Shown piece by piece: positions 1-38,051 of a DNA stretch of 38,051 nucleotides (positions within the stretch are counted from its first letter, which is position 1; each line of letters opens with the position of its first letter). Source of the stretch: Mollicutes bacterium. Lineage in GTDB: Bacteria > Bacillota_I > Bacilli_A > RF39 > UBA660. The notes under the pieces are model-generated. The model was given only the letters and a program-made list of their open reading frames with translations. It did not search any database and was not told where the DNA came from. A program made the translations under genes and the position numbers. The stretch spans positions 1-38,051 of the forward strand of contig PWLE01000033.1 in NCBI GenBank assembly GCA_003559495.1, in the 5' to 3' direction.

Positions 1-89
1 ATTAATAAAATAATTGCTAAAATAACAATTACTGCTAATAACTCAATTAATGTAAAACCTCTTTTTTTAATATAAAATAATTTCTTCAC
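1..89 (-). CDS. Type IV prepilin-like protein, N-terminal part only (runs off the window start)
   Basis: Manual translation from GTG at 89: MKKLFYIKKRGFTLIELLAVIVILAIILL..., a class III signal peptide G|FTLIE followed by a hydrophobic helix. RBS GAGGTG at 95-100. Not in the ORF track. Confidence 0.9.
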   Translation of the reverse strand, partial: MKKLFYIKKRGFTLIELLAVIVILAIILL

Positions 90-115
90 TACTACACCTC
101 TTATTATTTTATTAT

Positions 116-136
116 ATTATAACACAAATTATAACA
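116..136 (-). promoter_or_regulatory. Two tandem extended -10 boxes (TGtTATAAT) upstream of the prepilin gene
   Basis: Minus-strand TGTTATAAT at 128-136 and 116-124. Confidence 0.5.
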
Positions 137-167
137 AAAAAAAAAAACAGTTTTCTTAACTGTTTTT
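136..167 (-). terminator. Rho-independent terminator after rseP
   Basis: Inverted repeat AAAAACAGTT (143-152) / AACTGTTTTT (158-167) followed by a long U tract on the minus strand. Confidence 0.75.
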
Positions 168-168
168 A

Positions 169-1203
169 TTAAAACAAATTTATAATATCATTCATAGTAA
201 TATATAATATTAATCCTAAAAGTAAAACAAAACCAACCGTATGAACCAAATTTTCAATTTGTGGTTCCACCGGTGATCCCTTTATTTTTTCAATAATTAA
301 AAACCATAATCGCCCACCATCTAAAGCTGGTAAGGGAAGGAGATTAATAAAGCCAACATTAATACTTATTAAAGCAATCAACATAATAAGACTAAAAAAA
401 CCATAACTGGCGGTCTCATCAACAACCGAAAAAATACCAACCGGACCAGAAAGCGCATCCAAACTTAAATTGCCACTAATTAAATGTGATATTACCAAAG
501 TCATTTGCTCAATAATATTATAAAATTTTGTAAAAGAAAATTGAAAAGCAGCAACAAAACCATATTCGATTTCTGATTTTAATTGAAATCCATAAGTATA
601 ATATTTTTCACCATCTTTTTCTTGCTCAGTGGGACTAATATTAATTGCTTTCTGCTCACCATTTGATAAATACCCTAATGTTATCTCTTCCCCTTCATGT
701 AAATATAATTCTAAATGCAAACGATCAATTGAATTAATTTCAATATCATTAATACTAGTAATAATATCACCCTGTCCGATATCTTTTTCTACTATTTCAT
801 GCCCATCAACTGTTTTTTCAATAATTGGCTTATTTACCGGCGCCCCATAAACTAAACCAACCATAAACAATAAAAACCAAGCAAATATAAAATTAAATAA
901 AACCCCGGCAATAATAATTACAAAACGCTTCCGCCATGGTTTAGCATACATCTTCTTCCCCTCTGGTACATTTTCATCATTATTAATTTCCTCCCCCGCC
1001 ATACTAACAAAACCACCGATAGGAAAAAGCCTGATACTATAAATTGTTTCATCATTACGGCGGCGAAAAGAATAAACCTTTTTCCCCATGCCAAGGGAAA
1101 ACTCATAAACATAAACACCAGCCCTTTTCGCAAAAATAAAATGCCCTAATTCATGAATAAAAATAATTAAACCAATGATTAATAAAAATAAAATTAATGT
1201 CAT
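169..1203 (-). CDS. rseP: RIP metalloprotease RseP (M50 family, PDZ domain)
   Basis: HELGH zinc motif, FSLGMG, PIGGFV, PDZ-like middle region and NLLPLPALDGG. Follows cdsA as usual. Confidence 0.95.
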   Translation of the reverse strand: MTLILFLLIIGLIIFIHELGHFIFAKRAGVYVYEFSLGMGKKVYSFRRRNDETIYSIRLFPIGGFVSMAGEEINNDENVPEGKKMYAKPWRKRFVIIIAGVLFNFIFAWFLLFMVGLVYGAPVNKPIIEKTVDGHEIVEKDIGQGDIITSINDIEINSIDRLHLELYLHEGEEITLGYLSNGEQKAINISPTEQEKDGEKYYTYGFQLKSEIEYGFVAAFQFSFTKFYNIIEQMTLVISHLISGNLSLDALSGPVGIFSVVDETASYGFFSLIMLIALISINVGFINLLPLPALDGGRLWFLIIEKIKGSPVEPQIENLVHTVGFVLLLGLILYITMNDIINLF

Positions 1204-1213
1204 CGCACACCTC

Positions 1214-2014
1214 CTATAAATATGTTAGAAAAAAAACAAAACCAATTAAAACAAAAAGAATACTATCTAAACGATCTAATATGCCACCATGACCAGGAAT
1301 TAAAGAAGAAAAATCTTTAAAACCAAAATGTCTTTTAATAGCTGAAAAAATTAAATCACCAAATTGACTTAAAATCGCTAAAAAACTAGTAATAATAATT
1401 AAAGCTTGTAAATCAACATTCGCATTAATAACTTGCAAATAAAAAACACAACTAACAAAAACCGCCATCACAAAACCACCAAATGCTCCTTCTAAAGTCT
1501 TTTTAGGAGAAATGTTTTCTAACATCTTTGTTTTGCCAACTAACATTCCTGTTAAATAAGCATATGTATCACCAATCACAGTAATAATTAATAAGAAAAT
1601 CAAATAATCAATTGCTAAAAAGCGAATAAAAATCAACAAACTAAAAGCATAAGCTAAAAAGAAAACACTACCGATAAAAAAGAAAGCATCATTAATACTA
1701 TATTTCTTCGCATCATTATAAATAATAACAGGAAAAAGATAAACAATAAACAAACCAGAAAAAAGCCTTAAATCAAAAGACATTATTAAAGAATAATACT
1801 CAAAAGCAAAAATATACAAACTCATCATAACATAAGAAATAAACTTAACAAACAATGGAATTTGTTTTTTGCTTTCTTTAATATCTAAAAGCTCCTTTAA
1901 AGCAACTAGCGATATAACATAAACCGCTAATTGAAAAACAAAACCACCTAAAATAATAATAGGCATCACAATTAATAAAATTATTAAAGCACTAAGAATT
2001 CGATTTGCTACCAT
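1214..2014 (-). CDS. cdsA: Phosphatidate cytidylyltransferase
   Basis: ISPKKTLEG and SAIKRHFGFKDFSSLIPGHGGILDRLDS signatures. Likely start is ATG 2014 with RBS GGAGGA at 2019-2024. Confidence 0.95.
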   Translation of the reverse strand: MVANRILSALIILLIVMPIIILGGFVFQLAVYVISLVALKELLDIKESKKQIPLFVKFISYVMMSLYIFAFEYYSLIMSFDLRLFSGLFIVYLFPVIIYNDAKKYSINDAFFFIGSVFFLAYAFSLLIFIRFLAIDYLIFLLIITVIGDTYAYLTGMLVGKTKMLENISPKKTLEGAFGGFVMAVFVSCVFYLQVINANVDLQALIIITSFLAILSQFGDLIFSAIKRHFGFKDFSSLIPGHGGILDRLDSILFVLIGFVFFLTYL

Positions 2015-2717
2015 TATATCCTCCAAATCTTCTTTCCCTTTTATTATAAACCCGCAAAGCTTCTTCTAAATCTTCTTTCCCAAAATCAGGAAAATAAACT
2101 TCCGAAAAATAAAGCTCCGCATATGCTAATTGATACAACATAAAATTACTAATCCGCTGTTCACCACTCGTCCTAATTAACAAATCAATTGGTGGCAAAG
2201 ATTGGTATAAATATTGATAAAATGTTTTCTCATCAACCATATCAATATTAACACGATTGTTAATAATATCATAATACATTTTTTTACTCGCTGCAATAAT
2301 TTCCCTTTGGCCACCATAATTCAAACATATATTTAATGTTTTCCCTCTAAAATCTTTTGTTTTTTCCGTAATATTTTCAATAATATCATTAATCTCTTGA
2401 CTTAATGGTTCTCGTTCTCCCGAAACAACCATTCGAATTTGATCTTTTTGAAATCGCACAAAATCTTTTTGAAACTTTTTTTTAATTAATTTCATCAAAA
2501 AATTAACTTCCTTTTTACCCCGCTTAAAATTTTCGGTTGAAAAAACAAAAAGACTTAAATAAGCAATCCCTTTTGCAAAAACTAAATCAATAATTTCATC
2601 TAAATTTTCAGCGCCTGCTAAATGACCAGCACTTCTTTGTAATCCTCTATCTTGCGCCCAACGACCATTACCATCAACAATGATACCAATATGATTTGGT
2701 ATTTTTTCATAATCCAT
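1992..2717 (-). CDS. uppS: Undecaprenyl/polyprenyl diphosphate synthase
   Basis: PNHIGIIVDGNGRWA, FSTENF, DLLIRTSGEQRISNF and C-terminal RRFGG. Confidence 0.96.
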   Translation of the reverse strand: MDYEKIPNHIGIIVDGNGRWAQDRGLQRSAGHLAGAENLDEIIDLVFAKGIAYLSLFVFSTENFKRGKKEVNFLMKLIKKKFQKDFVRFQKDQIRMVVSGEREPLSQEINDIIENITEKTKDFRGKTLNICLNYGGQREIIAASKKMYYDIINNRVNIDMVDEKTFYQYLYQSLPPIDLLIRTSGEQRISNFMLYQLAYAELYFSEVYFPDFGKEDLEEALRVYNKRERRFGGYNGSKSNS

Positions 2718-2732
2718 TTTTAAACTCCTATC

Positions 2733-3671
2733 TCAAGTAACTTTTATTTGCTTTTTACTAATAACTATTAAAACACCAGCAAAAAGCAATATTCCAATTA
2801 CACTTAAAATTATAATTCCTGTGATACTAGGACTTTTTTCATCTTTCGTAATAATTTTTTCATCAATTTCATAATCTTCATTAACAATTTCCTTAGTATC
2901 AAAATCATCAGTTTTGTAGGCAACTTGAAAATAACTTTCGCTATTTGCTGTAAAAACAATATAATTATCTTCAATCATAAAGTCTATTTCACGAATTTGA
3001 ATAACCTCACGATTAAAACTTTCAATTTGCAGTAAAGTAAATTTTTCCAAATCATCAGGAACTGGATAATAAACTTTTACAGGATCCCAAAAATCACGAA
3101 TAACTCTTTCTGATGTTCGCCACTGATAATCCATTGTTTTTTTGGCAGCACCAATATAGAAAATATCCAAACCTAATGATTCAACTGGCATATCATCAGT
3201 ATAATCAGCAATTTGACGATAAATATTACTATGCATATCTTCATTAATAAGCTTTGTATTAACATAATAAGATAAGCGACTCAAATCATCATTAATTTTA
3301 GGCATTAATTGTTCTTTTGTAGAAGAAAAACCAACATCTAAACGTACTTTTTCGCCAGTAACAGACAATTCATCAATCGTCACATAATAAGGATCGTCAC
3401 TTACTGGCATAAAAACATCAACCTCATAATCAATTTGCATCGGTGTAAAAAAAGGGATTTCAAAATTTTCAGCAATCATATTTTCATCAGCATCATAATG
3501 ATATATTTGATGATAATAATTCTTAGGATATTCTATAATCATAATATCATAATCTTCAGCATCATAATAAAGCAAATATAAACGACCATCCTCATCAAAA
3601 TGAGGACAGGCATTAACTATTATTGGTATAAATAAAATGAAAATTAATACTAATAAACTAATTTTTTTCAT
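2733..3671 (-). CDS. Hypothetical exported protein with a signal peptide and C-terminal membrane anchor
   Basis: Likely start ATG 3671 (MKKISLLVLIFILFIPIIVNA-CPH). Acidic/Tyr-rich body, C-terminal hydrophobic helix plus basic tail, no LPxTG. Overlaps the end of the upstream gene. Confidence 0.7.
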   Translation of the reverse strand: MKKISLLVLIFILFIPIIVNACPHFDEDGRLYLLYYDAEDYDIMIIEYPKNYYHQIYHYDADENMIAENFEIPFFTPMQIDYEVDVFMPVSDDPYYVTIDELSVTGEKVRLDVGFSSTKEQLMPKINDDLSRLSYYVNTKLINEDMHSNIYRQIADYTDDMPVESLGLDIFYIGAAKKTMDYQWRTSERVIRDFWDPVKVYYPVPDDLEKFTLLQIESFNREVIQIREIDFMIEDNYIVFTANSESYFQVAYKTDDFDTKEIVNEDYEIDEKIITKDEKSPSITGIIILSVIGILLFAGVLIVISKKQIKVT

Positions 3672-4752
3672 GCTCACTTCTCTCTTTCCAAGGAATCGTA
3701 ACAAAAGCCGCAATTGTTATAGGAATAGCAAATAACAAACCAATACTTCCCGCCACCGCTCGTACTACTTCGGTAGCAAAAAAATCTAAATTAACAATAT
3801 GATGAAAAGAAGTCCCAAAGCCCACAAACAACAACAACATCGTTAAGGCGCCACCAGCATAAGCTAATACCAGTGTATTAATCATCGTTCCCATAATATC
3901 ATGACCAATATTAAAACCCGCCTTAATCATATTTTTAGCAGAAATATTGGGGTTTTCTCTTTGTAGTTCTGTTAAAGAAGAAGCAATAGAAATTGCCACA
4001 TCCATAGCTGCTCCTAAAGCACCAATTATAATCCCCGCAAATAATAAACCACGAAAATCAAAAGCTATTGCATCCGGTAAATATAAAAGCATCGAAGCAT
4101 CGGGCGAACTAAAACCACTTAAGCGCGCAACAATTCCAAAAATATAAGCAATTAAACCACCTAAAACCAAACCTCCCGATGTACCAATTGTTGCCGAAAT
4201 CGTTTTTTTATTAATACCAGCAATGATAAAAAAAGTAATTACTGTTGCAATAGTACAAACTAAAATAGAAGCTAAAATCGGACTTATTCCTTGTAACAAT
4301 AAAGGAATCATAATAAATACAATTAAACTTAAGGTAATGCATAATGCTAAAAGTGATTTTAATCCTTTCATGCCACCAATTAAGATAACACAAACTAAAA
4401 AAATTAAAAGTAACATTAGCATGGCATTCATATTATCATAACCGATAAAATAAAAACTATCTTCTTCATAATGAACACTAATCGTAGTTCCTTCTTGCAA
4501 AGGCATATCATATCGCACATCCCCTGTTAAATGATTAGTAATTGTTGTTTGAACGCCCCGATAATCACGATTTAAAATTTCAATTTCCGCTTCCTGCCAT
4601 ACCCTTTCTTGACCATCTTCAACCATTGTAAACTTTTCTACTTCTAAAACCCGCGCACGATATATATCATACTGATACTCCTCATCAATAATAGCTTGAA
4701 CTGAAAAAGAAGGTATTAAAAATAAAACTAAAAATATAATTATTTTTTTCAT
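3658..4752 (-). CDS. YibE/F family membrane protein
   Basis: Exported N-terminal domain, then GGMKGLKSLLAL, GIIIGALGAAMDVAISIAS, IGHDIMGTMINTLVLAYAG, which are typical of YibE/F proteins. Confidence 0.85.
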   Translation of the reverse strand: MKKIIIFLVLFLIPSFSVQAIIDEEYQYDIYRARVLEVEKFTMVEDGQERVWQEAEIEILNRDYRGVQTTITNHLTGDVRYDMPLQEGTTISVHYEEDSFYFIGYDNMNAMLMLLLIFLVCVILIGGMKGLKSLLALCITLSLIVFIMIPLLLQGISPILASILVCTIATVITFFIIAGINKKTISATIGTSGGLVLGGLIAYIFGIVARLSGFSSPDASMLLYLPDAIAFDFRGLLFAGIIIGALGAAMDVAISIASSLTELQRENPNISAKNMIKAGFNIGHDIMGTMINTLVLAYAGGALTMLLLFVGFGTSFHHIVNLDFFATEVVRAVAGSIGLLFAIPITIAAFVTIPWKERSEHEKN

Positions 4753-4757
4753 TTAAT

Positions 4758-5621
4758 CTACCTACTAAAAAAAGCCGCTTCCAACACTTTTTCTTGTGCT
4801 CTTTCATCAATGCGATTACTTCCCGGCATAATACTATTATAAAAATAAATATCAACAACACCAACTAAATCATTATCAGTAATACTATTTAAATTAATAC
4901 CTGTTCCCATATTACCACTACGATTATCAACTTCTTCACCAAAGGGACGATCATCCCGCCCCGAATGAGGAATAGGAATAATAGCAGCCGCTATTTTTTT
5001 ATTATCAACTTCAACCAAAATAGCACGCCGATAATGATTCCAATCACCACCAATTATTTCTAATAAAATTTCGGTGTCTTCCGCGGTTTTAGTTTCGACA
5101 TCAGCAATTGATTTTTTAGGACTTTTTTCCACTCTCCGCACTTCAAAACTAGCACCTGTTTCCAGATCCGTTACCTTTGCTACTTCACCAGGCGCAAAAA
5201 TTTTTAAAGCCTCATCACAATTCAATAAAATTTCACTTGTCAATCTAATATTCAATTTTTCCGCATCTTCCACATAATTAACAGGCAAATTTTCCGTTAA
5301 AAATTTTAAAGAAACATAAATATTGTCATTCACCTTTTTAACCGGCCTTGATAATTCTCGAGCATTACCATCCACAAAAGCAATATCGCTTTCTTCAATT
5401 AACTCAATATTACCAAACAATATTCGCTCTGTTTCAACTTCATAACTTATTTGCAACGCATCCAATACTAAATCAAGCGGAATTTGATAATCTTCTTTTT
5501 CTTGTTTAACTTCATAAGCTAAATCTTCCCCTTCGACATATAATTTCCGTTGATAATTTTCCTCCTCCCCACAACCAACCATTAAAAATAACACAAATAA
5601 AAAAACAATCCTTTTTGTCAT
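4758..5621 (-). CDS. Lipoprotein with a copper-amine-oxidase N-terminal-like (stalk) domain and a conserved C-terminal domain
   Basis: Lipobox LMVGC. Stalk-like AFVDGNARELSRPVKKVNDNIYVSLKFLTE. C-terminal VTDLETGASF...ADVETKTAEDT...GGDWNHYRRAILV...PH domain resembles a family seen on Firmicutes cell-surface proteins. Confidence 0.6.
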   Translation of the reverse strand: MTKRIVFLFVLFLMVGCGEEENYQRKLYVEGEDLAYEVKQEKEDYQIPLDLVLDALQISYEVETERILFGNIELIEESDIAFVDGNARELSRPVKKVNDNIYVSLKFLTENLPVNYVEDAEKLNIRLTSEILLNCDEALKIFAPGEVAKVTDLETGASFEVRRVEKSPKKSIADVETKTAEDTEILLEIIGGDWNHYRRAILVEVDNKKIAAAIIPIPHSGRDDRPFGEEVDNRSGNMGTGINLNSITDNDLVGVVDIYFYNSIMPGSNRIDERAQEKVLEAAFFSR

Positions 5622-5656
5622 TTTTTGCCTCCTGTTTTTTTCACTTCCTAATGCCT

Positions 5657-5685
5657 ATCTTATAAAAAAAAGAAAGTGATGTCAA
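5657..5685 (-). promoter_or_regulatory. SigA-type promoter for the lipoprotein/YibE-F/uppS-cdsA-rseP run, embedded in the pheT terminator
   Basis: TTGACA (5680-5685), 17 nt spacer, TAAGAT (5657-5662). Confidence 0.6.
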
Positions 5686-5700
5686 GCAACATCACCTTTC
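5664..5700 (-). terminator. Rho-independent terminator after pheT
   Basis: GAAAGGTGATGT-tgcttg-ACATCACTTTC followed by a T8 tract. Confidence 0.85.
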
Positions 5701-5709
5701 CCCTTTAAA

Positions 5710-8061
5710 CTATTTATCTCGCACCGAAGCAGCAAAATTTTCTTCCACCGCTTTAATTATTTTATTTAAAATACCCAAAACTTCCTCTTCATTTAAAGTG
5801 CGTTTTTCATCTCTAAAAAGCAATGAATAAGCAATTGACTTACGCCCATCTTTTTCATAAAGATCAAAAACGGTTACCGTTTCTAAAATGCGACCGCCGG
5901 TCTTTTTAATTACTTTTTCAATTTCTAAATTGGTAATTTCTTCATTAACTAAAAAAGCAACATCTTTTTGAATACTAGGATAGCGAAAAGGGGCTTTATA
6001 TTTTATTGGTTTAACAACCAAATTATATAAATAATCAAGGTTTATTTCCACCATAAATACATCATTTGCTAATTCTGGATGAACCTTCCCGAAAACACCA
6101 ACATCCTGACCATCTACTTCAATTACACTAGTTTGATAAGGATGAAAATTGTCCATTTTACGAAAAACAAATGCATAACGATTTTGCAAACCTAAAAAAT
6201 TAAACAAAGATTCAATTAATCCCTTTAACAAGAAAAAATCTACTTTTACCTGCTGATTCTGCCATTTGTTTTCCAAGTAAACACCACTCATTAAAATTCC
6301 CAATCTTTCTTCTTCTAAATATTTTTCTTTATAAACAGACCCAATTTCAAAAAAATTAATATTTTTTATTTGGCGCGCATAATTATAATTATAAACATTT
6401 AGCAAAGAAGTTAATAAACTAGTTCTTAAAACCTCTCTTTCTTTACTAGGAGGATCTAAAATAGTAATTCCGTTTTCCTGCGAAAACAATTTATTATCCG
6501 TTTTGCTTATTAATGAATAACTAATAACTTCATTTAATCCTTGACCAACTAAAAAATTTTTTATTGCTTTTAAATAGCTCATCTTTTTATCCCATGAACC
6601 CATTTTTATAACCGATGCTGGCATCGCACTAACAATTTTATTAAAACCAATAAACCGCCCAATTTCCTCAATTAAATCTTCGGCAATTGTCAAATCTAAA
6701 CGTCGTGGCGGAATTAAAACACATATTTCCTCTTTCCCCTTTTGATACGGTAATTTTAATCGCTCCATAACATCACAAATTTCCGCCATTGTCAGTTTCA
6801 TTCCTAAAATACGATTAACATGCTCTATAGAAACAGTAATTTCAACATCAGAGACTGACATTTTATCATGTTTTAAAAGATATTTTGCAACTTGACCATC
6901 AGCATGCTTTGCTAATAAATAACAAGCTCTTTTTAAAGCCAAAAAAGTTCTTTCTTTGGCAATTCCTTTTTCAAAACGATTACTTGCTTCACTACGAAGT
7001 GTTTTTTTAGCCGTATTGCGCACATTCGCAGGATGAAAAATAGCACTTTCAATAATTATATTTTTGGTTTTTTCCGTTACTTCCGTTGCCAAACCACCCA
7101 TTACGCCCGCTAAAGCAATGGGGTTGTTATTATTGGTAATAACAATATCATTTTCAGCAACTTTCCTAATTTGACCATCTAAAGTTTGCACTTCTTCATT
7201 TTTCCCCATTCGAACACCAATATCTTTTAATTTATCAGCATCAAAAAAATGAATCGGCTGACCAGTTTCCAACATAACATAATTACTAATATCAACAACA
7301 TTATTAATAGGACGAATGCCACAAGCAATTAATCGGTTTTTTATATAAACTGGCGATTCCATAATCTTAATGTTTTTTACTAATTTTGCTAAATATAGTT
7401 TACACTTTTCCGTTTGCACTTTTAAAGTATATTCATCCTTAATAGAATCAGCTATTTCAACAAAATCACTTTCCGGATAAGTAACATCTAATTTATAAAG
7501 CGCTCCTACTTCATATGCCATTCCTAACATACTTAATAAATCACCACGATTGGTCGTTAAATCAAAATCAATAACTTCATCATGAAGTTGCAAATAAGCA
7601 AGGGCGTCTTCGCCAAGTGGGGCATCATCATCTAAGACCATAATTTCTTGCCAATCACGCTCTTTTAAAAATTTTTTGTCAAAGCCTAATTCAGCAAAAG
7701 AACAAATCATGCCATTTGATTCAACACCAGCAATTTTAGCAACTTTTATTTTAAAATCACCGGGCAGAATCGCGCCAACTTTTGCTACTACCACCTTTTG
7801 ATTCACAGCAACATTAGTCGCTCCACAAACAATTTTAAAAACGCCATCACCTGTGTCAACTTGACAAACACTTAACTTTTTTGAATCAGGATGTTTTTGA
7901 CAATCAACTACTTTTCCAATCACCAAGTTGCTTGCCGAAACTAACGGTCCACAACTATCATATTCATGACCAATATTAACCATTTTTTCCGCTAATTGTT
8001 GAAAATTAACTTTACTAAGATCAAGATAATCCGCTAAAAAATTTCGACTTACTCTCATCAA
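5710..8061 (-). CDS. pheT: Phenylalanine--tRNA ligase beta subunit
   Basis: OB fold (HPDSKKLSVCQV, IVCGATNV), NRGDLLSMLGMA, RPINNVVDISNYVMLETGQPIHFFD and C-terminal anticodon-binding domain. Confidence 0.97.
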   Translation of the reverse strand: MMRVSRNFLADYLDLSKVNFQQLAEKMVNIGHEYDSCGPLVSASNLVIGKVVDCQKHPDSKKLSVCQVDTGDGVFKIVCGATNVAVNQKVVVAKVGAILPGDFKIKVAKIAGVESNGMICSFAELGFDKKFLKERDWQEIMVLDDDAPLGEDALAYLQLHDEVIDFDLTTNRGDLLSMLGMAYEVGALYKLDVTYPESDFVEIADSIKDEYTLKVQTEKCKLYLAKLVKNIKIMESPVYIKNRLIACGIRPINNVVDISNYVMLETGQPIHFFDADKLKDIGVRMGKNEEVQTLDGQIRKVAENDIVITNNNNPIALAGVMGGLATEVTEKTKNIIIESAIFHPANVRNTAKKTLRSEASNRFEKGIAKERTFLALKRACYLLAKHADGQVAKYLLKHDKMSVSDVEITVSIEHVNRILGMKLTMAEICDVMERLKLPYQKGKEEICVLIPPRRLDLTIAEDLIEEIGRFIGFNKIVSAMPASVIKMGSWDKKMSYLKAIKNFLVGQGLNEVISYSLISKTDNKLFSQENGITILDPPSKEREVLRTSLLTSLLNVYNYNYARQIKNINFFEIGSVYKEKYLEEERLGILMSGVYLENKWQNQQVKVDFFLLKGLIESLFNFLGLQNRYAFVFRKMDNFHPYQTSVIEVDGQDVGVFGKVHPELANDVFMVEINLDYLYNLVVKPIKYKAPFRYPSIQKDVAFLVNEEITNLEIEKVIKKTGGRILETVTVFDLYEKDGRKSIAYSLLFRDEKRTLNEEEVLGILNKIIKAVEENFAASVRDK

Positions 8062-9107
8062 TACCCCTCCTTATCAATTCGCTTAAACAAATCTAAAAAA
8101 TGCCAATGGTTTTGATAAAACTCTCTTATATCATTAATACCATATTTTAACATGGCAATTCTTTCAATGCCAATGCCAAAAGCAAAACCACTATATTTTT
8201 TATTATCATAACCACTCATTTGTAAAACAGTTGGGTGAACCATACCAGCTCCTAAAACTTCTAACCAGCCACTTTCCTTACAAAAAGCACAACCAACACC
8301 ATCGCATTTAAAACACGAAACATCAACTTCCAAAGATGGTTCCGTGAAGGGAAAATAACTTGGGCGAAAGCGAATATTTCGCGTTCCACCAAATAATTTT
8401 TGCATTGTCACTTCTAAAGTTCCTTTTAAATGTGCTAAACTTATGTTTTCATCAATTACTAAAGCCTCTATTTGCATAAATTGATGAGAATGAGTTGCAT
8501 CATCATCATCTTTTCGATAAACCTTACCAGGTGCAATCATGCGAATAGGACCTTTTTCATAGTTTTTTTCCATCATTCTAACTTGAATTGGCGATGTTTG
8601 TGTCCGCAATATATGCTTAGAAGTAATATAAAAGCTATCTTGCATATCACGCGCTGGATGATCTTTCGGAATGTTTAAACGCTCAAAATTGTATTTATCA
8701 GTTTCAATTTCCGGTCCCCGCACCACATCATATCCCATACTGACAAACAAACTTATAATTTCGTCATTAATTAATTCTAAAGGATGAAAACTACCAGTTT
8801 TTAACTGAGAAGCCGGTAATGTTATATCAATTTTCTCAGCTAATAATTGCTTATCTAAAGCTTCCTTTTGCAAAGAAACTTCTTGTTCTGCTATTAAATT
8901 AGTGGCTTCCTCACGAAAATCATTAAACATTTTGCCAACCGTTTTTTTATTTGCCACTGACAATTCTTTTAATTGTTCCTTTAGCAAAGTAATTTTTCCC
9001 TTTTTTCCTAAAAAACTAACCCGAACATCATTTAATGATTTTAAATCATTAACTTTTTCTAAAGCCTCTTTTAATTCTTTTTTTAATTGCTTAATAGTTT
9101 TTTCCAT
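8058..9107 (-). CDS. pheS: Phenylalanine--tRNA ligase alpha subunit
   Basis: HPARDMQDSFY, LRTQTSP, FRPSYFPFTEPS and GFAFGIGIER. Confidence 0.98.
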   Translation of the reverse strand: MEKTIKQLKKELKEALEKVNDLKSLNDVRVSFLGKKGKITLLKEQLKELSVANKKTVGKMFNDFREEATNLIAEQEVSLQKEALDKQLLAEKIDITLPASQLKTGSFHPLELINDEIISLFVSMGYDVVRGPEIETDKYNFERLNIPKDHPARDMQDSFYITSKHILRTQTSPIQVRMMEKNYEKGPIRMIAPGKVYRKDDDDATHSHQFMQIEALVIDENISLAHLKGTLEVTMQKLFGGTRNIRFRPSYFPFTEPSLEVDVSCFKCDGVGCAFCKESGWLEVLGAGMVHPTVLQMSGYDNKKYSGFAFGIGIERIAMLKYGINDIREFYQNHWHFLDLFKRIDKEGY

Positions 9108-9122
9108 ACTATTCCTCCTTAT

Positions 9123-9325
9123 AAAAAAAACATCCTTTTAATAAGGACGTCAAAAACGCGGTACCACCTTAATTCATAGTAACAACTATGCACTTAATAC
9201 TATAACGCGTAACCACATCAACTAAAAAGGTGAATTCACAAATCCTTATTCCTAGTTTGCACCAACCACTAGTTCACTTTAAATAATTATAACTTGTTAC
9301 TATGTCTTTTTTTCGTTAATAAATA
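9123..9325 (-). ncRNA. T-box riboswitch (Phe) upstream of pheS
   Basis: Stem I with AGTA, AGTGA and GGTGCAA motifs, specifier GAA-TTC-A (UUC at 9232-9234), GCGTTA element, T-box AAGGTGGTACCGCG (9157-9170), terminator GACGTCCTT-atta-AAGGATGTT plus U tract. Confidence 0.92.
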
Positions 9326-9333
9326 TTAAAAAC

Positions 9334-9362
9334 ATTATATCGAGATTTTAAAAAAAAGTCAA
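9334..9362 (-). promoter_or_regulatory. SigA promoter of the pheST leader
   Basis: TTGACT (9357-9362), 17 nt spacer, TATAAT (9334-9339). Confidence 0.8.
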
Positions 9363-9405
9363 TTATGACACTAATTAAAACAATGACTTTTTTCTTATTA
9401 TTTTA

Positions 9406-9924
9406 TTAAATTATTTTCATAATTTTTTCTAGTTGTTTACGTTCTTTTTTTCGCACACCGCGAGCACTTTTATATCCGACACTAATAATTAATCGAATTC
9501 TTTTTTCATCAGGAATATTTAAAGCTTTTTTAATCGGTTTTTCATGAAAAAGACCTAACATACAAGTTCCTAATCCCATTTCGGTCGCTGCTAAACATAT
9601 ATAAGATGCCACAATACCAATATCAATTTTGGTATAATCTTGCACCTTAAAATTATTAATAACCCGCACCGGAATACAAGCATCTTGTTCAATTATTACA
9701 ATAAAAGCACCAGCCTTTTCATTAAACTTTTGCACTGACTTTGCTACTTCTTTTATTTTTTCATCACTAGAAACAATATAAAAGAAATAGGGTTGGGCGT
9801 TGCAAGCTGATGGTGCTAAACGTGCTTGCGCAATTATTTTTTCTAAATCAGCTTTCGAAACCGCCTTACCACTAAAATTACGACAGCTTTCTCTTTGGTT
9901 AATTAATTGGGAAAAGTTCATCAT
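9406..9924 (-). CDS. Nitroreductase family flavoprotein
   Basis: RESCRNF, ARLAPSACNAQP and DIGIVASYICLAATEMGLGTCMLG. Confidence 0.92.
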   Translation of the reverse strand: MMNFSQLINQRESCRNFSGKAVSKADLEKIIAQARLAPSACNAQPYFFYIVSSDEKIKEVAKSVQKFNEKAGAFIVIIEQDACIPVRVINNFKVQDYTKIDIGIVASYICLAATEMGLGTCMLGLFHEKPIKKALNIPDEKRIRLIISVGYKSARGVRKKERKQLEKIMKII

Positions 9925-9934
9925 TATCCCTCCT

Positions 9935-10798
9935 TTAAAATATCAAAAACAATAAAGTTAAAATTGTCAAAACAATTAAAATCAAAATATCTTCAGTATA
10001 CCAATAACCTCGTACATTATTATCATTATCTTTTTTTTGCGAAGCTGCTCTTTTTAGTTTCACCACTTGTTCTTGTATTTCTTTTGTTTTTTGATACTTA
10101 TTTTTAATCATTTCACCATCAGTACTGGTTGTTTTTAAAAGTAATGGCAATTGTTTTTCATATAATTTTTCTAACAACATATACATTTTGCTATCACTCA
10201 TAATAGGAAAATAAACAACTTGCAACTCGTTAGTAAACTCCTTTAACCAACGATCAATGGTTGCTTGATCAAAAGATTCTAAATGCTCTGTATTCAATGC
10301 TAATCCAAATTGACCTTTATAATGCTCTCGTTTTGCTATCATAGAAAATAAATGTTTTATTTGCTCTTTCTTATGACCAAAATTGTTTTTTTTATAAGGT
10401 TGATTTTCAATTAAAACTGTGGCATCCAATGCCATTAAAGATAATATTAAATCTACTAAATGGCCGATTATTTTATTTTTTTCAATTTCTGATAAGGGTT
10501 GGAAAGTTTTTAAATCACCTGGTTTAATAACAAAAACTAATGGTTCAGACTGCAAAACGGTAGCTAGTTCAATAATTAATTCCTTGTTAATAATAGTATT
10601 TTTTTTATCAAATTTAGGGGTTGGTAATTGAAAAATTAAATCTTGGGTTACTGATAAGTTAGTATTATGCAAAGCTTGCCGTTGAACCATTAATTGCACT
10701 AAAGAACAATTTAATTCTTTTGCTAATTGCAATTGTTGCAACCAATTAAAAGATTCCGCATTTAACGCTAATCCTATTACATTGGTCTTGGCAAACAT
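9935..10798 (-). CDS. Degenerate endonuclease IV / xylose-isomerase-like TIM barrel protein with a C-terminal transmembrane helix
   Basis: AKELNCSLVQL, VLIENQP..NNFGHKKEQI and GLALNTEHL echo Nfo motifs (LLEN.AG.G..G..FE, G.C.DTCH). Ends in ILILIVLTILTLLFLIF. Confidence 0.5.
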   Translation of the reverse strand: MFAKTNVIGLALNAESFNWLQQLQLAKELNCSLVQLMVQRQALHNTNLSVTQDLIFQLPTPKFDKKNTIINKELIIELATVLQSEPLVFVIKPGDLKTFQPLSEIEKNKIIGHLVDLILSLMALDATVLIENQPYKKNNFGHKKEQIKHLFSMIAKREHYKGQFGLALNTEHLESFDQATIDRWLKEFTNELQVVYFPIMSDSKMYMLLEKLYEKQLPLLLKTTSTDGEMIKNKYQKTKEIQEQVVKLKRAASQKKDNDNNVRGYWYTEDILILIVLTILTLLFLIF

Positions 10799-10823
10799 GA
10801 AACCACCCCATTACTAAACAATA

Positions 10824-11453
10824 TTAGTTTAGTTGCATCTCTTCCTTTAAACGCGTAAAAAAGTCATCTAAATATGCTTGGCGTTCTTTTCCGATTCGTT
10901 TTCCTTCTTTCGTATATAATTTTTTATCCATATTTTTTAAAGCAAGATCATATTCCATAATTGGGTTGTGTTTACTAACATCTTTAATATAACTACATTT
11001 AGGCATTTTATAATCTAGTGTTAGCCGCTGGCCATGTTGACCGGCAAACATAAAATTACGCGCAATCCCAACTGCTCCCATACAATCAATTTTATCGGCA
11101 TCAAACAATATTTTCGCCTCGATTGTTTTTGGTTCTTCAGCCGTTCTTTTGCGATGTGCTAAAATACAATGCTTTACTTCTTCGATTTTGACAAAGTTTT
11201 TTTCTTTTAAAATTGCCACCGCCATTTTCGCACCTTCAATCGCATGATCAACTTTACCGGTTTTATCTTTATTCTCTTTTTCCCTACCAATGTCATGTAA
11301 AAGTGCCGCCACTCTTAAAACTTCCATATCAACATTGCGTTCTTTGGCAGCGATTTGCAAACAAAGATTATACACACGCATAATATGTTCCCAGCTGTGA
11401 CTATTACAACTAATTTCTTTTTGCACAATCGCCATTATTTCTTGCTCACTCAT
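10824..11453 (-). CDS. HD-domain phosphohydrolase (YedJ-like)
   Basis: HSWEHIMRV, LLHDIGR, DHA, ILAHR and DADKIDCMGAVGIAR. ATGA overlap with the rnfB stop. Confidence 0.9.
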   Translation of the reverse strand: MSEQEIMAIVQKEISCNSHSWEHIMRVYNLCLQIAAKERNVDMEVLRVAALLHDIGREKENKDKTGKVDHAIEGAKMAVAILKEKNFVKIEEVKHCILAHRKRTAEEPKTIEAKILFDADKIDCMGAVGIARNFMFAGQHGQRLTLDYKMPKCSYIKDVSKHNPIMEYDLALKNMDKKLYTKEGKRIGKERQAYLDDFFTRLKEEMQLN

Positions 11454-11719
11454 ATTAAATTATTCCCCCGCAAATAAGCTTCCATCTCTCGTAGAGCATC
11501 ACCACGTAGCGGTTTACATTTTTGATATAACTGTGGATCATCAACCATCGCATCAGCCAAACCCTTACAAGTTCCATAACCACAAACACCACAATTATAA
11601 CCGGGCAGGAGCTTATCAAACTCATCACTTTTATTTTCTACTTTAAAACGATCGGCGACAAACAAAATTAAAAGTGATAATAATAATGCCGTTACCGTGA
11701 TAATAATAATACCAATCAT
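11450..11719 (-). CDS. rnfB: Truncated RnfB (TM helix plus N-terminal FeS domain only)
   Basis: TM helix, then LLPGYNCGVCGYGTC...CKP (RnfB N-terminal cluster motif). No downstream ferredoxin motifs. Likely start ATG 11719 (RBS AAGGGGTG), 89 aa. Confidence 0.8.
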   Translation of the reverse strand: MIGIIIITVTALLLSLLILFVADRFKVENKSDEFDKLLPGYNCGVCGYGTCKGLADAMVDDPQLYQKCKPLRGDALREMEAYLRGNNLI

Positions 11720-11826
11720 TTGCGACACCCCTTACAAAAATGACAATCACATTGTGTGTTGTTATTTATACGATACAATAAAATCGTAATAGCAATCATA
11801 AATAAAACTAATAAATATCCCATCAT
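11716..11826 (-). CDS. 36-aa membrane micro-protein with a Cys-rich tail
   Basis: MMGYLLVLFMIAITILLYRINNNTQCDCHFCKGCRK. ATGA overlaps with both the rnfA stop and the rnfB start. Not in the ORF track. Confidence 0.75.
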   Translation of the reverse strand: MMGYLLVLFMIAITILLYRINNNTQCDCHFCKGCRK

Positions 11827-12389
11827 AAGCCAAACCTACTAAAAATCATCGCCATAATACCCGCAATAATAAGGGCGATTGGCACACCTTGAAAACTAGC
11901 AAGCACCGGTCTTTGCGCCAATTTTTCCCGAATAGTCGCATAAATATAAATTAATATTGTAAAACCAAGCCCGCTTCCTAATATAAAAACAACTGTTTCA
12001 ATAAAATTATACTGATAATCAATCATCAAAAAAGCAATCCCTAAAACAGCACAGTTAGCGGCAATTAAGGGCAGGAAAATTCCCATTAATTCATAAATCT
12101 TAGGAAATTTTTTACGAATAATTATATTAATAGATTGAACAATAGAAGCAATTATTAAAACAAACAAAATTGTTCGCAAATACTCTGTCCCGGTCGGAAC
12201 TAAAACATAGTGATATAAAAAATAAGCAATTATACCACCAACAAACACGACAAAAGTAACTGATAATCCCATTCCTAAAGCACCTTTCTCCCTATGCGAT
12301 GTACCAATAAAAGGACAGATACCTAAAAACTTTGTTAAAATAATATTTTCTGTTAGAACACTAGCAATAAAAATACTAACTAGACTCAT
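11823..12389 (-). CDS. rnfA: Rnf complex subunit A
   Basis: ENIILTKFLGICPF and GIFLPLIAANCAVLG. Likely start ATG 12389. Confidence 0.93.
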   Translation of the reverse strand: MSLVSIFIASVLTENIILTKFLGICPFIGTSHREKGALGMGLSVTFVVFVGGIIAYFLYHYVLVPTGTEYLRTILFVLIIASIVQSINIIIRKKFPKIYELMGIFLPLIAANCAVLGIAFLMIDYQYNFIETVVFILGSGLGFTILIYIYATIREKLAQRPVLASFQGVPIALIIAGIMAMIFSRFGL

Positions 12390-13011
12390 GTAAATCACCC
12401 TTTATAAAAAATTTATTAAAAATAGCCAACAAAAAACCTAACGATAAAAATGCTCCCGCCGGGGTGGCAAAAATATTAAGATCCAAATTTACTGGCAAAA
12501 CTGTTATTATCCATTTATAACCTGTTATATTACTTAAATCATTCATAATCGTAATAGTATTATGAGCCAAGATTTCGCGCATTAAAGCAACCGCACTAAT
12601 AGTTAATGTAAAACCAAGGCCAATGCCAAGGGCATCTTGAACACTAACTAATACTTTTTCTTTACTAGCAACGGCAATTGCACGCCCTAAAACAATACAA
12701 TTAACGGTAATAAGGGGCAGATAAATTCCTAAAGTGGCATGCAAATCAGGAATAAATTCTTTTATTAACATATCAACCGTTGTCACAAAAGTAGCAATTA
12801 TTATAATAAACACTGGAATTTTAACATTTTCAGGAACCATTTTTTTAATTAACGAAACCGTTAAATTAGAAAAAAGCAAAACAAAAATAACACAAAATCC
12901 CATAATATAGGCACTTTCAAAAGTGTGTGAAACAGCTAATACCGGACATAATCCTAATAATAAAATAAAAACTGGATTTTGACTAATAATACCATCAATT
13001 ATTTTTTTCAC
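12376..13011 (-). CDS. rnfE: Rnf complex subunit E
   Basis: NPVFILLLGLCPVLAVS, LGIYLPLITVNCIVLGRA and PAGAFLSLG. Confidence 0.93.
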   Translation of the reverse strand: MKKIIDGIISQNPVFILLLGLCPVLAVSHTFESAYIMGFCVIFVLLFSNLTVSLIKKMVPENVKIPVFIIIIATFVTTVDMLIKEFIPDLHATLGIYLPLITVNCIVLGRAIAVASKEKVLVSVQDALGIGLGFTLTISAVALMREILAHNTITIMNDLSNITGYKWIITVLPVNLDLNIFATPAGAFLSLGFLLAIFNKFFIKGDLHESS

Positions 13012-13020
13012 AAATTCCTC

Positions 13021-13113
13021 CTAACTAATTAAAAGTTGCGTAAAATATATAATCACACCACATATTAAAGCCACTAATGTTAAAACCAAAACGCTTTTTT
13101 GTTTTTCACTCAT
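13021..13113 (-). CDS. 30-aa single-TM micro-protein resembling the RnfG N-terminal anchor
   Basis: MSEKQKSVLVLTLVALICGVIIYFTQLLIS. RBS GGAGGA 5 nt upstream, inside the rnfD end. The stop abuts the rnfE RBS. Sits in the canonical rnfG position. Not in the ORF track. Confidence 0.7.
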   Translation of the reverse strand: MSEKQKSVLVLTLVALICGVIIYFTQLLIS

Positions 13114-14506
13114 GATAATCCTCCAATACATTTCGTAAAATACTTTTTAAACTATCAGTTGTAATAGTAGCACTGCTAATTGTATCAACTTCTTCAAAAT
13201 CATCAGCCGCAATTAACTTTTCCACATAATTAGCATTTTCTACGCGCGCCCAATAACTTTCCGTTTGCGAGAGAATAACAAAATTAACCACTTCATCATT
13301 TTCTAAGATAACTTCAGCTTCAATCCACCCACTAAAACCTCTTTGCGAAACATGATATATCACTTGATTATCAACTTCTGCTACTTCATTAATTACAAAA
13401 TTAGCATCCTCATCTTTTTGATCAAAACCAGCGGCAACTAAAAAACTAATGCCGACAATTAAAATCCAAGCTAAAACAAAACCAGCCATTGATTTAGAAA
13501 AATTAAAACGAGCATAAAAACCAATTTTATCAAGAATAAACACTAATAAATTCATTGTCAAAATAGCAGTTAAAACGCCTTCTGGATAAGGGGATAAAAA
13601 TCGGAAAACAACCGTCAAAACACCTAAAAATAATCCAAACAATAACTGACCCACGGGTGTTGTCGGTGAAGTGACCGGATCGGTCGCCATAAAAACCGCC
13701 CCAAATAAAAGTCCACCACTAAAAATATGAAATAAAGGATACCAAGCACCAAAACCATGTAAAGTTCCAATCAAATAAGTCATAACAAATACCGTCGCCA
13801 CATAAGTAGTTGTTATGCGCCATTTAATCATACGATTAATAGCTAAGTAGAAAAAAGCCAAAATAATTAATAAAGCACTAGTTTCTCCTACTGAGCCTGG
13901 TATTGTTCCAATGAAAAAATCACTTAATCGACCATAAGGTTCCACTAAAGTTGCGTACCCGCCAATTCCTTCTACCTCCGTCGCCAATGGCGTCGCACCA
14001 CTAATTACATCCGCCTCATAAGGATTCAAATAACCGCCACTTTCAACAATATTAACTGAATAAATAGCCATAACAAATAAAACACCTAACAAGGCGGGAT
14101 TAAAAATATTATGACCAAAACCACCAAAAATTAATTTACCAATTGCCGTAGCTATAAAAGCACCTACTATTAAAATAAAAATTGGCGTATTTAATGGTAA
14201 AACTAAAGCAACAAACAAACCAGGCAGGAAAGCATATGATTTTTTAAAAGCCTCTTTAATATTTTGTTTGCGAAGAAAAAAGAAACTTATTTCTGTTAAA
14301 CAACTAGTTAAAACAGCAATTAAAATAAAAAACAAAGGATAAAAAATCATTATAAAATCATAATAACCCTCACGATATGGAATATAACCATTTTTATAAA
14401 TCGTAAAAATGATAATTGGCATTAACGCAATCAACAAATGATTCATAATTTGACTGGCGTTTTGACTATTTTTAATATAAGGTCCAGAAAAAGTTTTTAA
14501 GCTCAC
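13106..14506 (-). CDS. rnfD: Rnf subunit D fused to a C-terminal RnfG-like FMN-binding domain
   Basis: KLIFGGFGHNIFNPAL, flavinylation site DVISGATPL, GSVGETS and FMATDPVTSP. Then an extra TM and FMN-bind domain (GFSGWIEAEV...SQTES...VDTISSATITT). Confidence 0.9.
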   Translation of the reverse strand: MSLKTFSGPYIKNSQNASQIMNHLLIALMPIIIFTIYKNGYIPYREGYYDFIMIFYPLFFILIAVLTSCLTEISFFFLRKQNIKEAFKKSYAFLPGLFVALVLPLNTPIFILIVGAFIATAIGKLIFGGFGHNIFNPALLGVLFVMAIYSVNIVESGGYLNPYEADVISGATPLATEVEGIGGYATLVEPYGRLSDFFIGTIPGSVGETSALLIILAFFYLAINRMIKWRITTTYVATVFVMTYLIGTLHGFGAWYPLFHIFSGGLLFGAVFMATDPVTSPTTPVGQLLFGLFLGVLTVVFRFLSPYPEGVLTAILTMNLLVFILDKIGFYARFNFSKSMAGFVLAWILIVGISFLVAAGFDQKDEDANFVINEVAEVDNQVIYHVSQRGFSGWIEAEVILENDEVVNFVILSQTESYWARVENANYVEKLIAADDFEEVDTISSATITTDSLKSILRNVLEDYHE

Positions 14507-15738
14507 GCAATTTCCTCCTTTGCTCGTTGTACTTTATTACGCAAATTAATATTGGCAGGACAAACATAAGAACAAAGACCACATCCAACACACTTTTGCG
14601 GACGAAATTGCTTTAAATTATCAGTTGCCTCATTAATTAAAACTGGTGACAATTTAGCTGGACAAGCTAAAACACAAGCCCCGCAGCGAAGACAAGTTTC
14701 TTCTTTACACTCTTCTAAAGCAGTAATTATACTAACAGCCGTTAAATCACTACTGACTACTAATTCATAACTAGCAATGCTCTCCCCCATTAAAGGACCA
14801 TTGGCGATTAACATTTTAGAACCTTCTTCTAAGCCGCCTAAAAAATCAATAACATCACTAACCAACGTGCCATTTTTTACTAAAACATTAGCTGGTTTTT
14901 CTAATTTATCACCGCTAAAAGTAACCACTCTTTGTATAAGGGGCTGGTGATATTTTAAAGTTTCATAAATGGCATACATGGTCGCAACACCATTAACGAC
15001 AATTCCTTTTTCGATCGGATAATTTTTATATTTTTCTTTTTTAATTCGCCAAACTAAATCTCTCTCCCACCCCGAAGCATAATAATCAGGCACTTCTACT
15101 AATTTTAATTTAACATAAGTTCCAATATAATTTTTGATAATTTTTTTTATCAACAAATCATTTTTTTTAATTGCGATTATTCCTTCATTCATACCAAAAA
15201 TCTCCACTAAAGCATCCATTACCTCTAAAATTTCTTCACATTTGTTATTAATTAAAATTGCATCACTACTAGTATCTGGATCTGATTCCACGGCATTAAC
15301 AATTAATGTTTTTAAATCATTATCATATTTTACATAAGTCGGAAAGGCGGTACCACTTAATCCTACAACGCCACTTTCCTTTAACTTATTAATAACTTCT
15401 TCTTTAGTATAATCATATAATTGATATTCTTTATCATCTAACTGATCAACAAAATCATTTTCAATGACCAAGCATTTTACTTTTTTATTATTAAGATAAT
15501 ATTTTTGTTCAAAACCAAGCACCTTACCACTAATAGGAGCATGAAGGGGCACTTTTAAATCACCCTTGCTTTTAGCCACCATATCACCTTCAACAACATA
15601 GTCATCTTTTTTTACTAAAACCGTTATATCCTCACTTTTATGAGCCACAAGTGGCAAATAAACTTTATTAGGATTTAAATACTTTTTAAAAGGATAAATT
15701 TCCTTAATTGTTTTTTCTAAACGAATACCACGACTCAT
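14503..15738 (-). CDS. rnfC: Rnf subunit C (divergent)
   Basis: N-terminal LHAPISGKV, FPTYVK, SLBB region, two 4Fe-4S motifs (CLRCGACVLACP, CVGCGLCSYVCP). First gene of the operon. Confidence 0.88.
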   Translation of the reverse strand: MSRGIRLEKTIKEIYPFKKYLNPNKVYLPLVAHKSEDITVLVKKDDYVVEGDMVAKSKGDLKVPLHAPISGKVLGFEQKYYLNNKKVKCLVIENDFVDQLDDKEYQLYDYTKEEVINKLKESGVVGLSGTAFPTYVKYDNDLKTLIVNAVESDPDTSSDAILINNKCEEILEVMDALVEIFGMNEGIIAIKKNDLLIKKIIKNYIGTYVKLKLVEVPDYYASGWERDLVWRIKKEKYKNYPIEKGIVVNGVATMYAIYETLKYHQPLIQRVVTFSGDKLEKPANVLVKNGTLVSDVIDFLGGLEEGSKMLIANGPLMGESIASYELVVSSDLTAVSIITALEECKEETCLRCGACVLACPAKLSPVLINEATDNLKQFRPQKCVGCGLCSYVCPANINLRNKVQRAKEEIA

Positions 15739-15760
15739 AACTATACCTCCACTTTAATTC

Positions 15761-15769
15761 ATTATATCA
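15761..15769 (-). promoter_or_regulatory. Extended -10 promoter of the rnf operon
   Basis: TGATATAAT immediately downstream of the Clp-ATPase terminator. Confidence 0.55.
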
Positions 15770-15780
15770 TTTTTTCCATA

Positions 15781-15807
15781 AAAAAAAACAGCTAATTTTG
15801 CTGTTTT
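15781..15807 (-). terminator. Terminator overlapping the stop of the Clp-like ATPase gene
   Basis: AAAACAGC / GCTGTTTT inverted repeat followed by a U tract on the minus strand. Confidence 0.65.
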
Positions 15808-17546
15808 CTTGGCATTGTTTTTGTTTTTTGCAGTGTTTTTGTTTGATTTACCACAATATCCTCTTCAAAATCAATATCAAGTTGAGCATTTTTGTTTTCT
15901 AAATCTAATGCCATTAAAGGCGGAATAATGCGATCAGATAAAACTCGCAAAACATCACGCGCGCCATATTTTTCATAATTAATTTCCGAAATTAATTGTT
16001 CCAGCGCCGCCGGTTGCATATGAAATTGATAATCATAACCCCGTTCAACAAATTTTGCTTCTATTTTATCTAAACACATATCAATAATATCATAAATATT
16101 TTCTTTTTCTAAATGGCGAAAATAAACAATTTCATCAATACGATTAATAAACTCCGGTAACAAACGACTTTCAATCGCATCCTGATAAGCTTCCGCTTTA
16201 TTTAAATTATTGGCAAAACCAATCGGTGATTTACTTGCTTCAAAAGCGCCAATATTAGTTGTTAAAACAAAAATGACTTCACTAAAATCTATTTCCTTTT
16301 GCCGATTGTCACGTGCTTTTCCTTCATCAAAAATATGCAAAAAAAGATCTAATACTTGCGGATGAGCTTTTTCTATTTCGTCTAATAAAATTATAGCTTG
16401 CGGAGTATATGCTACGCGATCAAAAACTTTATTGTTACCATCATCATAACCAACATATCCTGGTGGCGAACCATGAATTTTACTAACACTATGTGATTCT
16501 TTATATTCACTCATATCCATTCTAATTAATTGATAATCAGCATATTTGCTAAGTAATTTAGCGGTTTCTGTTTTCCCAACCCCAGTTGGTCCAGCAAAAA
16601 GAAAAACTCCTTTCGCACCCGTTTCTTTTATGCCACTAAAATCCAAAACTTGCCAGCGACGGACAACTTGTTCGATTTGTGAATCTTGACCAACAATATT
16701 CTCCTTCAAATATATTGCCATTTTTTCAAAATCAATTTTTTTTGATTGCTCCCCTTCTGCTAATTGAAGCGGTTCTTTTTTTTGTAAAATTGGTTCTGCA
16801 TTTTCAAAGTTTTGCTCTTCATTCATTAATGCTTCATCAATCATTTCCCATAAATCTTCAATTTCAACTTCATTTTGATCAAAATTTGTTAACACCGCTT
16901 CAACAATTTCATCAATAAATTTTTGTTCTTTTTCTAAACTATCAAATAAAGAATAATGATATTGATCAGATTGTAATTCGGTAGTAAAAATTATTAATTC
17001 TTGACTGCCCAATATTTCTTTTTCATCCTCATTAGCATTTATGATATCAAGTAAACTTTCCATGTAACATAAGCCACCGATGCGAACTTCAATCGCCATT
17101 AAATCATTAGAACAATGATTTAAAGCCATCGTATCATATTTACAAATGTTAACAAGTTGCTTTTTAATTTTTTCAATTTTAGTTTTTCTTCTACTTATTG
17201 CTCTTGCTAAATTACTATCTAATCGCTTAATAATATCTTTAAAATCAACTGGCAATTCCTTTTTCTCTCCTAAATTAACAACACCATAATATAAATAAAG
17301 CAGTTGCGTTTGCAAACCGTAATGACCGAAATTTTTAAAATTGCGACGAAAATTCGGACATTCTTCATAATATTTTGTCATTAATATTAAAAAAGGATTA
17401 ATCTCAGCATCTTCTTGAAAGTACATTAAATTAAATATTTCATCTTTTTCGGTGAAATTACGCGCAATAATATTTCTTTCAATTCTTTCTACCGGAATAT
17501 TTTCCTTTTGTGCAAATGGCAATAACCTTCGATGTAATTCTTTCAT
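15792..17546 (-). CDS. Single-module Clp/Hsp100-type AAA+ ATPase (ClpA/B D2-like) with an unknown ~265-aa N-terminal domain
   Basis: IVGQ, Walker A GPTGVGKT, RMDMSEY, pore loop GSPPGYVGY, Walker B IILLDEIEKAH, TTNIG, IGF loop, PEFINRID and sensor-2 YGAR. No D1 module. Confidence 0.85.
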   Translation of the reverse strand: MKELHRRLLPFAQKENIPVERIERNIIARNFTEKDEIFNLMYFQEDAEINPFLILMTKYYEECPNFRRNFKNFGHYGLQTQLLYLYYGVVNLGEKKELPVDFKDIIKRLDSNLARAISRRKTKIEKIKKQLVNICKYDTMALNHCSNDLMAIEVRIGGLCYMESLLDIINANEDEKEILGSQELIIFTTELQSDQYHYSLFDSLEKEQKFIDEIVEAVLTNFDQNEVEIEDLWEMIDEALMNEEQNFENAEPILQKKEPLQLAEGEQSKKIDFEKMAIYLKENIVGQDSQIEQVVRRWQVLDFSGIKETGAKGVFLFAGPTGVGKTETAKLLSKYADYQLIRMDMSEYKESHSVSKIHGSPPGYVGYDDGNNKVFDRVAYTPQAIILLDEIEKAHPQVLDLFLHIFDEGKARDNRQKEIDFSEVIFVLTTNIGAFEASKSPIGFANNLNKAEAYQDAIESRLLPEFINRIDEIVYFRHLEKENIYDIIDMCLDKIEAKFVERGYDYQFHMQPAALEQLISEINYEKYGARDVLRVLSDRIIPPLMALDLENKNAQLDIDFEEDIVVNQTKTLQKTKTMPRKQQN

Positions 17547-17585
17547 AAAATCAAAAACCCCCCTCAGTTTTATTTAATAGCAAAT

Positions 17586-17614
17586 ATAATACTATATTTA
17601 ATGTTCATTGTAAA
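17586..17614 (-). promoter_or_regulatory. Putative SigA promoter of the Clp-like ATPase gene
   Basis: TTTACA (17609-17614), 17 nt spacer, TATTAT (17586-17591). Confidence 0.5.
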
Positions 17615-17623
17615 GCATTTCAT

Positions 17624-17660
17624 AAAAAAAAGCCCGAACAAAAAAAATTTCTTACTCGGG
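17624..17660 (-). terminator. Rho-independent terminator after the MBL hydrolase gene
   Basis: CCCGAGTAAGAA...TTTTTGTTCGGG stem (with G-U pairs) followed by a T8 tract. Confidence 0.75.
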
Positions 17661-17699
17661 TGATTTATTCCCTTTTATTATCACTTTATATTTTCTTCT

Positions 17700-18209
17700 T
17701 CATAAATAAGGGTTGTTTTGTTTTTCATAATCAAGGGTTGTTGTGGGACCATGGCCAGGATAAATATTATAATTTTTAGTTAACACTTTTAATTTGTCTA
17801 AACTTTTTTGCATTTCCTTATCACAGCCACCCGGCAAATCAGTTCGGCCAATTCCTTCATTAAAAACAAAATCACCGGTAAAAATATCATTTTCAAAAAC
17901 AAAAGAAACCGAATCTTCTTTATGTCCTTTATTTAAAACAACTTCAAAAGAAAAACTTTTCGTTTTTTGCTTTCCTAAAGTTTTAAAATTAAAAACTGTC
18001 GTACAATGATGCTTTAATAAATCACTTAACGCCCCCACATGGTCAAAATGATAATGCGTTACTAAAATTCCTTCTAATTCATAACCTTCAATTGCTTTGG
18101 CAATTTTTCGATAATCATCACCTGGATCAACTACTAAACAACTTTCATTTTGATATAAAACATAACAATTAGTTTCTAATAATCCTACTACTAATCTTTC
18201 AACTTTCAT
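17700..18209 (-). CDS. MBL-fold metallo-hydrolase (glyoxalase II-like)
   Basis: THYHFDH, GH, FTGD, IGRTDLPGG and YPGHGP. Confidence 0.92.
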   Translation of the reverse strand: MKVERLVVGLLETNCYVLYQNESCLVVDPGDDYRKIAKAIEGYELEGILVTHYHFDHVGALSDLLKHHCTTVFNFKTLGKQKTKSFSFEVVLNKGHKEDSVSFVFENDIFTGDFVFNEGIGRTDLPGGCDKEMQKSLDKLKVLTKNYNIYPGHGPTTTLDYEKQNNPYL

Positions 18210-18807
18210 CTAATGCCTCCTTTACTGGCTTAAAACTACAACGATGGCATGCAACAACACCATATTTTTTTATTAATTCTAAATGCCTTTTTGTGGCATA
18301 TCCTTTATGATTTTTAAACTCATATTGCGGATATTTTTGATCAATTTTCATCATTAAACCATCACGATAAACCTTGGCGATAATAGAAGCAGCAGCAATA
18401 CTAATACTTTTTTGATCGCCTTTAATTATTACTGTACTATCAATATCAAGATTTAAAGAAACTGCATCTATTAAAACATGCTCAACTGCTATTTTTTTAG
18501 CAACTAATTTTATCGCTTTGGTCATGGCTTTTTTCGTTGCTTGATAAATATTCAATTTATCAATATCACGAACTGAAATGGCGACAATAGCATATGCTAA
18601 AGCCTCTTTTTTTATTATTTTTGCTAATGCTTCTCTTTTTTTCACACTTAATTGCTTAGAATCTTTTATCTCTTTTAAATTATAACCTGGCGGAAGCACA
18701 ACACAAGCTGCCACAACTGGTCCTGCCAATGGACCCCGACCAACTTCATCAACGCCGGCAACAATAGTTTGCTTTTTTAAATTTAATGCTTTTTCAATTT
18801 GATTCAT
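18199..18807 (-). CDS. rnhB: Ribonuclease HII
   Basis: AGVDEVGRGPLAGPV, DSKQL, KGD, SIAAASIIAKV and HKGY. Confidence 0.96.
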   Translation of the reverse strand: MNQIEKALNLKKQTIVAGVDEVGRGPLAGPVVAACVVLPPGYNLKEIKDSKQLSVKKREALAKIIKKEALAYAIVAISVRDIDKLNIYQATKKAMTKAIKLVAKKIAVEHVLIDAVSLNLDIDSTVIIKGDQKSISIAAASIIAKVYRDGLMMKIDQKYPQYEFKNHKGYATKRHLELIKKYGVVACHRCSFKPVKEALDES

Positions 18808-19401
18808 CTATTTCTCCTGCATTGGTACAAAAGCAAAACCATGATAAACTTCTTCCTTAATCGTCTCACCTTTTTTTACAAACTTATAAATAGCGGAATT
18901 AATAGGACAAAGTAATATACCACCATCATTTAACTGATTTAATAAATATTCTGGTTTTTTAGCAAAAGTAGCACTTACTAAAATCCGATCAAACGGTGCT
19001 TTTTCAGGTAAGCCTTTAAAGCCACTTTTCTGATAAATTTTAATATTACTATTTTTTAACACCTTTTTTGATTTACTAACTAATGAAGAATTAATTTCTA
19101 AACCTATAATTTCGGCATCATTTGCAATTTCATTCATTAATGCTAAAACATAACCTGATCCAGAACCAATTTCTAATATTTTTTGCTCATCTTTTAATTC
19201 TAACCACTCTAGCATATAAGCAATTGTTTGGGGCTGGGAGATGGTTGCTCCTTCCCCAATGGGCAGTGGTCCATCAATATAGGCGTATGCTTGATATTCC
19301 GCTGGCACAAATTTTTCCCGTGGCACCTTTTCAAAAGCCTTAATAATTTGCTCAGAGAAACCTTTTCCTTCTAATTTTCTTATTAAATCTTCTTTTTTCA
19401 T
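18808..19401 (-). CDS. pcm: Protein-L-isoaspartate O-methyltransferase
   Basis: VPREKFVP, AYIDGPLPIGEGATISQP, LEIGSGSGY, APFDRILV and FAFVPM. Confidence 0.9.
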   Translation of the reverse strand: MKKEDLIRKLEGKGFSEQIIKAFEKVPREKFVPAEYQAYAYIDGPLPIGEGATISQPQTIAYMLEWLELKDEQKILEIGSGSGYVLALMNEIANDAEIIGLEINSSLVSKSKKVLKNSNIKIYQKSGFKGLPEKAPFDRILVSATFAKKPEYLLNQLNDGGILLCPINSAIYKFVKKGETIKEEVYHGFAFVPMQEK

Positions 19402-21827
19402 TATATCACCACAATATTCACTAATTTATTTTCAATAACAATTATTTTTTTTATTTCCTTATTGGCAACATGCTTTTGCACATTTTCAATTTCTAAAGCT
19501 TTTGCTTCCATTTCCTTTTGCGAAATATCACTTGCTACTTCCATCCGTCCCCGAACCTTACCATTAACTTGAACAACCATTTCAATTTTTTCAATGATAA
19601 TTTTCGCTTCATCATATTCCGGCCAACCATAATTAAAAACGCTATATTCATTTTTTAAAAGCGACCATAATTCTTCTGCTAAATGCGGTGTAAAAACAGC
19701 TATTAATTTAATAAATATTTCGCCAACCATTTTATTTTTTACTTGTTTCTCTTCAATATAATTATATAAACTTCTAATTTTCGCAATCGCCGTATTATAT
19801 TTTAAAGCTTCAATATCAATTGTAACATTTTTTATTGTTTCATGAACTAAATTTATTAATTCTTGATTACAATGATCAGCAAATTCTTTTTCTTCCCAAG
19901 CATCAACACTAGAAAAATATTCATAAACTCGCTCAATAAAACGTTTCGCTCCTTTTATTCCGCTATCAGAATAATCGCCACCTTCTTGATAAGGTCCTAA
20001 AAACATTAAATACATTCGTAATGAATCAGTCCCATATTTTTCTAAATGATCATCAGGATTAACGACATTTCCTTTTGATTTACTCATTTTATGACCATCT
20101 TTAATAATCGTTCCATGAGCGCGAAATTTAACAAAGGGCTCTTCAAAATTAATATACCCTAAATCCTTAAAAACCATTGTTATAAAACGCGTATACATTA
20201 AATGCAATACGGCATGTTCATTACCACCAATATACATATCAACTGGCAACCATTTTTTAATCAATTGTTGATCAAAAATTTGGCTATCATCATGAGCACT
20301 TGGATAACGGAAAAAATACCACGCCGAATCTAAAAAATTATCCATAACATCGGTTTCTCGTTTTGCTTCGCCATGGCATTTAGGACATTTAGTATTCACA
20401 AATTCGATAATATTTGCTAAAGGTGACGTTCCTTCTCCTTTTGGGCGAAAATCTTCAACCTCCGGCAATAATACTGGCAAATCTTCTTCTGGAACTGGTA
20501 CCGTCCCACATTGCGAACAATAAACAATTGGAATCGGTGGTCCCCAATAGCGTTGTCTTGAAATACACCAATCATGAAGACGATAATTAATTTCCTCTTT
20601 AGCTTTATTCTCGCCAATTAACCACGCATTAATTTTATAAATTGCTTCACGATTAGACAGTTCATTAAAAGCTTCAGAATTAATTAAAACGCCATCATCA
20701 ACATAGGCTGTTTTTTTATCAAAAACTTCTTTTCCTTTGATAACTTCAACAACTGGCAATTGATATTTATTAGCAAAATCTAAATCGCGCTGATCATGAG
20801 CGGGCACAGCCATAATAGCACCAGTACCATATGTCATTAAAACATAATCAGAAATCCAAATCGGAATTTTTTCATTATTAGCGGGATTAATAGCATAAGA
20901 ACCAGTAAAGACGCCCGTTTTTTCTTTTTCAATACTTTCGCGGTCAATATTAGTTTTTCTTTGTGCTGCTTGCACATATTCATTAACTTCTTTTTCAAAT
21001 TCACTAGTAACTAATTTTCCTAACAAAGGATGTTCCGGCGCTAATACTAAATAAGTAGCACCAAAAATAGTATCAGGACGCGTCGTAAACACTTCTATTT
21101 GTTCTTTTAAATCAGCAATCGGGAAACTAATTCGCAATCCTTCAGATCGCCCAATCCAACGTCGTTGCGCAATTTTAGTTGATTCCGACCAATCAATCCA
21201 ATTTAAATTATCCAAAAGTTGCTGCGCATAATTTGTTATTTTAAAAAACCATTGTTCGGTTTCTTTTTTTGTTATTGCCGTTTTACAACGCTCACAAAAA
21301 CCATTAACAACTTGCTCATTGGCTAATACCGTTAAACAAGATGGACACCAATTAACAGCTGATTTTTTCTTATATGCCAAATTGTTTTTATATAATTGCA
21401 AGAAAATCCATTGCGTCCACCTATAATACTTGGGATCTGTGGTATCAACTTGATGTTTCCAATCAAACATAACCCCTAATTTTTTTAATTGTCGCTCGCG
21501 AAAATTTTCAATATTGCGAGGAATTAATTCCAAGGGATGAATTCCTACTTTAATAGCATAATTTTCACTATGAATCCCAAAAGCATCAAAACCCATGGGT
21601 TCAAAAACATCATGCCCTTGTAGTCTTTTAAAACGCCCATAAATATCCGAGCCAATATAAGCAAAAACATTTCCCATATGTAATCCTTCGGCCGAAGGAT
21701 AGGGAAACATCATTAAATTATAAAAAGGATTTTTTGCCGTTTGCAAATCCGTTTCATGTAATTTTGTTTTTTCCCATTGTTGTTGCCACTTATTTTCATT
21801 TGCTCTTAAATCAAACATTTTTTTCAC
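19401..21827 (-). CDS. leuS: Leucine--tRNA ligase
   Basis: MFPYPSAEGLHMGN, editing domain FTTRPDT/YGTGAIMAVP, DWCISRQRYWG, KMSKSKGN and VVQVNGKVR. Confidence 0.97.
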   Translation of the reverse strand: MKKMFDLRANENKWQQQWEKTKLHETDLQTAKNPFYNLMMFPYPSAEGLHMGNVFAYIGSDIYGRFKRLQGHDVFEPMGFDAFGIHSENYAIKVGIHPLELIPRNIENFRERQLKKLGVMFDWKHQVDTTDPKYYRWTQWIFLQLYKNNLAYKKKSAVNWCPSCLTVLANEQVVNGFCERCKTAITKKETEQWFFKITNYAQQLLDNLNWIDWSESTKIAQRRWIGRSEGLRISFPIADLKEQIEVFTTRPDTIFGATYLVLAPEHPLLGKLVTSEFEKEVNEYVQAAQRKTNIDRESIEKEKTGVFTGSYAINPANNEKIPIWISDYVLMTYGTGAIMAVPAHDQRDLDFANKYQLPVVEVIKGKEVFDKKTAYVDDGVLINSEAFNELSNREAIYKINAWLIGENKAKEEINYRLHDWCISRQRYWGPPIPIVYCSQCGTVPVPEEDLPVLLPEVEDFRPKGEGTSPLANIIEFVNTKCPKCHGEAKRETDVMDNFLDSAWYFFRYPSAHDDSQIFDQQLIKKWLPVDMYIGGNEHAVLHLMYTRFITMVFKDLGYINFEEPFVKFRAHGTIIKDGHKMSKSKGNVVNPDDHLEKYGTDSLRMYLMFLGPYQEGGDYSDSGIKGAKRFIERVYEYFSSVDAWEEKEFADHCNQELINLVHETIKNVTIDIEALKYNTAIAKIRSLYNYIEEKQVKNKMVGEIFIKLIAVFTPHLAEELWSLLKNEYSVFNYGWPEYDEAKIIIEKIEMVVQVNGKVRGRMEVASDISQKEMEAKALEIENVQKHVANKEIKKIIVIENKLVNIVVI

Positions 21828-22155
21828 CTCTTTTTAACCACCAGCCCAAAATATGAAATCCTAAAAGTTGTAATGCCACTACTACTAAAAAAGCAATCGC
21901 TATTTTTACCAAATAACTATCAAACATATCAATCACAATTAAAGCAATCGTAATTATCAAAGCATTATTAATGGCAATTAAATGCATCGTTTTCTCAACA
22001 TTAATCTTATCAAAAGATATTTGATAACGACTTCTTAAATATTTCATTTCCATGCTATCTTTAAACTTAACTAATTTATCTTTGCGCTTTAAAACAAAAT
22101 AATAATAAATCAAATAAACTAATAAAAAAATTGTTAAATAAAAAACCACCATCAT
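21811..22155 (-). CDS. Hypothetical small membrane protein (3 predicted TMs)
   Basis: Three hydrophobic segments, RBS AAGGAG, overlaps the leuS start. Confidence 0.7.
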   Translation of the reverse strand: MMVVFYLTIFLLVYLIYYYFVLKRKDKLVKFKDSMEMKYLRSRYQISFDKINVEKTMHLIAINNALIITIALIVIDMFDSYLVKIAIAFLVVVALQLLGFHILGWWLKRGEKNV

Positions 22156-22196
22156 AAGAAACTCCTTTATAAAAACACGAATGTTTTATTATTATA

Positions 22197-24620
22197 TTAT
22201 ACCTGGTCGATATATTCAAGCAACTTCAAAAATAATTTAATAAATTTGGGCTCGAGCTTTTGGCGTCGTAATTTGCGAACCGCAATTCTTTTTTTCGGAA
22301 TTGGCAAATCACTAAATAAAATATCGTAAACAGCTTGTTTTAGATGGGTCTCAATAAAAATATCATTTATAATGCCATAAATATCATCATTAATAATATG
22401 TAGGGCATCTATTTCTATATCTTCCCCTTTACAATTAATCGTTAATTGTGTTGTTGTACTAATATTATTTACAACTACAATAAAATCATTATTTTCTACA
22501 TATGTACTACACTCAACCTTATTATCCTTAACATAAGCTGTCACATCATCAGTTTTGCGCGTATTACGAAAACGAATTGTATAATTTCGTTGCGGGGGAA
22601 CAATACCACTTTTTCCTTCCAACGGACGAAGAATAAGCGTATAATTACTTGGCATATAATTATATTCAATCATTGTTTTTAAATAAAACCCTTTGCGATG
22701 CAAATCGGTCATGCCATCATCTTCATATAATTCATAGTTATTACTCTTACCCGGGAAGACGTGAATTTCCATATTTTTAGGTGGCGTTGTATCAAAAATA
22801 TTATCATTTTCGCCAAAAGGTATAATTGAACCAGCTTGCGCAAAAACAGGATATTGCTCTTCTTTAAAAAATGAAACATAACTATCAGGTCCCGGAAACC
22901 TTTTGCCACTATAAAAATCATACCAAACACCTTCTGGCATATAAAAATGGTGAATGGTTCGTTTCATTATTTCTTCTTTTTTATTAATAATAGGACATAC
23001 AAACAATTCTGAACCAAAATAATATTCATTTCGATATATGCTGTCCTCATGCATTTCTGGATATTGATAATATATTGGCTTTAACAACGGTCTTCCTTGC
23101 GTATGATACTTATAAGCTTCGGAATACAAATAAGGAATCAAACGATGCCGCAATCGTAAATATTCTTTCGTAATATTATAAACATTAATCCCCCAACGCC
23201 AAGGTTCTCTTTTATAAAAACGACCATCATCACTACCAAATTTTAAAATGGGACTAAAAACACCTAATTGAACAAAACGAATATATAATTCATCTTCTTC
23301 AATTCCTTGATGAAATCCTCCAATATCATGCGCCCACCATGAAACACCTTTATTAGTAGCACTAACGTTAAAAAACGGAATTGCTTTTAGTGTTTTCCAA
23401 TCAACTTTTGTCTTGCCAGAATACAAAACAGGATAACGGTGGGGGGCAACATCGGTATTCTCGGCTAAAATCATTGGTCTTCTTTTATAATTTCTTTTCA
23501 TATCATAAAAATGATAATGATTTAAATAAAACTTTTCCGCGTGCATTTGTTTTTTATCGGTTTGTTGTTCCATATTTAGCCAATAAAAATCAACTTCCAT
23601 TGCATCTAAATAATGAATTAAAACTTTCAAATAAACATCTAATACTTTTGGTTCAATGACACTAAAAGGAACGATGCCATTTTTATCTACTTGCAAATAT
23701 TTAGTAATCGATTCAAAATTTTTCTCGGTTGGATAAAAACCCTCGATAGGATTAACACTCAAACCAACTCGAATTCCTTTTGAATGAAGAAAACGAATCA
23801 TATTCATTGGCGCTTTAAAACAATCCTCATTAAAAGTAAAACCCGTTTCTAACTTCTTTTTTTTATAATAATTTCTAATATACCAATCATGATTTAGCAA
23901 CACTACCGATAAAGGGATATCTTGAAAATCAAATTGATCAATTAATTCCCGTAAAGAATGATCATCATATTTAGTATTTTTACTCCACCAATTTCCTAAA
24001 GCATAGCGTGGAATTAATGCTGGTGCTCCCGTAAGAGCAAAGTAATCTTGCAAACATTTTTGGAAATCTTTATCATATACAAAAACATAAACATCAATTG
24101 TTTCTACCTCCCGGTCAACAAAAGCTCCTCCCTCATCAATTATTTCACTATTACTATCATCAATACTAGCAAAACCATCATGCGAAAAAAGCCCTTTGGT
24201 AAATTTATATTTATCACGGTGATCTAAAAGAACATTATCCGGCGTACCATAATTACGCACCTCCGGATGCTGATAATACCATGTTTTTTCATTGCGCGGC
24301 AACATAATTCCTAAATTAGCACTGGGCGCTACCTTACCACCAAAAAAAGGCTTTTCTTTTTTATAATCTAATTTAAAATATTTAGTCGTAATTTCCAAAT
24401 AATTACTATCTTCGCGAAGTTTAAATTCAGGCTTATCAAAATAACGACGATAAACTAATTTCGTCGGACGATCTTCAAATTTGCCATCCGCATTATATTC
24501 AAGTCGAACTAACGCTTCAGACAAAACTGTAATACGATATGTTTTTCCTTGAACAACGCATTCTGGATTTGGTTTTGCTTGTTCATAATCAAAAACAAAT
24601 TGTTCACCTAGTTTATACAC
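22197..24620 (-). CDS. Glycoside hydrolase family 31-like protein with substituted catalytic residues
   Basis: PRYALGNWWS, IPLSV, WWAHDIGG, ELYIRFVQLGVFSP, LRHRLIPYLY and YELYEDDG. Catalytic motifs read WLNME and YSGKT. Confidence 0.85.
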   Translation of the reverse strand: MYKLGEQFVFDYEQAKPNPECVVQGKTYRITVLSEALVRLEYNADGKFEDRPTKLVYRRYFDKPEFKLREDSNYLEITTKYFKLDYKKEKPFFGGKVAPSANLGIMLPRNEKTWYYQHPEVRNYGTPDNVLLDHRDKYKFTKGLFSHDGFASIDDSNSEIIDEGGAFVDREVETIDVYVFVYDKDFQKCLQDYFALTGAPALIPRYALGNWWSKNTKYDDHSLRELIDQFDFQDIPLSVVLLNHDWYIRNYYKKKKLETGFTFNEDCFKAPMNMIRFLHSKGIRVGLSVNPIEGFYPTEKNFESITKYLQVDKNGIVPFSVIEPKVLDVYLKVLIHYLDAMEVDFYWLNMEQQTDKKQMHAEKFYLNHYHFYDMKRNYKRRPMILAENTDVAPHRYPVLYSGKTKVDWKTLKAIPFFNVSATNKGVSWWAHDIGGFHQGIEEDELYIRFVQLGVFSPILKFGSDDGRFYKREPWRWGINVYNITKEYLRLRHRLIPYLYSEAYKYHTQGRPLLKPIYYQYPEMHEDSIYRNEYYFGSELFVCPIINKKEEIMKRTIHHFYMPEGVWYDFYSGKRFPGPDSYVSFFKEEQYPVFAQAGSIIPFGENDNIFDTTPPKNMEIHVFPGKSNNYELYEDDGMTDLHRKGFYLKTMIEYNYMPSNYTLILRPLEGKSGIVPPQRNYTIRFRNTRKTDDVTAYVKDNKVECSTYVENNDFIVVVNNISTTTQLTINCKGEDIEIDALHIINDDIYGIINDIFIETHLKQAVYDILFSDLPIPKKRIAVRKLRRQKLEPKFIKLFLKLLEYIDQV

Positions 24621-24637
24621 GCTATGCCACTCCCTTT

Positions 24638-26053
24638 TTAAATTTCTTCAATTTTCATAAAATTAGTTGGACTATTTTCTTTAAATGGATATCCACCGGT
24701 AATTAATATGCGCTCCCCTTTAACTAGCTCCATTCTTTGATTAGCAACTTCAATCGCCATTTTTGTTATCTTATCAAAATTATTTAATTCTTTTACCAAA
24801 ACTGGAATCACACCAAAATGCAAAGATAAACTCTTAACCACATTGGCGTTTGGACTTAATGCAAAAATAGGACTTGCTGGACGATAGCGACTTAACTTAC
24901 GCGCCGTATTGCCACTTATCGTTGTTACCATCACCGCTCTCGCTGATAAACGATTAATACAATTAGCAACACTAAAAGCAATTAAACCAACGGCATCGGG
25001 AATTTCATTTGCCATCGCTTTTTCCAACATATCAACATGATTAATGTTTTTCTCAGCCGTTTTTATTATTTTAGTCATTGTTTCCACAACTAATCCCGGA
25101 TGTTGTCCAACAGCTGTTTCGGCACTCAACATAACGCTATCAACACCATCAATTACGGCATTAGCAACATCAGAAACTTCTGCTCTGGTAGGCCGCACCT
25201 TTACTTCCATCGAAGATAACAGTTCAGTAGCAACAATACTTATTTTTCCTTTATCCATACATTTATCAATTATTCTCTTTTGAATCCCAGGTATTTTTTC
25301 CATGTCAATTTCAACACCTAAATCACCGCGGGCGATCATAATCCCATCACACTCATTAATGATTGCCTCAACATTTTCAACCCCTTTTTCAGTTTCAATT
25401 TTAGCGATAATACTTGTTCTGTCATCACCTAAAGTAATTAATAAATCATTTACTTCTAATATATCATCTGGAGAAGAAACAAAAGAAACAGCAATAAAAT
25501 CAGCACCAATTTTATGAGCAAACGCAATATCTTCTTTATCTTTTTTGTTTAAAAAAGGGCGTAGACGTGGCGTGCCACATATACTTACTCCTTTTCGCGA
25601 TGCTACATAACCTTCGTTTTTCACTTCACAAATTAAATAGCCCTCACCTTTTTCAATTACTTCTAATTCTACCCGACCGTCATCAATATAAATACGAGCA
25701 CCCGATAAAATTTCATCAATCACTTTCGGATCATTTAAAGAAAATTTAGTGCGATCACCTAATACTGATGTTTTATAAATACGAATTTTATCGCCTTTAA
25801 TTAACTTTGCCGATCCTTTAGTTATATCACCAATTCTAATATCAGGTCCTTGCGTATCTAATAAAACAGCCACGTTTCTTTCTAATTCCTTCGATAATGT
25901 TTTAATTTTTTCCATAACATCGCGACAAAAATCATGTGTCGCATGCGTTAAATTAAGTCGAGCAACATCCATCCCTCCTAAAATTAAATCACGTAATACT
26001 TCCTCATCATTACTAGCAGGACCGATTGTTGCAATAATTTTTGTCTTCTTCAT
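24638..26053 (-). CDS. pyk: Pyruvate kinase
   Basis: KTKIIATIGPAS, LLDTQGP, IIAKIET, MIARGDLGVE, PTRAEVSDVANAVIDG and VMLSAETAVG. Confidence 0.96.
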   Translation of the reverse strand: MKKTKIIATIGPASNDEEVLRDLILGGMDVARLNLTHATHDFCRDVMEKIKTLSKELERNVAVLLDTQGPDIRIGDITKGSAKLIKGDKIRIYKTSVLGDRTKFSLNDPKVIDEILSGARIYIDDGRVELEVIEKGEGYLICEVKNEGYVASRKGVSICGTPRLRPFLNKKDKEDIAFAHKIGADFIAVSFVSSPDDILEVNDLLITLGDDRTSIIAKIETEKGVENVEAIINECDGIMIARGDLGVEIDMEKIPGIQKRIIDKCMDKGKISIVATELLSSMEVKVRPTRAEVSDVANAVIDGVDSVMLSAETAVGQHPGLVVETMTKIIKTAEKNINHVDMLEKAMANEIPDAVGLIAFSVANCINRLSARAVMVTTISGNTARKLSRYRPASPIFALSPNANVVKSLSLHFGVIPVLVKELNNFDKITKMAIEVANQRMELVKGERILITGGYPFKENSPTNFMKIEEI

Positions 26054-26090
26054 ATTATACTTGCCTCCTTTTTTACCTTCCTACATCTAA

Positions 26091-26099
26091 ATTATAACA
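26091..26099 (-). promoter_or_regulatory. Extended -10 promoter of the pyk-GH31-leuS-pcm-rnhB run
   Basis: TGTTATAAT just downstream of the ileS terminator. Confidence 0.55.
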
Positions 26100-26111
26100 A
26101 TTTTTTTAAAT

Positions 26112-26150
26112 AAAAAAAAGGTTTTTTGCACATTTATACAAACAACCTTT
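26112..26150 (-). terminator. Terminator after ileS
   Basis: AAAGGTTgTTTGTAT...GTGCAAAaAACCTTT hairpin followed by a U tract. Confidence 0.6.
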
Positions 26151-26203
26151 AATTATTGACATTTTCCAGATTAAAAATGTTTCTTTTCCAAACTATGAAA
26201 ATA

Positions 26204-28927
26204 TTACTTTTTAACAATACGATAGCATCTTTGACAAACATCACCTTGCATATTATCTACTTCAAAATAGGCCCAGCAACGTTCACAACGCACGCCAGCA
26301 AATTTTTCCACTTTTATTTGTGAGACTTGATACTCTTCCAATTTTTTATTTGTAAATTCTACTTGTGAAACAATTAAAATTTGTTTTAAACTTTCGCCTA
26401 ATTCCTCAGCAATTTCTAAATATTTACCACTCGTATTAACAAAAACTTTTGCCTCTAAACTTTTTCCAATCACTTTTTCCATGCGCGCTTTTTCTAATGC
26501 TTTATAAATATCAGACTTAAGAGCAAAAAAGTTAGAAAATTTGTCTAAAATTATGTCACTATTTTTATAATTTTCCGGCTTTGGCATACTTTCCAAATGA
26601 ACACTTTTCATCGCACAATCTGGCATTTTTAAATAAACTTCTTCACTCGTATAAGGTGTTATAACACCCATCATTCTGACTAATTTATGTAAAATGTAAT
26701 ATATAACTGTTTGGACACTTCTTCGCTTAAAAGAATTAGCTTTTTCGATATACAAAATGTCCTTTGTGAAGTCAAGATAAAAATTTGATAATGTAAAGTT
26801 TACAAAATTATTAACATCACGATAAACATCTTGAAAATTATTTTTTTCATACGCGATATTAACACGTTTTATTAAGTCATTAAATGTCACTAACATATAT
26901 TGATCAACTAGTGGCATTTTTTCATACTGGACGGCTTCTTTTAAATTAAAATCAAATATATTGCCAAGCATAAAACGATATGTGTTTCTTAATTTACGAT
27001 AATTTTCTTTTATTTGTTCAATCATCTCTTCACTAATTCGCACATCTTCACGATAATCAGTTGAAGCAACCCACAATCTAATAATTTCGGCGCCATTCTT
27101 TTTAATTAATTTTAAAGGATCAACAACATTACCTAATGATTTACTCATCTTATAGCCCTTGCCATCTAAAACAAAGCCATGTGACAAAATTGCTTTGTAA
27201 GGTGCTTGTCCGTGGGCGGCGATACTTGTTATTAATGAAGAATTAAACCACCCACGATATTGATCTGATCCTTCAAGATATAAATCAGCCGGATAAGGCA
27301 GACCCCGTGCTAATAAAACGCCGGTATGTGAAGACCCCGAGTCAAACCAAACATCCATAATATCGGTTTCTTTAGTAAACTTATTATTAGGACTTTTTTT
27401 ATTGCTATAACCAGGGGGCAATAGTTCATTTGCTTCTTTTTCAAACCAAATATTAGAACCATATTTACGGAATAAATCAGCGACATGCATCATTACTTTA
27501 TAATCAGTAATTGGCGAATTATCTTCATTATAAAAAATTGGAATTGGTACTCCCCACACTCGTTGCCGCGAAATACACCAATCTTTTCTTTCATTAATCA
27601 TATTATACATTCTTAACTTGCCCCAACTAGGATCCCAAGCAATATTTTTTTCAATTGCCTCTAACAAAGCCGGCTTTATTTTTTCAATACTACAAAACCA
27701 TTGATCAGTGGCACGAAAAATTACTGGTTTTTTAGTTCGCCAATCATGAGGATATGAATGCGTAATTTTTTCAACATGCAACAAAGCTTTCAATTCTTGT
27801 AAACGTTTCACAATTGCTTCATTAGCTTCTTCATAAAACAAACCAACAAATTCACCGGAAGCTTCTGTTAACACACCATAATCATCAACGCCATTAACCA
27901 TTCCTAAATCATACTCTTGACCAATATAAAAATCTTCTTCACCATAACCTGGTGCGGTATGAACTAAACCTGTCCCAGCATTTAAATTAACATGTTCACC
28001 AACAATTACAGGTAATTCCTTCGCCATAAAACAATGTTGATAAACAACCCCTTCCAAGTCAGAACCCGAAAATTCTTGTTCTATTTGATAATCCTGCCAC
28101 TTAAATATTTTTGCTAATTGTTCTAATAAATCAAAAGCCACCACATAACGCTTATTAGAAACTGAGACAGCGACATATTTTAATTCCGCCGCCACCGCAA
28201 TTGCTAAGTTACCGGGAATTGTCCAAGGTGTCGTCGTCCAAATAACAAGTTGGTCATCTTTTTGCAAGACATTTTTACCATCAACAATCTGAAAACTAAC
28301 ATAAATTGAATAATCTTCACGATCTTGATATTCAATTTCTGCTTCTGCTAAAGCTGACTCACTACTAGGTGACCAATAAACTGGTTTTAATCCTTTAAAT
28401 ATTAAATCTTTTTTCATCATTTCAGCAAAAACTTCAATTTGTTTTGCTTCAAAACTTTTTTCCATAGTGGCATAAGAGTTATCCCACTCACCAATAATAT
28501 TTAACATTTTAAACTGTTCCATTTGATTTTTAATTTGCTCATTAGCAAAATTTTCACAATGCTTACGAAATTCGCTTTTACCTATTTTTTTGCGATCAAC
28601 CCCTTGTTTTGTAACCGCTGTTTCAATGGGCAGGCCGTGAACATCAAACCCTGGAACATAAATAGTTTGATAACCACACAACATTTTATAACGATTAATA
28701 AAATCCTTCAAAATTTTATTTAGGGCATGGCCAATATGAATATCACCATTAGCATATGGCGGTCCATCATGAAGCACAAAAGGTTCATTTATAGCATTTT
28801 TATGCCAAAGTAAATCGTATAAATTCATATCATGCCATTTTTGCCGCATTATACTTTCATTTTCAGGAAGATTTCCCTTCATTTTAAAATCAGTTTGTGG
28901 CATTAATAACGTCTCTTTATATTCCAT
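26204..28927 (-). CDS. ileS: Isoleucine--tRNA ligase (type 1)
   Basis: HDGPPYANGDIHIGH, WTTTPWT, DWCISRQRVWG, KMSKSLGN and C-terminal CERC/CQRC zinc site. Confidence 0.98.
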   Translation of the reverse strand: MEYKETLLMPQTDFKMKGNLPENESIMRQKWHDMNLYDLLWHKNAINEPFVLHDGPPYANGDIHIGHALNKILKDFINRYKMLCGYQTIYVPGFDVHGLPIETAVTKQGVDRKKIGKSEFRKHCENFANEQIKNQMEQFKMLNIIGEWDNSYATMEKSFEAKQIEVFAEMMKKDLIFKGLKPVYWSPSSESALAEAEIEYQDREDYSIYVSFQIVDGKNVLQKDDQLVIWTTTPWTIPGNLAIAVAAELKYVAVSVSNKRYVVAFDLLEQLAKIFKWQDYQIEQEFSGSDLEGVVYQHCFMAKELPVIVGEHVNLNAGTGLVHTAPGYGEEDFYIGQEYDLGMVNGVDDYGVLTEASGEFVGLFYEEANEAIVKRLQELKALLHVEKITHSYPHDWRTKKPVIFRATDQWFCSIEKIKPALLEAIEKNIAWDPSWGKLRMYNMINERKDWCISRQRVWGVPIPIFYNEDNSPITDYKVMMHVADLFRKYGSNIWFEKEANELLPPGYSNKKSPNNKFTKETDIMDVWFDSGSSHTGVLLARGLPYPADLYLEGSDQYRGWFNSSLITSIAAHGQAPYKAILSHGFVLDGKGYKMSKSLGNVVDPLKLIKKNGAEIIRLWVASTDYREDVRISEEMIEQIKENYRKLRNTYRFMLGNIFDFNLKEAVQYEKMPLVDQYMLVTFNDLIKRVNIAYEKNNFQDVYRDVNNFVNFTLSNFYLDFTKDILYIEKANSFKRRSVQTVIYYILHKLVRMMGVITPYTSEEVYLKMPDCAMKSVHLESMPKPENYKNSDIILDKFSNFFALKSDIYKALEKARMEKVIGKSLEAKVFVNTSGKYLEIAEELGESLKQILIVSQVEFTNKKLEEYQVSQIKVEKFAGVRCERCWAYFEVDNMQGDVCQRCYRIVKK

Positions 28928-28949
28928 TTATTATCATCCTCTCTTTAAT

Positions 28950-29153
28950 AAAAAAACTCCTCCTTTGTAAGGACGAGTATTACCCGCGGTACCACCTTAT
29001 TTTATAGACTCTACACACTCTGTACTATAACGCGTTACCGTTTTTACCTTATCAATAAAAAACATCAGAAGTGATCCACATATTACTTGTTTGTTAGTTT
29101 TCAGCAACTACTAACTCTCTTGAAAACAAATTTAATATAACGTCTTCGTCATT
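28950..29153 (-). ncRNA. T-box riboswitch (Ile) upstream of ileS
   Basis: Stem I with AGAGAG and GCTGAAA motifs, specifier ATC (29073-29075), GCGTTA element, T-box AAGGTGGTACCGCG (28985-28998), terminator CTCGTCCTT-aca-AAGGAGGAG plus U tract. Confidence 0.92.
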
Positions 29154-29157
29154 TGTT

Positions 29158-29628
29158 TTATAATTCAATTTTTTCTATATCATCAATAATTTCTATTTGT
29201 GATTCCACGACATCTTTTAAACGACGCTTAAATATTTTAATGTTTCTTCTTAAACTATCAGCATCTCTTTCAACTTTTTCGGCTTTTAAAAGCGCTTCAT
29301 TAACAATCCGGCTAGCATTATTTTTAGCATCGCTAATAATTACTTCACTTTCTCGAATTGCCGAACTTTTCATCTTCTCAGAGGTTTTTTGAGCCATTAA
29401 AATCGCTTGGTTTAAAGTGCTTTCCAAACGTTCATAATGTTGTGTTTTTTCTTGTAAATCTTGGTTTGCTTTTTGCAATTGTTTCTCGGTCTCTTCTAAT
29501 TGCGCAATTTTTTGATCCTTTTTTTTAACATCTTCTATAATTACTTCTACTTGATTAATAACTTGATCTAAAAATTTATTAACTTCCGCCGGATCATAAC
29601 CGCGAAGAGTTCGATTAAACTTCTCCAT
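29158..29628 (-). CDS. divIVA: Cell division protein DivIVA
   Basis: FNRTLRGYDPAEVNKFLD, coiled coil, TLNQAILMAQKT. Located between sepF and ileS. Confidence 0.92.
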   Translation of the reverse strand: MEKFNRTLRGYDPAEVNKFLDQVINQVEVIIEDVKKKDQKIAQLEETEKQLQKANQDLQEKTQHYERLESTLNQAILMAQKTSEKMKSSAIRESEVIISDAKNNASRIVNEALLKAEKVERDADSLRRNIKIFKRRLKDVVESQIEIIDDIEKIEL

Positions 29629-29664
29629 ACTTCACCTCTTTTGATTTTTAATTTATCACACTAA

Positions 29665-30075
29665 TTACCATTCCACGTCAAGGTCTTTATTATCATGAAT
29701 TCCCTTGCCGTCAGAATCATCAGTAATTTTCCCTTGAATATTAATATTATTAGGAGTACATAAGAAAATACCACCACCAATTTTTTGAATATTGCCACTA
29801 ACAGCATAAATAGTACCACTTAAAAAATCAATAATACGTTTCGCTTGTTCTGGAGTCACCCGCTTTAAATTAACAACAACCGTATTACGACTGCGAATAT
29901 AATCAGCAATTTGTTGCGCTTCCGAAAAAGCACGGGGCTCGAGCAATATCATTTTGCCACCATCTTCTTCTTCTAATACTTGCTCTGGTGTTACAGTATA
30001 ATAACCATCCGCAATATTATCAGGTGAATGCAAATCAGATTCTTCACCTTTTAATAAATCTTTAAAAAATCCCAT
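29665..30075 (-). CDS. sepF: Cell division protein SepF
   Basis: EPRAFSEAQQIAD, VVVNL, AKRIIDFLSGTIYA and IFLCTP. Confidence 0.94.
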   Translation of the reverse strand: MGFFKDLLKGEESDLHSPDNIADGYYTVTPEQVLEEEDGGKMILLEPRAFSEAQQIADYIRSRNTVVVNLKRVTPEQAKRIIDFLSGTIYAVSGNIQKIGGGIFLCTPNNINIQGKITDDSDGKGIHDNKDLDVEW

Positions 30076-30175
30076 CTTACCCTCCTAAATCTTTAATTAT
30101 TTTAATTTTACCATAAAAAATAAGAAAAAGAAATAATTTTTTATAATTAACACTTTTCGCAGTCAAAAAACTTCA

Positions 30176-31537
30176 CTAATATTTTATTTTTTCTTGCACA
30201 TAAGCCTCAATTTCATCGATAGCAATGGTTTCTTGCGACATTGTATCACGATCACGAATTGTTACTGTATTATTATTTAGCGTCTCATCATCAATAGTAA
30301 CCGCCATTGGCGTTCCAATCGCATCAGCACGACGATATCTTCTGCCAATATTACCTGTTTCATCATAAGAAGTCATAAAACTTTTTGCTAATTTTTGATA
30401 AATTTCAAAAGCTTTTTCACTATGATTCTTTTTCATAAGGGGCAAAACAGCAACTTTATAAGGCGCCAAAAAGGGATGTATTTTTAATACTAAGCGCGTT
30501 TCTTCCGCTAATTTTTCTTCATAAAAAGCATCACAAAGAAATGCTAAAAACATCCGATCTGCTCCTAAACTCGGTTCAATAACATATGGAATGTATTTTT
30601 TTTCTGTTTCGGGATCAAAATATTCCATACTTTGCTTTGAAAATTCCTGATGTTTTTTCAAATCATAATCCGTCCTAGAAGCAATCCCCCACAATTCTTC
30701 TAAACCAAAAGGATATTGATAATCAATATCAGTTGTTGCATCACTATAATGACTTAGTTCATCTTTACTATGGTCACGCAAATTAATATTTTCTTTTTTC
30801 AAACCTAATTCTAACAACCAATTATAACAAAAATCCTTCCAATATTGAAACCACTCTTTTTCACTTCCTGGTTGGCAAAAAAACTCTAATTCCATTTGTT
30901 CAAATTCACGCGTTCGAAAAATAAAATTACCCGGCGTAATTTCATTACGAAAACTTTTTCCAATTTGACCAATGCCAAACGGAACTTTCAAACGCATTGT
31001 TCGCTGCACATTTAAGAAATTAACAAAAATTCCTTGTGCTGTTTCAGGACGTAAAAATATTGTATTTGCCTTTTCTTCGGTAACACCTTGAAAAGTTTTA
31101 AACATTAAATTAAATTGCCTAATATCGGTGAAACTAGCATCCCCACAAGCCGGACATTTTATTTCTTTTTCTTTTATAAAATCTAACATTTTCGCATTCG
31201 ACCAACCATCGACTTCCACATCATGCTTATTAGTAATTAAATGATCAGCACGATGACGTGTTTTACACTTGCGACAATCTGTTAGTGGATCACTAAAACC
31301 ACTTAAATGACCACTTGCTTCCCAAGTAGTTGGATTCATTAAAATTGCGGCGTCCATACCAACATTATAAGTATTTTCTTGAATAAATTTTTGCCACCAA
31401 GCCTTTTTAATATTGTTTTTCAGTTCTACTCCTAAAGGTCCGTAATCCCATGTATTAGCAAGACCTCCATAAATTTCACTTCCTTGAAAAACAAAACCAT
31501 ATTGTTTAGCATAATTAACAATTTTTTCAAACTTCAT
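30176..31537 (-). CDS. glyQS: Glycine--tRNA ligase (alpha2 type)
   Basis: [44 protein letters not shown] and IEPSLGADR. True start ATG 31537 with RBS AAGGAGG; the ORF-track extension lies in the leader. Confidence 0.96.
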
Positions 31538-31544
31538 ATTAATC

Positions 31545-31697
31545 CTCCTTATTTTTTTCTCTTTATTAAAAAAACTTCTAGAACAATTGTAAGGACGAGA
31601 CAATTCCCGCGGTTCCACCCTACTTATTCTAAAAGAATCTCTTTTTACATATTGCTCGGAGTTGCCAACCTCTTCAACGCATTATTTGATAAATCAT
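31545..31697 (-). ncRNA. Miniature T-box riboswitch (Gly) upstream of glyQS
   Basis: Ultrashort Stem I TGCGTTGAAGAG-gttGGCaa-CTCCGAGCA (31653-31681) with GGC at 31664-31666, Stem III ATTCT-ttt-AGAAT, antiterminator AGGGTGGAACCGCG (31608-31621)...CGTCCTT. Confidence 0.85.
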
Positions 31698-31703
31698 AAA
31701 CAA

Positions 31704-31732
31704 AGTATACTACAAACTCTTTAACTTGTCAA
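31704..31732 (-). promoter_or_regulatory. SigA promoter of the glyQS leader
   Basis: TTGACA (31727-31732), 17 nt spacer, TATACT (31704-31709). Confidence 0.8.
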
Positions 31733-31868
31733 TTAATAAAAGATATTAATTACTGTTAAAAAACTCTTTATAAAAACCAAATGATGCTCTATTGCAAAAT
31801 GTTTTATAACTCCCAAGCCCCAAAATTTTTTATAGTTTCACACAATAACTCCATGCAATATAACAGCT

Positions 31869-31897
31869 ACTATAAAACTTTTTTTTATTTTTGTCAA
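31869..31897 (-). promoter_or_regulatory. Second SigA-type promoter in the recO-glyQS intergenic region
   Basis: TTGACA (31892-31897), 17 nt spacer, TATAGT (31869-31874). Confidence 0.65.
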
Positions 31898-31909
31898 TTA
31901 AAAATTACT

Positions 31910-32650
31910 TTATTCTAATTCACTTATTTTATTTAAAAACTCATCACTACGCATAAAAATTCCCGTATAATCACGATAATATTGCTCTAAAAATTTATTA
32001 ATTTCTTTTTTTACATTCGCTTGAATATTAATTTTACTTATTTTTTTTATATCAACATAACAAAGCATTCGTAACATTTTAATTGTTTTTTTATCATATA
32101 TGTCCTCATCTTCATAACATTGATAACAAACATAACCACCACGACGCACTGATAATGTTTTTATTCCTTTGACACTTTGACACAAAACACAATTATCAAC
32201 TACTGGTGCCACCCCTAAATAATTTAAAAAACGTAATTTTAATATTAAAGTTACTACCAAAGGATCAAAACCAGCCGCAATTTTTTCTAAAGCATTAAGT
32301 ACTTGCTTTAAAATATCCTTTTCTTTACTTTCCTTGTATACTTGTTCCGCTAAATCTAAAATAAATAATGCATAACTAATTTTAATAATATCATTGCGAA
32401 TGCCAAAGAAACTATCAATTAAATCAACTTCCTTTAAAATCGATAATTTTTTTTCTTTATAATAAAGATAAAAATTACCATAAGTTAATTTTTGGCTAAC
32501 ATTACAAAAAGGACTTTTAATATTACGACTTCCTTTGGCGATAACGCCGATTATACCATAATCAGCCGTTAAAAGATTTAAAATTCGACTACTTTCACCA
32601 TAATCAAAATCACTTATAATAATACCGGATACTTTCTTAATTTCCGCCAT
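31910..32650 (-). CDS. recO: DNA repair protein RecO
   Basis: DYGESSRILNLLT..YGII.VIAKG, zinc motif CVLC...CYQC. Follows era. Confidence 0.92.
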   Translation of the reverse strand: MAEIKKVSGIIISDFDYGESSRILNLLTADYGIIGVIAKGSRNIKSPFCNVSQKLTYGNFYLYYKEKKLSILKEVDLIDSFFGIRNDIIKISYALFILDLAEQVYKESKEKDILKQVLNALEKIAAGFDPLVVTLILKLRFLNYLGVAPVVDNCVLCQSVKGIKTLSVRRGGYVCYQCYEDEDIYDKKTIKMLRMLCYVDIKKISKINIQANVKKEINKFLEQYYRDYTGIFMRSDEFLNKISELE

Positions 32651-33518
32651 AGCCCAGTTCCTTTAATTTATCCTTTTTTTCGCGCCATTTTTTAATCACT
32701 TTTACATATAATTGCAAATAAACTTTATCATTTAATAAAGCTTCAATTTCCTCACGCGCTAAAGTTCCAATTTTTTTAATCATCGCTCCTTGACGCCCTA
32801 ATATTATTTTTTTTAATGAAGTGCGATCAACAATAATCAAAGCATCAATAATCGTTTTATTTTGTGTCTTACGCATATTTTCTACTAAACAGGTAATACT
32901 ATGAGGAACTTCTTCTTTTGTTAAAAACAAAACCTTCTCCCTAATTATTTCCCCAACCATAAATTCTAATGAACGATTCGTTACTTGCTCTTTTGGATAA
33001 TAAGGAATATCATCATTTAGATGCTGTTTAACAACTTGCAAAAAACTATCAAAGTTTTCTTTTTTTAATCCCGAAATAGGAATTATCGCCGCAAAATCAT
33101 ATAACTTTTGATACTCATCAATCTTTAACAAAATTTCATCTTTTTTTATCTTGTCAATTTTATTAAGTCCTAAAATAACTGGTCTATTTTTTTGCTTCAA
33201 AACATCAATAATTCGTTGATCCCCTTTTCCTAATTTCGCACTAGCATCAACTAAAAAGAAAACAACATCCGCCTCTTTTAAACTTTGATAAGCCGTTTGG
33301 TTTAAAACTTCGCCTAATTGATGCTTTGGCTTATGAATTCCTGGTGTATCAACAAAAACAATTTGATAATCTTCTTCATGATAAACACCATGAATAAAAT
33401 GGCGTGTCGTTCCTGGCTTATCAGAAATAATCGCCACTTTACTAGCTAAAAAATTATTTAAAAAAGTTGATTTACCAACATTCGGACGACCAACAATTGC
33501 TACAAACCCTGATTTCAT
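32637..33518 (-). CDS. era: GTPase Era
   Basis: MKSGFVAIVGRPNVGKST, DTPGIHKP, NKID and KH domain (EEVPHS). Confidence 0.96.
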   Translation of the reverse strand: MKSGFVAIVGRPNVGKSTFLNNFLASKVAIISDKPGTTRHFIHGVYHEEDYQIVFVDTPGIHKPKHQLGEVLNQTAYQSLKEADVVFFLVDASAKLGKGDQRIIDVLKQKNRPVILGLNKIDKIKKDEILLKIDEYQKLYDFAAIIPISGLKKENFDSFLQVVKQHLNDDIPYYPKEQVTNRSLEFMVGEIIREKVLFLTKEEVPHSITCLVENMRKTQNKTIIDALIIVDRTSLKKIILGRQGAMIKKIGTLAREEIEALLNDKVYLQLYVKVIKKWREKKDKLKELGYGGN

Positions 33519-33895
33519 GACAAATCCTTTTTTGTAAATGGATTAACAATAATATCACTCATTTTATAATGTCGCGTTTCACCATCAGCCATTAAAATTA
33601 AGTCACAAAACGGATCAAAAAATTCAACAATACTTTGCCGACATAAAAAACAAGGAAACGAAACTTGTGGTTTTTCAACCAAAACCGTTAAAGAAGCAAA
33701 ATCACCTTTGCGATAGCCCGCTTTAACAGCACTATTTATAGCATTTCTTTCCGCACAAATAGTGCCCCCAAAAGAAGCATTTTCAACATTAACACCATAA
33801 AATTTCTGACCATTTTGTAATGTCACGCAAGCTGCTACCCGAAAATCAGAATAAGGTGCATAAGCATTTTTTATAATTTCTCTTAAATTTTCCAT
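33515..33895 (-). CDS. cdd: Cytidine deaminase
   Basis: AYAPYSDFRV, NVENAS, CAERNA and PCFLCRQ. Confidence 0.95.
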   Translation of the reverse strand: MENLREIIKNAYAPYSDFRVAACVTLQNGQKFYGVNVENASFGGTICAERNAINSAVKAGYRKGDFASLTVLVEKPQVSFPCFLCRQSIVEFFDPFCDLILMADGETRHYKMSDIIVNPFTKKDLS

Positions 33896-33907
33896 TTTCC
33901 CTCCTAT

Positions 33908-34300
33908 TTAAAATAATAGTTCAATAATTTTAGGAATAAAAATAATGCCGCCGCCAATTAAAGACAACATTGAATAAATAAAAACCGAGGCGGAAGCTAA
34001 ATCTTTCGCATATTTTGCTAATTCATGATATTCAGGCGATGCTAAATCCACTACCGCTTCAATCGCTGTGTTAATCAATTCAGCTCCTAATACTAAAACA
34101 ATCAAAATAACAACAATTAACCATTCCATAGCACTAATATCAAGCCAAAATCCAGCGATAACAGCAGCCGTAGTAATTACTAAATGAATCCACATACTTT
34201 GTTCATCACGATACGCTATCTTCAGTCCCTGAATCGAATATTTAAAAGATAGCAAAAAACGCCTAATTCCTTTCTTTTTTGTCTCATTTCGAAATACCAT
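33908..34300 (-). CDS. dgkA: Diacylglycerol/undecaprenol kinase family protein
   Basis: SFKYSIQGL and ELINTAIEAVVDL....HELAKYAKD. Confidence 0.92.
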   Translation of the reverse strand: MVFRNETKKKGIRRFLLSFKYSIQGLKIAYRDEQSMWIHLVITTAAVIAGFWLDISAMEWLIVVILIVLVLGAELINTAIEAVVDLASPEYHELAKYAKDLASASVFIYSMLSLIGGGIIFIPKIIELLF

Positions 34301-34721
34301 ATTTCATCAAAACCTCCTTTTGTTTTTGAAACATAATTTCTTTATCTTTCTCATTTTCATGGGTCCATCCCAACAAATGATAAAAGCCATGCAACATTAA
34401 ATTTGCCAATTCTTCTATTAACTCACACCCGGCTTCCGTAGCTTGTTTTTTTGCTTGCGGAACTGATATATAAATATCACCCAATAAACGAATGGGCGGG
34501 TTTATTTGATCTTCTTTATTTTCTAATGCAAATGCTAAAACATCGGTGGTTTTATTTTTTTGCCGATATTGATAATTTAAACCTCTCATTTGTTCATCAT
34601 TAACTAAAACAACACTAAAACTCACATTATCTAACTCTTCAAAAGCAACGGCAAAATTTATTAATTTTTCTAATTCAAACTCCTTTAAATCTTCCTTCGT
34701 TAAATTATTAATTTTTATCAT
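34284..34721 (-). CDS. ybeY: rRNA maturation endoribonuclease YbeY
   Basis: LNYQYRQKNKTTDVLAF, LGDIYIS and HGFYHLLGWTH. Likely start ATG 34721 (ATGA overlap with the VanZ-family gene). Confidence 0.92.
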   Translation of the reverse strand: MIKINNLTKEDLKEFELEKLINFAVAFEELDNVSFSVVLVNDEQMRGLNYQYRQKNKTTDVLAFALENKEDQINPPIRLLGDIYISVPQAKKQATEAGCELIEELANLMLHGFYHLLGWTHENEKDKEIMFQKQKEVLMKYGISK

Positions 34722-35245
34722 TTTAAGCACTTCCTTCCGGCAATCCTTCTGCCAATATCATAAATATAAAAACCAACCCCCGCTCCAATAACATTTAAAA
34801 GAATATCATCAACATCAAAAACGCGACCAATAAAAAATTGCGTTATTTCAATGCTTAAAGATAAAATGAAACCTAATAATAAAACCAAATATGGTTTTTT
34901 TAATTTAAAATAATATGTTAAATATAGTCCAAAAGGAATAAACATGACTATATTACCTAAAATATTACGAAAAAACAAGGAACTACCAACTTCATAACGT
35001 AATATTTCACGGAAAAAATTTAAATTATAAGTTGACCAATCAACATCATGAAAAGTAACAACATGAAATATCATTAACACATATACTAAAAAAACAAAAC
35101 TAATAATGTCATTAAACAAATTGAATTTTTTTTTATTTATAATAATATCAGTAATTCTAATCGAGATTAAAACAACCGATAAAATAACTAGCATCGGCCA
35201 AATTTGTTTAAACACTAAAATAATTGTTTCCAGAAACACTGACAA
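34718..35245 (-). CDS. VanZ family membrane protein
   Basis: NILGNIVMFIPFG and SLSIEITQFFIGRVFDVDDILLNVIG. Confidence 0.88.
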   Translation of the reverse strand: MSVFLETIILVFKQIWPMLVILSVVLISIRITDIIINKKKFNLFNDIISFVFLVYVLMIFHVVTFHDVDWSTYNLNFFREILRYEVGSSLFFRNILGNIVMFIPFGLYLTYYFKLKKPYLVLLLGFILSLSIEITQFFIGRVFDVDDILLNVIGAGVGFYIYDIGRRIAGRKCLK

Positions 35246-35262
35246 TCGCCTCCAATAGTTTA

Positions 35263-35330
35263 ATTTTACTACTTTTTTACAAAAGATTCAATCTTTTTCT
35301 TTTTGTTCTTGTTATTATATATGATATAAT
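35263..35330. promoter_or_regulatory. Divergent promoters for the vanZ-recO operon and murT-gatD
   Basis: Minus strand TTGAAT (35286-35291), 17 nt spacer, TAAAAT (35263-35268). Plus strand TGATATAAT (35322-35330). Confidence 0.55.
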
Positions 35331-35354
35331 TTAATTAACTATTAGGGAGGAAAT

Positions 35355-36671
35355 ATGAAAAGAATTCTAATTTTAATTTTAACAAAAATAATCGCCTTCA
35401 TCCTTTTTAAAATACAAAAAAACAGTGATTTGCCTGGCCTTATTGCTCTTAAATTAGATCGCGCTATTATTAGTTATTTCACTCTCCCGCAAAATACTAT
35501 TTTTGTTAGTGGTACGAACATTAAATCAGCCGTTGCTAATAATATTTATCAAATATATACTAAAGAAGGATATAACGTTGCTGAAAACGCTTTTAGTTCA
35601 AACCATTATCTCGGCGTCTTAACCTATTTAATTAAAAACAGCAACTTATTTGGAAAAATAAAACCTAATATCCTTGTTTTAAAAGTTGATACTCTTGCTT
35701 TAGAAAATATTTTATCAAAACTAACCCCTAGCCACCTCATAGTTACTAACTTATCACGCGAACAATCAATGATAACCGGCCACTTTGAAGAAACTTTTAT
35801 AAAAATTAAAAACAATATTAAAGAGCCCACGAAGCTTATTTTAAACGCCGATGATCCCTTAGTTTTTAGTTTAAGTCTTCATTATAAAGGTAATATAACT
35901 TACTTTGGTATTGAAAATAATTTTAACAATCAAAACACTACCTTAGATTATGATGATAATCTAGATTTTCTCTACTGTCCTATTTGTGATACAAAATTAA
36001 TTTATGAAAAAATCTTCTATAATAATATTGGTCATTATCACTGTCCTCAAAATCATTATACCCGCCCCACGCCACAATATCCTGTTACAATTGATAATCA
36101 AGAAACTTGTCTTATTAATCAACAAAAAATAAAACTTAGCGAACCTGTTTTATATCATGTTTATAATTTAGCAGCCACCTATACTCTTTTAAAAGAACAA
36201 GTTTTAATCGATAACGAAAAAATTATCAATCATTTAAATAATATCAAAGATATTACAATTGAAAAATATCAACACCACAATAAAAATTTTTTCTTCCCGC
36301 CAACTAAAACAACCAATCCTGTTTCCTACTATCATATATTAGATTACATTAGCAAACAAAAAACACCAATTACACTTGTAATAGGCTATCAAAGGTTAAG
36401 TAACGAATATATTGAAAATGATGTTTCTTGGCTTTGGGATGTTAAATTTGAATTAATTAACAATGATTATATAAAAAATATTATTTGCTTAGAAAAATAC
36501 GCTTATGATATCGCCCTTCGCTTAAAATATGCTAATTTTAATCCTGATCGAATTACCATTATTAAAAATGAGCAAAAATTTTTAAAAAATCTTGATGAGT
36601 ATACTAGTGAAAACATTTATTTTTTAACTTGTGATAATTTAACAAAAAAATTCAAAAAGAAAGGGAAATGA
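35355..36671 (+). CDS. murT: MurT-like Mur ligase family protein (DUF1727), degenerate ATP site
   Basis: LPGLIALKLD, TNLSREQ, LILNADDP, zinc-finger-like CPIC...YHCP, DVSWLWDVKFE and DIALRLKYA. P-loop reads GTNIKSA. Confidence 0.82.
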   Translation: MKRILILILTKIIAFILFKIQKNSDLPGLIALKLDRAIISYFTLPQNTIFVSGTNIKSAVANNIYQIYTKEGYNVAENAFSSNHYLGVLTYLIKNSNLFGKIKPNILVLKVDTLALENILSKLTPSHLIVTNLSREQSMITGHFEETFIKIKNNIKEPTKLILNADDPLVFSLSLHYKGNITYFGIENNFNNQNTTLDYDDNLDFLYCPICDTKLIYEKIFYNNIGHYHCPQNHYTRPTPQYPVTIDNQETCLINQQKIKLSEPVLYHVYNLAATYTLLKEQVLIDNEKIINHLNNIKDITIEKYQHHNKNFFFPPTKTTNPVSYYHILDYISKQKTPITLVIGYQRLSNEYIENDVSWLWDVKFELINNDYIKNIICLEKYAYDIALRLKYANFNPDRITIIKNEQKFLKNLDEYTSENIYFLTCDNLTKKFKKKGK

Positions 36672-36675
36672 TAAG

Positions 36676-37341
36676 ATGACTATTAAAATTGCTTATTTAT
36701 ATTACGATCTATTAAATTTAAATGGTGAAAATGGCAATATAAAAATTTTAAAACAACAACTGGAAAAACAAAACATTAAAGTTGAATTAGTGCTTTTAAC
36801 AACTACTGATAATATTATCGGAGAATCCTATGATTTATTTTATATTGGTGGCGGAACCGAAAACCATCTCCGAATTGCCTTAAAACATTTGCAAAAACAT
36901 CAACAAACAATTCATCAAGCAATTGAAAACCATAAATTCTTTTTGGTCACTGGTAACTCATTGGAACTTTTCGGGAAAAAAGGCATTGGCATTTTTGATT
37001 TTGAAGAACAAACAGCTGAAAAACCTTTTCAAGAAGTAATTTTAGAAACTGATTTTGTTGGCAAAGGAATTATCGGACTTTTAAATCAAAAAAAAGATAT
37101 TATCGAAACAAAATATCCTTTTTTCAAAAACTCACAACAAGGAATTCATTATATTAATTTTTTCGCCCCCAAAGTTTTCGGACCTATTTTTGCCAAAAAC
37201 CCTTTATTTTTAGAATTTTTCCTTAAACAATTAGTTTTGTTTAAATATCCTTTTTTTACTTTCCAACCAATTGAATTTGAATTTGAAGAAATGGCTTATT
37301 ATAATTATCAAAAACTAATGCATAAAAAATTAGTTGAATAA
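36676..37341 (+). CDS. gatD: GatD/CobQ-like class I glutamine amidotransferase homologue lacking the catalytic Cys
   Basis: IAYLYYDLLNLNGENGNI, YDLFYIGGG and GPIFAKNP. Adjacent to murT. The nucleophile elbow reads VTGNSLE. Confidence 0.78.
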   Translation: MTIKIAYLYYDLLNLNGENGNIKILKQQLEKQNIKVELVLLTTTDNIIGESYDLFYIGGGTENHLRIALKHLQKHQQTIHQAIENHKFFLVTGNSLELFGKKGIGIFDFEEQTAEKPFQEVILETDFVGKGIIGLLNQKKDIIETKYPFFKNSQQGIHYINFFAPKVFGPIFAKNPLFLEFFLKQLVLFKYPFFTFQPIEFEFEEMAYYNYQKLMHKKLVE

Positions 37342-37370
37342 AAAAACTTAGCTTAGCTAAGTTTTATTTT
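37341..37370. terminator. Bidirectional terminator between convergent genes
   Basis: AAAACTTAGC (37343-37352) / GCTAAGTTTT (37356-37365) flanked by A and T tracts. Confidence 0.75.
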
Positions 37371-38051
37371 TTCCACATCTTCCAAACTCATATTAGCAGC
37401 GGCATTTTGAAAATATTCTTCAACTGATTCTAACTCTGGATACTCTAAACCGGTTTCACTAATATAACTTGGATCACTACACAAACATAATTGAAAATTT
37501 TCTAGTTCCTCGGGTGTTATATTTTCTTTTTTCAAAAAAGCATCAATAATTGCTTTTTGCGTCTGCGCATAATTACTTTTCTTGCTTTTCTTGCGATAAT
37601 GATAATTATAATCTAATAACTCAATAATTTTTTTAACATCTTTAACTTCATTTGGTAAAAAACCAGTTTTATCATTAACAACAAAATCAACGACTCGTTC
37701 TAATCCATAACAATTTGATAATAAATTTAAAATGTTCTCTTCTTCAACTAAAGCAAAATTATCCAAATTACCATTACTATTATTAACTAACAATGAAGCT
37801 AAGCCTTTTGTTAATGCTGGTGAGTTATTTTTCATTTCGCTAGCAAGCATTTCTACTAGTAAAAAATGACGATAATCTCCATCTTGTTCCTTTCCCAAAG
37901 AAACAACAATTTTTTCATTCTTTTCGTTCATAATTAAAGGCTCTGGTTGAACAAAACCACTTTGGCTTTTCACTTCTAAATTATCTAGTTTGTCCATCTT
38001 TGCTGTTAAAGAAGTTTGCAATTCATTAAAAACTTCTTCTTGTTGTAAATA
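37353..38051 (-). CDS. Hypothetical protein, 5'-partial (frame open to the window end)
   Basis: Frame continues upstream of TTG 38021 (YLQQEEVFNE) with no stop. No recognisable intact motif. Confidence 0.7.
   Translation of the reverse strand, partial: YLQQEEVFNELQTSLTAKMDKLDNLEVKSQSGFVQPEPLIMNEKNEKIVVSLGKEQDGDYRHFLLVEMLASEMKNNSPALTKGLASLLVNNSNGNLDNFALVEEENILNLLSNCYGLERVVDFVVNDKTGFLPNEVKDVKKIIELLDYNYHYRKKSKKSNYAQTQKAIIDAFLKKENITPEELENFQLCLCSDPSYISETGLEYPELESVEEYFQNAAANMSLEDVEKIKLS

Follow-up and report, generated by a model that had tools for sequence, protein, structure and literature searches.

In the canonical Rnf complex, the FdI domain of RnfB (residues 35-95) is described as carrying one mobile [4Fe-4S] cluster (PMC9588780), and the B8 domain as passing electrons to the RnfA/E cluster, with B8 cysteine mutants among the cofactor-removal variants tested (PMC11889175). 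RnfB's C-terminal domain, which holds two to seven [4Fe-4S] clusters, is given as the ferredoxin docking site and as a contact of RnfC (PMC12174285, PMC11889175, PMC9588780), and a four-helix bundle is made up of the membrane helices of RnfB and RnfG and one helix apiece from RnfA and RnfE (PMC9588780). Work on multi-flavinylated RnfG and NQR/RNF-like systems (Meheust et al. 2021; 2024 preprint) describes ApbE-dependent FMN-binding domains newly attached to Rnf/Nqr membrane subunits, among them RnfG proteins that carry several flavin domains and NqrB/RnfD joined to an NAD-binding domain in the cytosol. An RnfD fused to an extracytosolic RnfG-like domain next to a relic rnfG was not encountered among these described cases, although Supplementary file 1 of that work may list such proteins.

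The operon analyzed here resembles the canonical Rnf of C. tetanomorphum (7ZC6), Acetobacterium woodii (9ERI), and Azotobacter vinelandii (8AHX) in grouping homologues of C, D, G (as a domain), E, A, and B into a single operon, and in sharing the RnfA/E cysteines, the flavinylation threonines, the RnfC Fe-S motifs, and the single-cluster RnfB domain. It differs in that RnfB's C-terminal domain is missing, the RnfG flavin domain sits on RnfD while the RnfG helix forms a 30-aa protein of its own, a Cys-rich micro-protein is added, and the flavin/NAD motifs of RnfC are substituted. We consider it probable (roughly 0.7), from the sequences and their homologues, that the operon encodes a functional and streamlined ion-translocating ferredoxin:NAD(P)+ oxidoreductase of the Rnf type, with four evolutionary layers.

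Organization and conservation of the operon

The window, i.e., the whole analyzed stretch of 38,051 nucleotides, comes from an uncultured RF39/UBA660-type bacterium of the class Bacilli from salt and soda lakes, whose very small genome is 83% complete. Subunits were called by combining an ORF listing with Pfam and NCBIfam profile matches. The listing and an inspection of the junctions revealed seven translationally coupled cistrons with open reading frames at 11450-15738 on the minus strand, in the order RnfC, RnfD with an RnfG-like domain, a 30-aa membrane peptide, RnfE, RnfA, a 36-aa peptide, and an 89-aa RnfB. The features are as follows.

10824..11453, minus strand: HD-domain gene (PF01966), overlapping the rnfB stop by 4 nt
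11450..11719, minus strand: mini-rnfB, 89 aa, PF04060 only; membrane helix plus a single [4Fe-4S] domain (FdI/B8)
11716..11826, minus strand: mORF2, 36 aa; one membrane helix, then CxCxxCxxC
11823..12389, minus strand: rnfA, 188 aa, PF02508; TIGR01943 208.9, below the cut-off of 229.3
12376..13011, minus strand: rnfE, 211 aa, PF02508; NF009070 (RsxE subfamily) 211.7, cut-off 184
13021..13113, minus strand: mORF1, 30 aa; ATG at 13113, GGAGG 7 nt upstream
13106..14506, minus strand: rnfD::G fusion, 466 aa; PF03116 at residues 7-328, PF04205 (FMN_bind) at 390-462
14503..15738, minus strand: rnfC, 411 aa; TIGR01945 293 bits, cut-off 246

Gene order and overlaps had been claimed in a preliminary description of this DNA, and the ORF listing, both profile libraries, and the junction check all agree with it. 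Three starts differ from the listing. It gives rnfB as 92 aa (11450-11728, with PF04060 on residues 41-73), but the ATG at 11719, which overlaps the mORF2 TGA, yields 89 aa, the length called in public homologues; rnfA starts at the ATG at 12389 and not at the GTG at 12398; and mORF1, listed as 13021-13131, is 30 aa long from the ATG at 13113, which overlaps the rnfD::G stop by 8 nt. Besides rnfC and the RsxE-subfamily match of rnfE, rnfD scored above its NCBIfam cut-off (209 versus 207); rnfA, rnfE under TIGR01948 (190.6 versus 213.4), and rnfB (47.7 versus 68.7) scored below theirs.

Homologues of all six Rnf subunits are encoded together, with RnfG split into the fused flavin domain and the separate anchor. 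The operon is free of frameshifts and internal stops, and its ribosome-binding sites and ATGA overlaps are retained. Compared with three related species, the NG86 dN/dS values for RnfC, RnfD::G, RnfE, RnfA, and mORF1 were 0.08 to 0.36, which are rough values since dS was about 1 and thus near saturation; mORF2 gave 0.56 to 0.63 on 33 to 36 codons, too short to be informative. The subunit profiles, together with the invariant cofactor ligands described below, bear out the earlier view of an Rnf operon with an intact-looking membrane relay.

For comparison, we assembled 43 related loci and took operon counts over 35 distinct operons. Both small ORFs recur at matching places in these loci (profile E-values as low as 1e-15 and 1e-18), and this recurrence argues that they are not chance ORFs but real and conserved beyond this genome. 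The gene order was identical in nine other distinct operons of the same RF39-type family that had rnfB in view (L017-L025). The junction between rnfA and mORF2 was a branch point of the assembly graph in all three runs, so the contig could join two strains.

RnfB and the two small membrane proteins

The mini-RnfB aligns with the N-terminal ~86 residues of both 8ahx_B and 7zc6_B and with positions 5-80 of the 190 in TIGR01944, and its C43, C46, C51, and C68 (89-aa numbering) are invariant. The protein ends at residue 89 and contains no CxxCxxCxxxC ferredoxin motif, in agreement with the earlier observation that the ferredoxin arm is absent. No second PF04060 gene was found in the 83% complete genome, where mini-rnfB was the sole match. 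Rather than a peculiarity of this genome, the arm-less form was present in 32 of the 35 distinct operons sampled across the class, and these sequences indicate that it is the normal state in the class Bacilli as sampled.

mORF2 is joined to both neighbors by ATGA overlaps, its ATG with the rnfA TGA and its TGA with the rnfB ATG. Three cysteines are invariant among 12 homologues. The family is not peculiar to this genome: it adjoins rnfB in 25 of the 35 operons sampled across the class and occurs in 77/126 RnfD-positive versus 2/75 RnfD-negative genomes. It is absent beside rnfB in the other 10 operons and from 49 of the 126 Rnf-bearing genomes at E <= 0.001, and mORF2 is therefore not obligatory. 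No Pfam family matched mORF2 above its cut-off, and it belongs to an unnamed Rnf-linked micro-protein family.

Three known groups of proteins bear some likeness to mORF2. NqrM of the Na+-NQR has four conserved cysteines. Like mORF2, it is a membrane protein of very small size, with a single helix and conserved cysteines, and is encoded with pump genes; mORF2 is shorter, however, and lies between rnfA and rnfB, and neither mORF2 nor 11 homologues matched NqrM/DUF539 at E <= 10, so that the relation is one of analogy, not membership. NqrM is described as a small membrane Fe-S maturation protein of the related NQR, and a review proposes that it inserts the Fe-S centre that the homologues of RnfA/E hold within the membrane (PMC12174285). 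By analogy, an NqrM-type insertion of the Fe-S centre would fit mORF2. The FeoB-associated Cys-rich membrane proteins (PF12669) likewise have one helix at the N-terminus and, after it, a short tail rich in Cys, and the nearest named ESM-Atlas cluster to mORF2 was FeoB-associated (score 0.85). PF12669 was weakly matched by 6 of the 12 family members (best E 0.0012), but every match stayed under the gathering cut-off of 27 bits, with 13.7 and 16.3 bits for two of them, and the genomic partner of mORF2 is Rnf, not FeoB. To our knowledge, PF12669 is itself uncharacterized. RseC, also a Cys-containing accessory membrane protein, is larger than mORF2 and has a different domain order, and this genome had no PF04246 match. 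RseC is genetically tied to Rnf and is encoded with rnf/rsx genes in some bacteria (PMC9124969).

In a comparison of profiles, mORF1 aligned with the membrane helix at the N-terminus of RnfG (hhalign 96.2%, E 2.3e-9, columns 1-37 to 1-37), and its gene carries this RnfG-type helix with no FMN-binding domain. It occupies the position that full-length rnfG has in all 25 operons outside the family, and it was found in 11/11 distinct operons that have the fusion and no full rnfG. A full RnfG was encoded in 25/25 operons outside the family versus 0/10 inside it. mORF1, which has a dN/dS of 0.10 to 0.26, is the membrane anchor of RnfG, retained in one RF39-type family after an RnfG-like domain joined RnfD; alignment and position thus speak for a relic and against the extra subunit suggested before.

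Cofactor sites of the membrane core and RnfC

C22 and C105 of RnfE and C25 and C113 of RnfA were invariant in 17-row alignments of each protein, and they coincide with the C25/C113 and C25/C108 named for the Rnf of A. woodii, which confirms the predicted cysteine pairs for the intramembrane Fe-S centre. The two predicted flavinylation threonines of RnfD::G, T172 (SGAT) and T447 (DTISSAT), also held up, being invariant in 14 rows, as was D441. Vitt et al. name four residues of RnfD, three of which map to conserved positions here (N124->N136, E185->E208, and D248->D276), while Val102 stands where C. tetanomorphum RnfD has Asn90.

In an AlphaFold model of RnfD::G (pLDDT 75.9), the core resembles 7zc6_D (TM 0.81), an extra membrane helix spans residues 336-360, and the tail has 8p2b_A as its best solved match (TM 0.81 over 81 columns, E 0.037). 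The tail also matched the RnfG profile at positions 71-170 (E 1.2e-13). Fusion and full RnfG occur together in seven loci (L026, L030-L033, L040, and L049).

RnfC matched PF13375, PF01512, PF10531, and Fer4 families, corresponding to a barrel-sandwich N domain, a NuoF-like flavin/NAD domain, an SLBB domain, and two [4Fe-4S] motifs. Its Complex1_51K domain was matched end to end (positions 2-150 of 150, E 1e-27), and both CxxCxxCxxxCP motifs are retained. Alignment with three solved chains (7zc6_C, 9eri_C, and 8ahx_C) showed that GGA(T/I)FP and ECEPY have become SGTAFP and ESDPD, respectively, consistent with the altered nucleotide/flavin site reported earlier. By analogy with NuoF, these motifs presumably belong to the FMN/NADH site. 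The changes from GGxGFP to SG(T/S)(A/G)FP and from ECEPY to ESDP(D/Y) were common to all four species of a clade, with YPxGWE replaced by YYxxGWE in the three where that motif was read, whereas the canonical motifs are kept in the other 19 of the 23 sequences compared and in the three solved chains. They are thus not unique to this genome, and RnfC has a dN/dS of 0.18 to 0.36 against related species. They represent the sole genus-specific layer of remodelling, and one under purifying selection. As they hit motifs that are invariant elsewhere, NAD+ reduction may be altered or lost, and a different acceptor at RnfC is possible for this genus alone (4/23 RnfC sequences).

Proposed electron path and alternative readings

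The genome encodes a pyruvate:ferredoxin oxidoreductase (PFOR; 1127 aa), a small one-cluster ferredoxin (~66 aa), and, on contig C18, an ApbE flavin transferase (E 1e-60), next to a separate gene for a 160-aa FMN-binding lipoprotein. Flavodoxin, hydrogenase, a second rnfB, and an ATPase were not found, absences that are provisional in an 83% complete genome. PF00137 had no match in G000, and PF00006 had none in five of five genomes (83, 89, 95, 76, and 97% complete). Since no rotary ATPase was found in the lineage, the Rnf complex is probably the main ion pump and generator of membrane potential.

By homology to the solved Rnf complexes, the ferredoxin would be reduced by PFOR and would pass electrons directly, without a polyferredoxin arm, to the one mobile [4Fe-4S] domain that the 89-aa RnfB has, and from there to the Fe-S centre that the cysteines of RnfA/RnfE hold within the membrane. 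The electrons would then move to the covalent FMN (T447) on the RnfG-like domain fused to RnfD, to the covalent FMN (T172) and riboflavin of RnfD, to the two [4Fe-4S] clusters of RnfC, and through its flavin site to NAD(P)+, with cations expelled along the path. Four layers may be distinguished in the evolution of this arrangement: a class-wide loss of the RnfB arm; the likewise class-wide mORF2, most likely with a role in metal or Fe-S handling at the RnfB/RnfAE entry side, either as an NqrM-like maturation factor or as a small accessory subunit; a relocation, throughout the family, of the flavin domain from RnfG to RnfD, in which the RnfG helix survived as a 30-aa protein, plausibly on account of its place in the four-helix bundle with RnfB, RnfA, and RnfE; and the genus-specific remodelling of the RnfC flavin/nicotinamide site under selection. 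The preliminary description had proposed a minimal Rnf variant with a different donor and acceptor and two extra micro-subunits. The variant stands, but a change of donor is not needed with PFOR and a small one-cluster ferredoxin in the genome, and only one of the small proteins is additional. To call it an undescribed system was too strong for a variant of Rnf, although no description of its details was found in the literature searched. The operon illustrates which components of this ancient machine tolerate loss, relocation, or splitting.

Three other readings bear on this scheme. The RnfC of the genus may no longer reduce NAD+ and may serve another nucleotide or flavin (e.g., NADP+) or act as an NqrA-like cap, mostly structural, in which the Fe-S clusters alone are retained, with an acceptor different from that of canonical Rnf. 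The clade-wide conservation of the substitutions at low dN/dS suggests a selected new state rather than drift, but the complete Complex1_51K match and the above-cut-off TIGR01945 score count against such a change, the two retained Fe-S motifs would make little sense without a downstream redox site, and the assignment of the motifs to the FMN/NADH site is a presumed one, by analogy with NuoF. NqrA offers a precedent for an RnfC homologue without cofactors (PMC9588780, PMC12174285). On balance, we regard this reading as doubtful.

It is less likely still that the operon is an outward conduit, in which electrons from cytoplasmic NAD(P)H or ferredoxin mainly reach extracytosolic flavoproteins and acceptors (flavin-based extracellular electron transfer) and leave through the flavin domain on RnfD instead of being shuttled by it back into RnfD. 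A branch to outside acceptors by way of multi-flavinylated RnfG has been suggested (PMC8238504), and several observations point the same way: 8p2b_A, the best match of the tail, is a domain of a multi-flavinylated protein; RnfD bears two or three flavin domains in the relatives L021 and L033; the family member L027 has rnfC and rnfD::FMN without rnfE, rnfA, or rnfB nearby; and the FMN-binding lipoprotein lies beside apbE. Against it, RnfD::G has a single flavin domain and there is no other RnfG domain, so this one must do the shuttle job of RnfG if RnfE, RnfA, and RnfB are used at all; these three retain all ligands under purifying selection, and no cytochromes or reductases were found in the operon neighborhood. 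Finally, the patchiness of Rnf in the family (RnfD in 8/20 and RnfB in 6/24 genomes sampled), the partial clusters L027 and L028, and the very small genome might suggest the remnant of a degenerating operon, with the small ORFs as functionless leftovers. This reading is already disfavored and appears very improbable, as the reading frames, every cofactor ligand, the ribosome-binding sites, and the ATGA overlaps are kept, dN/dS is well below 1 for five genes, and both small ORFs persist across saturated synonymous divergence, mORF2 in several families. The streamlined ferredoxin:NAD(P)+ oxidoreductase is the reading that we prefer. The HD-domain gene that follows rnfB adjoins it in L017 and L018 also, and is possibly cotranscribed with the rnf genes.

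Gene order and junctions of the rnf operon

The rnf operon is a real, selected operon that encodes a streamlined Rnf complex, a variant of a known system. Its genome (G000) comprises 566,800 bases in 40 contigs and is 82.7% complete, the window being contig C5. The window has about 30% G+C and carries nearly all of its genes on the minus strand, and near-identical DNA is present in salt-lake and soda-lake metagenome runs; none of the runs listed for the operon is an RNA run. The ORF list and the Pfam and NCBIfam searches recovered the operon as first described, including the gene order and both short ORFs:

rnfC: 411 aa, within 11450-15738, minus strand (ORF list, Pfam, NCBIfam)
rnfD fused to a C-terminal FMN_bind domain (rnfD::G): 466 aa, 13106-14506, minus strand (ORF list, Pfam, NCBIfam)
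mORF1, the first small ORF: 30 aa, ATG at 13113, minus strand, between rnfD::G and rnfE (ORF list, junction reading)
rnfE: 211 aa, minus strand (ORF list, Pfam, NCBIfam)
rnfA: minus strand, between rnfE and mORF2 (ORF list, Pfam, NCBIfam)
mORF2, the second small ORF, Cys-rich: 36 aa, minus strand, between rnfA and rnfB (ORF list, junction reading)
short rnfB: PF04060 FeS domain only, minus strand, start at 11719 (ORF list, Pfam, NCBIfam)

The junctions of the operon show translational coupling. mORF1 begins at the ATG at 13113, which a GGAGG precedes by 7 nt. Its beginning overlaps the stop of rnfD::G, and with this start mORF1 is 30 aa long; its stop sits inside the AGGAGG that precedes rnfE. 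mORF2 shares an ATGA overlap with the rnfA stop and another with the rnfB start at 11719. RnfB is therefore 89 aa long, the length also given by public gene calls of its homologues. The cofactor motifs listed in the preliminary description were all present, and our alignments showed them to be invariant among the relatives. Genetic code 4, with TGA read as Trp, was rejected, since the mORF1 and mORF2 reading frames and the ends of homologous genes fit TGA as a stop; Wang et al. likewise report TGA as a stop in these lineages.

A consensus scan for promoters and terminators did not clearly mark the operon boundary. Downstream, rnfB and an HD-domain gene (10824-11453) share 4 nt at the rnfB stop, and the HD gene keeps this position in L017 and L018, the two sister species with the operon end read. 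Upstream, a gene at 15792-17546 ends 53 nt before rnfC; its 584-aa product combines one AAA_2 module with a ClpB D2-small domain. This AAA_2 gene is itself preceded by a strong hairpin resembling a terminator and by a promoter-like site, and rnf may therefore be cotranscribed with it.

At the rnfA/mORF2 junction, the identity to a sister MAG (locus L037, genome G003) jumps from about 80% to 93-99%. The block with the higher identity, 9900-11900, holds mORF2, rnfB, the HD gene, and a 287-aa ORF, whereas its flanks are 57-89% identical (mostly 65-84%); at 93-99% identity, dN/dS against G003 is uninformative for mORF2, rnfB, and the HD gene. Logan contigs ended at 11835-11863 in all three runs examined, and the word depth there was about threefold higher. 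The junction may be a strain join in the contig or the edge of a recombined block shared by co-occurring strains. The gene order was unchanged in nine other distinct operons of the window's RF39-type family with rnfB in view (L017-L025).

Arm-less RnfB and a divided RnfG

Published descriptions divide RnfB into a membrane helix, a mobile FdI/B8 domain that holds a single [4Fe-4S] cluster, and a C-terminal domain with 2 to 7 clusters, the last of which serves ferredoxin docking and contacts RnfC (PMC12174285, PMC9588780, PMC11889175). The window RnfB aligned solely with the first ~86 residues of the solved RnfB chains. We gathered 43 distinct related loci (L039 is a duplicate of L024) and compared RnfB lengths in the 35 distinct operons with rnfB in view, window included. 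RnfB was 84-126 aa in 32 of them, 184-192 aa without ferredoxin motifs in two, and 268 aa with three ferredoxin motifs in one (L057). A whole-library phmmer search with RnfB gave 545 representatives at E <= 0.001, and among the best 150 of these, 93 were 135 aa or shorter, with fragments possible among them. The short proteins go by '(Fe-S)-binding protein' or 'hypothetical' in their sources, with a single entry named 'RnfABCDGE type electron transport complex subunit B'. No second PF04060 gene, i.e., no second rnfB, was found in the window's genome (82.7% complete). Judging from these alignments and lengths, an arm-less RnfB, without the C-terminal polyferredoxin, is the norm for the class, and the entire bacterial class appears to run Rnf with the mobile single-cluster domain alone. 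In current structural models, ferredoxin docks on the polyferredoxin portion of RnfB, a point to which the operon described here and its relatives are relevant; the arm-less RnfB offers a natural minimal input module for testing.

The C-terminal tail of rnfD::G consists of an extra helix (residues 336-360 in the model) followed by an FMN-binding domain that matched the RnfG profile over its whole soluble part (E 1.2e-13). The flavinylation motif Dxx(S/T)xx(T/S) was kept in 19 of 19 such fusions. Seven loci from other families carry the fusion together with a full-length rnfG, indicating that the fused module originated while the original gene was still in place. A tree of fused and free FMN-binding domains (23 rows; four RnfG rows left out) had long branches, and 10 of its 20 inner branches were open; the RnfG profile match was used in its place.

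Full-length rnfG was absent from all 10 family operons with rnfB in view and present in all 25 outside the family. In its place, the family operons, and likewise the partial locus L038, have an ORF of 29-43 codons, longer where an upstream start is picked. A profile of these small ORFs and that of RnfG aligned start to start at the N-terminus (hhalign, 96.2%, E 2.3e-9), tblastn of mORF1 matched the start of RnfG in L031 and L035, and the dN/dS of mORF1 was 0.10-0.26. The preliminary description counted two extra micro-subunits, which does not hold for mORF1: the hhalign alignment and the place of full rnfG outside the family identify it as a relic of RnfG. On this sequence evidence, RnfG is split, not merely fused. 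Vitt et al. (PMC9588780) report a bundle of four helices, made up of the RnfG and RnfB helices and one each from RnfA and RnfE, and Kumar et al. (PMC11889175) describe an interaction between the RnfG and RnfB helices; the RnfG helix was probably kept because the bundle needs it. Structural models treat RnfG as one unit, and mORF1, as a natural dissection of it, suggests an independent structural role for the RnfG helix. One family member has a 178-aa ORF of no recognized family (L019:2999-3535, oriented coordinates) separating the relic rnfG from rnfE.

The Cys-rich micro-protein between rnfA and rnfB

mORF2 has one helix followed by CxCxxCxxC, with its basic residues on the C-terminal side, so that its Cys tail should face the cytoplasm under the positive-inside rule. 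Homologues of 33-79 aa, in which three Cys are invariant, are encoded between rnfA and rnfB in 25 of the 35 operons (9 of 10 in the family versus 16 of 25 outside it). Of five genomes examined that have no mORF2 in the operon, four carry a member of the mORF2 family elsewhere, in contexts that are varied and partly conserved. Unlinked members recur at two conserved places: between phosphoglucomutase and a uracil-DNA glycosylase, after which comes an ECF riboflavin S component (two genomes; L066, L071), and between MsrA and a deaminase (two genomes; L069, L070).

In a sample of 201 genomes drawn evenly across the class, the mORF2 family was found in 77 of 126 RnfD-bearing genomes but in only 2 of 75 RnfD-lacking ones, although the genomes are related and the Fisher value overstates the association. 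One of the two RnfD-negative cases is doubtful, being inside a 571-aa frame. The sample has 28 coded families besides the window's own row, and the pattern extends over 19 of them.

None of the Pfam matches to mORF2 was above the cut-off; FeoB_associated was weakly matched by 6 of 12 members and was also the nearest named cluster in the ESM-Atlas (0.85). A profile search gave 53 clusters, all without Pfam domains and, where named, called 'hypothetical protein'. A literature search turned up neither a name nor a description of the family. A split-off piece of RnfB was considered and rejected, because neither the helix nor any of the four FeS-domain Cys is missing from the 89-aa RnfB.

The nearest functional precedent for mORF2 is NqrM, a small membrane protein for Fe-S maturation of NQR (PMC12174285); the passages of that review consulted here name such a factor for NQR only. 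mORF2 has no sequence match to NqrM, and the likeness is therefore one of analogy. The mORF2 family, whose distribution follows that of Rnf, offers a concrete candidate for the factor that would mature the intramembrane Fe-S centre in Rnf. This Rnf-linked family of Cys-rich micro-proteins and the natural split of RnfG are the two points that merit experiments.

RnfC, energetics, and the role of the complex

Compared with three solved chains, the window RnfC has SGTAFP for GGA(T/I)FP and ESDPD for ECEPY. Changes of these types were confined, among 23 distinct RnfC sequences, to four species of the window clade (the window, L017, L018, and L038), and YY for YP before GWE was seen in the three clade species read for that motif. 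By comparison with NuoF of complex I, the substituted motifs presumably line the FMN/NADH pocket. The altered motifs had been taken earlier as a sign of a different electron acceptor: the alteration was confirmed in the four clade species, whose RnfC may use another acceptor. The remaining 19 of the 23 sequences have canonical motifs. The window RnfC keeps both Fe-S motifs, its NuoF-like domain was matched end to end, and its dN/dS was 0.18-0.36, so that we regard its motifs as a conserved new state and not as decay; decay of the operon is disfavored.

The window's genome encodes a 1127-aa pyruvate:ferredoxin oxidoreductase (PFOR), a one-cluster ferredoxin of ~66 aa, and an ApbE with an FMN-binding lipoprotein as its neighbor; the search for apbE and ferredoxin thus found both, and PFOR too. 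No flavodoxin, [FeFe]-hydrogenase, or RseC was found in this genome at 82.7% completeness. The ATP-synthase c subunit was not found in G000, nor were the alpha and beta subunits in any of the five genomes of the genus and its sister genus (G000, G001, G002, G003, and G126; 76-97% complete), and the lineage seems to be without a rotary ATPase. Given PFOR, ferredoxin, and ApbE, and with no ATP synthase found, we read the Rnf complex as one that would work forward, from ferredoxin to NAD(P)+, and would be the main source of membrane potential. Vitt et al. (PMC9588780) tie four RnfD residues to Na+ and riboflavin, three of which are conserved in the window. The other, Asn90 of C. tetanomorphum, named as belonging to a Na+ site, is Val102 here and variable in a 14-row alignment; the substitution may influence ion specificity. 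With an RnfC site peculiar to its genus and apparently no rotary ATPase, the organism is a useful extreme case of what a minimal chemiosmotic cell requires.

An outward electron transfer role has some support: several flavin domains occur on relatives, one locus consists of an rnfC-rnfD::FMN cluster only, and the best solved look-alike of the tail is a domain of a multi-flavin protein. A more far-reaching reading would join the observations into a distinct, Bacilli-type Rnf architecture. mORF2 would be a true seventh subunit that holds a redox-active centre (metal or Fe-S) next to the single-cluster RnfB and takes over from the arm as the entry for ferredoxin or PFOR; the RnfC of the genus would serve an acceptor other than NAD+; and the whole membrane energetics would depend on one pump without ATP synthase. 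We consider this combination unlikely, with a probability of roughly 15%, and keep to a streamlined variant of the known Rnf.

On contig C18 of G000 (about 2342-4604; L002, L004), apbE is followed by genes for a 115-aa protein, a 172-aa polytopic membrane protein, and a 160-aa FMN-binding lipoprotein (DAVSGAT). This lipoprotein is a second extracytosolic flavoprotein, which the RnfD-tail profile does not match. Rnf is very plastic in these lineages: we found rnfC-rnfD::FMN alone (L027), rnfC-rnfD-rnfA-like alone (L028), diverged E/A (L030), RnfD carrying two or three flavin domains (L021, L033), an RnfD of 738 aa that is extended in a different way (L064), and the two RnfB proteins of 184-192 aa, in which the added segment lacks ferredoxin motifs (L050, L065).

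Follow-up and report, generated by a model that had tools for sequence, protein, structure and literature searches.

We know of no account of how the Fe-S centre buried in the membrane part of the Rnf complex is assembled. NqrM, a maturation factor of Na+-NQR, the sister enzyme of Rnf, has four conserved Cys residues. It is a small membrane protein, and two reports present it as proposed to deliver iron to the NqrD/E pair (PMC12174285, PMC6209661). For Rnf itself, a study of C. ljungdahlii describes RseC, a protein with two predicted helices, as required for function of the complex (PMC9124969). The Rnf complex of Thermotoga maritima, which has an RnfB of 10.56 kDa, was purified with the six known subunits and pumps Na+ with clostridial ferredoxin (PMC7414866). 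The window analysed here, a whole stretch of 38,051 nucleotides from a Mollicutes bacterium (contig PWLE01000033.1), carries an rnf operon in which a very small gene lies between rnfA and rnfB. The features of the operon are as follows:

14503..15738, minus strand: rnfC, 411 aa (TIGR01945, 2.3e-87)
13106..14506, minus strand: fusion of rnfD with an FMN-binding domain of the rnfG type, 466 aa (PF03116, 1.1e-79, at residues 7-328; PF04205, 3.6e-08, at residues 390-462)
13021..13131, minus strand: another small membrane ORF, listed with 36 aa, which separates the rnfD-G fusion from rnfE
12376..13011, minus strand: rnfE, 211 aa (family matches)
11823..12398, minus strand: rnfA, 191 aa (PF02508, 2.3e-47; TIGR01943, 9e-62)
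11716..11826, minus strand: micro-protein gene, 36 aa, helix at about residues 3-19, tail C28-x2-C31-x2-C34 plus C26
11450..11719, minus strand: short rnfB, a helix and one PF04060 domain in 89 aa (counted from the ATG at 11719)

The family matches agree with the initial annotation in naming the neighbours of the micro-protein gene rnfA (PF02508, TIGR01943) and rnfB (PF04060). The first possible start of rnfB in the ORF listing is an upstream GTG at 11728; the start is likely to be the ATG at 11719, to judge from the RnfB proteins of relatives, which begin there with M-I-G. In the Pfam/NCBIfam scan no ferredoxin domains were found in the RnfB of the window, which comprises only the PF04060 Fe-S domain and the helix, and its invariant Cys residues are C43, C46, C51 and C68. 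The cluster-ligand Cys residues C28 and C116 of RnfA are invariant in 28 relatives, and C22 and C105 of RnfE are invariant too.

Several other features of the operon deserve a description of their own. The fusion of rnfD with rnfG sets the window apart from relatives outside its family-level group, in which RnfG is a separate protein of 168-202 aa. The second small membrane ORF (13021-13131) is kept in 11 members of this group (L002-L005, L007-L009, L011, L016, L026 and the window itself), and none was seen in the other families; it has no Pfam/NCBIfam family match, and comparison with the relatives points to a start a few codons further in. Its helix (K..ILVLTL.A.IC..IIY...LT) resembles, by eye, the N-terminal anchor of the free-standing RnfG of other families. 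In the Peloplasma rnf gene list there are two accession gaps (PMC11122141), which might correspond to two extra small genes. On the other side of the operon, the start of an ORF of 209 aa (10824-11453, minus strand) overlaps the end of rnfB; it is kept after rnfB in L002 and L003, and shows, by eye, an HD-type motif. Between the window and L002, a member of the same genus, the DNA identity across 11450-12398 is 79% in rnfA, 96% in the micro-ORF and 99% in rnfB, a mosaic that could stem from recombination or from a chimeric assembly.

The product of the micro-ORF (11716-11826, minus strand) is, in the ORF listing of the window, the 36-aa protein MMGYLLVLFMIAITILLYRINNNTQCDCHFCKGCRK. Its residues 3-19 are hydrophobic and make up one membrane helix, and the tail carries the Cys residues C26, C28, C31 and C34. 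The ATG of the micro-ORF (11826-11824) and the stop codon of rnfA (11825-11823) share the tetranucleotide ATGA, as do its own stop codon (11718-11716) and the ATG at 11719-11717; a Shine-Dalgarno-like stretch for the ATG start of rnfB, AAGGGGTG, sits within the micro-ORF. The initial annotation had considered that an ORF filling the rnfA-rnfB gap exactly, with ATGA overlaps at both ends, is unlikely to arise by chance. The overlaps are indeed there, but the length of the ORF is not a rarity: 49 ORFs of 30 aa or more lie wholly or partly in the 9-kb stretch around it, and therefore the micro-ORF taken alone says little in favour of a gene. It is conservation, and not length, that goes beyond chance and identifies the ORF as a gene.

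We searched 61 related genomes (G000-G060) for RnfA and found it in 26; the set of loci compared comprises 27 usable rnfA loci besides that of the window, with L026 (truncated) and L030 (a duplicate of L019) left out. Between rnfA and rnfB, 18 of the 27 relatives' loci contain a small ORF whose single hydrophobic helix is followed by a CxxCxnC tail. The peptides fall into two size classes, 33-43 aa in the family-level group of the window and 60-88 aa elsewhere. Alignments of 19 and then of 36 sequences identify the residues corresponding to C28, C31 and C34 of the window as invariant. The conservation in relatives, to which the initial annotation had looked as a check of the Cys pattern, thus holds for the ORF but not for all four Cys residues: C26 of the window is not conserved, and in four of the 11 short forms there are three Cys only. 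Among the short forms the spacing between the second and the third invariant Cys varies from x2 to x6, and a His is sometimes found near the motif (L009, L010), while the ATGA junction of the peptide gene with rnfB is kept in 11/11. The helix and the three Cys residues are retained across genera in which RnfA identity falls to about 40%. Six genomes lack the peptide after rnfA; five of them have a copy elsewhere, and the sixth is outside the class sample described below. Being conserved to this extent, the 36-residue membrane protein encoded between rnfA and rnfB is the product of a genuine gene.

Two loci were seen to be unusual. In L016 (from the relative G008), the position of rnfB is occupied by a 33-aa helix ORF without an Fe-S domain (2173-2274, plus strand), and the four-Cys peptide upstream, also of 33 aa, is intact. 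L072, labelled 'uncultured Muribaculaceae bacterium', has the same locus of rnfA, peptide and short rnfB as L003, with an identical 33-aa peptide; the taxonomic label looks doubtful for this operon of the low-GC Bacillota type.

Genomes were also sampled across the whole class: the family profile found a match in 173 of 301, and RnfA was matched in 172 of 300. Peptide and RnfA occur together in 162 of the 300 genomes; 117 have neither, 11 have the peptide only and 10 have RnfA only, counts that overstate the independent support because the genomes are kin. The exceptions include many borderline cases: nine of the 11 peptide-only genomes have matches near the threshold (E > 1e-5), and among the ten RnfA-only genomes there are one with rnfA at a contig edge, two that are 55-68% complete and four from one genus. 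Among the matches listed, at least 77 of 126 peptide matches lie on the same strand as rnfA, from -20 to +150 nt downstream of it, and the remaining 49, in 41 genomes, are away from any listed rnfA. These free-standing copies are found after a phosphoglucomutase-type gene, or before a uracil-DNA glycosylase-type or dCMP-deaminase-type gene; their neighbours are housekeeping genes, and no common functional theme was found among them. The peptide is thus present almost exactly where Rnf is, throughout this class of low-GC bacteria with small genomes, with a kinship that inflates the apparent independence of the cases. The initial annotation, which had proposed a hidden gene coupled between rnfA and rnfB, is upheld by the conservation, the ATGA junctions and the co-occurrence with RnfA: the gene is real and tied to Rnf, and the arrangement of its start and stop codons indicates that the micro-protein would be made by translational coupling between rnfA and rnfB.

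The peptide of the window is most likely a shortened form of an unnamed family of 50-95-aa proteins, the length range seen among the best 150 of 442 cluster representatives that an exhaustive profile search returned at E<=1e-3 (102 of them at <=1e-10). An alignment-based search of a protein collection yielded 49 proteins, from records of Haloplasma contractile, Mycoplasma sp. P36-A1, Mycoplasmatota, Erysipelotrichaceae and Bacilli, which are all "hypothetical protein" where named and none of which has a precomputed Pfam domain. The peptide is carried by a Solobacterium MAG as well. The family build is a membrane helix followed by LNKKTPxPxGC, then 5-9 residues and then C-x2-C-x4-C. The motif CxxCx(1-7)C is present in 191 of 193 collected proteins, with the spacing C-x2-C-x4-C in 184 of these 191 and a fourth Cys in 149. 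The protein collection searched includes one form of 40 aa but none of 33-37 aa, evidently because gene callers skip forms of that size. With the long forms the window peptide shares its place directly after rnfA, the single helix and the invariant CxxCxnC. A profile built from long forms only finds it with E=0.027 (8.6 bits), at rank 2 of the 365 ORFs of the window, behind RnfB, and its assignment to the family rests therefore mainly on position and build; the short form of L004 is found by the same profile at 3.9e-5.

Comparisons with known families and structures place the peptide in no described family. Nothing above threshold was found in Pfam and NCBIfam for any of 19 family members, and the nearest clusters in the ESM Atlas are unnamed, the nearest named one being PF12669, at 0.81. 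In an AlphaFold2 model of a long form (mean pLDDT 85), a helix predicted with confidence is joined to a second one by a loop that has a small bridge; no cluster fold can be recognised, and Foldseek gave no match to the model in the PDB at E<=10. Against PDB sequences the family profile produced chance helix matches only (E>=0.065), with no Rnf chain among them. No fused forms of the peptide were found among proteins of 145-2000 aa, which is weak evidence, and in the literature searched we found no description of this peptide.

The family resembles a part of Rnf itself. Comparison of the peptide family with RnfB by hhalign gave a probability of 93% (E ~3e-7). When the columns of the RnfB tail were shuffled, the hhalign score dropped from 41.2 to 23.7 +/- 1.6, and the observed value was reached in 0/60 shuffles. 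Along its whole length, the profile of long forms only aligns with residues 1-64 of RnfB (helix, linker and CxxCx4C motif), and among 900 ORFs it places nine RnfB N-termini (1e-6 to 1e-3) ahead of all the unrelated ones; no RnfB is among the 193 proteins behind this profile. The long form is thus collinear with RnfB over about 60 residues, with an anchor helix, a linker of similar length and C-x2-C-x4-C, but the peptide lacks the fourth ligand of RnfB (C-x16-C-K/R-P) and the rest of the domain, and no match to PF04060 was found for members of the peptide family. The short form of the window has the x2 spacing, whereas RnfB and the long forms have x4. Any likeness beyond the helix may reflect descent or convergence, which sequences of this length do not suffice to tell apart. 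From this collinearity, the long form may dock where the RnfB anchor does, or as it does.

Comparison with the helper proteins introduced above reveals likeness in build and setting. NqrM and the peptide are both small, sit in the membrane with a single helix and have a Cys motif, and both are encoded with a complex in which a pair of subunits, NqrD/E in one case and RnfE/A in the other, holds an Fe-S centre within the membrane. On the other hand, NqrM goes with NQR, whereas the peptide goes with Rnf and has three invariant Cys residues. No match to the NqrM model PF04400 (DUF539) was found at E<=10 for 19 family members; a scan of the 61 genomes with the same model gave 0/61, a count that is uninformative, as the model was silent in the controls too. 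A target for a helper of the NqrM type does exist here, since C28 and C116 of RnfA and C22 and C105 of RnfE are invariant. With RseC/MucC the peptide has in common that it is a small membrane protein genetically tied to rnf/rsx, but RseC is larger, has two helices instead of one and shows no sequence relation to it. The micro-ORF has no match to the RseC/MucC model (PF04246), which is over its cut-off in 0/61 relatives, 26 of them with RnfA, and is detected in three control genomes that bear Rnf/Rsx, those of E. coli, B. thetaiotaomicron and T. maritima. Because RseC was not found in the 61 relatives, the peptide may fill the need for it, and by analogy it may be functionally equivalent to RseC in these genomes.

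The initial annotation had also compared the micro-protein with the FeoB-associated Cys-rich membrane peptides (PF12669), and here the build agrees but membership does not, as the scores stay below the cut-off. In the two kinds of peptide, which have lengths of 33-70 aa and often escape gene callers, an N-terminal helix is followed by a basic stretch and a CxxC..C tail, and translation of the PF12669 peptides is also described as unproven (PMC8749426). However, the PF12669 motif, Cx3-5Cx2-3Cx6-8C, does not fit the CxCx2Cx2C of the window, whose ORF has no PF12669 match at E<=1; ten of the 18 relatives' ORFs match, the best with 21.9 bits against a Pfam gathering cut-off of 27 bits, and in a whole-genome scan the rnf-linked ORFs scored 14.5-16.6 bits, similar to random helices. 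The sub-threshold matches, the nearest named ESM Atlas cluster and hhalign probabilities of 93-95% against seven feoB-adjacent peptides of the same class would agree with a general iron-handling peptide of the PF12669 type, present in the rnf operon by chance and serving iron uptake instead of Rnf. We consider this very improbable. The membrane helix carries most of the hhalign score, because shuffling the Cys-tail columns still leaves 29.2 +/- 3.3 of 42.8 (with one of 60 shuffles reaching the observed score); the seven genuine members of the class lie directly after feoB, whereas the present gene follows rnfA, between rnfA and rnfB; and the presence of the peptide follows that of RnfA. Besides, the FeoB gate domain (PF07670) was not detected in the window's genome (G000, 83% complete), and the matches of the FeoB_N model, which rings in all 14 controls, are ordinary GTPases. 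It is scarcely credible, on the other hand, that the ORF arose by chance in the rnfA-rnfB spacer and is kept only by the constraint on the ribosome-binding site of rnfB. Small ORFs are frequent in the window, the Shine-Dalgarno-like stretch of rnfB does lie within this one, and the changes within the closest pair, the window and L002 (3 non-synonymous, 1 synonymous), are not numerous enough for a judgement, but the conservation of the helix and three Cys residues where RnfA identity is about 40% contradicts such an origin, and so do the free-standing copies far from rnf and the 442 database clusters called as genes.

The remaining alternatives accept a role in Rnf and differ in what the Cys residues would do. 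The peptide might, as the initial annotation suggested with its candidate extra Rnf subunit compensating for the short RnfB, stay in the complex as a seventh, stoichiometric subunit that has a redox centre of its own beside a minimal RnfB, contributing an extra Fe-S cluster, held alone or shared with RnfB or with a second copy, and widening electron entry in the way the ferredoxin domains do in long RnfB. This is suggested by the translational coupling of its gene between two structural genes, by the collinearity with the RnfB anchor and three of the four cluster ligands, and by L016, which keeps the Cys peptide though the position of rnfB holds a 33-aa helix only. The 25 aligned RnfB proteins of the class are all 84-127 aa long, with four invariant Cys residues. 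A further point in favour of a seventh subunit is that, in a cross-phylum sample of 80 rnfA loci, 56 of which carry on the same strand an ORF like RnfB, the peptide comes after rnfA in 6/7 short-RnfB loci and in 0/49 long-RnfB loci. The contrast, however, sets a single lineage against all others: every one of the seven short-RnfB loci is from a Bacillota or Erysipelotrichaceae-type record, so that RnfB length and lineage are not separable. A short RnfB by itself demands no extra subunit, because the T. maritima complex is active with an RnfB of 10.56 kDa and six reported subunits (PMC7414866). Further points against a seventh subunit are the three invariant Cys only, the fused form of at least 145 aa that was not found (weak evidence) and the gene that, among the matches listed, is away from any listed rnfA in 41 genomes, which agrees no less with a helper than with a fixed subunit; we regard this alternative as rather unlikely. 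Less probable still is a structural peptide without a redox role, in which the Cys residues would bind zinc or form a small knuckle that does no more than anchor or stabilise, within the membrane, the RnfB helix or the RnfA/E pair. The variable Cys spacing of the short forms (x2 to x6), the occasional His near the motif (L009, L010) and the lack of a recognisable cluster fold in the AlphaFold2 model of the long form speak for it, but the C-x2-C-x4-C of the long forms is nearly fixed (184/191) and equals the spacing of the first three ligands in the cluster motif of RnfB.

We tentatively favour an accessory peptide of Rnf that binds iron or an Fe-S cluster and has a helper role of the NqrM or RseC kind, a reading to which we give somewhat less than an even chance. 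Since basic residues come after the helix, the Cys tail would lie on the cytoplasmic face of the membrane, which would be the side of the RnfB [4Fe-4S] domain and of the entry to the in-membrane [2Fe-2S] centre of RnfA/RnfE. The three invariant Cys residues, often joined by a fourth Cys or a His, would hold iron or an Fe-S cluster, and the peptide would deliver or stabilise, specifically for Rnf, the Fe-S centres of RnfB and RnfA/E. Its role would parallel the one proposed for NqrM with Na+-NQR and the possible one of RseC in other Rnf complexes. A helper is preferred to a permanent redox subunit because its gene is often unlinked from rnf, because RseC is missing from these genomes and because three Cys residues suit a transfer site better than they do a fixed cluster, none of which is decisive. 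Against the favoured reading count the three invariant Cys residues, which are too few for a cluster in a monomer, and the ten RnfA-positive genomes without a peptide match, and likewise the low profile score that links the short form of the window to the long family, the lack of a shared theme around the free-standing copies, the kinship of the genomes and the NqrM model that matched no family member. A more specific version, possible but doubtful, is that the peptide is a cut-down copy of the RnfB anchor and cluster loop and the Rnf counterpart of NqrM, tethered at the cytoplasmic face of the membrane and carrying, on three Cys residues with an open site, an Fe-S cluster that would be handed to the RnfA/RnfE centre or kept, making the peptide a redox-active seventh subunit of Rnf complexes with a minimal RnfB.

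As outlined above, a conserved member of the rnf operon has been missed by gene callers, and 'RnfABCDGE' may be an incomplete parts list in Bacillota with small genomes. If the peptide is the counterpart of NqrM or a seventh subunit, the term 'six-subunit Rnf' would fall short for a whole class of bacteria from gut and sediment. A conserved and mostly unannotated family that tracks Rnf in hundreds of genomes provides a concrete, testable candidate for a factor in the assembly of its Fe-S centres.

Follow-up and report, generated by a model that had tools for sequence, protein, structure and literature searches.

A putative miniature glycine T-box with an ultrashort Stem I and no Stem II upstream of glyQS in a family of small-genome bacteria

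Can a leader with only a very short specifier hairpin, without Stem II and without a long Stem I to hold the tRNA elbow, still sense tRNA-Gly and control transcription of a glycyl-tRNA synthetase gene? The question is raised by the DNA between recO (31910-32650) and a glyQS-type glycyl-tRNA synthetase gene on a contig of a Mollicutes bacterium (PWLE01000033.1, 38,051 nucleotides; the whole stretch that was analysed is called the window here). The initial annotation, made from the letters alone, had proposed a T-box of about 90 nt with a 29-nt Stem I and neither a long Stem I nor a Stem II, in a genome whose Phe and Ile T-boxes are full size. Our analysis suggests that the element, located on the minus strand at 31681-31568 and 5' of glyQS (ATG 31537), is probably a true, though reduced, T-box that senses tRNA-Gly and attenuates transcription of glyQS, and the predicted folds point to a switch that operates by competition for Stem III.

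The surroundings of the leader contain the following features:
30176..31537, minus strand: glyQS-type glycyl-tRNA synthetase, the regulated gene, with tRNA-synt_2b and HGTP_anticodon domains
31550-31544, minus strand: Shine-Dalgarno sequence AAGGAGG of glyQS, outside the switch
31704..31732, minus strand: sigma-70-type promoter-like site, TTGACA (31732-31727) and TATACT (31709-31704) 17 nt apart, 11/12 matches

Relatives of the GlyRS gene were found in 61/61 related genomes. The promoter initially annotated at 31704-31732 is present as an 11/12 match, but such sites are no rarer in this AT-rich region than in shuffles (4 found against 4.7 +/- 2.3), and the match alone is not significant. The gap between this site and the Stem I hairpin is about 23 nt, and the start is predicted near 31697; because the match is no rarer than chance in AT-rich DNA, the 5' end of the leader is a putative one. 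In 26 of 34 related leaders the best -35/-10 pair (at least 9/12) ends 11-28 nt before the K-turn, a count made without a shuffle control. A second promoter-like site (31897-31869, 11/12) lies 165 nt upstream. In the three other genomes of the window's genus, an additional open reading frame of 283 amino acids encoding a TIM-barrel protein lies between the small leader and glyQS.

Searching the window with the Rfam model RF00230 at its cut-off yielded two full-size leaders, at 28966-29161 and 9140-9322, and nothing at the glyQS leader; the window's T-boxes for Phe (pheS/pheT) and Ile (class I synthetase) are indeed full size. With a permissive threshold, the 3' half of the element was matched (31588-31759, E 1.1e-7 in a 501-nt search), although its 40.8 bits are below the cut-off of 93, and this is the weakest of the seven T-box matches in the genome (567 kb, 83% complete). 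The alignment is confined to Stem III and the antiterminator; the remainder of Stem I is forced onto the promoter-like site. The proposed absence of a long Stem I agrees with three observations: conservation among relatives begins at the K-turn, RF00230 deletes about 80 Stem I positions, and the upstream DNA (170 nt, in a 276-nt fold) folds no better than shuffles (z -0.56). Measured against RF00230, the leader has an antiterminator with a 7-nt UGGNACC bulge between A1 and A2, an N of UGGN that fits the discriminator base, a Gly specifier followed by a purine, the RRRxG...AA flanks of Stem III, the G-U at the base of A2 and, at the sequence level, the K-turn; it lacks the long Stem I platform, a score above the 93-bit threshold and a terminator that takes its 5' strand from the A1/A2 3' strands and is exclusive with the antiterminator. 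Measured against the actinobacterial ileS T-boxes, it has the apical specifier in a short Stem I and lacks the Stem II S-turn with the IIA/B pseudoknot as well as the helix that sequesters the Shine-Dalgarno sequence.

We compared the upstream DNA of 30 GlyRS loci, the window's own included. Nine of these loci, all in the window's family and again counting the window, carry the same small leader directly upstream, and five from other families of the class carry full-size glycine T-boxes; six family loci (L015, L018, L021, L023, L026, L030) showed no leader within 330 nt upstream of glyQS. From the nine small leaders we derived a covariance model, R1, which has exactly one match at E<=1e-9, with a score of 62 bits or more, in 119 of 151 family genomes, taken as one genome per genus, and scores at least 70 bits in 110 of the 151. 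By sample, matches were present in 88/119 family genomes of the order sample and in 0/1 genomes of the only other family there, and in 11/13 family genomes of the class sample and 1/137 genomes from its 25 other families. Judged by these matches, the same reduced T-box design recurs across a family of small-genome bacteria. We inspected 39 small leaders in detail, the others being identified by score only.

Two groups of candidates were rejected. G277, at 63.5 bits the single match outside the family, proved to be a glycine T-box of full size that is matched in its 3' half and has an ordinary terminator; because a full-size leader can reach 63.5 bits, scores of about 62-66 bits are no proof of the small form. 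Second R1 matches, which are short (about 97-130 nt) and number 12 in family genomes, were considered as more small T-boxes; at least 8 of the 12 are 3' parts of full-size T-boxes according to Rfam (83-100 bits), the one in L076 has 66.7 bits with Rfam, the one in L069 is cut by the contig end, and the one in L077 has no Rfam match and is of full size by eye. A hisS leader (L075) stays short, the only such case among the 12.

The 5' part of the leader consists of a single small hairpin:
31653..31681, minus strand: ultrashort Stem I, 29 nt, from the sequence and from covariation in the 39 leaders
31669-31662, minus strand: 8-nt apical specifier loop GUUGGCAA, from the sequence and the 39-leader comparison

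Stem I is built from a 3-bp C-stem (UGC/GCA), a K-turn-like GUU bulge, tandem G-A/A-G pairs, an A-C mismatch, an apical helix of 3 bp (GAG 31672-31670 with CUC 31661-31659) and the loop; the K-turn-like GA motif, the short helix and the GGC in the terminal loop that had been annotated are all found within 31681-31653. The specifier GGC occupies 31666-31664, with a U at -1 and A31663 at +1. The loop closes 3 bp above the K-turn, and a long Stem I with an AG bulge and a distal double T-loop platform is absent. Comparison of the 39 leaders revealed that the hairpin is maintained by compensatory changes: the third pair of the C-stem covaries (columns 5/38 read UA 25, AU 10, CG 1, GC 1, GU 1), and double changes occur at all three pairs of the apical helix (13, 10 and 6 cells). 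The K-turn is recognisable at the sequence level, with GA on its 5' side in 39/39 leaders and GA, AA or UA on its 3' side. No L7Ae-family (K-turn-binding) protein was found in the window's genome, which is 83% complete.

The apical loop is 7-9 nt long in the 39 leaders and always follows the pattern U-GG(A/C/G)-purine. The base before the codon is U in 39/39, the base after it is a purine in 39/39 (A 38, G 1), and the codon always specifies glycine (GGA 30, GGC 8, and one ambiguous GGG/GGA). Conservation of GGC in orthologous leaders was the point on which the initial annotation had made its proposal depend. GGC itself is not fixed; the codon varies only among glycine codons, and the point is therefore resolved in favour of the element. 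The genome's tRNA-Gly(GCC) and tRNA-Gly(UCC) genes both have U73-CCA and A37. The loop sequence of the window, UUGGCAA, is exactly complementary to UUGCCAA, which makes up the 7-nt anticodon loop of the tRNA-Gly(GCC) encoded in the genome. Since a U precedes and a purine follows the codon, every loop is complementary to at least tRNA positions 33-37; 15 leaders have 5 contiguous bases complementary to the anticodon loop, 21 have 6 and 3 have 7. A37 of tRNA-Gly is not known to be modified. In six of the eight genomes with a GGC specifier we found a tRNA-Gly(GCC)-like gene, and the two genomes without it are 89% and 64% complete. Among the other 31 genomes (30 GGA, 1 GGG/GGA), a UCC-type match was present in 15 and GCC only in 10; GGA cannot be read by GCC, and this count therefore reflects a strict search pattern or missing contigs. 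The GGA specifier of 30/39 leaders makes a weaker codon-anticodon duplex than GGC, which counts against the explanation we prefer.

Downstream of Stem I the leader continues as follows:
31639..31652, minus strand: single-stranded A-rich linker AUAUGUAAAAAGAG, 14 nt; A31653 before it closes the C-stem
31626..31638, minus strand: Stem III, AUUCU 31638-31634, loop UUU, AGAAU 31630-31626, followed by AA 31625-31624
31589..31623, minus strand: antiterminator, from the RF00230 alignment and covariation, in the order GUAGGG-[UGGAACC]-GCGGGA-AUUG-UCUCGU-CCUUAC
31623-31618 with 31594-31589, minus strand: helix A1, GUAGGG paired with CCUUAC
31617-31611, minus strand: 7-nt bulge UGGAACC, present in 39/39 leaders
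31610-31605 with 31600-31595, minus strand: helix A2, GCGGGA paired with UCUCGU, with a G-U pair at its base

Counting the A that closes the C-stem, the linker measures 15 nt in the window and 14-20 nt in 39/39 leaders, and no Stem II, no pseudoknot and no other helix is predicted between Stem I and Stem III in these leaders, in line with the absence of Stem II claimed at the outset. The end of the linker, AAGAG, fits the RRRxG purine string that precedes Stem III in known T-boxes (motif as given in the sections of PMC7583486 drawn on here), and AA follows Stem III directly in 39/39 leaders. The four outer pairs of Stem III are standard in 39/39; because its sequence is almost invariant (one U-G), covariation speaks neither for nor against this stem.

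The A in the UGGA of the bulge is complementary to U73 of both tRNA-Gly genes, which bears out the match between antiterminator and discriminator base that had been annotated. Two of four pairs in A1 and four of six in A2 covary among the 39 leaders, and the proposal thus gains, together with Stem I, the covariation across relatives that had been suggested as a check. The G-U at the base of A2, a pair to which the main role in sensing the aminoacyl group has been ascribed (PMC7583486, in part), is present in 35/39. In the alignment of the 39 leaders, 95% of the cells form standard pairs, a value reached by 0/500 shuffles, and pairing drops to 34-51% when the 3' partners are displaced by between one and three columns. 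RNAalifold arrives at these helices unaided, a result that leans towards the model because the alignment was fitted to it. The tRNA-sensing core comprises about 93 nt, close to the size initially proposed for a minimal architecture, and the full switch about 115-130 nt. The motifs and coordinates of the annotated element are correct, but its end at 31590 omits a terminator strand (31586-31575) and the U-run (31574-31568).

This 3' part shows an unusual terminator topology, a feature missing from the initial annotation:
31575..31586, minus strand: terminator 3' strand UUGUUCUAGAAG, pairing with CUUUUAGAAUAA (31635-31624) in minimum free energy folds
31568..31574, minus strand: 7-U run immediately 3' of the long hairpin; 39/39 leaders have a U-rich run after the hairpin, in which 5 or more of 6 bases are U

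In an ordinary T-box, the terminator takes its 5' strand from the 3' strands of A1 and A2, which makes antiterminator and terminator mutually exclusive (reviews including PMC7583486, in part). No strand complementary to the A1/A2 3' strands was found before the U-run of this leader. The 12 nt before the U-run are predicted to pair with CUUUUAGAAUAA, which is made up of Stem III's loop and 3' strand together with the AA behind it, and the resulting hairpin prolongs A1 and carries the intact antiterminator at its tip. In 38/39 leaders, seven or more of the 10 nt that immediately precede the U-run are paired to the Stem III region, compared with about 14% of shuffled 3' segments; the single exception is due to the way the segment was delimited, and the same fold is seen in that leader. 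The 3' segment adds on average -11.9 kcal/mol against -2.8 kcal/mol for shuffled segments, and shuffles as good as the real segment numbered 0/100 in 30/39 leaders and at most five in 38/39. A1, A2 and the free bulge persist in the first unconstrained fold of 36/39 leaders. Barring the 5' strand of the T-box from pairing made the fold less stable than the unconstrained one in 39/39 leaders, and the 3' strand remained on the Stem III region in 36/39 of these folds. The pairing is also kept through sequence changes, for example from UCUAGAAU/AUUCUGGA to UCUGGAAU/AUUCCAGA, and columns 65/126 read UA 13 and CG 10, compensatory changes in the base helix of the terminator. In a fixed register this base helix is 62-79% paired; the register shifts between genera and blurs such a count, and we therefore relied on folds of the individual sequences with shuffles.

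A simple terminator scan reported no terminator at this leader, where the hairpin has an AU-rich base and the entire antiterminator as its "loop". The six full-size T-boxes of the window's genome have ordinary terminators (five by script, one by eye), and the nested terminator is therefore not a habit of folding in this lineage. An unbiased class sample of 29 T-boxes contained 18 ordinary, 2 nested and 9 unclassified terminators, the nested ones being a clear case from another family (L113) and a doubtful one (L100). Other T-boxes in the family loci were classed as nested in 10/12 cases, a biased count because the loci were picked by R1, which models the 3' tail. Taken together, the predicted folds suggest a terminator that does not use the 3' strand of the antiterminator, which appears to be new here.

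The switch would work as follows. The anticodon loop of an uncharged tRNA-Gly(GCC) would pair with the specifier loop through 5 to 7 contiguous complementary bases, and the UCCA end of the tRNA would pair with the UGGA of the bulge. The purine string around Stem III (AAGAG ... AA) may then latch onto the UCCA/UGGA duplex; this would hold Stem III closed, leave the strand 31586-31575 single and allow the polymerase to pass the U-run into glyQS. With charged tRNA, or with none, the strand 31586-31575 could invade the weak 5-bp Stem III and zip up about 12 pairs beside A1, giving a long hairpin that abuts the U-run and would induce termination at 31568-31574. The competition would thus be for Stem III and not for the antiterminator helices. 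It has been described that the antiterminator alone binds no appreciable tRNA without Stem III (PMC7583486, in part), and removal of Stem III should therefore shut the sensor off.

According to the sections of PMC7583486 considered, a truncated Stem I has hardly any affinity for tRNA unless Stem II is present, and the elbow platform is generally required in transcriptional T-boxes; from known biophysics, weak binding is expected for a truncated Stem I with neither. An apical loop, unlike an internal loop, could conceivably form an extended loop-loop helix that compensates for the missing contacts. It is tempting to go further and see in these leaders a third T-box architecture, namely a two-contact transcriptional switch without elbow platform and Stem II, in which the specifier loop kisses the whole anticodon loop over 5-7 bp, the invariant U pairs with the unmodified A37, and Stem III is competed for while the antiterminator stays folded in both states. 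We put this fuller picture forward tentatively, as a possibility that may well turn out otherwise.

Several other explanations have to be weighed against a reduced, Stem III-competing attenuator. The leader might sense tRNA-Gly through an ordinary switch in which A1 is broken in the OFF state, the nested hairpin being an artefact of AU-rich folding or a default terminator that does not compete with Stem III. This would agree with all the mechanistic work considered, in which the A1/A2 3' strands provide the 5' strand of the terminator (PMC7583486, in part, among others), Stem III does not covary, and thermodynamic folds are silent on the co-transcriptional order of events. We nevertheless regard it as unlikely: the 3' strands of A1/A2 lack a partner before the U-run, the folds lose stability in every leader when the T-box 5' strand is barred and mostly keep the 3' strand on the Stem III region, the complementarity to that region is far above shuffles and is kept through compensatory changes, and the six full-size T-boxes of the same genome do show the ordinary arrangement. 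The apical loop might also be no working specifier at all, so that only the 3' end of the tRNA is read via the discriminator or the leader is a decaying constitutive remnant. The poor tRNA binding of truncated Stem I elements mentioned above would fit this, as would the lack of an R1 match at E<=1e-9 in 31/119 genomes of the family in the order sample and the six family loci without a leader upstream of glyQS, since leaders missing from some family genomes mean that the regulation is dispensable. The loop nevertheless reads U-GGN-purine in 39/39 leaders while the helix beneath it changes by compensatory pairs, the third codon base changes only within glycine codons, and K-turn, loop and linker length are kept across more than 100 genera, unlike in a remnant, all of which makes this explanation improbable.

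A start further upstream, for instance at 31897-31869, would give a longer transcript with a full Stem I, of which the short hairpin is merely the base. The promoter-like site 165 nt upstream would suit such a transcript, and the start near 31697 is itself a prediction. There is very little room for this explanation, however, since RF00230 sees no Stem I, the upstream DNA folds like its shuffles, the codon lies in a closed apical loop rather than in an internal loop, and the sequence 5' of the K-turn is unconserved among the relatives, in several of which it is coding or promoter-like within 11-28 nt. Finally, the ultrashort Stem I elements described so far in the sections of PMC7583486 considered all act on translation, and the leader could likewise hide the ribosome-binding site, as in the actinobacterial T-boxes with a short Stem I. 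The hairpin and the 7-U run, however, lie about 18 nt before the Shine-Dalgarno sequence, which is unpaired in the folds and outside the conserved pairings; translational control is hardly to be expected here.

If the tRNA-Gly-sensing attenuator proposed here is real, it challenges two rules of the T-box literature as given in part of PMC7583486: that transcriptional T-boxes need a long Stem I gripping the tRNA elbow, and that short Stem I elements work only with Stem II and in translational control. A natural, widely conserved leader with a terminator and with neither platform nor Stem II would set a lower size limit for such switches, and its many natural variants are available for testing what compensates for the missing contacts. 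The leader might also offer a small scaffold for structural work and engineered tRNA sensors. Should the Stem III-competing terminator be real, the sensing of aminoacylation would be wired to gene expression in a second way. The small leaders may further exemplify the shrinking of regulatory RNAs in bacteria whose genomes are close to 1 Mb.

The sections searched of PMC7583486, PMC7778990, PMC11404447, PMC10907184 and PMC2494555 describe no T-box of this form, whether for glycine or with transcriptional output, and no terminator pairing with Stem III; we therefore consider the small glycine form previously undescribed with moderate certainty about priority. In the part of the 2024 survey of glycyl T-boxes covered here (PMC11404447), all leaders compared have a classical Stem I. 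Sister families within the class of the window's family have full-size glycine T-boxes as well (L024, L025, L029, L031, L037, L090), which score 33.6-47.7 bits with R1, and 63.5 bits in the case of L090. They keep the long Stem I, and the three viewed by eye (L029, L031, L090) have an ordinary terminator. The base before the codon in these six leaders is A (of a GAA turn) in four, U in L024 and C in L025, in contrast to the invariant U of the small leaders.

The glyQS T-boxes of Bacillus and Geobacillus, as described in parts of PMC7583486 and PMC11404447, share with the small leader the regulated gene, the UGGAACC bulge for U73, the lack of Stem II, the K-turn, a purine-rich linker of about 14 nt, a purine-flanked Stem III and a terminator with a U-run. 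Their Stem I, however, is about 100 nt long, presents the codon in an internal loop and has a double T-loop platform for stacking on the tRNA elbow, whereas everything above the codon is gone here; and their terminator uses the A1/A2 3' strands, whereas that of the window's leader is predicted to use the Stem III region. The actinobacterial ileS T-boxes (PMC7583486, in part) resemble the small leader in a different respect, namely in a short Stem I that presents the specifier in its apical loop, above a K-turn and without an elbow platform. In those T-boxes tRNA binding depends on the Stem II S-turn and the IIA/B pseudoknot, and the output is exerted at the ribosome-binding site, whereas leaders of the window type have a linker of 14-20 nt in place of Stem II and, as predicted, a terminator as output.

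The genes in this part of the window are arranged in the order era-recO-glyQS-sepF-divIVA-synthetase, and the region between recO and the promoter of the small glycine T-box, the reduced leader of glyQS, contains a promoter-like site of its own:

31740-31909, minus strand: spacer of 170 nt from recO to the T-box promoter
31897-31869, minus strand: strong promoter-like site inside this spacer, TTGACA-17-TATAGT

An Rfam search of the spacer gave no match, and its folding was not better than that of shuffled sequences.

Within the window's genus, the three further genomes (loci L009, L010 and L017) all have an additional ORF of 283 aa, xylose-isomerase-like with a TIM barrel (2445-3296 in L009), between the small glycine T-box and glyQS. 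Since this ORF overlaps the glyQS start, the small leader would govern a two-gene operon in these genomes. At six loci of the window's own family (L015, L018, L021, L023, L026, L030) no T-box was seen in the 330 nt 5' of glyQS; thus, T-box regulation of glyQS appears to have disappeared or shifted elsewhere on several occasions in this family.

A leader of hisS may be a second reduced T-box:

L075 595-724 (genome G012), minus strand: hisS leader of only ~130 nt, RF00230 47 bits

It is immediately preceded by a promoter-like site and contains a short hairpin with the loop AAGUGACA, inside which both GAC and CAC are found; its UGGU bulge has no Watson-Crick match to G73 or C73.

The window also contains two full-size T-boxes, both with ordinary terminators:

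28966-29161, minus strand: 111.9 bits, 5' of a class I synthetase ORF (907 aa)
9140-9322, minus strand: 105.8 bits, 5' of pheS/pheT

All T-boxes of this genome (G000) have kept their K-turn motifs, and a search of the 83% complete genome for a K-turn-binding protein of the L7Ae family found none.

Pairing of the strand before the U-run with Stem III was also observed in full-size, non-glycine T-boxes of family genomes (L068, L070, L074, L076, L077, L078, L079) and in one from another family, likewise for another amino acid (L113). In each of them this arrangement leaves the antiterminator helices A1/A2 and the bulge intact. This terminator type is therefore not confined to small glycine leaders.
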